Notes under the pieces: generated by a model
The model's database searches: none
What the model was told of the DNA's origin: nothing
Seen by the model: the letters and a program-made list of their open reading frames with translations, nothing else
Position numbers and translations under genes: made by a program
From: a candidate division TA06 bacterium SM23_40
Lineage (GTDB): Bacteria > LJUI01 > SM1-40
DNA: 45,400 nucleotides
NCBI GenBank assembly: GCA_001303705.1
Contig: LJUI01000005.1
Span: forward strand, 1 to 45,400
Direction: 5' to 3'
Shown: in pieces, positions 1-45,400 of the stretch
How the letters are laid out: every line of letters begins with the position of its first letter
Numbering within the stretch: position 1 is the first letter of the stretch

Positions 1-2
1 CG

Positions 3-80
3 ACGTTGTCCGCTCTGATGGCATTCTATTCTCTGATAGGCGTTGTTCGCTCCGATAGGCGGGATGGATTGACACGATGA
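3..80 (+). CDS. 3' end of upstream gene (partial), probably an ABC-2 permease
   Basis: Open frame from the window edge (TLSALMAFYSLIGVVRSDRRDGLTR*) ends in TGA overlapping the next ATG (ATGA, 77-80); hydrophobic tail. Confidence 0.55.
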   Translation, partial: TLSALMAFYSLIGVVRSDRRDGLTR

Positions 81-1246
81 AATCAACACTGATCGCGCGA
101 ATGACCTTTCGACTCATCATCAGAGACAAAGAAGCGCTCTTCTGGATGCTGCTGATGCCGCTAGTCTTCACGTTCTTCTTCAGTCTGATGATGGGCGGCG
201 ACCATGAGCCACGACCCACGATCATCTCTGTAGTGGACGAGGACAGGGGTCCTTTCTCCCGGGAACTCATCGGCGACCTCGAATCTGAAGACATCAAGAC
301 CGCATCCATCGGTGACAGAGGAGAGGCTGATAGTCTGTTGGCTTCTGGCGAGATCACCAGGTATCTTTTGGTCCCGGAGGGACTCTCTGACAGCATTCCG
401 CTCCGCCGCCAGACCGAACTCGAATTCATCGTCAAGGGAGGGGAAAGGAACCTGCGCGCCGACCTGGCGGAGGTGAAGATATACCAGGCGATCTTTGGCC
501 TGATCGCAGACCTGCTTGTGGCTGAGACGGTCGTCGCCGACGCGGAGACTTCACCGCCGGGTCTTTTCGAACGATATCAGACCGCACGAGCGCAGCCGGA
601 TCGCGTGACGCTTGTGAGCGAGGGCGCCGGACCGAGACCGATCATCCCGAGCGGCATCGAACACATCCTGCCCGGGATGATGGTCATGTTCATCCTCCTC
701 ACCATGCTCACGGGAGGAGCAGCTACTCTGGTCGAGGAGAGGAGGACGGGCGTCCTGGCGCGGACATTCCTCTGTCCCGTTATGAGGTCGGACATCATCA
801 TCGGAAAGACGCTTGGCCACCTCGCCCTCGGCATCTTCCAGACGACAATTCTCATCGCCGCCGGAGTGGTTCTGTTTCGATTCCCTCTGTTTCAGCAGAG
901 GGCGGCCGGGATGTCGGTCCTCCTCCTGGCCTATGTTGTGGCTGCGGCCGCACTCGGCATCGTCTTCGGGGCATATTTCAGGAGCCCGGATCGCGCTGCC
1001 TGGGCCGGCGTCATAACCACTCTGGCGATGGCCGCCCTCGGAGGGTGCTGGTGGCCCATCGAAGTCGTGCCGCGGTACATGCAATACATCGCCCGTCTCC
1101 TCCCCACCGGCTGGGCGATCGCCGGCCTACACCGGCTCTTCTTCTTCGGCGGAGGAGTGACGGCAGTCCTCCCGCACGCACTCATCCTCCTCTGCTTCGC
1201 AGCACTCTTTCTCTTCATCGCCACAAGGAAATTGAGGATCGTCTAA
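77..1246 (+). CDS. ABC-2 type transporter permease
   Basis: N-terminal TM helix, extracytoplasmic domain, EERRTGVLAR motif, several C-terminal TMs, GGCWWPIE..LPTGWA motif. Confidence 0.9.
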   Translation: MKSTLIARMTFRLIIRDKEALFWMLLMPLVFTFFFSLMMGGDHEPRPTIISVVDEDRGPFSRELIGDLESEDIKTASIGDRGEADSLLASGEITRYLLVPEGLSDSIPLRRQTELEFIVKGGERNLRADLAEVKIYQAIFGLIADLLVAETVVADAETSPPGLFERYQTARAQPDRVTLVSEGAGPRPIIPSGIEHILPGMMVMFILLTMLTGGAATLVEERRTGVLARTFLCPVMRSDIIIGKTLGHLALGIFQTTILIAAGVVLFRFPLFQQRAAGMSVLLLAYVVAAAALGIVFGAYFRSPDRAAWAGVITTLAMAALGGCWWPIEVVPRYMQYIARLLPTGWAIAGLHRLFFFGGGVTAVLPHALILLCFAALFLFIATRKLRIV

Positions 1247-2439
1247 GGTTGGACCTCACGTGGTATGTACGCGTCGAGGTGGGTGAGGTGGCTCGCCTCT
1301 TTGATGAGAGCGTGCGCGATGACCGTCCGCTGGAGCTGATTTGTCCCCTCATAGATCTGTGTTATCTTCGCATCCCTCATATACTTCTCTATGGGATAGT
1401 CCTTCATGTATCCGTAGCCGCCGAATACCTGCACCGCGTTCGTCGTAACCTCCATCGCAACGTCGCTGGCGAAGAGCTTGGCCTGGGAGGAGAGCTTCCT
1501 CGTGCCGGATAGCCCCTGATCGACCGCTGCCGCTGCCGCGTACAGGAGCTGGCGCGCAGCCTCGATCTTCGTCGCCATGTCAGCAAGGAGCTGCTGTATC
1601 ATCTGAAACGAACTGATTGGCTGGCCGAACTGCTCCCGTCGTGTCGCATAGAACATCGCATACTCGAGTGCTCCCTGTGCCAGCCCGACAGCCTGCGCCG
1701 CGACACCCGGGCGCGCCCGATCGATGGTCGACATCGCCTGAAGAAGCCCCCTCCCCAGCTTCCCCCCGAGGATCTGCTCGCGCGGCACCCGACAGTCTCT
1801 GAAGTAGAGTTCACGCACCGGGACACAGCGGATGCCCAGCTTGTCCTCCTCTTTCCCGATCTCGAATCCGGGCGTCTCCTTCTCGACGATGAAGGCGCTG
1901 ATTCTACGCGATCTCGAACTCGGATCGGTGACCGCGAAGACCGTGTAGATGTCCGCCGCCCCTGCGTTGGTCGTCCATTTCTTCTCCCCGTTGATTACGA
2001 AGTCATCGCCGTCCTCGACCGCGCTGGTGCGCATGCTTCCCGCGTCGGTGCCCGCAAACTTCTCCGACAGCCCGAATGCCGCCAGGATCTTCCCCTGCGC
2101 GATATCGGGCAAGTACTTCTGTTTCTGTTCTTCGGTGCCGCTCAGCACGATCGGCAGCGACCCGAGGGCGTTCACCGCGTACATCGTCCCCGCGCCGCCA
2201 CACGCCTTAGAGATCTCTTCTACGCACAGGCAGAGATCGAGAAGCGAACCTCCTCCGCCTCCATATTCGCGGTCGATCCACACTCCCAGCAGTCCGGCCC
2301 CGGCGAGACCCTCCCTGATCTCGTGAGGATAGGTCTGGGAGCGATCGTATTTCGCAGCCAGCGGCCGGACGGTCGCCTCCGCCACGTCCCGCGCCTTCGT
2401 CTGCCACTCTCGATTCTGCTCAGTCAGAAACGCCGACAT
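1243..2439 (-). CDS. Acyl-CoA dehydrogenase
   Basis: AFGLSEKFAGTD, INGEKKWTTN, RREQFGQPI, QVFGGYGY, IYEGTNQLQR motifs; GGAGGTGA RBS before ATG 2439. Confidence 0.95.
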   Translation of the reverse strand: MSAFLTEQNREWQTKARDVAEATVRPLAAKYDRSQTYPHEIREGLAGAGLLGVWIDREYGGGGGSLLDLCLCVEEISKACGGAGTMYAVNALGSLPIVLSGTEEQKQKYLPDIAQGKILAAFGLSEKFAGTDAGSMRTSAVEDGDDFVINGEKKWTTNAGAADIYTVFAVTDPSSRSRRISAFIVEKETPGFEIGKEEDKLGIRCVPVRELYFRDCRVPREQILGGKLGRGLLQAMSTIDRARPGVAAQAVGLAQGALEYAMFYATRREQFGQPISSFQMIQQLLADMATKIEAARQLLYAAAAAVDQGLSGTRKLSSQAKLFASDVAMEVTTNAVQVFGGYGYMKDYPIEKYMRDAKITQIYEGTNQLQRTVIAHALIKEASHLTHLDAYIPREVQP

Positions 2440-2478
2440 CCGGTCACCTCCATCTACACCCACTACACTGCGAAAATC

Positions 2479-3060
2479 TTACGAAAATCTATCGTAGAAA
2501 ACGATCTCGTCGAGCGGCCGCTTACGCTTCTCCACGGGCCAACCGAGAGGATGGCCGACCATGATGAGGTACAGGCAGAGCCAGTTCTCGGGCAGCCGAA
2601 GGACACGACCCACCTTGTCGATGCTGATGGCACCGATCCAGCACGTCCCGAGTCCCAACGAGCGTGCCGCGATCACGAGATTCTCACCAGCGATGATGGC
2701 ATTCTGGTCCTGGTAGATGCTGTCGCGAAGCCGCGCAGGCACGGAGCGCAGCCACTGGTACACTTCTTCACCATGCCGCAGTCGCAGCTTACCGTGCACG
2801 ACGTCCTTCATCTCCTCAAGCGGTGTACACTCGGTGCAGCAGGCAATGATGACAGGCACCTGGCGAATCAGGTCATTCTGGACGACGCATTCTGCGAGCT
2901 CGTCTTTGACCTTCTGGTCCCGGATCACACCGAGCTTCCACTTCACGGGGCCGCCGTGGGGCGCCAGGCGGGCAGCCTCCAGTATCTCGCGGAGGTGCTC
3001 TTCGGACACAGGTCTCGGGCTGTAGTCGCGGACGCTCCTCCTCGCTCTGATTGCTCCCAT
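2479..3060 (-). CDS. Nitroreductase family protein
   Basis: AIRARRSVRDY, ILEAARLAP, AARSLGLGTCWIG motifs; start uncertain (ORF is open to 3303). Confidence 0.88.
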   Translation of the reverse strand: MGAIRARRSVRDYSPRPVSEEHLREILEAARLAPHGGPVKWKLGVIRDQKVKDELAECVVQNDLIRQVPVIIACCTECTPLEEMKDVVHGKLRLRHGEEVYQWLRSVPARLRDSIYQDQNAIIAGENLVIAARSLGLGTCWIGAISIDKVGRVLRLPENWLCLYLIMVGHPLGWPVEKRKRPLDEIVFYDRFS

Positions 3061-3371
3061 TGCACTCGACGTCGACCTCCGCTCGGCGGCGATCTTCATT
3101 CCACGATAGGGAACCCGTAGTACCCTGCGCAGCAGTTGCGCGATCCTTCTCATGCGGTGCGTCCTCCTCGCTCCTGGATTCTCCGCCGCCCGGCCATTCG
3201 ACGACACGCGCCTGGCCGGGCGCATGGCATCGTCTTTGCGATTCCCGGGCTCCCACTCTCCGCAGCATCGGTGGAGCCCCGGGATGTCGGACGAATCCAT
3301 CACAATCTACTCCACTCGCATGCCTGAGGCAACCTCTTTTTGCTCGCCTCCGCGCCCTGTCCGTCTTTCAT

Positions 3372-3900
3372 GGTCCATCGGACCCTCCATGTCCCGGGGA
3401 ACCATTCGTGCTCCTTCGGACCAGCATCCACGTCCCGCCAACGCCTCATGTCTCGTCGAACCATCCACGTCCAGGCCAACACTCATAGCCGAGACGACCC
3501 TGCGTGCGCTATCGAACCCTCCGCGCGCCACCCACCCCCCACGCGCCGTCAGATCCCCCATGCTCCATCGAACCATCCACGCCCCGGGGAACCATCTGCG
3601 TCTCAACGAGCCCTCCACGTCTCAACGAACGCGCCACGTCCCATCGGGCCCTCCAGGTCCCGTCAAACGCTCCATACCTTATTGGACTGCCCGCGTCCCA
3701 TCGAACGCTTCATATCCCATCGAACCATTCGTGTCCCGGCCAACCCCTCATGCGCCAGACAACACTGTGTGCCTATCGAACCTTCCGCGCTCCGGCCACC
3801 CACCACGTGCAACAGGACTCTCCATGTCCCATCCAACGTCCCATCCAACGTCCCATCCAACGCTCCACGTCCCATCGACCCTCCATATTCTCTCGAACAC
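3372..3900. repeat. Degenerate ~19-bp tandem array (~28 units, consensus GTCCCATCGAACCCTCCAC) including a perfect 12-bp x3 tract
   Basis: Manual parsing into units; 12 consecutive 19-nt units at 3543-3770; GTCCCATCCAAC x3 at 3826-3861. Confidence 0.9.
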
Positions 3901-3906
3901 CGACTT

Positions 3907-5442
3907 CTACCACCAGACCGAGCGGTCGAGGCTGCGATATTGAATCGCCTCCGCGACATGCTCGGCGCGTATCAGCTCACTCCCCGCAAGATCCGCGATC
4001 GTTCGTGAAACCTTCAAAATCCGATCATAGGCTCGCCCTGACAGCCCAAACCGTTCCACAGCAACTCGCAACAGGGATTCGCTCTCGGCATCGATACGGC
4101 AAAACTGCCTGACGCCGCGAGGTCCCATGTGGGCATTGCAGAAGAGGCGCCCTTCCACCGCGAACCTCTCCTGCTGCCTCGCCCGCGCGGCATCGACCCG
4201 GAGCCGAATTGCCTGGCTGGACTCGCCACCTGCCTGCGCCGCGAGTTCGCGGTACCTGAGGGCCGGCACCTCGATGTGGATGTCGATCCTGTCAAAGAGG
4301 GGGCCCGAGATCCTCGCCAGGTATCGCTGGATATCGAGGGGAGAGCAGGAGCATTCACGGGTCGGATGGCCGCTGAATCCGCACGGACACGGATTCATCG
4401 CTGCCGCCAGCATAAACCGGGCAGGAAACGTCAGCGAAAGGGCCGCCCGTGTCACCGTCACCTCCCCGTCCTCGAGGGGCTGGCGCAACACCTCGAGCGC
4501 GCGGCGCGAGAACTCAGGCAGCTCATCGAGAAAGAGGACGCCATTATGAGCGAGACTCACCTCACCGGGACGGGGATGGCTCCCGCCCCCCACAAGACCC
4601 ACATCAGAGACCGAGTGGTGAGGGGAACGAAACGGCCTCGTCCCGATGAGCGCCCTGCTCCGCGGAAGGGTTCCTGCCACGCTGTGCACCTTGGTGGTCT
4701 GAAGCGCCTCCTCCAGGCTCATCTCAGGGAGTATCGTCACCAGACGGCGGGCCAGCATCGTCTTCCCCGATCCCGGGGGCCCGATGAGAATGATGTTGTG
4801 GCCGCCCGCCGCCGCCACCTCGAATGCCCGCTTGGCATGCTCCTGACCTTTCACCTCGGCGAAATCGATCGGATACTCCGATGCTCTCCGCACGAGATGT
4901 TCGGCCGAGAGGCGGACCGACGACACCTCCTGTCGCCCGGCCAGGAAATCGATGCATTCGACAAGACTCTCTACCGGATAGATCTCCAGACCATCCACGA
5001 CTGCCGCCTCCCGCACATTAGCCCGCGGCAACACGAGTCCGCTAAATGGACTATCCCTCACCGCGAGAGACATCGGAAGCACGCCGCGGACTCCCCGCAC
5101 CGCTCCATCGAGCGACAGCTCGCCGACGACAACCAACTCCTCCAGCCGCCCGGCATCGAGCTCCCCGGCCGCAGCGAGGATGCCGAGGGCTATGGGCAGA
5201 TCGAAAGCGGGGCCTTCCTTGCGCACATCCGCCGGGGCGAGATTGACCGTCACCCGGCGGGGAGGAAGCTGCAGCCCCGCATTCCTGATGGCTGCCGCTA
5301 CACGCTCTTTCGCCTCCCGGACCACTGCGGTGGGCAGGCCCACCATGGTGAACGATGGCAGGCCGAGGGAGATATCGACCTCTACCTCCACAATGTATCC
5401 ATCAATCCCGAGGACCGCCGCCGCGTGCACTCTTGCCAGCAT
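3907..5442 (-). CDS. comM: ComM/YifB Mg-chelatase-like AAA+ ATPase
   Basis: [28 protein letters not shown] Walker [23 protein letters not shown] motifs; start set at MLARV. Confidence 0.95.
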
Positions 5443-5636
5443 TGCTCGCTCCCACGGATTTCCCGGTCGCACAAGGAGACATCCGGGCTCAGAGAGATAG
5501 TAGGCCCGTACAGACACCGGCGCCCGGGACAGCAGCTGCCTGAACGAAGACAGCCACCGGGGCCGGTCATGCTCACCCCAGTGGCTGTTCAGTCTTTCTT
5601 CTCAGCGATTCCTATCCCACGTCCAGAACGGAGCGT

Positions 5637-5666
5637 ATCCTACCCCTGCCGGCCCCATTCTGTCAA
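5637..5666 (-). promoter_or_regulatory. Putative sigma70 promoter for comM
   Basis: TTGACA-18 nt-TAGGAT on the minus strand, ~195 nt upstream of the comM start. Confidence 0.6.
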
Positions 5667-5957
5667 GGAGAAACGAAGGTGGGACACCCCCGAAATCCCT
5701 GGCGTCATCCGGGTCAGTGCCCCCTGAAAAGAGATGAAGACGGACACAGAAGTGGAAACGGCGGTGACTCACTCTCTTGCCCGTTCGGGGGGATCGATTC
5801 CGCCCAATCCCACATGCCAGTCAGTGGGAAGGATCTGAGATACGGAAAACGTACCTTCTGTTGAAGGACCCCGGCTCTGCCCCGATCAGGCGTGTCAGCA
5901 GAGAAGCGGGATGAATTCACGAAACCAGCTGGAGTCCTGTCGGAGGCCAAAAAGCTA

Positions 5958-5986
5958 TTGAAGCGCCTCGAGCGATGCGCTACTAT
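5958..5986 (+). promoter_or_regulatory. Putative sigma70 promoter for the nuclease gene
   Basis: TTGAAG-17 nt-TACTAT. Confidence 0.55.
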
Positions 5987-6123
5987 CGCTGATGATACCG
6001 AGGAGGGCGCGGCGTAGTCCGCTTCCACAGAGGGATCGCGTCCTCCGCCTTCGAATCAAAGACGGTGACAGGCAGTGTGAAGCGCGCCACCTACATCGGC
6101 GGCTGCGCTCCGAAGGATACGAC

Positions 6124-7305
6124 ATGTGGATCCGTCTCGCCCTGCTCACGTTCATCTTCCAGCTCCCTGTACTCGCTGCTGTCGGCGCGTCGCTCGTGTC
6201 ACCCCGGGGCGAGGAGACATCACTCGAGATCGTCACCTGGAACATCGAGTGGTTCCCGCGGGAAGGCGAAGCCACCGTGCAAGCCGTTCGCCAGCTCGTC
6301 GAGGATCTCGATATCGATCTGTACGCCGTACAGGAGATCGCGGATACAGCCGCGTTCCGTTCTCTCCTGTACTCTCTCCCCGGATACGACGGTTTCTGGT
6401 CGCCGGATGCCTACACGTGGGGGGACTACCAAAAGACCGGCCTGATCTGGCGCGCCGACCAGATCGCAGTTTCTGGGCTGACGTCTCTGTTCGTAGGAGA
6501 CGATTATGCCTTTCCTCGGCCGCCGATTCAGGTCTATGTGACGGCCAGCGACGGAGAAAATGAGTTCGACTTCCATCTCGTCGTACTCCACCTCAAGGCA
6601 GGCGGCGGCGAGGATAACGAAGCGAGACGGCGGGCGGCAATAGAAACACTCAAGGCGTACCTGGATGCACAGCGACAGACGGCCGTTGACCCCGATGTCA
6701 TCGTGGCAGGAGACTGGAACGACGAGCTCGACGACCCCTCGTGGGATAACGTCTTCAACCTGTTTCTCGCGGACTCATTGAACTACTCTTTCATGACAGC
6801 ACCGCTCGCGGGAGACACGCGCTGGGCATCGTACCCTTCCACCGGATCATTGATCGATCATCTGCTGATTGACGAAGAGGCATCCAGCGCGTACGAGGGT
6901 GGATTCACAGAGACCCTCCGCCTCGATGACGAGTACGCGGCCTATCACGCTGTCGTATCGGACCATCGGCCGGTCATGAGCGTCTTCCCCATCTTCCCCG
7001 GCAACGAGCCCAACGGAGGGGCCGACACTACGGCCGCCTCTCCGGGGGTAGCGCTCAGCTACCCCTTCCCCAATCCGGCGAGCCAAATGGTCGAAGGAAC
7101 GTTCTACTTACCGACTCCCGGCTGGGCCACGCTCAACCTGTACAATGTCGGCGGCCAGAGGGTCTCGCGGCTCCCCTCCGGCTACTTCTCGGAAGGGAGC
7201 CACTCATACAGCTTCAACGTGGACGCGCTCACCTCAGGAGTCTACTTCGTCATCCTGATCACAGAAGAGCACCGCTACTCGAGGAAGACTGCCATTGTGA
7301 AATGA
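6124..7305 (+). CDS. Secreted endonuclease/exonuclease/phosphatase (EEP, DNase I-like) with T9SS-type-A-like C-terminal domain
   Basis: Signal peptide; TWNIEWF, AVQEI, HLKA, AGDWND, IDH, SDHRPV catalytic motifs; tail YPFPNP...LYNVGGQRV...SGVYFV...K. Confidence 0.88.
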   Translation: MWIRLALLTFIFQLPVLAAVGASLVSPRGEETSLEIVTWNIEWFPREGEATVQAVRQLVEDLDIDLYAVQEIADTAAFRSLLYSLPGYDGFWSPDAYTWGDYQKTGLIWRADQIAVSGLTSLFVGDDYAFPRPPIQVYVTASDGENEFDFHLVVLHLKAGGGEDNEARRRAAIETLKAYLDAQRQTAVDPDVIVAGDWNDELDDPSWDNVFNLFLADSLNYSFMTAPLAGDTRWASYPSTGSLIDHLLIDEEASSAYEGGFTETLRLDDEYAAYHAVVSDHRPVMSVFPIFPGNEPNGGADTTAASPGVALSYPFPNPASQMVEGTFYLPTPGWATLNLYNVGGQRVSRLPSGYFSEGSHSYSFNVDALTSGVYFVILITEEHRYSRKTAIVK

Positions 7306-7312
7306 CGACTCC

Positions 7313-7340
7313 CTCTCCGGATGTCAGACCATCCAGAGAG
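7313..7340 (+). terminator. Hairpin after the nuclease gene (possible terminator, no U-tract)
   Basis: CTCTC-C-GGATG / CATCC-A-GAGAG stem just after the stop. Confidence 0.35.
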
Positions 7341-7377
7341 ATGACGCGTCAATCCACGCATGATCGGGAGGGGCAGG

Positions 7378-9051
7378 ATGCCAACAGATCTCGAACTCGC
7401 GCGCTCAGTCTCCCCGCGGCCGATCACCGACGTGGCGGCCAGCATCGGACTTCACGCGGATGACCTCATCCTCTACGGAGAGGACAAAGCAAAGGTCAGG
7501 CTCGGCGCCATAGAACGGCTGCGATCCGGGCGAACCCCGGGGAAACTCGTCCTCGTCTCCGCCATCACTCCCACAGCCGCGGGCGAGGGGAAGACGACGA
7601 TGACGATCGCACTGGGACAGGGCCTGGCAAAACTCGGCCATTCCGTGGCTATTGCGCTCCGCGAACCATCCCTGGGACCCTGCCTCGGCATGAAGGGTGG
7701 GGCTACGGGAGGAGGGATGTGCCAGGTCATCCCCATGGAAGACATAAACCTCCACTTCACGGGGGACTTCCATGCGGTATCGACAGCGCACAATCTGCTC
7801 GCGGCGCTCCTCGACAACCATATCCATCGGGGCGACCGGCTGGAGATCGATCCACGCCGCATCACGTGGCGCCGCGTCATCGACATGAACGACCGGGCGC
7901 TCCGCGACATCATCATCGGGCTGGGCGGCGTCATGCAGGGCGTGCCGCGCGAATCGGGATTCGATATCACGCCCGCATCGGAGATCATGGCCATTCTCTG
8001 TCTGGCGGAGAGCTATGACGACCTGAAAGAGCGACTGAATCGGATCCTCCTGGCATTCACCTACGATCGCGAGCCGATCACAGCAGAGAAGCTCGGGGCG
8101 ACTGGCGCAATGGCGGCCTTGCTTCGCGATGCCCTCCTCCCGAACCTGGTGCAGACGATGGAGGGCGTGCCGGCATTTGTGCACGGCGGACCATTCGCGA
8201 ACATCGCCCACGGGTGCAACTCGGTCCTCGCGACACGCACGGGGCTCCACGCAGCCGACTGGGTTGTGACAGAGGCCGGCTTCGGATTCGACCTGGGCGC
8301 GGAAAAGTTCTTCGACATCAAGTGCCGGAGTGCGGGGCTCGACACCGTCGCCGTCGTGCTCGTCGCCACCTGTCGCGCACTCAAGATGCACGGTGGGGTG
8401 AAGAGCCGGGAACTAGCAGTGCCGAATCCCCGAGCCGTCGAGGCCGGTTTTCCCAATCTCGACAAGCATGTCGAGAACATCGGCAAGTTCAGGGAACCGC
8501 CGGTCGTCTGCCTCAATCGCTTCACACAGGATACCGAGGAGGAAATCGAGGTCATCCGCCGCCATTGTACGGACGTGCTTGGCGTGCCGTTCGCCGTCTG
8601 TGATGCGTGGTCGAGAGGCGGAGAGGGGGCGAAAGAACTCGCCCGGAGTGTCATCGCCCACGCCGAGAAATGCTCCAAGCCGTTCAGGCCGCTGTACGAT
8701 TGGGATTGGCCCGTGGAGAAGAAGATCCTGACAGTGGCCCGCGAGATGTACGGGGCCGAAGAGATCGAATACACAAAGGAGGCCGAACGCGACCTGAGGG
8801 ATATCGATCGGCTGGGTTACAACAACCTGCCGATCTGTATTGCCAAGACACAGAAGTCGCTCTCCGACGATCCGTCCCTGATAGGACGCCCCGAGGAATT
8901 CACCGTCCACGTCAGGGAGATACTCATCTCCGCAGGGGCCGGCTACCTCGTCCCCCTCACCGGCGACATCCTGCGCATGCCCGGCCTCCCCTCATCCCCC
9001 CAGGCAGAGCGCATCGACCTCGTCGACGGAAAGATCACCGGCCTCGAATAG
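7378..9051 (+). CDS. fhs: Formate--tetrahydrofolate ligase
   Basis: TPTAAGEGKTT, REPSLGP, KGGATGGG, INLHFTGDFHA, HGGPFANIAHG, VTEAGFG, MPGLP motifs. Confidence 0.97.
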   Translation: MPTDLELARSVSPRPITDVAASIGLHADDLILYGEDKAKVRLGAIERLRSGRTPGKLVLVSAITPTAAGEGKTTMTIALGQGLAKLGHSVAIALREPSLGPCLGMKGGATGGGMCQVIPMEDINLHFTGDFHAVSTAHNLLAALLDNHIHRGDRLEIDPRRITWRRVIDMNDRALRDIIIGLGGVMQGVPRESGFDITPASEIMAILCLAESYDDLKERLNRILLAFTYDREPITAEKLGATGAMAALLRDALLPNLVQTMEGVPAFVHGGPFANIAHGCNSVLATRTGLHAADWVVTEAGFGFDLGAEKFFDIKCRSAGLDTVAVVLVATCRALKMHGGVKSRELAVPNPRAVEAGFPNLDKHVENIGKFREPPVVCLNRFTQDTEEEIEVIRRHCTDVLGVPFAVCDAWSRGGEGAKELARSVIAHAEKCSKPFRPLYDWDWPVEKKILTVAREMYGAEEIEYTKEAERDLRDIDRLGYNNLPICIAKTQKSLSDDPSLIGRPEEFTVHVREILISAGAGYLVPLTGDILRMPGLPSSPQAERIDLVDGKITGLE

Positions 9052-9284
9052 ACTCGAAAGCCGCATACGGTGCCCCACGCTCATCATAGTGGTCGACACC
9101 TTTCCGTGGATCTCCGGGAGCGGGAGAGGGCTCCGGAATCAATCCAGTCCGAGCATCGTTCTCTGTACGAGACCAAGCGTGGGGACGCCCTTCCGGAATC
9201 TCCCCGACGTCGGAACACGGATCCCTGTAGCCAAGCGAGTGATCCCTGAGAAACAGAGATGCAGGATGAGGCCGGCACGATAAA

Positions 9285-10082
9285 ATGTGTAAGAGTCGAG
9301 CTGAGATCAGTAGAGTCACGCGATCGAAAAGGGAGGCCAGGGCCAGCTACGACAAGATGAGTAGATGGTATGACGTAGTAGCTGGTCACTTCGAGAGTAA
9401 GCATAGGGACATCGCCTTAGCACAAATGAATATTCAAGAGGGCGAGATCATTCTTGAAATAGGATGTGGCACCGGACGCTCTCTCTTGGCACTGGCCCAA
9501 TCAGTCGACGGCTCAGGCAGGGTCTACGGGATTGACATATCAGAAGGCATGCTCGACATCTCACGAGCAAAGGTCCGGAGAGCGAGACTATCCGATAGAA
9601 TCATATTGATCTGCGGCGACGCTGCTGACCTTCCGTTCAGACCGCATTCCTTCGACGCCATTCTAGTAATCTTCACTCTTGAGCTCTTCGATACGCCTGA
9701 GATTCCAATCGTTCTATGCCAGTGGAGGAAGGCCCTCAGAGACACCGGACGCATCTGTGTGGTGGCAATGTCAAAGAAGGGAAAAGTTGGTCTGGTGATG
9801 AGGCTCTACGAATGGGCGCACCGGAGGTTTCCGTCCTATGTCGATTGCCGACCGATTCTTGTCTGGAAGGCGCTGAAAGATGCAGGTCTCCACATTGTTG
9901 ATGCTTCGGAAGTCTCCGGGTGGACACTGCCCGTTGAGGTCGTCGTGGCGAAAAAGCGCTACCATCCACTCGAGCAACCTGAATGTGACCGAACCACAGA
10001 GAACAAAAAGAGAAGCTCGCCACGAAGTCCTACCCAGGTGCGTCAGGATTCGCCGAAACGCCCTGGGCAGACTGCCAAGTGA
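9285..10082 (+). CDS. Class I SAM-dependent methyltransferase (UbiE-like)
   Basis: ILEIGCGTG, GIDISEGML, GDAADLPF motifs; low-complexity tail after VEVVVAKK. Confidence 0.85.
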   Translation: MCKSRAEISRVTRSKREARASYDKMSRWYDVVAGHFESKHRDIALAQMNIQEGEIILEIGCGTGRSLLALAQSVDGSGRVYGIDISEGMLDISRAKVRRARLSDRIILICGDAADLPFRPHSFDAILVIFTLELFDTPEIPIVLCQWRKALRDTGRICVVAMSKKGKVGLVMRLYEWAHRRFPSYVDCRPILVWKALKDAGLHIVDASEVSGWTLPVEVVVAKKRYHPLEQPECDRTTENKKRSSPRSPTQVRQDSPKRPGQTAK

Positions 10083-10093
10083 GGAGCGCAGAC

Positions 10094-10345
10094 ATGCAGA
10101 GACTCAGTGTGAGCGCAACGGCTCTCGGATTCGGCCTGACCTGGGCTGTCGCCATATTGTCTATCGGCTGGACCTCCATGTTCGGGTGGGGAACGAGAGT
10201 TGTGGGAGTCGTATCATCACTGTATATCGGCTACGCGCCGACCTTCCTCGGTGGCATCATCGGAGCTCTCTGGGCGCTCGTTGACGGCGCAATCGGGGGA
10301 GCGATATTCGCCCTCGTCTACAACGCAGTCGTCAGGAGGAGGTAG
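10094..10345 (+). CDS. Small membrane protein resembling the family commonly annotated 'bacteriophage holin'
   Basis: GAGGAG RBS; hydrophobic; LYIGY..TFLGGIIGALWALVDGAIGGAIFALVYN pattern; basic C-terminus. Confidence 0.7.
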   Translation: MQRLSVSATALGFGLTWAVAILSIGWTSMFGWGTRVVGVVSSLYIGYAPTFLGGIIGALWALVDGAIGGAIFALVYNAVVRRR

Positions 10346-10507
10346 CGCACTCTCCGACCGCTTTTCGCTCATCGTCGCCACTTCTCTTTGCTGTCGCCGG
10401 CAGAATTCACAGAGCTAACACGGCTGCCGACGCTGACCTCGAGGTCCAGGTGGCGCCCGTACTCTCACAGCAATCATTCCTCTCTGCGAGATCAAGGAGG
10501 CCTCTCG

Positions 10508-12955
10508 ATGACTCAAGGAACCGTGAACACCGAGGATCTAAGAAAAACCCCTTTGCGCGAGCTATTCGACACACTCTCCTCGAGCGAAAACGGTCTCTCT
10601 TCCCCAGAGGCGAGAGATCGACTCGAGCGCTACGGCCCTAACGAAATCTCCGAGAAGAAAGTGAGTCCCATCCTCAAGTTCCTGAGCTATTTCTGGGGGC
10701 CGATACCGTGGATGATCGAAGTTGCCGCGATACTATCGGCGATCATCCGCCACTGGGAGGACTTCTGGATCATCCTGGCGCTCCTTCTGCTCAATGCAGT
10801 GGTGCGGTTCTGGCAAGAACACAAGGCAGATACAGCCATCGAAGCGCTGAAGGAGAAGCTTGCACTTGTGGCGCGAGTCCTGCGCGATGGCACATGGTCG
10901 CAGATCCCTGCGGGAGAACTCGTTCCAGGAGATGTGGTCCGCGTGCGCCTGGGCGATCGCGTCCCCGCCGACATCAGACTGATCGACGGCGACTACCTCA
11001 TGATAGATGAATCGGCGTTGACCGGAGAATCGATGCCTGTCGAGAAACATGTCGCCGATGTCGCCTACGCCGGTTCGATCATACGTCAGGGGGAGATGAC
11101 AGCTCTCGTCGTTTCCACCGGAATGAGCACTTACTTCGGGAAGACCGCCACGTTGGTGGAAGAGGCAGAGACCCGCAGCCACTTCCAGAGGGCGGTGGTC
11201 AAGATCGGCGACTACCTGATTGCGCTTGGCGGACTGCTCGTGATAACCATCTTTCTTGTGGCGCTCTTCCGTCACGAGAGCCTGCTGGAGACGCTTCAGT
11301 TCGCGCTGGTCCTTACTGTTGCGGCAATACCGGTGGCACTCCCGGCTGTCCTTTCCGTCACCATGGCGGTGGGGGCCATGGCCCTGGCAAGAAAAAAAGC
11401 CATCGTCAGCAGGCTGGTTGCCATTGAGGAAATGGCAGGAATGGATGTGCTCTGTTCGGATAAGACCGGCACCATCACCAAGAATGAGATCACTGTCGCT
11501 GAAGCCGTTCCCCTCGGCTCCTTTGCAGAGAATGATGTTCTGCTCTTCGGGACAATGGCATCGAGGGAGGAAGACAGGGATCCCATCGACGATGCAGTCA
11601 TCGCCGGGGCCGAGAGCTTGCATCTGCTGAATGGGGCATCGGGTGGGTTCAGGGCAGTCGAGTTCACACCCTTTGATCCTGTCTCGAAACGCACGGAAGC
11701 GACCATAGAGGATGCTGAGGGCAAGCGCTTCAAGGTCGCGAAGGGTGCACCTCAGAGTATCCTATCGCTCGCAGCAGAGAGGGAGACTATCAGCGCCGGC
11801 GTGGAAAAACATGTCGATCTTTTTGCCACAAGAGGACAACGTGCACTCGGTGTGGCCAAGACCGACGAGCAGGAAGAGTGGCACTATGTCGGGCTCATAG
11901 CTCTCCAAGATCCAGCGCGTGAAGACTCAGCGGAGACGATAAGGACCGCTCAGTCGATGGGCGTAGATGTGAAGATGGTGACGGGTGACCACACCGCCGT
12001 AGCCAAGGAGATCGCCCGGGAGATACATCTGGGGATGAACATCGTCGAGGCCTCCGCGTTTCTCGACAGACCCGACAGGGAGGCACTGGAAATCGTCGAG
12101 AAGGCGGATGGTTTTGCGCAGGTCTTCCCTGAACACAAGTACCATATTGTAGAACTGCTTCAGGGCAGAGGACATATCGTCGGGATGACAGGAGATGGAG
12201 TCAATGATGCGCCTGCACTCAGGAAGGCCGACGTGGGAATCGCTGTTGCGGGCGCTACCGACGCGGCAAAATCAGCTGCCGCAATCGTGCTGACCACACC
12301 GGGTCTCTCCGTCATAATCGATGCCATAAAGCAGAGCCGAGCTATCTTCCAGCGAATGACCAACTACTCAATCTACCGAATTGCGGAGACGATCAGGGTA
12401 CTGATCTTCATCACACTGTCAATCATCGCGTTTCGCTTCTATCCGGTTTCCGCCCTCATGATTGTCCTGTTGGCGCTCCTGAACGATGCGCCAATCATGA
12501 CCATCGCGTATGACAATGTGAAATACTCTGAGAAACCGGAGAAATGGAATATGCGGGCGATATTGACCATATCGACCATGCTCGGTATCATCGGTGTCCT
12601 ATCGTCCTTCCTGATCCTCTACATCGGCAGGGATCTCTTTCACCTCACCCGCGAGGTCCTCCAATCCTTCATGTATCTGAAACTCTCGGTGGCAGGGCAC
12701 TTCACAGTCTTCGTGGCCCGTACAAGAGGTCCGTTCTGGTCGATCAGACCGGCAAAGCCGGTCTTCATGGCAGTCATAGTGACGCAACTTATCGCCACAT
12801 TGATCACTGTCTATGGGATATTACTGCCTGCGATGGGTTGGAGACTCGCATTCTTCGTATGGGGCTACGCCCTCGCCGCCTTTCTCATAACCGACCTCCT
12901 GAAGACGCGCCTCTACAGCGTTCTGGACCATGGCGGCATACGGTTCCACCGATAA
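10508..12955 (+). CDS. Plasma-membrane proton-efflux P-type ATPase (P3A)
   Basis: LTGES, AIPVALP, DKTGT phosphorylation site, GDGVNDAPAL, LLNDAPIMTIAYD (proton-acceptor Asp); AAGGAGG RBS. Confidence 0.93.
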   Translation: MTQGTVNTEDLRKTPLRELFDTLSSSENGLSSPEARDRLERYGPNEISEKKVSPILKFLSYFWGPIPWMIEVAAILSAIIRHWEDFWIILALLLLNAVVRFWQEHKADTAIEALKEKLALVARVLRDGTWSQIPAGELVPGDVVRVRLGDRVPADIRLIDGDYLMIDESALTGESMPVEKHVADVAYAGSIIRQGEMTALVVSTGMSTYFGKTATLVEEAETRSHFQRAVVKIGDYLIALGGLLVITIFLVALFRHESLLETLQFALVLTVAAIPVALPAVLSVTMAVGAMALARKKAIVSRLVAIEEMAGMDVLCSDKTGTITKNEITVAEAVPLGSFAENDVLLFGTMASREEDRDPIDDAVIAGAESLHLLNGASGGFRAVEFTPFDPVSKRTEATIEDAEGKRFKVAKGAPQSILSLAAERETISAGVEKHVDLFATRGQRALGVAKTDEQEEWHYVGLIALQDPAREDSAETIRTAQSMGVDVKMVTGDHTAVAKEIAREIHLGMNIVEASAFLDRPDREALEIVEKADGFAQVFPEHKYHIVELLQGRGHIVGMTGDGVNDAPALRKADVGIAVAGATDAAKSAAAIVLTTPGLSVIIDAIKQSRAIFQRMTNYSIYRIAETIRVLIFITLSIIAFRFYPVSALMIVLLALLNDAPIMTIAYDNVKYSEKPEKWNMRAILTISTMLGIIGVLSSFLILYIGRDLFHLTREVLQSFMYLKLSVAGHFTVFVARTRGPFWSIRPAKPVFMAVIVTQLIATLITVYGILLPAMGWRLAFFVWGYALAAFLITDLLKTRLYSVLDHGGIRFHR

Positions 12956-13402
12956 GAATCTCGAAATAGGCACCGTCTCCTTGATGTCACTCACGGGTTT
13001 GCGTTCACTGCGGCTGGCATGACGGGGTTACTTCGCTCGCCTGATCCGGTAGATGGCAGACTCCTGGAACAAGAGCGGAGTAGGAAGGTCGAGGCTCACG
13101 AGACGGTAGACCCTCGGCCAGACAACCAGGTGTGCGGCTTCCACCGGAGGACACGTCGAACGTAGCATCAGCTTCATCAGGTGACAAGGTGGCATGAGGG
13201 AGGGCGATGACTCTACTGGGCGACCCTGACAGAGACCTGAGTTTGGTGTAATCGGGAAGGGCCCCGTGAACCGTCGAAGAACGATAGGATTCTGGGGAGT
13301 AACAGGAATAGGCGTCGGGGGCATGGTAGAGTAAGGTCCTTCGGCGCCGCACCTCTCTCCCACCTCGGGAGTCGGTCTCCGAGCGACCAGTTCGCACTCC
13401 CT

Positions 13403-14557
13403 TTAGCCGGGTGCCTGGCGATCGATCGGCTCCCCCAGGGCGGAGGCACGTGCCTCCTTCAGTCTTTCGATGAGGCGATCGTAGGAATCGATGAACTTCT
13501 GTACACCTTCTTTCTCCAGTTGCCGCGTTACCTCCTCTACGTCGATTCCCAGTTGACACAACTGCCGAAAGACGTGCCGGGCCCCCGCCGCGCCCTCCTC
13601 CAGACGCGGTGCCGGATTGCCGTGGTCGCGATACGCATCGAGGGTCTCGAGCGGGAGGGTGCTCACTGTCCCAGGTCCGATGAGGGGCTCCACATACTTC
13701 ACATCGCTGTAGGCCGGGTTCTTGGTGCCAGTACTCGCCCACAGGGGACGTTGGGTGCGCGCGCCCGTGGCGGCCAGTCTGCGGAATCGCGCGCCGCCGA
13801 AGATCTCCTTGTAGATCTGGTATGCCACCTTGGCGCTCGCAATCGCGACCTGTCCGTGGATGCTCGCAGCGACCCCGGCTCCGGAACCTTCTCCCTGTAT
13901 CAGTCTCTCCAGCACGGGGTCGACCAACACATCGATCCTGCTGAGAAAGAAGCTGGCGACGGACGCCACATGCTCCAGAGGCTCTGACCTCGCTGCCCGC
14001 GTTTCGAGCCCGGCGAGGTACGCCTCGGCGACGTCCCGGTAACGCGCAAGGCCGAAGAGCAGCGTCACGTTGACGTTGATCCCCTCGCCGATGAGCTGCT
14101 GGACGGCCAACAGCCCCTCAACGGTCGCCGGGACCTTGATCAGCACGTTCGGGCGGTCCACCGCAGCCCAGAGCCGGCGCGCCTCAACGACCGTACCGGC
14201 CGAGTCGTCCGCGAGGTGAGGAGAGACTTCCAGGCTCACAAACCCGTCCCTGCCTGCCGTCCCATCGTAGGTAGGACGAAAGAGGTCGCTTGCTCTCTGC
14301 ACATCCTCCACGGTGAGCGCCTCGTAGATCGCCTCGACACTCCTCTCCCGGAGGGCAAGAAGACGAATCGCCTCGTCATAGTCATGGCTGCCGGCGATGG
14401 CCCTCTCGAAGATGGGCGGGTTGGAGGTCACGCCACGCAGACCATCCTCCTCGATCAGCTGCAGGAGCTTTCCCGAGGAGAGCATACCCCGGCGGATGAA
14501 GTCGAGCCAGATGCTCTGACCGAATGCGCTCAGTCTGGAGAGAGGAGAATCGTTCAC
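13403..14557 (-). CDS. tal: Transaldolase
   Basis: QSIWLD, GVTSNP, VSLEVSP, IKVPAT (Schiff-base Lys), NVTLLF, ASFFLSRID, LWASTGTKNP. Confidence 0.95.
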   Translation of the reverse strand: MNDSPLSRLSAFGQSIWLDFIRRGMLSSGKLLQLIEEDGLRGVTSNPPIFERAIAGSHDYDEAIRLLALRERSVEAIYEALTVEDVQRASDLFRPTYDGTAGRDGFVSLEVSPHLADDSAGTVVEARRLWAAVDRPNVLIKVPATVEGLLAVQQLIGEGINVNVTLLFGLARYRDVAEAYLAGLETRAARSEPLEHVASVASFFLSRIDVLVDPVLERLIQGEGSGAGVAASIHGQVAIASAKVAYQIYKEIFGGARFRRLAATGARTQRPLWASTGTKNPAYSDVKYVEPLIGPGTVSTLPLETLDAYRDHGNPAPRLEEGAAGARHVFRQLCQLGIDVEEVTRQLEKEGVQKFIDSYDRLIERLKEARASALGEPIDRQAPG

Positions 14558-15015
14558 TGAAGCTTCACCTCGCCTTCCAACGCCGCAATCTTGGCCAGGC
14601 GACGCCGATGCCGCGCGGCCCCGCTGAAGCGGGCTGCCAGGAAGGCCTGGACGAGCTCCCAGGCGAGCGATTCGCCGACCACGTGCCCGCCCAGACAGAT
14701 CAGATTCATGTTATCATCCTCCACTCCCTGGCGGGCGGAAAAGACATCATGTATCAATCCGGCACGAACACCTGGCACCTTATTGGCCGCGACGGACGCT
14801 CCTACGCCGCTGCCACAGACTGCCATCCCTCGCTCCACCTCTCCTCCGGCCACGCTCCTCGCAAGCGGTATCACGAAATCAGGGTAGTCATCCCCGACAT
14901 CCAGGCTCGAGGCACCGAAGTCCACCACCTCGTGCCCGGAGCCACGCAGAGCGTTGGCCAGTTGCTCCTTCAGGGCAAATCCCCCATGGTCTGCAGCGAC
15001 TCCGATACGCATCAT
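14554..15015 (-). CDS. rpiB: Ribose-5-phosphate isomerase B
   Basis: [30 protein letters not shown] motifs; ATGA-coupled to tkt. Confidence 0.93.
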
Positions 15016-17072
15016 TCTTGCTCCCTTCCCTGATCCACCAAGGCGCGAGCCCGGCTGCATACGTTTTCGACACTGAAGCCGAATTCACGCATCACCGCCT
15101 CCCCTGGGGCGGATAGACCGAACCGATCGACGCCGATTACGGCGACCTGTGGCCCGATGTACCCCCTCCAGCCGAGGGAGACGCCCGCCTCGATTGCGAG
15201 GACGGGCACCCCCTGGGGTACCACCTGTCTACGATATTCGGCCGGCTGCGCCTCGAAGAGCTGCCAGCTGGGCATACTCACCACGCGCACCCTCACGCCT
15301 TCCGTGGCCAGCTTGTCTCGGGCAGCCAACGCCAGGTGTACCTCAGAACCTGTCGCGACGAGGTTGATATCAGGTGCCCCTCCCTCTGGCGCAGGGGCGA
15401 GGACGTAGCCACCGAACCGTACTCCAACAAGTAGAGCGGGATAATCTTTGACGTCCAGCACCGGGAGCTTCTGTCGGGTGAGCACCAGCGCCACGGGCCC
15501 ACCCCAGTGCTCGACAGCGACGCGCCAGGACGCGGCTGTCTCATTGGCGTCAGCTGGGCGGATGAGGACGAGGCCGGGGATGGACCGCAGGCCGCACAAC
15601 TGCTCCACCGGCTGATGGGTTGGACCATCCTCCCCGAGGGCGACACTGTCGTGGGTGAAGACGTAGATGACATGAAGCCCGTCCATCGCCGCCAGACGGA
15701 CGGGCGGCCGCATATAGTCACTGAAGATCAGAAAAGTACCCCCGTAGGGAATAAGACCACGGTGCAGGGCCATACCGTTCAGGATGGCCCCCATGGCGTG
15801 CTCACGAATGCCGAAGTGCAGATTGCGCCCGGCCCTGTTGTCCGCCCCGAAGTCCCCTCCGCCTTCGATGAGCGTATGGGTGCTCGGAGCCAGGTCAGCA
15901 GAACCACCTATCAACTCGGGGAGCTGATGAGCGATGGCATTGAGAACCTTGCCAGAGGCAGTCCGCGTCGCCGCGGGGCCCTGGTTCGAGCTGAAGATCG
16001 GAAGGTTTGAACTCCATGGCTCGGGGAGTCGGCCCTGGATAACCCGCCGTAACTCCGCTGCCAGGTCGGGGTACTCCTCCGCATATGCCTCGAGGCGTCC
16101 CTCCCATCTCGCCTGCCGCTCCGCTCCCCGTCCGACAGCCTTGCGGAAGTGGACCCGAGCCTCCGTCGGGATGTAGAACAGGGGCTCCAGAGGCCAGCCC
16201 AGGCGCTCCTTTGTCAGACGGACCTCCTCCTCACCAAGGGGCTCGCCGTGAGCAGCGGCGGTATCCTGCTTGTGGGGACTGCCGTACCCGATGTGAGTAT
16301 GGACGTCGATGAGCGACGGTCGGTCCTTCTCCTCCCGAGCAGCCCGGATGGCGGCGGCAATGGCAGCGATGTCGTTCCCATCCTTCACTCGCTGAGTGTG
16401 CCAGCCGAAGGCAGCGAAGCGGGCGACACGATCCTCGCTGAAGGCGAGCTCAGTGCTGCCTTCAATTGTGACATGGTTGTCGGCATAGAGCACGATCAGC
16501 TTGCCGAGCCGCAGGTGGCCGGCCAGAGAGCCGGCTTCGGATGAGATTCCCTCCATCAGGTCCCCATCGCTCGCCAGGACGTAGGTGTGGTGGTCCACGA
16601 TCGTGTGGCCCGGCCGGTTGAAGCGAGCTGCCAGGGCAGTTTCGGCAACGGCCATCCCGACTCCGTTGCCGAAGCCCTGACCGAGGGGGCCTGTGGTCGC
16701 CTCAACGCCGGGGGTCCTGCCGTACTCGGGATGACCAGGGGTACGGCTTCCCCACTGGCGGAAGCGCTTCAGTTCTTCCAGCCGAAGATCATACCCCGTG
16801 AGATGGAGAAGAGCATAGAGCAACATGGATCCATGCCCGGCCGAGAGGATAAAACGATCCCGGTCGGGCCAGTGAGGGTCGCCGGGATTGAACTTGAGGA
16901 AACGATCCCACAGGGTATACGCCATGGCTGCCGAGCCCAGCGGCAGTCCAGGATGCCCCGAGTTGGCCTTCTGCACGGCATCCACCGCCAGGAAACGAAT
17001 CGTATTGACACACAACTCGTCCGATTCTGAAACGGCCCCTTCGGTCGCGCCCTCCGCGTCTCGTTTCTTCAT
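15012..17072 (-). CDS. tkt: Transketolase
   Basis: [48 protein letters not shown]. Confidence 0.97.
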
Positions 17073-17134
17073 AGCGACCCCTTCACTTCGCTACGCTCGT
17101 TGTGCACTCGGACCATTGACGACGACCGTGCCTC

Positions 17135-19267
17135 CTACGCGCTCCTCAATGCATTGACATAGTATTTCTCGACGTATTCCTTGACCATGCGCCGGGCGGA
17201 GAACCGCGGGCCGTTGCTCTTCATCGACTCTTTCATGATCCTGACCCATCCGTTCGGCACACCGTCCTCGGAGACCCTGTAGTAGAGTGGGATGACCTCT
17301 CTCTCCAGTATACGGTAGATCGCCTCGGCATCCCCCTGATCCCGATTATCACTCACGTCTCCCCCTCCGAACGCCCAACCGTTCTTCCCATTGAACCCTT
17401 CTATCCACCATCCATCCATGATGCTCAGATGAAGAACTCCGTTGAGGGCTGCCTTCATCCCACTGGTCCCGCAGGCCTCCATGGGCGGCAGCGGATTGTT
17501 GAGCCAGACATCGACGCCGTGAACCATATATTGTGCGAGTTGCTCCCCGTAGTCCTCCACAAAGGCGATGCGGCCCCCGAGAGCAGGATCACGGGCAGCA
17601 TTGAATATCTTCTGTAACTTGAGCTTGGCGGGGTCATCTGCAGGATGTGCCTTGCCGGCGAATATGATCTGTATCGGACGCCACCGATCATTCAGGAGCT
17701 TCTTCAGCCGTCCGATGTCGTAGAAGATCAGATCCGCCCTCTTGTACGTCGCAAAGCGGCGGGCGAAACCTACGGTCAGGACTGAGGGATCGAGCAGTGT
17801 TCCCCACCCTATCGTAATGGAAGGCCCTACCCGGTCCTCCACCCAGCGGCGACGCGCGTGCTCGCGAATGGTGTTGACCAGTTTCATCTTCAACCAGTAG
17901 TGAGTCTGCCAGAGCTCCTCGTCCGGAATGTCGTCGACCAGCTCCCAGATGACGGGGTTGTCATGATCCGTCAACCAACTGGGGCCGAGATACTTGTTGA
18001 GAAGGAGCTCCATCTTGGGCTCGATCCATGTAGGAACATGTACGCCGTTTGTCACATGATCGATAGGCACCTTCTCCTCCGGGAGGTCGGGCCAGAGACT
18101 TCGCCACATGCGGCGGGCCACTTCGCCGTGACGCTCGCTGACTCCGTTGTGATACCCGGACATCCTGAGGGCGAACGCCGTCATATTGAAGCCCGCGTTC
18201 GGATCCTGGGAGTGGACCCCCAACCGGAAGAAGGCCTGGCGATCCACGCCCAAGGCCGCCCAGTACGCACGGAAGTACTTCTCCATCAGCTGAAACGGAA
18301 AGACGTCGTGACCAGCCGGCACCGGAGTATGCGTCGTGAAGACGGAGGTGCTTCTCACCTGATCGACAGCTTCTTCATAGCTCGTCCCTCCCTCGACCCG
18401 CTCCCTGATCCGTTCCAGAAGCGCAAAGGCAGCGTGTCCCTCATTGAGATGGAGAACAGAGTGCTTGATGCCCAGCGTCTTCAGGACCTGGGACCCTCCA
18501 ATCCCCAGAACGATCTCCTGACGCAGCCGCTGTTCAAGATCCCCCCCGTAGAGGCGGGCTGAAATGCCCCGGTTCCACGGTTCATTAACCTCTACGTCGG
18601 TATCCATTAGATAGAGCACTACGCTGCCGACGACCACCTCCCAGACGGCGACATGGATGGGAGGCTCAATGAAAGGCACCGCAACGAGCAGTTGTCCCCC
18701 ATCCGGGTTGGGAACCCTGGAGATCGATGCTGAATCCCGATCGAGGATCTGGTCCTTGCTTATCTGCCAGCCATCATCACGGACCTCCTGCCGGACGTAT
18801 CCTTCCGGATACATGAAGCCGATGGCCACCAAGGGGACACGCAGGTCACTAGACTCCTTGAGATAGTCACCGGCCAGGAAGCCCAGGCCGCCCGCATAGA
18901 AAGGCAAGGAATGGTGCAACCCGAACTCCGCCGAGAAGTAAGCGATGGACCCGGAGTCCTGCGATGGGGCCTTCTCAGTGAACCAGCCGCCCTCGGTGTC
19001 GACGTACTCTCGGAATTGGGCGAAGACAACGTCGTAGTGACGGAGGTAGTCCGGGTGGCCTGCGGCCGATTCCAGGATCTCGTGAGGAAGCTCCTTGAGC
19101 ATCTTGATCGGATTGTGTCCCGCCTCCTTCCACCCGGGGCGATCGAGCGTCTTGAAGAGCATCCTCGCAGCCGGGTGCCAGCTCCACCAGAGATTCATCG
19201 CCATCTCTCCCAGTCCATTCAGCCGCTCCGGGAGATGGGGGAAAGCGCTCTGTGTGACTTCTGCCAT
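17135..19267 (-). CDS. glgP: Alpha-glucan (glycogen) phosphorylase
   Basis: YFSAEFG, YAGGLGFLAGD, HLNEGH, ARRFATYKR, EACGTSGMK (PLP Lys). Confidence 0.95.
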   Translation of the reverse strand: MAEVTQSAFPHLPERLNGLGEMAMNLWWSWHPAARMLFKTLDRPGWKEAGHNPIKMLKELPHEILESAAGHPDYLRHYDVVFAQFREYVDTEGGWFTEKAPSQDSGSIAYFSAEFGLHHSLPFYAGGLGFLAGDYLKESSDLRVPLVAIGFMYPEGYVRQEVRDDGWQISKDQILDRDSASISRVPNPDGGQLLVAVPFIEPPIHVAVWEVVVGSVVLYLMDTDVEVNEPWNRGISARLYGGDLEQRLRQEIVLGIGGSQVLKTLGIKHSVLHLNEGHAAFALLERIRERVEGGTSYEEAVDQVRSTSVFTTHTPVPAGHDVFPFQLMEKYFRAYWAALGVDRQAFFRLGVHSQDPNAGFNMTAFALRMSGYHNGVSERHGEVARRMWRSLWPDLPEEKVPIDHVTNGVHVPTWIEPKMELLLNKYLGPSWLTDHDNPVIWELVDDIPDEELWQTHYWLKMKLVNTIREHARRRWVEDRVGPSITIGWGTLLDPSVLTVGFARRFATYKRADLIFYDIGRLKKLLNDRWRPIQIIFAGKAHPADDPAKLKLQKIFNAARDPALGGRIAFVEDYGEQLAQYMVHGVDVWLNNPLPPMEACGTSGMKAALNGVLHLSIMDGWWIEGFNGKNGWAFGGGDVSDNRDQGDAEAIYRILEREVIPLYYRVSEDGVPNGWVRIMKESMKSNGPRFSARRMVKEYVEKYYVNALRSA

Positions 19268-19437
19268 CGTAGTACCCCTCGCTTGGGTCGCAAGCACTGG
19301 ATACGTACCCATGCACGTTTACTCACTCTTCGATCTCTTTCGAAACTCCCCCTCTCCTTTCATCCTTCCGGACCCTGCCTCAAGATGACGTGTCGTCTTC
19401 TGTTGTTCGATCGGTCCAATCGAATCCCGGCCCAGCA

Positions 19438-21798
19438 TCATACCGGGCTCCAGCGCCAGTCGACGATCTCCGGCAGGTCAACGTCATGCTCCCGGATGTA
19501 GATCCGGTGGGCGGCCAGGCGTTCCTGGAACTTGTCGATCACGCCGCCCGCCCGGGAGCGGAATCGGGTCGTCCGATGCAAGGCGGCAATCGCCAGCTGG
19601 TAGCGGCTCATTCCATTGAGCACCAGCATGTCGAAGGGAGTGGTGGTACGTCCTTCCTCGACGTAGCCGTGCACGTGGAAACGGTTCGAGTTTGGACGGT
19701 GGTGCACCAACTCGTGGATCAGCCGCGGGTAACCGTGAAAGGCGAAGATGACCGGCCTGTCATTCGTGAAGAGGTCGATGAAGGCTCCATCGTCCAGGCC
19801 GTGGGGATGGTCACGGTGGCACATGATCGTGAAGAGGTCCACGACGTTCACCACCCGCACCCGCAGTTCGGGCAACTCGCGCCGCAGGAGCTGCGCTGCG
19901 GCCACTATCTCCTCGGTGGGGACGTCGCCCGCTGCAGCGAAGACCACGTCAGGATCCCCGTCATCATTGCTCGCCCATCCCCACACCGAGGCGCCGCGCG
20001 CGCAGTGTTCCCGTGCAGCGTCCATATTCAGCCACTGCGGGATCATCTGCTTCGAGGCAACGATCAGATTCACGTAATCCCGACTCTTCAGGCAGTGATC
20101 CGCGACAGAGAGAAGACAATTGGCGTCCGGAGGGAAGTAGACACGGGCCACAGTACTCTTCTTGTTCACCACGTTGTTGACGAAGCTCGGGACCTGATGG
20201 CTATAGCCGTTGTGATCCTGTCGCCAGACGTGCGAGGTGAGCAGGTAGTTGAGGGAGGCAAGGGGTCTGCGCCAGGGCACCTCGCGTGAAACCTTCAGCC
20301 ATTTAGCATACTGGTTCAGCATCGAGTCCACGATGGGGATGAACGCCTCGTAGCAGGCAAAGAGACCGTGGCGCCCCGTCAGCAGGTAGCCTTCCAGCCA
20401 GCCCTGGCAGGTGTGCTCACTGAGGATCTCCATGACCCTTCCCCCCCGGGACAGGTACTCGTCAGTATCCACCAGCGGCCACATGAAGGCACGCTCAGTC
20501 ACCTCGAAGACGTGATCCAGACGGTTCGAAGTCGTCTCGTCGGGGCAGAAGAGGCGGAAGTTCCCGGCTTCCTCGTTGAGACGAAAAACGTCGCGCAGGT
20601 ATTTGCCGAGTTCCCTGGTCCCCTCGGCCTTCGAGGTACCGGGAGCCGGCACTGTCACCGCGTACTCCCTGTAGTCCGGAAGCTGGAGAGGCTCGAGAAG
20701 CTGACCCCCGTTGCCGTGGGGATTCATGCCGATCCGGCGATCAGCTTCCGGATAGATCGCCGTCACCAGTGGCTTGGGCCGTCCCGAGGCATCAAACAGT
20801 TCGTCAGGATGGTATCCGCGAAGCCACGTCTCCACCGCCTTGAGATGGTCAGGATTTGTCGCCGGATCCATGATCGGGACCTGGTGCGAGTGGAAGGTAC
20901 CTTCGATGGGCCTGCCGTCTAGCGCCTTGGGGCCTGTCCAGCCCTTGGGCGTGCGAAGGATGATCATCGGCCATGCGGGCCGCACCGGCGTCTCCCCTGC
21001 ACGCGCCTCCTCCTGGATCGAGCGGATCCCGGTGTACGCCCACTCCGTAGCCTGCCACATTGCCGTGTGCACCAAGGGAGGGTCATCACCCGCCACGATC
21101 CGCACCCTGTAGCCGTAGCCAGTGAAGAGGTGTTCGAGCTCCTCATCCGTCATGCGCCCCATGAGCGTCGGGCCGGAGAGCTTGTAGCCATTCAGGTGCA
21201 AGATCGGAAGCACCGCGCCGGAGGTGGCGGGGTCGAGGTACTTGTTACAATGCCAGGCTGTCGCCAGCGGGCCGGCCTCCGCCTCCCCGTCACCGACAAT
21301 ACAGGCCGCAATCAGATCCGGGTTGTCGAAAGCGGCACCGTAGGCGTGGACCAGGCTATAGCCCAACTCCCCACCCTCGTGGATCATGCCGGGAGTGCCG
21401 GGAAACAGGTGGCTCGGCACGCCGTACGGCCACGAGAACTGGCGGAAGAGACGCCTCAGTCCCGCCACGTCAAAGGTGAGATCGGGATAGTACTCACCAA
21501 GGCTCCCCTCCAGGTAGAGGTTCGCGAGAATAGCAGGCGCACCGTGCCCCGGCCCCACCACCAGCAGTACGCTGGCATCCGTATCCTGAATGAGGCGGCT
21601 CAGGTGCGCGTATACCAGGTTGAGTCCTGGCACCGTTCCCCAGTGCCCCAGAAGGCGCGGTTTGATATGCTCAGGGCTCAACTCCTCATGCAGCAAGGGG
21701 TTCTCCCTGAGGTAAAGCTGGGCTGCCCCTAGGTAGTTGGCAGCCCTCCAGCAGGCATCTAGCTGGTCTATCCTCCCTTGCGGAATGCCCTCGGCCAT
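19438..21798 (-). CDS. xfp: Xylulose-5-P/fructose-6-P phosphoketolase
   Basis: LLGHWGT, GPGHG, HEGGELGY, GDGEAE, QDHNGYSHQ; AAGGAGG RBS before ATG 21798. Confidence 0.95.
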   Translation of the reverse strand: MAEGIPQGRIDQLDACWRAANYLGAAQLYLRENPLLHEELSPEHIKPRLLGHWGTVPGLNLVYAHLSRLIQDTDASVLLVVGPGHGAPAILANLYLEGSLGEYYPDLTFDVAGLRRLFRQFSWPYGVPSHLFPGTPGMIHEGGELGYSLVHAYGAAFDNPDLIAACIVGDGEAEAGPLATAWHCNKYLDPATSGAVLPILHLNGYKLSGPTLMGRMTDEELEHLFTGYGYRVRIVAGDDPPLVHTAMWQATEWAYTGIRSIQEEARAGETPVRPAWPMIILRTPKGWTGPKALDGRPIEGTFHSHQVPIMDPATNPDHLKAVETWLRGYHPDELFDASGRPKPLVTAIYPEADRRIGMNPHGNGGQLLEPLQLPDYREYAVTVPAPGTSKAEGTRELGKYLRDVFRLNEEAGNFRLFCPDETTSNRLDHVFEVTERAFMWPLVDTDEYLSRGGRVMEILSEHTCQGWLEGYLLTGRHGLFACYEAFIPIVDSMLNQYAKWLKVSREVPWRRPLASLNYLLTSHVWRQDHNGYSHQVPSFVNNVVNKKSTVARVYFPPDANCLLSVADHCLKSRDYVNLIVASKQMIPQWLNMDAAREHCARGASVWGWASNDDGDPDVVFAAAGDVPTEEIVAAAQLLRRELPELRVRVVNVVDLFTIMCHRDHPHGLDDGAFIDLFTNDRPVIFAFHGYPRLIHELVHHRPNSNRFHVHGYVEEGRTTTPFDMLVLNGMSRYQLAIAALHRTTRFRSRAGGVIDKFQERLAAHRIYIREHDVDLPEIVDWRWSPV

Positions 21799-21895
21799 AA
21801 CTGCATCCTCCTTCACTTCACTTCTCATCAGCTCGTTGCGTGTGAACTCGCTCCATGCTGCTTCTGCTCGCTCAATGCCACTTCTGCCCTCTGCT

Positions 21896-21930
21896 TCTCT
21901 ATGTGCCTCCGCCTCTCTATGTGCCTCCGC
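21896..21930. repeat. 18-bp-period tandem duplication spanning the ackA stop codon
   Basis: TCTCTATGTGCCTCCGC at 21896-21912 and 21914-21930. Confidence 0.85.
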
Positions 21931-23140
21931 TCCCCTCCCCTTCTCCCTCCTTGCTCCACAAGAGTTCGTAGCTATGTCTGGCAATCACCAACTCTTCGTT
22001 CGTCTTCATGACGCGCACACTGACCGGGGCATCGTCGAAAGAGATGACAGCGCCACTGGCCTCGTTGCGTTCCGGATCCACCCGGATGCCCAGGAACTCC
22101 AGACCTTCACAGATGCGCCAGCGGACAGCCGGAGCGTTTTCCCCCATGCCACCCGTGAAGACGAGCGTATCGAGTCCCCCCAATGTGGCGACGAGGGCGC
22201 CGAGGAACTTCTTCGCCTGGTAGCAGAAGAGTCGAATGGCCAGCGCGGCACGCGGGTCCTGGTTCTCCCGCTCGAGGAGATCCTCCATATCAGAACTGGT
22301 CCCTGACACCCCAAGGAGGCCCCCCTTGCGGTTCACGATCTCGTTCACCTGTGCAGCCGACAGGCCCTTTTCGACGAGAAGATAGAGAATCACTCCAGGA
22401 TCGAGATCGCCCGAGCGTGAACCCATGACCAATCCACCGGTCGGCGTGAACCCCATGGTCGTATCGACACTCTCCCCATCTCGCACTGCGGTCATGCTGC
22501 AGCCGTGCCCAAGGTGAGCGACGACGGTACGACCAGCAGCTACCTTCGAACCGGCCTCCGAGGCAAGCTCTCTCATGACGTATTCGCAGGAGAGGCCGTG
22601 GAAGCCGTACCGCAGCACTCCCTCATCCCAGAGATGCCTGGGGAGTCCGTAGAGTTGGGCCTCGCGCGGCATGTTGCGGTGGAATGCCGTGTCGAAGCAG
22701 GCAATCTGCCTCAGGGCCGGATTGTGTCGTTGGACGGCCTCTATGGCGGCCAGTTCGCGAGGCAGATGTTCGGGAGCGAAGGGACTGAGCCTCCTGAGTT
22801 CCGCAATCAACTCGTGCGTGACGAGGTGCGGACGATTGTACTTGCTGCCCCCGTGCACCACACGGTGCCCTACCGCATCGAGATCCCGGGCAAGCGCACT
22901 ACCGTGCAGCCATTCGAATAGCTTCTGCAGAGCGACGGCATGATCCGGCAGAACGACGTGCTTCTCTATCAAGCTCCTGCCATCACCGCCTCTGGCGTAG
23001 AAGTATCCCTCTCTCCGGCCAATTCTCTCTATCCGTCCTGTGAGTCTTTCGACGGCTGTCCGTCCCATACTGTGAAGTGAGAATTTGATGCTCGATGACC
23101 CACTATTTAGCGCAAGGATACGATAACATGAGTCGTTCAT
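21917..23140 (-). CDS. ackA: Acetate kinase
   Basis: LNSGSSSIK, GHRVVHGG, FDTAFH, RYGFHGLS, TTMGFTP, FTGGMGEN, TNEE. Confidence 0.96.
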   Translation of the reverse strand: MNDSCYRILALNSGSSSIKFSLHSMGRTAVERLTGRIERIGRREGYFYARGGDGRSLIEKHVVLPDHAVALQKLFEWLHGSALARDLDAVGHRVVHGGSKYNRPHLVTHELIAELRRLSPFAPEHLPRELAAIEAVQRHNPALRQIACFDTAFHRNMPREAQLYGLPRHLWDEGVLRYGFHGLSCEYVMRELASEAGSKVAAGRTVVAHLGHGCSMTAVRDGESVDTTMGFTPTGGLVMGSRSGDLDPGVILYLLVEKGLSAAQVNEIVNRKGGLLGVSGTSSDMEDLLERENQDPRAALAIRLFCYQAKKFLGALVATLGGLDTLVFTGGMGENAPAVRWRICEGLEFLGIRVDPERNEASGAVISFDDAPVSVRVMKTNEELVIARHSYELLWSKEGEGEGSGGT

Positions 23141-23441
23141 AGTGCACTCCACGGTCTTTGCAGTCCAGGAAAACCACGTATATGGTCAGTGCGATGGATC
23201 CGAATATCACGAGGGAAGATTGTAGACAGCCAATGATGGAGTCCCTTCACCACAATCAGGGACGACCTGAGTCCAGGGAAGAGAAGACTCCCTTCTCGGC
23301 CTGCCAGGGATCCCTCGAGTGCGGCGACGAAGCCATGTGAGCCGATCTCGTCTATCACCCTGTGTCACAGTAGAAAGACCGTGGCAGAAAAGAGAGGAGC
23401 TCGAAGAGGGGCAATGCCGAGAGTGGTGGCCATCCTGTTTC

Positions 23442-24578
23442 TTACTCTCCATCTCCCTCGAGATCCAATTTCAGAGCCAGGAATTGCAGCATATCCTTGA
23501 GCGCTATGATACCAACCAGTCGGTCGCGCTCGACGACCATCAGGCGGCTGTTGCCCGTCCGCTGCATGACCGATAGAGCTCTGATGGCATCGGCATCTGG
23601 AGCTATGGTGTTTTCCGACGAACATGCCCGGACCAGCTCGCCGACTCGATGCTCACCCCATTCGTTTCTGGGGATGGTCTGCACCTGGCGCGTACCGATG
23701 CAGCCAAGAAGCCTCTCCCCGTCGACAACCGGTAACATCTTGAAATGATACTTGTAGATGTAGTCCTCCACGAGTTGCGCTATCGAGACTGAGGCCGGTA
23801 CCGTCACGGAATTGACCTCCATGAACCGTCTCACGTGGTCGCCTTCCAGAGCATTTCTCAGCAGCACCTGTCTGTACGATAACTGGGATGCGTTCCGCAG
23901 AAACATGCCGATCATGAACATCCATATTCCGCCGACGAAATTCGCCCGAAGCACGTTCAGGACCCCCAGGATAATCAACACAATGCCGAAGCCGGATCCG
24001 ATCTGAGATGCAATGCGCGTCGCCCCCCGCAGCTCGCCCCTCCAATTCCACAGAACCGACCGCAGCACACGACCTCCGTCGAGGGGGAACGCAGGCAGGA
24101 GATTGAACCCAGCGAGAATGAGATTGATCCACGCAAGATAGCCGAAGACTCCGTTCACTGCGGCCGGCCACCCTGCTGCCCTCGCCGCGGCGCGGATACC
24201 GTAGAAGACCACGCCCAGGAGGATACTCGAAATGGGACCCGCAATGGCCATCAGGAATTCGGCTCTCGGGCTCGGTGGTTCATCCTCCATCTCCGCGACA
24301 CCCCCAAAGATGAAAAGGGTGATCCCCTTCATCGGCAGGCCGTATCTCCTCGCAATCAGAGAATGCCAGAGTTCGTGGAAGATAATCGAGACGAACAGAC
24401 CTGCCGCGCCAGCGACTCCCATCCACCAGTAGGTCGATTGTGAGAGATTCTTGAGATAGAGGGGGAAGAGCCCTACTGCGAGAGACCAGGTGATTAGTAC
24501 CGCAAGGATGAACCAGCTGAGGTCGATCCGCACCTCAAAGCCGAAAAGCTTGAATATGGTGAGCCGTCTTCCGAACAT
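23442..24578 (-). CDS. Site-2 protease (M50) with tandem CBS domains
   Basis: HELWH, FIFGGVA, IAGP, FNLLPAFPLDGGR motifs; C-terminal CBS pair. Confidence 0.93.
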   Translation of the reverse strand: MFGRRLTIFKLFGFEVRIDLSWFILAVLITWSLAVGLFPLYLKNLSQSTYWWMGVAGAAGLFVSIIFHELWHSLIARRYGLPMKGITLFIFGGVAEMEDEPPSPRAEFLMAIAGPISSILLGVVFYGIRAAARAAGWPAAVNGVFGYLAWINLILAGFNLLPAFPLDGGRVLRSVLWNWRGELRGATRIASQIGSGFGIVLIILGVLNVLRANFVGGIWMFMIGMFLRNASQLSYRQVLLRNALEGDHVRRFMEVNSVTVPASVSIAQLVEDYIYKYHFKMLPVVDGERLLGCIGTRQVQTIPRNEWGEHRVGELVRACSSENTIAPDADAIRALSVMQRTGNSRLMVVERDRLVGIIALKDMLQFLALKLDLEGDGE

Positions 24579-24612
24579 CTTCGACCTGCGTTCGTTACGA
24601 GCAGCCCTGGAA

Positions 24613-24972
24613 CTAGAAGGCGTTCTCGATATGCTCGACGCTGCAACCGTCCCCCACCCCGCCTACTGCCACGACATCGAACCGGACCGGCACGATATCA
24701 ATGAGGCCTCTCTGCCGAAGATACTCCATAGCCCCACGCTGCAGGCGCGCCCGTTTCCTTCCACCCACCGCCTCCTGGGGCCAGCCGAAAGCGCTGCCGC
24801 TCTTGTACTTCACCTCAACGAATACGACGCAGTCGCCATCCAGAGCGACGAGGTCGATCTCACCGTGCCGCCAGCGGAAGTTCCTCTGGACGATCCGGTA
24901 CCCTTTCGCCTCTAAGAAACGAGCGGCCTTCTTCTCGGCCGCCTCACCCAGGCGCATTCTCTCTTGTGTCAT
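24613..24972 (-). CDS. yraN: YraN family putative endonuclease
   Basis: LGEAAE, RNFR..GEIDLV, VFVEVK, RFDVV. Confidence 0.93.
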   Translation of the reverse strand: MTQERMRLGEAAEKKAARFLEAKGYRIVQRNFRWRHGEIDLVALDGDCVVFVEVKYKSGSAFGWPQEAVGGRKRARLQRGAMEYLRQRGLIDIVPVRFDVVAVGGVGDGCSVEHIENAF

Positions 24973-24983
24973 AATGTGAGGGG

Positions 24984-25628
24984 CTACGGTGAGCTTCTGT
25001 ATCTACCCTGAGCAGATCTCCCTTCGGCGAGCAGTGCGGCCTCTCTCACCGGCCTGAAGGAGTAGCGGTGGACCTCGCACGGGCCGTGCCGCTTCAGGGC
25101 ATCGAGGTGTGCGCGAGTGGTGTATCCCTTGTGGCGTGCGAAGCCGTAGACAGGGTACTGCTCGTCCAGTCTCTCCATCAGCGCATCCCGCGTGATCTTC
25201 GCCACGATCGACGCCGCAGCGATAGAGAGCGAGCGCGAGTCCCCGCTCACCATCCCATACTGCGGCACAGTGAGCTTAGGTATGGCATGACCGTCGACAA
25301 GGACCCACTCCGGTTTGGGATCGAGGTCAGCGAGCGCGAGGCGCATCGCCCTGAAGCTTGCCCGCAGGATATTCGTCCTGTCGATCTCATGGTGAGAGAC
25401 GACGCCAACCCCGATGCTCAGAGCGTTGAAGACAATGTCGTCGTAGCAGGCGAGACGCGCGGCCGGCGAAAGCCGCTTCGAGTCACGGACTCCGCTCAAT
25501 GCAGTCCCACGGGGGAGGATCACCGCTGCCGCAACTACAGGCCCTGCGAGGGGGCCCCGACCCGCCTCATCCACACCGGCAACGAGTTCCACACCCTTCG
25601 ACCAGAGCGCCTGCTCGTACTCGAGCAT
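24984..25628 (-). CDS. rnhB: Ribonuclease HII
   Basis: GVDEAGRGPLAGPV, DSKRL, SIAAASIVAK, HKGY, HRYSF. Confidence 0.96.
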   Translation of the reverse strand: MLEYEQALWSKGVELVAGVDEAGRGPLAGPVVAAAVILPRGTALSGVRDSKRLSPAARLACYDDIVFNALSIGVGVVSHHEIDRTNILRASFRAMRLALADLDPKPEWVLVDGHAIPKLTVPQYGMVSGDSRSLSIAAASIVAKITRDALMERLDEQYPVYGFARHKGYTTRAHLDALKRHGPCEVHRYSFRPVREAALLAEGRSAQGRYRSSP

Positions 25629-25630
25629 GA

Positions 25631-25972
25631 CTATCGTTTCTCCTCGACTCTCGCCGCTTTGCCTCGTCGACCGCGCAGGTAATAGAGCTTCGCCCTCCGC
25701 ACCTTCCCTCGCCGTAATACCTTTATCTTCGCCAGCGAGGGCGAGTGGAGTGGGAAGACACGCTCGACGCCAATCCCTTCGGTCACCTTCCGTACCGTAA
25801 ACGTCTCTCGCAGACCGCCGCCTTTCCTCCGGATGACCACACCCTCGAAGGGCTGGAGACGTTCCTTGTCTCCCTCTATGACCCTGATGTGGATCCTCAC
25901 GGTGTCGCCCGGCTTGAAATCCGGGATCTCTTTCTTCAGATAGCCCTCCTCAACTGATTCGACCGCACCCAT
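25631..25972 (-). CDS. rplS: 50S ribosomal protein L19
   Basis: [35 protein letters not shown]. Confidence 0.97.
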
Positions 25973-26015
25973 TGAAGCCTCCCTGTTTGGTGCCTCCATC
26001 TCCACTCGATTGCAC

Positions 26016-26798
26016 TCAGCTCGTCTCCGATACCTCGTTCGATTCAGCACCACTCGATCTACTGAGCTGATCCTCGGACTCTACGGCCCGGAGCAATTCA
26101 CGATCCTCGGGTGTGAGCTCAACTCGTTCAAGGAGATCCGGCCTCCTCCTAAGGGTCCGCCGGATCGCCTCCTTCCTTCTCCAACGTTCGATCTTTGCGT
26201 GATCGCCCGAGACGAGAACCTCTGGCACGCGCATCTCCTCGAACTCCTGCGGCCTGGTGTAGTGCGGAGCGTCGAGCAGACCACTCTGGAAAGAGTCTCG
26301 GGCCGCCGACTCGTAATCGCCGATTACCCCGGGCAGGAGCCGTACCACCGACTCCGCCACGACGAGCGCCGCGAGCTCGCCGCCCGAGAGCACATAGTCG
26401 CCCAGCGAAATTTCGTCTGTGATGAGCCCACGACGCACACGCTCATCCACACCTCTGTACCGGCCGCAGATCAGCGAAACGCGGTCCTCCTCCGCCAGGG
26501 CTGTGGCAATTCGTTGGTCATACGTCTTTCCCTGCGGCGAGAGCAGAACGATACGCCCGCTGTCGTCGTCACCGCGAACCTCCCGCACGGCGCGGAAGAT
26601 CGGATCCGGTTTGAGGATCATCCCCGGCCCGCCGCCGAACGGAGCATCATCGACCGAGCGGTGGCGATCGTCAGTGAACTCCCTGAGATCGACCACGTTT
26701 ATCCTGGCCGCTCCCTGTTCGCGGGCGATGCGGAGTGTCCCCACTTCAAGCACGGCCTCGATCAACTCGGGAAATATCGTGATAATGTCTATCGTCAC
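26016..26798 (-). CDS. trmD: tRNA (guanine-37-N1)-methyltransferase
   Basis: [54 protein letters not shown] start inferred. Confidence 0.95.
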
Positions 26799-26806
26799 GC
26801 CTTCTT

Positions 26807-26836
26807 CTCCGGACCGCCACCCTCCGGACCGCCACC
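26807..26836. repeat. Perfect 15-bp tandem duplication between rimM and trmD
   Basis: CTCCGGACCGCCACC x2. Confidence 0.85.
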
Positions 26837-26907
26837 TCAGACCTTCGCCCATCCTCCGCCCTCGACCCGGTCTACCAATGCATCGGCACCCAGGCCCCGA
26901 CACCGGT

Positions 26908-27438
26908 TCAAGCCGGTTGTCCCTCCTCCTCGATGAGACCCGGCATCGCAACTATCTTCATTACGCCGGCTTTGACGTCGATCTCCCTCACGATCTCTTC
27001 GGTACCCGGAATGAGAATCTCCCCGCATGGTCCGCGGGCGACGTACACATCATTTGCTGGCCCTTGCCAGACATCTACGATCGTGCCGAGCTGCCTGCCA
27101 TCGAGTGCTTCTACTCGCAGTCCGATGATCTCGAAGATATAGTGCTGCCCGGGCGCCAACTCGACAAGGTTCTCTCGCGCAACGCATATGGTCCAACCGG
27201 CCAGCTCCTCTGCGCCTTCCCTCGAATCTACGCCCTCGATGCTGATGAGTATGCGCTCACCAGCCCGCCTGCAGTCCATGAGCCTGGCCTGACGGACCAG
27301 TCCCCTTCGCGACACCAGGTACACATCGAGCCGGCTGGCAAACCGTTCCGGGAAATCCGTCTCCGGAATGACCTGAACTTCGCCCCGCAGTCCGTGGGCC
27401 TTTGCGATACTTCCGATGACGACCAGCTCCTGCTCCAT
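26908..27438 (-). CDS. rimM: 16S rRNA processing protein RimM
   Basis: [25 protein letters not shown]; position in the rpsP operon. Confidence 0.95.
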
Positions 27439-27669
27439 CTACTCAAGTATCTCGAGCACGGCCCTCTTGCCTGCTTTCATCGCTGCCGCCGTGACGATCG
27501 TACGGATCGACTTCGCAGTCCTCCCTTCGCGACCGATGACCTTGCCCAGGTCGCCCGGCCCAACTCGCAGCTCGTACACTATCGTCTTTTCCCCGACCAC
27601 CTCAGTAACCACGACCTGTTCAGGATGATCGACGAGGGACCTGGCGATGTGTTCGATCAACTCCTTCAT
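27439..27669 (-). CDS. khpA: KH-domain RNA-binding protein KhpA
   Basis: [19 protein letters not shown]; lies between rpsP and rimM. Confidence 0.95.
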
Positions 27670-27783
27670 GGGGAATCCCCCTCTGTCTCTCTGCGAACTC
27701 GCTCTCTCGCTGGATCGGAAGACATTCCGCCTCTAGAGGTGCCTCCAGATTCGGCATCACTCGTCTACGTGGGGTCCCTGTCC

Positions 27784-28194
27784 TCAGGTCTCAGCATCCT
27801 CGTCTTCGGCTGTCTCGAGCGACGGCTCCTCGCCGCCTTCAGCTGACTCGACCGGCATCTCCTCGCCACCCTCAGCTGACTCGACCGGCATCTCCTCGCC
27901 GCCTTCAGCTATCTCGACCGGCATCTCCTCCCCAGCCGCGGCTGATACACCACCTCCTCCCGCGCGATATCGGGCGATGAGCCGGGCCGCCGCCTGCGTA
28001 GGCTGTGCGCCTCGCTCCTCCCACAGGCGGACCTTCTCTTCATCGATCTCGAGCGCACCCTCAGAGCGAGGATCGTAGTATCCGACAATGTCGATGAACT
28101 TCCCGTCTCGAGGCATTCCCGAATCAGCTACCACAACTCTGTAAAAGGGTCGCTTCCTCGAACCCGTCCTACGCAACCGGATGCGTACTGACAC
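27784..28194 (-). CDS. rpsP: 30S ribosomal protein S16 with acidic repeat tail
   Basis: [31 protein letters not shown]. Confidence 0.96.
27826..27930. repeat. 33-bp in-frame tandem repeat ([11 protein letters not shown]) in the rpsP tail
   Basis: About three copies of CTCCTCGCCRCCYTCAGCTGACTCGACCGGCAT. Confidence 0.85.
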
Positions 28195-28398
28195 TTGAAA
28201 TGAATCCTCCTTTCGCGCCTGTACTCTCGATCGTCAGACATCTCATGCCACGATTCCAACTCCGATCTTCTCTCATTAGCTCACGTGGCGCCGCGTGATC
28301 CCGTGATCCGCTGATATCCTCCTGCGTTCTATCTCTAGCTCCAGCTCTATGTCCAGAGACCATCTCAAGCAGAGAATAACCCATGAGTGCTTCTCTAT

Positions 28399-29724
28399 TC
28401 AACGACGAAATTCAGGCAACCCCGGCACCTTCAGCTTCCCCGTTGTCACGTCTTTCATGAGCTTGCGAGCCATCATGAACTGCTTCACTACGTTATTGAC
28501 ATCGTGGAGCGTGGTGCCGCTGCCTTTGGCGATCCGCTTCCGACGACTGCCGTCGAGAATCTCGGGACGCCTCCGCTCCTCCCGCGTCATCGAACAGACG
28601 ATGGCCTCGAAACGGTCGAGCGCCGCTTCGTCGACGACGGCCGACTTCAGCATCTTTCTATCGACACCCGGAACCATCTGCAGAACCTGATCCAGGGGCG
28701 CAATGCGGCGCATCTGGCGAAGCTGATCGAGGAAATCATCCAACGTGAACTCTTCTTTTCTGAGCTTCGCCTCGAGCCGTTCTGCCTCCTTCTGGTCGAT
28801 GACGGCCTCTGCCTTCTCGACGAGACTGACTACATCACCCAGGCCGAGGATGCGTGAGGCCATCCTTTCGGGGATGAACTCCTCCAGGTCGCCCACCTTC
28901 TCGCCCACACCGACGAACTTGATCGGCCTCCCCGTCACCGCTCTGATCGACAGCGCCGCGCCACCGCGCGCGTCGCCATCGAGCTTGGTGAGGATGACTC
29001 CATCTATTCCGAGACGATCATCGAATTCCTTGGCGACTTGAACGGCATCCTGGCCCGTCATGCCATCAGCAACCAGGCAGATCTCTGTTGGATGAACCGC
29101 ATCCTTCATCCGCGCCAGCTCATCCATCAACTCGTCATCTATGTGGAGCCTGCCGCCGGTATCGAGAATGAGGAGATCCCGCCCCTGCTCGCGTGCGCCC
29201 TTCACGGCGGAGGCCGCAACCTCCACTGCGTCAGTGCCATCTCCGAAGAAGACCGGGGCAGGAACCTGATCGGCCACGATCGCGAGCTGCTCCCTGGCAG
29301 CCGGCCTTCTCGTATCGCATGCCACCAACAGCGGGCGCTTGCCGGCCTTTTTCAGACGGTGCGCGAGCTTGGCGGCCAGCGTGGTCTTCCCACACCCCTG
29401 CAGGCCGACCAACATGATCACAGTCGGAGGACTGGCGGCGAATCCGATCCGTTCCCCCTCTCCCCCGAGCAACGAGACGAGTTCATCATGGACGATCTTG
29501 ATAACTTGGTACCCAGGGGAAACACTCTTGGTCACACGCTCGCCGACCGCCTCCGACTGAACCGAGTCGATGAAGTCCTTCACCACCCGGTAGTTGACAT
29601 CGGCCTCGAGCAACGCGATCCTGATCTCCCGCATCGCAGCGCGCACGTCTTTCTCGGAGAGCCGCCCGTACCCGCGGAGCCTTCGGAAGACGTCGCCAAG
29701 CTTCTCTGTCAGATCATCGAACAT
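28399..29724 (-). CDS. ffh: Signal recognition particle protein
   Basis: ALLEADV, GLQGCGKTT, DTGGR, TKLDGDARGGAALS, SRRKRIAKGSG. Confidence 0.97.
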   Translation of the reverse strand: MFDDLTEKLGDVFRRLRGYGRLSEKDVRAAMREIRIALLEADVNYRVVKDFIDSVQSEAVGERVTKSVSPGYQVIKIVHDELVSLLGGEGERIGFAASPPTVIMLVGLQGCGKTTLAAKLAHRLKKAGKRPLLVACDTRRPAAREQLAIVADQVPAPVFFGDGTDAVEVAASAVKGAREQGRDLLILDTGGRLHIDDELMDELARMKDAVHPTEICLVADGMTGQDAVQVAKEFDDRLGIDGVILTKLDGDARGGAALSIRAVTGRPIKFVGVGEKVGDLEEFIPERMASRILGLGDVVSLVEKAEAVIDQKEAERLEAKLRKEEFTLDDFLDQLRQMRRIAPLDQVLQMVPGVDRKMLKSAVVDEAALDRFEAIVCSMTREERRRPEILDGSRRKRIAKGSGTTLHDVNNVVKQFMMARKLMKDVTTGKLKVPGLPEFRR

Positions 29725-29775
29725 GCCTCATTCCGTCCCCGGATCCTCTGCAAACACTCTCCCGAGAGGCCTCCC

Positions 29776-29804
29776 ATCTTATCTCCTACCAATAAAAAAC
29801 GCAA
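29776..29804 (-). promoter_or_regulatory. Putative sigma70 promoter for ffh
   Basis: TTGCGT-17 nt-TAAGAT in an AT-rich patch. Confidence 0.6.
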
Positions 29805-29827
29805 GCGCCAAAAGACCTAACGCAGCT

Positions 29828-30580
29828 CTACAGGCCGCCACGCGATGCGACAGCTAGTTCGACGGTATCTCCCTCGGATACTCTCGATCCAGCCTGCGGC
29901 ACCTGCATGAGCACGATGCCTTCGGGCTCCGATGGCCTGAACACATAGCGTACATCACCGAGCACGAGCTTCTGTTCCAGGATGACCACCTGGGCTTGGG
30001 CGAGAGTAACACCTATCAACTCCGGCATCTCGAACAGGAATTCCTCTTCGAATCTGACACGCAGAAGAATGCTGCTTCCACGGGGCAGTATCTCTCCTCC
30101 GGCCGGGTCCGATGATACGACATGGCCCACCGGTACCTCGCCAGAGGCGACGCTATCTACTCGACCGACGCTCAATCCCGCCCTCACCAGGACGGTCTTT
30201 GCGAGCTTGAGCTCTACCCCATCGAGGTGGGGCACCTCCACCATCTCCGGCCCACGACTGAGGATCAACGCGACCGTCCGACCCTTCTTCACAAGCGTGG
30301 CCGGCAACGGATCCTGTGCCGCAACGAAGCCCTCGGGAACATTCGAGTCGAACCGCTCCCCTTCCACGATCCCTGACAGTCCCTCCTCCTCAAGCGTGGC
30401 CGTCGCCTGACTGCGACTCAGCCCGACGACGTTCGGCACCTCAACCTCCTCTCCCAGGCCCACGACACGAGGCATGATGAAGTAGTTGAACAGCAGGAGC
30501 CCGAAGATAAAGGAGGATATTGCAACGATACCTGCGATGACGACGCGCTTTGTCCATCTTCCGAGGTCGCTCACCATCAT
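29828..30580 (-). CDS. Membrane-anchored protein with three PASTA domains
   Basis: N-terminal TM; VPNVVG, VPHLDG and MPELIG repeat starts; no kinase domain. Confidence 0.9.
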   Translation of the reverse strand: MMVSDLGRWTKRVVIAGIVAISSFIFGLLLFNYFIMPRVVGLGEEVEVPNVVGLSRSQATATLEEEGLSGIVEGERFDSNVPEGFVAAQDPLPATLVKKGRTVALILSRGPEMVEVPHLDGVELKLAKTVLVRAGLSVGRVDSVASGEVPVGHVVSSDPAGGEILPRGSSILLRVRFEEEFLFEMPELIGVTLAQAQVVILEQKLVLGDVRYVFRPSEPEGIVLMQVPQAGSRVSEGDTVELAVASRGGL

Positions 30581-31953
30581 CCTCGACTGGTTGGTGTGCA
30601 GCCGATCTCCCTGGTCGTCGCCACTCGCCTCAAGCGTGCGGCGAAGCTGCCATCGAGATCGTGCACATGCGGGAACGTACGGACATATCCGCTCTCATCC
30701 ACAAGCTCGTGGTGGACGAACGGGGAGGCATCCTCTCGCACGAATTGCGCGTGCTTCGCGAGAAACTGCTCGACGACCTCCTCGTTCTCTTCCGATTCGA
30801 GAGTACAGGTACTGTAGACTATCACACCCCCTGGCCGGACAAGTCGAGCCGCATTCTCGAGGAGTGCCCTCTGAGTCCTGACGAGGTCGGCGATGTCACC
30901 CGGCCTGAGCCGCCATCGCATGTCGGCCCTTCTCCGGAGTACGCCTGTTCCAGAGCAAGGTGCATCGACCAGCACCCGGTCAGCCGTGCGGACTGCGAAT
31001 TCCTTCCCGTCGGCGACGACCGGAGCGACTCCCCTGAGCGCCAGCCTCGTCAGGTTCTCCGCGACCCGCCTCAACCGTATCTCCCGCACATCAGCCGCAA
31101 TAACAAATGCCTCACAGTCCGTCCGTTCGGCGATGTGCCCTGCCTTCCCCCCGGGAGCACAACAGAGATCGATCACTGTCTCGCCCGGCTGCGGGTCGAG
31201 AAGCAGGATCACAACCATCGCGCTCTCATCCTGCACCTGGAAGAGACCGCGACCGAACGCTTCGATACTTCCGAGATCGACGTGTCCGCTGAGGCGGAGG
31301 GCTTCCTCGACATAGCGGCCGGCCTCGCAACCGATGCCCAGGGCCCGGAGCTCATCGGCCAGGGCCTCGGTACTCGTGCGTGTGCGATTGACCCGCACCA
31401 CGAACGGAGGGGGCCTGTTCGCCGCCTCGCAGAGCGCGCGGGTTGCGTCCTCTCCCCAACGCTCCACCCACCGCTGGACAAGCCACCTGGGATGCGAACA
31501 GCGGATCGCCAGACGCTCAACCTCATCAGCACCCTCGGGAAACAGAGGAAATTCATCGCGCCTCTCAGCGACCCGACGGAGCACGGCATTCACAAGACCG
31601 GCAGTCCCGACATGGCCATAACGCTTGGCGAGGTTCACGGACTCATCGATCGCGGCGAAGTCCGGGATTCGGTTGAGAAAGAGTATCTGGTATGCGCCCA
31701 GCCGAAGGATGTTCCTAATCATCCCCGGCAGGGACTGAAGATCGCGCGTGAGGAGCGAACTGAGTGCCCCGTCGATGTACCCGCGCCAGCGGAGTGTCCC
31801 GTATGTCAGCTCTCGTGCGAGACTGCGGTTCTCCCTCGACAATCGATGTTTGCCGAGCCGCCCATCGAGTGCCTCCTTTGCAAACGCCTCTGTCCGCTCT
31901 ACTCGTTCCAGCACGACAAGCGCAATCTCCCGCGGATCTCGAGTATCTCTCAT
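30577..31953 (-). CDS. rsmB: 16S rRNA m5C967 methyltransferase RsmB/Sun
   Basis: NusB-like N-terminus (ELTYGTLR, LRLGAYQ, VNAVLR), QDES, DLCCAPGGK, DAPCSGTG, YSTCT. Confidence 0.95.
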   Translation of the reverse strand: MRDTRDPREIALVVLERVERTEAFAKEALDGRLGKHRLSRENRSLARELTYGTLRWRGYIDGALSSLLTRDLQSLPGMIRNILRLGAYQILFLNRIPDFAAIDESVNLAKRYGHVGTAGLVNAVLRRVAERRDEFPLFPEGADEVERLAIRCSHPRWLVQRWVERWGEDATRALCEAANRPPPFVVRVNRTRTSTEALADELRALGIGCEAGRYVEEALRLSGHVDLGSIEAFGRGLFQVQDESAMVVILLLDPQPGETVIDLCCAPGGKAGHIAERTDCEAFVIAADVREIRLRRVAENLTRLALRGVAPVVADGKEFAVRTADRVLVDAPCSGTGVLRRRADMRWRLRPGDIADLVRTQRALLENAARLVRPGGVIVYSTCTLESEENEEVVEQFLAKHAQFVREDASPFVHHELVDESGYVRTFPHVHDLDGSFAARLRRVATTREIGCTPTSRG

Positions 31954-32557
31954 GTTGCCCATACAGTATGTACGATCCCTCGATGCCGTCGATCGTTTTC
32001 CACCGCGACCGGACGCCATGGGCCAGCAGCACTGCCGCGAACTCCTCCGGCGAATGTAGATAAACGTTCCTCCCACTCACCGCTTCGAGAAGGCGCCTGT
32101 GGATATGGCTGAATGCTGCCTTTCGATAGGTCGTGATTACACACCGCCCCCCCTCCTGGAGCATCCCGGCCAGATGCGTCACACTTTCACGGAGCGGGAA
32201 GAAGAGCCAGCTGTTGACGCTCAGGACGAGATCATAGCAACCCTTCGCCTCCCAGAAATCGTGCTCGCGAAAAAAGAGATTGTCACGACCCCGGCGTCGC
32301 GTCGCGAATCGAATCATCTCCCCAGATCTGTCGATCGCCTCCCAGCGTGCATGGGGGAATCTCTCAGCGAGCGATCCTGCGAGCCAACCGGTCCCGCATC
32401 CGACTTCGAGGCAGCGCGCACCCCGGAGTGAACCTGCATCGAGCACACTCAACACAGCAGCGTACGTCTTTCCCCTCCAGAGCGCGAGGGGGGAGAGCGC
32501 GAAAGCCAGTTCATAGATCGCAGGCGAAAGGCTGTAGATGTCTCTCTCGTCAGCCAA
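31715..32557 (-). CDS. Class I SAM-dependent methyltransferase between fmt and rsmB; 3' end overlaps rsmB
   Basis: CLEVGCGTG, AIDRSGEMI, YDLVLS, LQEGGR motifs; probable TTG start overlapping the fmt stop. Confidence 0.75.
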   Translation of the reverse strand: MADERDIYSLSPAIYELAFALSPLALWRGKTYAAVLSVLDAGSLRGARCLEVGCGTGWLAGSLAERFPHARWEAIDRSGEMIRFATRRRGRDNLFFREHDFWEAKGCYDLVLSVNSWLFFPLRESVTHLAGMLQEGGRCVITTYRKAAFSHIHRRLLEAVSGRNVYLHSPEEFAAVLLAHGVRSRWKTIDGIEGSYILYGQHERYSRSAGDCACRAGTSRADRGVCKGGTRWAARQTSIVEGEPQSRTRADIRDTPLARVHRRGTQFAPHARSSVPAGDD

Positions 32558-33485
32558 ATCTCTCACCGACCCGCGGATGGTAACCATTGATGAAATCAAG
32601 CATACTCATTGGCCGTCGCCCTGCGGGCTGCACTTCCTCGATAGCCACATTCCCCTGGCCGGTCGCAACGACGAGTGTGCCGTCCTTCCCCACCTCGATG
32701 ACGGTCCCGGGTCCCGTCTCCCCGGCCCCACCACCGAGCACCCGAGCACGGAGCACCTTCAGGCCGCGGCCGCGGAATTCCGCATCTGCCCCCGGATCGG
32801 GCGCAAACGCCCGCACGCGGTTGATGACAGCCGTGCCAGCATCTGACCAGTCGATACGCCGCTCTTCCGGCTTGAACTTGGGTGCGTACGTTGCATCCTC
32901 ATAATCCTGAGCCGTCCGAGTGGCCTCATTCCGCTCAATCGCATCGACGGTCTCAAGCAGCACTTCCGAGCCGACAGCCGCAAGCCTCTCCGAGAGCTCG
33001 CCAAAGGTCTCGAACTCCGCAATCCTGACTGTACGCTGGAGTATAATGTCCCCGGCATCCATTTTATCCGACACGAAGATCGTGGTGACTCCTGTCTCCT
33101 TCTCCCCCGCGTAGATGGCCCAGCGAATCGGATCTGCTCCGCGGAACTTCGGCAGGAGCGATGGGTGGACGTTGATGCACCCGTACGGGAAGAGAGACCT
33201 GAGCGCACGTTTGAGGAACTGGCCGTATGCAACGACGACACCCAGATCGGCATTCGCCTCTTCGATTCTACCGCGCACCTCCTCGGCATTCGGATCCTCC
33301 GGCTGCATCACGGGAATCCCGCTCGATTCAGCCGCCTCCTTCACCGGGGGCGCTCCGACCCGCCGCCCTCTCCCTCTCGGCCTGTCGGGCTGCGTCACGA
33401 CGAGCACCACAGAGTGGCGCGATTGAGCGAGGCGTTTCAGGGAGGGCAAGGCAAACGCCGGGCTACCCATGAAGACGATGCGCAT
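32550..33485 (-). CDS. fmt: Methionyl-tRNA formyltransferase
   Basis: VFMGSP, VVTQPDRPRGRG, VVAYG, INVHPSLLPKFRGA, MDAGD. Confidence 0.97.
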   Translation of the reverse strand: MRIVFMGSPAFALPSLKRLAQSRHSVVLVVTQPDRPRGRGRRVGAPPVKEAAESSGIPVMQPEDPNAEEVRGRIEEANADLGVVVAYGQFLKRALRSLFPYGCINVHPSLLPKFRGADPIRWAIYAGEKETGVTTIFVSDKMDAGDIILQRTVRIAEFETFGELSERLAAVGSEVLLETVDAIERNEATRTAQDYEDATYAPKFKPEERRIDWSDAGTAVINRVRAFAPDPGADAEFRGRGLKVLRARVLGGGAGETGPGTVIEVGKDGTLVVATGQGNVAIEEVQPAGRRPMSMLDFINGYHPRVGERFG

Positions 33486-33488
33486 CGC

Positions 33489-33998
33489 TCATTCCTTCTT
33501 GCGTGCGATCTCCCGAAGCTTTCCGCGCAGGAGTTCGCGCTGGCCCGGCTTGAGGTGATCGATGAACAGGACCCCGTTCAGATGATCGATCTCGTGGAGA
33601 AATGCCCGCGCCAGAATACTCGTGGCCTCGAGCGTGATCTCCTTGCCGTCCAGGTCGATTCCTCTGATCACGACCCTCGCCGGTCTCACCAGCTCCTGCG
33701 ACAGTCCAGGGATGGAAAGACACCCCTCCTCTCTACGGAGTTCTCCCGCCACCTCGACGATCCGTGGATTGATGACGACAAATGGCTTCTCTTCCATCCC
33801 CAGAGGCGTCGGATCTATGACGAAGAGCGAAGGGAGCTCCCCCACCTGTGTCGCAGCGAGCCCGATCCCGCCGGCATTGCGGACTGTCTCGATCATATTC
33901 TGCGAGAGACGTACGATCATCTGATCGATATCAGTAACCTCATGCGCCCGCTTCCGCAGTACGGGATCGCCATATGTCCGTATCGACAGAAGGGCCAT
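33489..33998 (-). CDS. def: Peptide deformylase
   Basis: GIGLAATQVG, EGCLS, HEIDHLNG. Confidence 0.97.
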   Translation of the reverse strand: MALLSIRTYGDPVLRKRAHEVTDIDQMIVRLSQNMIETVRNAGGIGLAATQVGELPSLFVIDPTPLGMEEKPFVVINPRIVEVAGELRREEGCLSIPGLSQELVRPARVVIRGIDLDGKEITLEATSILARAFLHEIDHLNGVLFIDHLKPGQRELLRGKLREIARKKE

Positions 33999-34014
33999 GA
34001 CTCCCCTCACCAGT

Positions 34015-36704
<2,690 letters not shown>

Positions 36705-36708
<4 letters not shown>

Positions 36709-36926
36709 CGTCCCAGCAGGAGGTTGATGATTATCGTAAGGACGATCGATGCAAGCAGACATGTCGCCAACGGGAAATATATCTGGACGCCTCGCCGTTC
36801 GGAATAGATATCGCCGGGGAGATGGCCAACCAGCGGTGAACGGCCGAGCAACCAGACGACGCCACTCATCAACAGGAAGAGGATTCCCAGGGCCGCGAGG
36901 ACCTTCACCATGAGATCGATGCGCAC
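36705..36926 (-). CDS. DUF2905 family small membrane protein
   Basis: GHLPGDI...YFPLATCLLASIVLT; usual position upstream of queA; start uncertain. Confidence 0.85.
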
Positions 36927-36933
36927 GTGTACG

Positions 36934-37464
36934 TCATCTCCCCCTGTACCGTTCCATCTCGCTATAGACGCAACCGCAATACTGCTGTCGATAGAGGCCA
37001 AGCTCCTGGGAGCGCGCTCTCCCGTGCTCCCACCCCTCGCGGAAGTCCTCGTAGAGAAAATCGACACCGTGGCGTCTCCCGACGCTCTCCCCGATGCCCC
37101 TGATGAGATCGTGCTCCTGGTGCTTGCTGAACAGCAGCGTGCTCGTGAATCCATCGAAATCCCCGTGGCGCGCTGTCAGGGCGGCAGTCTCGAGTCTCAT
37201 ATGATAGCAGAAGCGACACCGCTCCGACTCTCGAAACGCGACGCCACGCAGGAACCGGACAAGATCGTACTCATCCCGGTAGATAATCCGCAGGCCTGTC
37301 TTCTTCTCATACTGCCTGACTGCGTCGAGCCTGCGCATATATTCGGTGAACGGATGGATATTTGGATTGTACCAGAGGCCGAAGACCTCGTGCCCCTCCT
37401 TCTCCAGTGTTTCGTGGGGGTAGATGAGACAGTTCGCGCAGCAAGCGTGCAGAAGTATCTTCAT
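36934..37464 (-). CDS. queH: Epoxyqueuosine reductase QueH (DUF208)
   Basis: LLHACCANC, YNPNIHP, RCRFCY..RL, YRQQYCGC. Confidence 0.92.
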   Translation of the reverse strand: MKILLHACCANCLIYPHETLEKEGHEVFGLWYNPNIHPFTEYMRRLDAVRQYEKKTGLRIIYRDEYDLVRFLRGVAFRESERCRFCYHMRLETAALTARHGDFDGFTSTLLFSKHQEHDLIRGIGESVGRRHGVDFLYEDFREGWEHGRARSQELGLYRQQYCGCVYSEMERYRGR

Positions 37465-37781
37465 TCCTCGATCGAAGGCTCCCCCGTGGTACTCTGACGA
37501 GATAGGAATGCATCCACCAATTCCATGCTTCGATCGCGATCCCTTGCCAACACGACCACTTCTCCCCAGGCGGGCCGCATCATCTTGGCGATCCCATCAT
37601 ACCACGGAATCTGGCAAGAGCGCACTTCAGCCTCGATCCCTGCCTCCTCGAGGAGCGCCTTTACACTCAGAGCAAGAAACTCATCTGGAGCACTGTACAC
37701 CGAAACCAGATCCTCGTCGCCCTCCAGTCCATCTCCGCGCTGCCGCTCCACCTCATCCTCGCGGTCATATCCAGATTCCAC
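37461..37781 (-). CDS. DUF2007-like putative signal-transducing protein
   Basis: LVSVYSA..A..VKALLEEAGIEA..EVVV pattern; ATGA-coupled to queH. Confidence 0.7.
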   Translation of the reverse strand: MESGYDREDEVERQRGDGLEGDEDLVSVYSAPDEFLALSVKALLEEAGIEAEVRSCQIPWYDGIAKMMRPAWGEVVVLARDRDRSMELVDAFLSRQSTTGEPSIEE

Positions 37782-37871
37782 TACCTACCTCCGACTCACT
37801 CCTCTCGTCTCAGTGAGGTCCGATAGAACGAGAGGCGCCGACCTCCAGATCCCACCGGTGTTACGGGGCGA

Positions 37872-37986
37872 TAACCTTCATAACCTAGGTGCGTTCCGGG
37901 TGCCGGAAGCCGTTAACCTTCTGAACCTACCAACGTCCCCGGGTGCCGGGAGCCCGTAACCTTCTGAACCTACCAACGTCCCCGGG
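37872..37986. repeat. 42/43-bp tandem repeat (~2.7 copies) with internal hairpin, immediately downstream of ruvB
   Basis: TAACCTTC starts at 37872, 37914 and 37957; copies 2 and 3 identical over 30 nt. Confidence 0.88.
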
Positions 37987-37987
37987 G

Positions 37988-39013
37988 TTATATGGAGAGG
38001 CGTTCTTGTCCCTCTGTCGAATGTGGTTTGCCGAGGTGGATGTATGCCGGCTCGGTCGCTACACGACCGCGCGGCGTCCTCGCGATGAAGGCAATCTTGA
38101 GCAGGAACGGTTCGACCATATCGACAAGCGTGTCTGCATCCTCGTGCAGGGAGGCGCAGATCGCCTGGATCCCAACCGGCCCTCCGCGGTATTGGTCGAT
38201 GATCGCACCGAGGAAGTCACGGTCGAGTCTGTCGAGGCCGCGTGCGTCTATCCCCAACATCTCCAGGGCCTCGTCGACGACCGGCCGGCTGATACAGCCT
38301 CCGGCCTTCACCTGAGCGTAGTCACGGACCCGTTTGAGCAGGCGGTTCGCGATCCGAGGGGTACCGCGGGCCCGTCGCGCGATCTCCTTCGCTCCCTCGT
38401 GATCGGCGGCGATCTCCAGGATTCGCGCGGACCGCTCTACGATCTCCGTCAGATCATCATCCGGATAGAAATCGACGTGATGGAATATGCCAAATCGGTT
38501 GCGCAGTGCGCCCGTGAGCATTCCTGCTCGCGTCGTCGCTCCGACGAGCGTGAAAGGCTTGAGCGAGAACTTGACAGTCCGCGCGTACGGTCCCTTATCG
38601 AGCACAAAGTCTATTTTGAAGTCCTCCATCGCCGGATAGAGGAATTCCTCAACGACTGTGGGAAGTCGGTGGATCTCGTCGATGAAGAGTACGTCGCCTT
38701 TTTCCAAATTAGTGAGTATGCCCATGAGATCGCCCGGCCGTTCCAATGCCGGCCCGGATGTCGCGACGATCTTTCGACCCATCTCCACGGCAATGACGTG
38801 GGCGAGCGTCGTCTTCCCGAGGCCGGGTGGACCATGGAAGAGTACGTGATCGAGTGGTTCCTCCCGCTCGAGGGCAGCCTCGACTGAGATGGCCAGATTC
38901 TCCACGATGCTCCGCTGCCCGATCACTTCGGAGAGGTGCCTCGGGCGGAGCTGCGCGAAGAGCCTGATCTCCTCATCGGTCACCTTGCCCGTAATCACTC
39001 GATCCTTCTCCAC
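37988..39013 (-). CDS. ruvB: Holliday junction branch migration helicase RuvB
   Basis: LRP, GPPGLGKTT, LFIDEIHR, GATTRAG, RGTPRIANR, RTPRGR. Confidence 0.97.
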   Translation of the reverse strand: MEKDRVITGKVTDEEIRLFAQLRPRHLSEVIGQRSIVENLAISVEAALEREEPLDHVLFHGPPGLGKTTLAHVIAVEMGRKIVATSGPALERPGDLMGILTNLEKGDVLFIDEIHRLPTVVEEFLYPAMEDFKIDFVLDKGPYARTVKFSLKPFTLVGATTRAGMLTGALRNRFGIFHHVDFYPDDDLTEIVERSARILEIAADHEGAKEIARRARGTPRIANRLLKRVRDYAQVKAGGCISRPVVDEALEMLGIDARGLDRLDRDFLGAIIDQYRGGPVGIQAICASLHEDADTLVDMVEPFLLKIAFIARTPRGRVATEPAYIHLGKPHSTEGQERLSI

Positions 39014-39078
39014 CGAACGCTCCCCACGTGCCGGAATCTACCCTTTGCCCCGCCAGCAAGTGACTTGCGAGGACCCAT

Positions 39079-39708
39079 CTAGCTATCTCTGTAGGCACCC
39101 TGCCGGTAGATCTCTTCGAGCAGTGCCTCAGTCGTATCGATACCGGGAACCTTCTCCAGGGCCTTCTTCACCAACTTCCGTGCTTCAGAATCCGTGTACC
39201 TGAGCTGACGCAGGATCTCCATGGCCTCTTCTTCCACATCCTCTCTCACAGGCTCGGCGCCTTCCTCAGTGGGACCGCGGATGAGCGCGTACTTCCCAAC
39301 CTTTCCTTGCAGTTTGGCGATGATCTGACGCGCCTTCTCGCTGCCGATCCCGGGCAGCCGACGGAGTGCAGAGACATCACCCTGATCGATTGCCCTGGCG
39401 ATCTCGCTGAAAGGAAGTGTCAGCGCCTTCACCGCCGTCTTCGGGCCGATGCTCGCCACGCTGATGAACTGCTCGAAGAATTCCCTCTCTACCTCGTTCG
39501 AGAATCCGACGAGTATCGGCACTCCCCGCGACGGATCGAGCTGCAAGTAGTGGAAGGTCACGAGGCTCACAGGTTCCCCGATCGGGATCTGCTGTATCCC
39601 TCCCATCACCGCGGCAGGCACCAAAATCTCATACTCCACGCCGCTCACGTCGAGGATGATGCGGCCCTCATCGCGTGACACAAGGTTCCCACAGATTCCG
39701 CGGATCAC
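39079..39708 (-). CDS. ruvA: Holliday junction binding protein RuvA
   Basis: DVSGVEYE, IGPKTA, LPGIG HhH motifs; synteny. Confidence 0.95.
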   Translation of the reverse strand: MIRGICGNLVSRDEGRIILDVSGVEYEILVPAAVMGGIQQIPIGEPVSLVTFHYLQLDPSRGVPILVGFSNEVEREFFEQFISVASIGPKTAVKALTLPFSEIARAIDQGDVSALRRLPGIGSEKARQIIAKLQGKVGKYALIRGPTEEGAEPVREDVEEEAMEILRQLRYTDSEARKLVKKALEKVPGIDTTEALLEEIYRQGAYRDS

Positions 39709-40334
39709 GAGGCTGCCTCCTGCACAGGAGATCCGCCGTCATCGATGCGAGCCTCCTGAGATGGGAGGCGACGATCTTCTCCCTGCTCTCGAGCCCACCG
39801 CTCGCCGCTAACGCGACTGACACGAGCGTGACAGACGCCGAGTGCGAGGGCGTCGGTAAGGTCGGCGGGCTTGAGAATCTCCTCCAGCCCCAGCTCACTA
39901 CAGACCGCGTGTTGGACCTGATATTTGCTGGCGCGCCCGCTTCCGGTGATCGACTTCTTCACATCGGTCGCGGAGTAGCCGACAACAGGAATCCCGGCCA
40001 TTGCGGCGACACAACAGATCACCCCCCGCACGTGCGCCATCATGATCGCGGTCTCGGGATGTCGATAATGGGAATAGACCTTCTCGATGGCGAGTACGCG
40101 CGGCGAGTGTTGTGCGACCACCGCCCGGACAGAGCGGAATATCTTCTCCAGACGCACCTCAAGCGGCTGACGAGATGATGTCGAGATGACTCCTGCATCG
40201 AGAACGTGAAATCCCTGGGGAAGCACCTCCAGCACCCCATACCCCGTCCGACTCATGCCAGGATCGATCCCCAGTATGACCGATCCCGGACCGGCCGCCA
40301 GCTCGGCGGGCGATACCTCGAACCGGGAATCCAT
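39705..40334 (-). CDS. ruvC: Crossover junction endodeoxyribonuclease RuvC
   Basis: ILGIDPG..TGYGV, AIE, VKKSITGSGRASK, DALALGVCH. Confidence 0.95.
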   Translation of the reverse strand: MDSRFEVSPAELAAGPGSVILGIDPGMSRTGYGVLEVLPQGFHVLDAGVISTSSRQPLEVRLEKIFRSVRAVVAQHSPRVLAIEKVYSHYRHPETAIMMAHVRGVICCVAAMAGIPVVGYSATDVKKSITGSGRASKYQVQHAVCSELGLEEILKPADLTDALALGVCHARVSRVSGERWAREQGEDRRLPSQEARIDDGGSPVQEAAS

Positions 40335-40500
40335 TTCTCCTGCAAATCTCCTCGCGCCCCATCTTAGTGGCGCGGCGACGCCGGCCGTACCTCGCACTGC
40401 TCTCGGCAAGCAGTCACCGAGGAATAGCGCAAGACCCCCTTGAGGGGTCACGAAGCGGTACATCGAACAGACGGGACTCACACACCCGGCACCAGGGCAA

Positions 40501-41250
40501 CTAGTCAGATAGGCCCGTCATGATCTCTTCCGGCACATCGAAATTCGCAAACAGGTTCTGTACGTCATCCTGCTCCTCGATCGCCGCAACAAGTCTCAGG
40601 AGTTGCTCCGCCTTCTTGCCCTCAACCCGGACGGTCGACTGAGGCACCTTTGTCGACTCCGCGCTCGCCAGCTCGATCCCGCGGTCGACCAGTGTCCGTT
40701 TCACTCGCTCGTAGGCTTCCGGTTGCGTGGTGATCTCGAAATAGATGCCATCTTCTCGGACGTCGTCAGCTCCTGCTTCGAGGGCGGCGTTGAGGATTGT
40801 CTCCTCGTCGTAACGCTCCGTCTCGACCAGAATGACCCCACGCGGTTCGAACATCCAAGCGACGCTCCCCACGGCGCCGAGGCTCCCACCGTACCTGCTG
40901 AGTATGTGCCGTAATTCCTGGGTCGTTCGATTCCGATTGTCGGTCATTGTTTCGATGAAGATCGCCACGCCCCCCGGCCCATACCCTTCGTACACGATCT
41001 CCTGTATCTCCATGCCCGGCAGCTCGCCCGTTCCGCGTTTGATCGCCTTCTCTATGTTGTCCTGGGGCATATTCGCCGCCTTCGCGCCGGCAATCGCGGT
41101 CCTCAGGCGGGCATTCGCCTCGGGGTCTCCCCCTCCCTGGCGCGCAGCAGCGGTAATCTCACGGATCAGTCGCGTAAACACCCTGCCCCGCTGTGCGTCT
41201 GCCTTCTCCTTCTTCCTCTTGATGGTGCTCCACTTGGAGTGTCCGGACAT
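40501..41250 (-). CDS. yebC: YebC/PmpR family protein
   Basis: MSGHSKWSTIKRKK, YEGYGPGG, TDNRNRT, DDVQN. Confidence 0.96.
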   Translation of the reverse strand: MSGHSKWSTIKRKKEKADAQRGRVFTRLIREITAAARQGGGDPEANARLRTAIAGAKAANMPQDNIEKAIKRGTGELPGMEIQEIVYEGYGPGGVAIFIETMTDNRNRTTQELRHILSRYGGSLGAVGSVAWMFEPRGVILVETERYDEETILNAALEAGADDVREDGIYFEITTQPEAYERVKRTLVDRGIELASAESTKVPQSTVRVEGKKAEQLLRLVAAIEEQDDVQNLFANFDVPEEIMTGLSD

Positions 41251-41383
41251 GTGATCACCCCCTCAGTTCCACGCAGGATGGATCGCAGTTATAACCACAC
41301 AGTGTCTGTGGGGTATGCCAGCAAAGACCCCACACCGTGCTGCCCTGTGCGCGACGCGCCGGCTCAGGTCACGCCCATCTCGA

Positions 41384-41890
41384 TCAGTATGTGTACTCCA
41401 GCGGGATCGGCGGGATGGCCACCTCATCACGCATCCTTTCGCCCCACCCGAAATCGACGATGCCGTAGAGCATCGTCCCCTCTTCCATGTCTGCCGGCTC
41501 TGTTGTGACACCTGCATAGTGTAGTAGAACATCACTGTGCGCCGGGATCAATTCGACCGGTGACGTATTGCGTACAGGCTCCAGATCGATGGTGAACGTC
41601 TGATCATCACTAATCGAACGAACCTTCACCCGATAGACCCTGAACCCCTCGACATCCACGTCGCCCTGGTTGATGACGTGGAGATCGAGGGCCAGCCGCA
41701 GCTCGGCATCGCGTGGGCCGAGCGATGGCATCCGATCCACCCAGAAATAGGGAGTGGGACTCACTACGAGCGCCGCGCCGCCCGACTCTTCGCGGGACGT
41801 GAAACACGAGGGTGCGCATGCAATCAGAACCATCAGACAGATGCACAGCGTGACTCGTGAGACAATCCACATGTGCGCTCTCATCCTCAT
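41384..41890 (-). CDS. Hypothetical lipoprotein
   Basis: Basic N-terminus, hydrophobic stretch and LIAC lipobox-like site; beta-rich body; ATGA-coupled to the EF-G2 stop. Confidence 0.65.
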   Translation of the reverse strand: MRMRAHMWIVSRVTLCICLMVLIACAPSCFTSREESGGAALVVSPTPYFWVDRMPSLGPRDAELRLALDLHVINQGDVDVEGFRVYRVKVRSISDDQTFTIDLEPVRNTSPVELIPAHSDVLLHYAGVTTEPADMEEGTMLYGIVDFGWGERMRDEVAIPPIPLEYTY

Positions 41891-43965
41891 GCCTCTTTCT
41901 CTGCCTGTTCCTCAGCGATCACCTTCTCCGCGGTCTCTCTGGGAACCTCCTCATACCGACTGAACCGCATGGCATACATGCCCTTTCCCTGCGTCATCGA
42001 GCGTAGATTCGTCGAATACTTGTACATCTCGGCCTGAGGAACGGTCGCCCGGATCTTCTGGAGGTGCCCCTCCGTGTCCATACCCAGTATCCGACCTCGA
42101 CGGGAGTTGAGGTCCCCGATCACTTCACCCATGTACTCCTCGGGGACGGTCACCTCCACATCCATGATCGGCTCGAGCAGAATAATGCCTGCCTCCTGCG
42201 CACCCTTCTTGAACGCAAGTGAGCCTGCCACCTTGAAGGCGATATCGGAGGAATCGACAGGGTGGAACGATCCATCGATGACGACGGCCTTCAAATCGAC
42301 GACCGGGAAGTTCGAAATGACTCCCTCTCGCATCGCCTCCTCGACTCCCTTCTGCACCGCGGGAACATACTTGCCCGGGATCGCACCTCCGAAGATCTCG
42401 TCCCCGAACTCGAATCCGGCCCCCCGTTCCAGTGGCTCGAGGCGCAGGAAAACGTGGCCGTACTGTCCGCGCCCTCCTGTCTGCTTCTTGAATTTCGCCT
42501 CCACTCGCTCCACCTTCCGCCGAATCGTCTCGCGATAGGGGATCCGGGGCTTAACGAGATCGACTTCGACGCCGAACTTCCTCTTGAGGCGGTTGACGAT
42601 GACTTCGAGATGCAACTCCCCCAACCCAGAAATCAACATCTGCTTCACGTCGCGATCGTAACGAGACGAGAATGTGGGGTCTTCTTCGTGCAGCCTGGCG
42701 AGACCAGCCATCACCTTTTCCTCATCACCCTTCGTCTTGGGAACGATCGCCACCGATATATTGGGCTCGGGAAAGTCGATCGGGGGAAAGATGATCGGAT
42801 GTGACTTGGCGGCGAGCGTATCACCCGTCCTCACATCCTTCAGCTTCACCAGCGCCCCCATTTGACCGGCCACCAGCTTAACCGTCTCCTTCCGTTCTTT
42901 CCCGCGGACCAGGTAGATCTGATTGGTCTTGAGCCCGGAGGATTGCGTAGTGTTCATCAACTCCATGCCTGCTTCCAGTATCCCCGAGAAGACCCGCACA
43001 AACGAGAGTTCTCCGACATGCGGTTCGGTGACCGTTTTGAAGATCAGAGCAGAGAGAGGCTCGGCCTCGGTCCTCTCGCGACCGCCAGTGCTACCCCCTT
43101 CTCCCGCCGACCCCTCGATAGGCGGACGGTCCGGCGGAGAGGGCAATAAGTCAACGATCCCGTCGAGCAGTTTCTCGACCCCCTGATTCGCATACGCATC
43201 GCCACAGAGAAGCGGGACGATCGATCCATTAATTGTGCCCGCTCTGAGCCCCTTCTCCGCCTCCTCTGCAGAGAGATCTCCCTCCTCGAGGTACTTCTCC
43301 GTGAGGGCATCGTCTGTCTCCGCGACACTCTCGACGAGGGTTTCCCTCGCCTGCCGAGCTGCATCGCTCATCTCGGAGGGTATCTCCTGTTCCTCAGACT
43401 TGCCGTCGCCGAACAGATACGCCTTCATCTTGATGAGATCGATGACACCCTTGAAGCCATCTCCCTTCCCGATGGGGAGCTGAATGGGAGTGACCGCCCG
43501 GCCGAGTTCTTCGCGTGCCATCTCGACGATCCTGCTGAAGTCTGCGTTGTCCTTTTTCATCTTGTTGACGAAGATGAGACGAGGCAGACTCTGTTCATCG
43601 GCATACTTCCACACGCGCTCGGTCCCCACTTCTACTCCCGCAGTTGCATCCACGACGATGATCGCACCGTCAAGCACCCGCACCGCGCTCACGACGTCGC
43701 CGATGAAGTCCGCATACCCGGGAGTATCCACGATATGCAGCTCATGGTTTTTCCAGGAGGCATGTGCCAGAGCGAGGCTGATCGATATCTTCCGCTCCAT
43801 CTCATCAGGATCGGAGTCCATGATTGCGTTCCCATCATCGACCCTTCCCAGCCGTGTACTCGCCTTAGCGTTGAACAGCATGGCTTCGGCCAGGGTCGTC
43901 TTCCCCGCCCCCCCGTGTGCCATCAACCCGACGTTTCGTAGCTGTTCAGTTCTCGTGTCACTCAA
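41887..43965 (-). CDS. fusA: Elongation factor G paralog (EF-G2 type, outside the str operon)
   Basis: AHGGAGKTT, DTPGYADF, GLGELHL, KKQTGGRGQYG, FHPVDSS; no rpsL/rpsG/tuf nearby; TTG start with AAGGAGG. Confidence 0.92.
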   Translation of the reverse strand: MSDTRTEQLRNVGLMAHGGAGKTTLAEAMLFNAKASTRLGRVDDGNAIMDSDPDEMERKISISLALAHASWKNHELHIVDTPGYADFIGDVVSAVRVLDGAIIVVDATAGVEVGTERVWKYADEQSLPRLIFVNKMKKDNADFSRIVEMAREELGRAVTPIQLPIGKGDGFKGVIDLIKMKAYLFGDGKSEEQEIPSEMSDAARQARETLVESVAETDDALTEKYLEEGDLSAEEAEKGLRAGTINGSIVPLLCGDAYANQGVEKLLDGIVDLLPSPPDRPPIEGSAGEGGSTGGRERTEAEPLSALIFKTVTEPHVGELSFVRVFSGILEAGMELMNTTQSSGLKTNQIYLVRGKERKETVKLVAGQMGALVKLKDVRTGDTLAAKSHPIIFPPIDFPEPNISVAIVPKTKGDEEKVMAGLARLHEEDPTFSSRYDRDVKQMLISGLGELHLEVIVNRLKRKFGVEVDLVKPRIPYRETIRRKVERVEAKFKKQTGGRGQYGHVFLRLEPLERGAGFEFGDEIFGGAIPGKYVPAVQKGVEEAMREGVISNFPVVDLKAVVIDGSFHPVDSSDIAFKVAGSLAFKKGAQEAGIILLEPIMDVEVTVPEEYMGEVIGDLNSRRGRILGMDTEGHLQKIRATVPQAEMYKYSTNLRSMTQGKGMYAMRFSRYEEVPRETAEKVIAEEQAEKEA

Positions 43966-44024
43966 CTCGCAGCCCTCCTTACCACATTGCCAAGCCCATA
44001 TCATTACATTGCCAGCACCACGCG

Positions 44025-44054
44025 AGAATAGCACAGGGGTTCGCGCTCTGTCAA
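44025..44054 (-). promoter_or_regulatory. Putative sigma70 promoter for EF-G2
   Basis: TTGACA-18 nt-TATTCT with extended -10 TG. Confidence 0.6.
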
Positions 44055-44096
44055 CAAGAACCTCCCACCCTCGGGACCGTCCCCGCGATCCCAAAC

Positions 44097-44131
44097 GACA
44101 GGGGAAAGGCACGCAATGCCTTTCCCCTGTC
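44097..44131 (-). terminator. Perfect 15-bp hairpin after the 5S rRNA
   Basis: GACAGGGGAAAGGCA-cgcaa-TGCCTTTCCCCTGTC, followed by GTTT on the minus strand. Confidence 0.75.
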
Positions 44132-44141
44132 CAGATCAAAG

Positions 44142-44260
<119 letters not shown>

Positions 44261-44486
44261 CTCTTGCCAAACGAGCTGTGGCGGCCCGAATCTCCTCCTC
44301 TATATGTAGACGCCGCTAATCCTGGCCGACCAGGGCACATGTACTCCACCAGGTTCGGATATCTCGGTCCCGGTTCCTGTTTTCAGATTCCCCCTTCGCG
44401 GGCCGCGGTTCCTTGGGGGCGTACCCTGATCCGCACTCCGGGATAGGCAACACACTCGGCAGATCAGCCACCTCGTCGAGCCAAAA

Positions 44487-45398
44487 TTACTGCAGGATCC
44501 CGGATGCGGCTACCGCTACGTTGCCGTTCTCGCTGGTGACCGTCACCATGACAGTGCAGAACTCCGGTTCGTCACCCGGCTCGTGGGTATTGTACAGCAC
44601 AAACTGGTAGTTCGTGTACCCGCTCAGCGCATCCGGGATCTCGAATCCGGTGACACTGACCTGCCCGGCTGACACACTGATCTCAATCGTGCTGCCGCCC
44701 ACCACGGGATGGCCGAGGGCATCGCCCGCGAATATCGTGAATGTCTGGCTTCCCGAGAGCGGCACGCTGAAGCTCAACGGATTGAGCGTCAGCACCGTGC
44801 AGCCGGAAAAGAGCACGGTCGTCGAGTCCGCGATGATACTCCCTCCACCGTCGACCGTCTCACCGATCACCTCGAGGTAGCCGGTGGGCGGCAAAGGGTT
44901 GGAGGAGATCAGATCGTTGCCGCAGACTGTCCCGTTCGGGTCCGTATTGCCCGACCCGGGGTAGATATTGCCGTATGTCGATGTGAACCAGACTACGGTA
45001 CCCGGCGGGACTGGATTGGCATACTGGTCGAAAACGAATGCCGTGATCGCATCGATCTTCCCGTAGAAGCAGAGCCCGGCGATGTTGAGCCTCTCGGTCG
45101 TCACTGTGAGATGCTCTTTCACCGGCGGGCCGCCATGGATCGCCACCTCGATGGCGTTCGACTGGATCGTCGTCCCGGTAACAGATGCGACCACCCGAAC
45201 CGGACCCGAGATCGTCCCGCTGTTCAAGTACGTTGAGACGAGGGCCGCGCTGTCCTGAGTCGTTCCGCTCGTAGGGAAGAGGTACTCGCCTCCGCCCGGT
45301 CCGCCGAGAATGTCAAAGTCAACATCGACAGGGACGTTCACCGGATACCCGACGGAATCGAGTACAGTGAACGTAAGCATCGACGTCTCGTCATGTCC
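44487..45398 (-). CDS. Surface protein with Ig-like (invasin/Big-type) repeats, 5'-partial
   Basis: T/V/G-rich beta repeats: V.DSVGYPV, VFDQYANPVPPGTVVWFT, GDALGHPVVGGS; frame open to the window edge. Confidence 0.75.
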   Translation of the reverse strand, partial: GHDETSMLTFTVLDSVGYPVNVPVDVDFDILGGPGGGEYLFPTSGTTQDSAALVSTYLNSGTISGPVRVVASVTGTTIQSNAIEVAIHGGPPVKEHLTVTTERLNIAGLCFYGKIDAITAFVFDQYANPVPPGTVVWFTSTYGNIYPGSGNTDPNGTVCGNDLISSNPLPPTGYLEVIGETVDGGGSIIADSTTVLFSGCTVLTLNPLSFSVPLSGSQTFTIFAGDALGHPVVGGSTIEISVSAGQVSVTGFEIPDALSGYTNYQFVLYNTHEPGDEPEFCTVMVTVTSENGNVAVAASGILQ

Positions 45399-45400
45399 CG

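What the first reader, a model, noticed from the sequence alone, without database searches (positions are those of the whole stretch)
3372..3900. Hierarchical 19-bp minisatellite abutting the comM stop codon
Seen: about 28 degenerate units (consensus GTCCCATCGAACCCTCCAC) fill most of the nitroreductase-comM gap and end ~6 bp from the comM stop. Twelve consecutive units (3543-3770) keep an exact 19-nt period despite heavy substitution. There is higher-order structure: 3450-3542 resembles 3714-3806, and 3372-3409 resembles 3562-3599. A truncated 12-mer is repeated perfectly three times (3826-3861), suggesting recent expansion. The array is strongly strand-skewed (C-rich on +), has no unique spacers, and its period is not a multiple of 3. 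Inference: conserved spacing with drifting sequence suggests a phased protein-binding array. Alternatively, the minus-strand (comM-sense) RNA carries many GGA/GGAGG motifs and could act as a CsrB-like sponge. It may also be a neutral VNTR.
Basis: partly seen in the sequence, partly recalled or inferred. Interest (0 to 1): 0.8.

Follow-up and report, generated by a model that had tools for sequence, protein, structure and literature searches.

The report
Genome-wide locus-unique degenerate minisatellites
The 19-base repeat behind comM is real, but it is the longest of dozens of mutually unrelated repeat arrays between this uncultured bacterium's genes, mostly with units of 15-24 bases, and is likely a tolerated by-product of DNA copying rather than a regulatory element.

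Summary
The array is real: lag-19 z=10.5, about 28 units, same consensus, an old ~265-bp block duplication, and no difference in four runs that cover it wholly or partly. It is not a one-off. The genome holds 79 such arrays (0 in shuffled DNA): 66 non-coding, and 13 coding, all with in-frame periods. Their units are unrelated. Frame-breaking arrays number 41 in 2.88 Mb against 1 in 1.58 Mb from 18 other genomes. The binding-array and CsrB ideas fail: no conserved core beyond a neutral simulation, 9 of 28 units off-length, no csrA found, no special fold. Best reading: small local duplications grow into arrays and drift where tolerated. One oddity stands out: 4 arrays with 10-14-bp units against 68 with 15-24-bp units, although two-copy duplications of 10-14 bp are common. 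This suggests a minimum pairing length for expansion (RecA is a guess). The scan noted similar habits in other uncultured genomes. Borg and Ehrlichia repeats are published precedents.

The parts
3372..3905 (.). Degenerate 19-bp minisatellite, about 28 units plus a fading last one; longest of 66 non-coding arrays in the genome
3375..3617 (.). First half of an old ~265-bp (about 14-unit) block duplication
   Evidence: 70% over 250 nt to 3641-3885, E 1e-17; alignment
3641..3885 (.). Second half of the block duplication
3543..3770 (.). Run of units in exact 19-nt register
3826..3862 (.). Perfect triplet of a 12-nt partial unit; inferred to be a recent slippage
   Evidence: 100%, 3.1 copies
3907..5442 (-). 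comM / YifB-type Mg-chelatase-like ATPase gene; stop codon at 3907-3909 (context)
2479..3153 (-). Nitroreductase gene; start at 3153 inferred from a ribosome-binding site (context)
27795..27942 (-). Coding member of the same class: 33-bp unit, about 4.5 copies, inside a called gene
37872..37986 (.). Young 43-bp tandem duplication (about 2.7 copies, 84%) in a gap beside ruvB
21847..21930 (.). Two adjacent short duplications (20 and 18 bp units), an early stage of the same habit (inferred)
26807..26836 (.). Perfect two-copy 15-bp duplication in a gap

Best explanation
The array is one of about 66-98 non-coding minisatellites in this genome, each with its own unrelated unit, and it is likely a tolerated by-product of local DNA duplication with no sequence-specific job. 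Proposed course: (1) short head-to-tail duplications arise from local sequence (young perfect copies shown; slippage as the cause is inferred); (2) units of about 15 bp or more then expand to many copies, while 10-14-bp units rarely do (pattern shown); this would follow if expansion needs an out-of-register pairing of about 15-20 bp, such as RecA-mediated unequal exchange or gap repair (inferred, about 0.35); (3) point mutation, block duplications and partial-unit slips give the degenerate, hierarchical look (structure shown, order inferred); (4) selection would remove frame-breaking arrays from genes and leave gaps alone (13 of 13 coding arrays in frame shown; cause inferred).
For: 79 arrays against 0 in block-shuffled DNA. 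66 non-coding, of which 43 have periods not divisible by 3, as expected without frame constraint; 13 of 13 coding arrays are in frame. Units unrelated: best 12-nt match among 51 units averages 7.94 vs 7.92 shuffled. No shared flank: one flank pair alike; 19 of 129 flanks multi-copy vs 104 of 482 control gap pieces. No preference for gene orientation (46 of 650, 8 of 122, 4 of 50 gaps; P 0.94) or for gene end (23 of 46 nearer the upstream stop). Sense-strand G skew (39 of 46) is close to ordinary gaps (76.5% of 605). Perfect duplications of 13 bp or more: 20 in gaps, 18 inside arrays, 13 in genes (11 in frame), 0 in shuffles. Target columns fit neutral simulation; no codon-position bias (P 0.79). 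One X5 contig goes back 62 nt inside a sister 16-bp array and differs at 8 listed places there. Unit-length step: 4 vs 68 arrays at 10-14 vs 15-24 bp, detection power 0.76-0.90 at 10-14, about 31 vs 19 excess two-copy duplications, Fisher P 7e-12. RecA products approach full stability at 15-20 bp (PMC4666392, passages); recA, ruvABC present.
Against: No copy-number change at this locus in four runs, so present instability is not shown here. The 62-nt gain rests on one contig at depth 6, laid at 90% likeness, next to a contig with 11 differences in 428 nt that extends outside the array. No sister species was available, so conservation could not be tested. Units are about 26% diverged from consensus, so 530 bp has persisted a long time, which bacterial deletion bias (recalled) should oppose. 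mutS, mutL, xseA, recJ and a Y-family polymerase are all present: no repair defect explains the excess. Gene calls come from my own self-trained caller. Perfect duplications are not clearly more frequent than in controls (17.7 vs 12.7 per Mb, 13 of the 20 control cases from one genome).
Confidence: 0.72

Rival explanations
1. The arrays work as a class, whatever their sequence: spacers or insulators between genes, loading zones for Rho or nucleoid proteins, or length tuners of untranslated regions.
For: About one in ten long gaps holds one (53 of 535); they persist despite about 26% divergence; the target was unchanged in four runs.
Against: No bias for orientation or gene end; composition follows ordinary gaps; the comM-sense strand is G-rich and C-poor, the opposite of a Rho loading site (rule recalled); in run X4, 1 of 11 listed differences falls in arrays that make up about 9% of the stretch.
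Confidence: 0.12
2. A dedicated enzyme (a reiterating polymerase or reverse transcriptase, or an integrase-like copier) writes the arrays and sets the unit length.
For: Sharp onset of periods at 15-16 bp; about 20-fold excess over control genomes; unit identity does not fall with distance along the target, as after a burst.
Against: The only reverse transcriptase found is a 499-aa ORF that looks like a group II intron maturase (likeness recalled). The substitution spectrum is ordinary: Ts/Tv 1.2, A/T positions 24% and C/G positions 20% changed, not adenine-specific. No shared leader or flank.
Confidence: 0.08
3. This locus is a specific protein-binding array (iteron, operator or origin-like).
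For: About 28 similar sites with long in-register runs.
Against: No core beyond neutral expectation. No DnaA-box-like site within one mismatch and no AT-rich patch (lowest 50-nt GC 0.48); such boxes lie beside dnaA on another contig. The 33 further genes scanned in the window are housekeeping or unnamed, with no replication initiator or integrase among the hits. The period is off helical phase.
Confidence: 0.05
4. The comM-sense RNA is a CsrB-like sponge.
For: 32 GGA vs 24.9 in shuffles (P 0.027).
Against: No csrA found (the same search finds it in 3 of 14 control genomes); no Rfam match of note; fold z -0.39; GGAs not loop-exposed; no sigma-70-like promoter or terminator-like site in 3050-4000.
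Confidence: 0.02

Closest known systems
Tandem repeats of archaeal Borg elements (Schoelmerich et al. 2023, PMC9879509; abstract, sections 2.1.3-2.1.4 and passages read)
   Same: Many arrays per genome, nearly all with unique units; those in genes have units divisible by 3, those between genes mostly not; slippage proposed.
   Different: Borg repeats are perfect, A-rich, recent and on extrachromosomal elements. These are 10-32% diverged from consensus, 65% GC, depleted in AA/TT/TA, hierarchical, and on a bacterial chromosome among housekeeping genes.
Non-coding tandem repeats of Ehrlichia ruminantium (PMC10710844, passages; the primary papers were not held)
   Same: A bacterial chromosome with expansion and contraction aimed at non-coding tandem repeats.
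   Different: Ehrlichia is a host-restricted organism with about 64% coding DNA; this genome is about 85% coding by my caller and the arrays are 0.5% of it. Unit lengths could not be compared.
Bacterial VNTR/minisatellite loci used for MLVA typing (PMC2257963, passages)
   Same: Locus-specific units of similar size (21, 18, 17 and 9 bp in the four table rows seen).
   Different: Those loci are defined by copy-number alleles; none was seen at this locus, and the units here are highly degenerate.
BrickBuilt minisatellite-bearing MITE of Porphyromonas gingivalis (PMC4596501, search listing only)
   Same: Intergenic minisatellite in a bacterium.
   Different: It sits in a repeated mobile element; here units and flanks are not shared between arrays.
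CsrB/CsrC/RsmZ sponge RNAs (PMC6546359, PMC4894983, search listings only)
   Same: Many GGA triplets on one strand.
   Different: No csrA found, no loop display, no terminator, no Rfam match.

Membership tests
Bacterial minisatellite / VNTR | Head-to-tail units of about 10-100 bp | tested here: met
Bacterial minisatellite / VNTR | Copy number varies between strains | tested here: inconclusive
   None at this locus in 4 runs; one 62-nt gain in a sister array in 1 of 4 runs, one contig
Borg-type pervasive tandem repeats | Many arrays with unique units | tested here: met
   one related pair (C173/C183) and one CT-run match among 66
Borg-type pervasive tandem repeats | Coding arrays in frame, intergenic ones unconstrained | tested here: met
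   13 of 13 coding in frame; 43 of 66 non-coding not
Borg-type pervasive tandem repeats | Perfect, A-rich units on an extrachromosomal element | tested here: not met
CsrB-family sponge RNA | CsrA encoded in the genome | tested here: not met
   genome 89.8% complete, so absence is not proven
CsrB-family sponge RNA | GGA motifs in hairpin loops | tested here: not met
   mean unpaired 0.52 vs 0.59 in 40 shuffles; fold z -0.39
CsrB-family sponge RNA | Discrete transcript | not testable with these tools
   no RNA data to lay
Iteron / DnaA-box array | Conserved core, helical phasing, AT-rich unwinding patch, nearby initiator gene | tested here: not met
CRISPR array | Constant repeat alternating with unique spacers | tested here: not met
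   units abut and vary along their whole length; no Rfam hit
Minisatellite-bearing MITE | Shared leader, tail or terminal repeats around the array | tested here: not met
   window 3001-3950 hits only itself in the genome; flanks not shared
Protein-coding repeat | Period divisible by 3, codon-position bias, family match | tested here: not met
   lag 57 weaker than 19 and 38; mismatches 33/28/28 by position; no Pfam match for the three plus-strand ORFs

The most novel reading that the evidence does not exclude
This bacterium, which has no phylum-level relative in the genome set searched, runs a sequence-blind but length-gated repeat expansion process: any local duplication of about 15-16 bp or more can grow into a satellite-like array with higher-order structure, while shorter ones stay at two copies. 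Its chromosome would be a natural record of the minimum pairing length of a bacterial recombination or repair step, possibly of an undescribed enzyme.
Probability: 0.3. Interest if true: 0.65.

Novelty: new variant of a known kind. Interest (0 to 1): 0.38.

Why it matters
For the locus itself: it removes a tempting regulatory story; the array needs no dedicated protein or RNA partner. For the class: old, degenerate, hierarchical minisatellites with frame-breaking periods are about 20 times denser here than in stretches of 18 other genomes, with the repair genes tested all present. The step in unit length at 15-16 bp gives a testable handle on how a two-copy duplication becomes an array, and on why some bacteria keep such DNA.

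Tried and rejected
Homologues of the array: only short chance-level hits in 60 other genomes, best E 0.003 over 31 nt; no match to a two-unit pattern in viral contigs. No relatives: the phylum search returned only this genome; the best comM matches elsewhere were about 62% identical; the nitroreductase scan gave 3 identical loci and 20 at 43% or less. Run X5 holds short contigs of 85-94% identical relatives over 2969-3232, which do not reach the array. No RNA holder listed. No tRNA in the window; Rfam gave one hit at E 1.1 inside comM. No canonical three-tier G-quadruplex pattern. The plus strand has 1 stop triplet vs 5.6 in shuffles (P 0.013), but the consensus unit has none and repeats are not independent; over all 66 arrays stop density equals other gap DNA (48 vs 50 per kb), so coding was rejected. 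Half-period substructure in only 3 of 50 arrays and not in the target, so 16-24-bp units are not simply dimers of short ones. Copy number correlates with divergence (rho 0.66), but I set this aside because detection and consensus building bias it. Lenient TRF (score 50) gives a smaller excess, 53 vs 8 (3.6-fold), with 4 chance hits in shuffles; from score 65 upward it is 48 vs 2 and from 80 upward 44 vs 1. Counting all arrays, in-frame ones included, the excess is only 27 vs 11 per Mb. A 16-bp direct repeat on both sides of the array (3344 and 3945) is within chance by my estimate. Five literature searches (listings only) showed no paper on a unit-length threshold for bacterial minisatellite expansion; three older papers that may bear on it were not held. 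No supplements were read.

Full report
Observation. The repeat is there as described. Autocorrelation over 3340-3915 peaks at lag 19 (0.49 vs 0.30, z 10.5) and 38 (z 8.4), far above the maximum of 4.3 in 1000 shuffles. The 12-mer triplet is perfect. The higher-order match is larger than reported: 3375-3617 and 3641-3885 align at 70% over 250 nt. Nine of the first 28 units are not 19 nt long. The array lies between comM (minus strand, stop 3907-3909) and a nitroreductase gene, on a contig of housekeeping genes such as ffh, trmD, ruvABC and EF-G. Contigs from two runs span it with no difference inside it and two more cover parts with none (X2 may be the source); L039 is identical across it.

The unit is single-locus. 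A profile of the unit finds an array only here in the 2.88-Mb genome. The DNA has only chance-level hits in 60 other genomes. No phylum-level relative is held, so conservation between species could not be tested.

The habit is genome-wide. A sequence-blind periodicity scan gave 93 raw peaks and, after boundary and copy filters, 79 arrays against 0 in block-shuffled DNA. With a self-trained gene caller (2378 genes, 85% coding), 66 arrays are non-coding (43 with periods not divisible by 3) and 13 are coding, all in frame. A more sensitive scan finds arrays in 98 of 1782 intergenic pieces. The target is the longest non-coding one (515 bp; median 207 bp, median period 21). Units are unrelated: among 51 units of 14-27 bp the best 12-nt match averages 7.94 vs 7.92 for shuffles. 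A BLAST of all 66 finds one related pair and one CT-run match. Flanks are not shared and are no more repetitive than other gap DNA (19 of 129 vs 104 of 482). Arrays show no preference for co-directional, divergent or convergent gaps (P 0.94) or for either gene end (23 of 46). Their sense-strand G skew (39 of 46) resembles ordinary gaps (76.5% of 605).

How unusual. In 1.58 Mb taken from 18 other genomes (40-160 kb each, chosen by me for contig size and GC, none a relative), frame-breaking arrays of period 13 or more number 1, against 41 in this genome (0.6 vs 14.2 per Mb). TRF agrees from score 65 upward (48 vs 2) but gives only 3.6-fold at score 50. Counting all arrays, the ratio is 2.5-fold, and one control genome is itself repeat-rich. 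Perfect two-copy duplications of 13 bp or more are not clearly more frequent than in controls (17.7 vs 12.7 per Mb). So what stands out is growth and retention of arrays, not their birth.

Tests of function at this locus. Binding array: variance of column conservation over 17 full-length units is within neutral duplication-mutation simulations (P 0.23-0.99). Substitutions per indel are about 8 here and 9.6 over the 66 arrays, by an aligner that tends to overcount indels. There is no DnaA-box-like site or AT-rich patch, whereas such boxes flank dnaA on contig C19. Sponge: no csrA over the cut-off (genome 89.8% complete), fold z -0.39 and +1.11 for the two strands, GGAs less exposed than in shuffles, no promoter-like or terminator-like site. 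GGA is mildly enriched (P 0.027), ANGGA is not (P 0.19). Coding: three plus-strand ORFs of 202-263 aa cross the array but have no Pfam match and no codon-position bias.

Dynamics. Young perfect duplications of 13 bp or more occur in gaps (20), inside arrays (18) and in genes (13, of which 11 in frame), with none in shuffles. Laying four runs on 10.2 kb with four sister arrays, one X5 contig goes back 62 nt inside a 16-bp array and differs at 8 listed places there; this is one contig at depth 6, beside a contig that is divergent outside the array too, and only 40 of 130 difference rows were shown. In X4, 1 of 11 listed differences falls in arrays covering about 9% of the stretch, which shows neither protection nor hypermutation. 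The target itself did not vary.

The unit-length step. Arrays with 3.5 or more copies number 4 at periods 10-14 and 68 at 15-24 (9 more at 7-9). Planted arrays of 10-14 bp are detected 76-90% of the time. TRF, whose score cut-off disfavours short units, gives 7 vs 60. Only 3 of 50 arrays show half-period substructure. I infer that expansion beyond two copies needs about 15-16 bp of out-of-register pairing. RecA strand-exchange products approach full stability at 15-20 bp (PMC4666392, passages), and recA and ruvABC are present. That link is a hypothesis; RecA-independent slippage with a length-dependent rate is not excluded. mutS, mutL, xseA, recJ and a Y-family polymerase are present. The one reverse transcriptase looks like a group II intron maturase (likeness recalled), and the substitution spectrum is ordinary.

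Comparison. Borg elements show the same logic (unique units, in-frame in genes, unconstrained between genes) but with perfect, A-rich, recent repeats off the chromosome (PMC9879509; abstract, sections 2.1.3-2.1.4 and passages). Ehrlichia ruminantium expands and contracts non-coding tandem repeats (PMC10710844, passages). Earlier notes of this scan describe similar habits in other uncultured genomes, some with their own preferred unit lengths; these are unchecked leads, and my genome-wide scan came before I saw them. Five literature searches, seen as listings only, showed no account of a unit-length threshold.

Verdict. Real feature, probably without a locus-specific function; a new variant of a known kind. 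Interest 0.38, carried by the genome-wide density, the degenerate hierarchical state and the unexplained step at 15-16 bp.

Noticed in passing
L041:1-395, junction at window 3602: A 1616-nt metagenome contig matches the window from at least 2401 to 3602 (one difference, at 3599) and then switches, inside the array, to DNA not found in this genome. That DNA encodes the first third of an acyltransferase-3 domain, cut at the junction. Single contig: probably a chimeric join, possibly an insertion.
   Followed up: partly
L149:9720 (G000:C164, about 31719): An X4 contig carries about 139 extra bases at this point, and X5 and X8 pieces start at the same place, so other strains probably hold an insertion that the reference lacks. 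Not inside a detected array.
   Followed up: no
window 3243-3284: A 14-bp inverted repeat (79% complementary, 14-nt loop) between the array and the nitroreductase start, with no T-run after it.
   Followed up: partly
window 3344-3359 and 3945-3960: A 16-bp direct repeat (88%) flanks the array, one copy inside the comM 3' end. comM is a known integration site (recalled), but the match is within chance by my estimate.
   Followed up: partly
G000:C173:14384-14646 and G000:C183:1594-1790: The only pair of arrays with related units, both built on a 7-base word; a heptamer-type repeat distinct from the main class.
   Followed up: no
L148:1009-2508 (G000:C4): A 499-aa reverse transcriptase ORF, the only one found in the genome, resembling a group II intron maturase.
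   Followed up: partly
window 10388-12955: A P-type ATPase that passes the cut-off of the plasma-membrane proton-efflux family TIGR01647, just downstream of a formate-tetrahydrofolate ligase gene.
   Followed up: no
L180:14660-17720 (G060): One control genome has four different arrays (periods 15, 51, 9, 41) within about 3 kb and 13 perfect duplications in 100 kb, so it may have a similar habit.
   Followed up: no
G000:C100:48186-49607: A second RecJ-like gene below the family cut-off.
   Followed up: no
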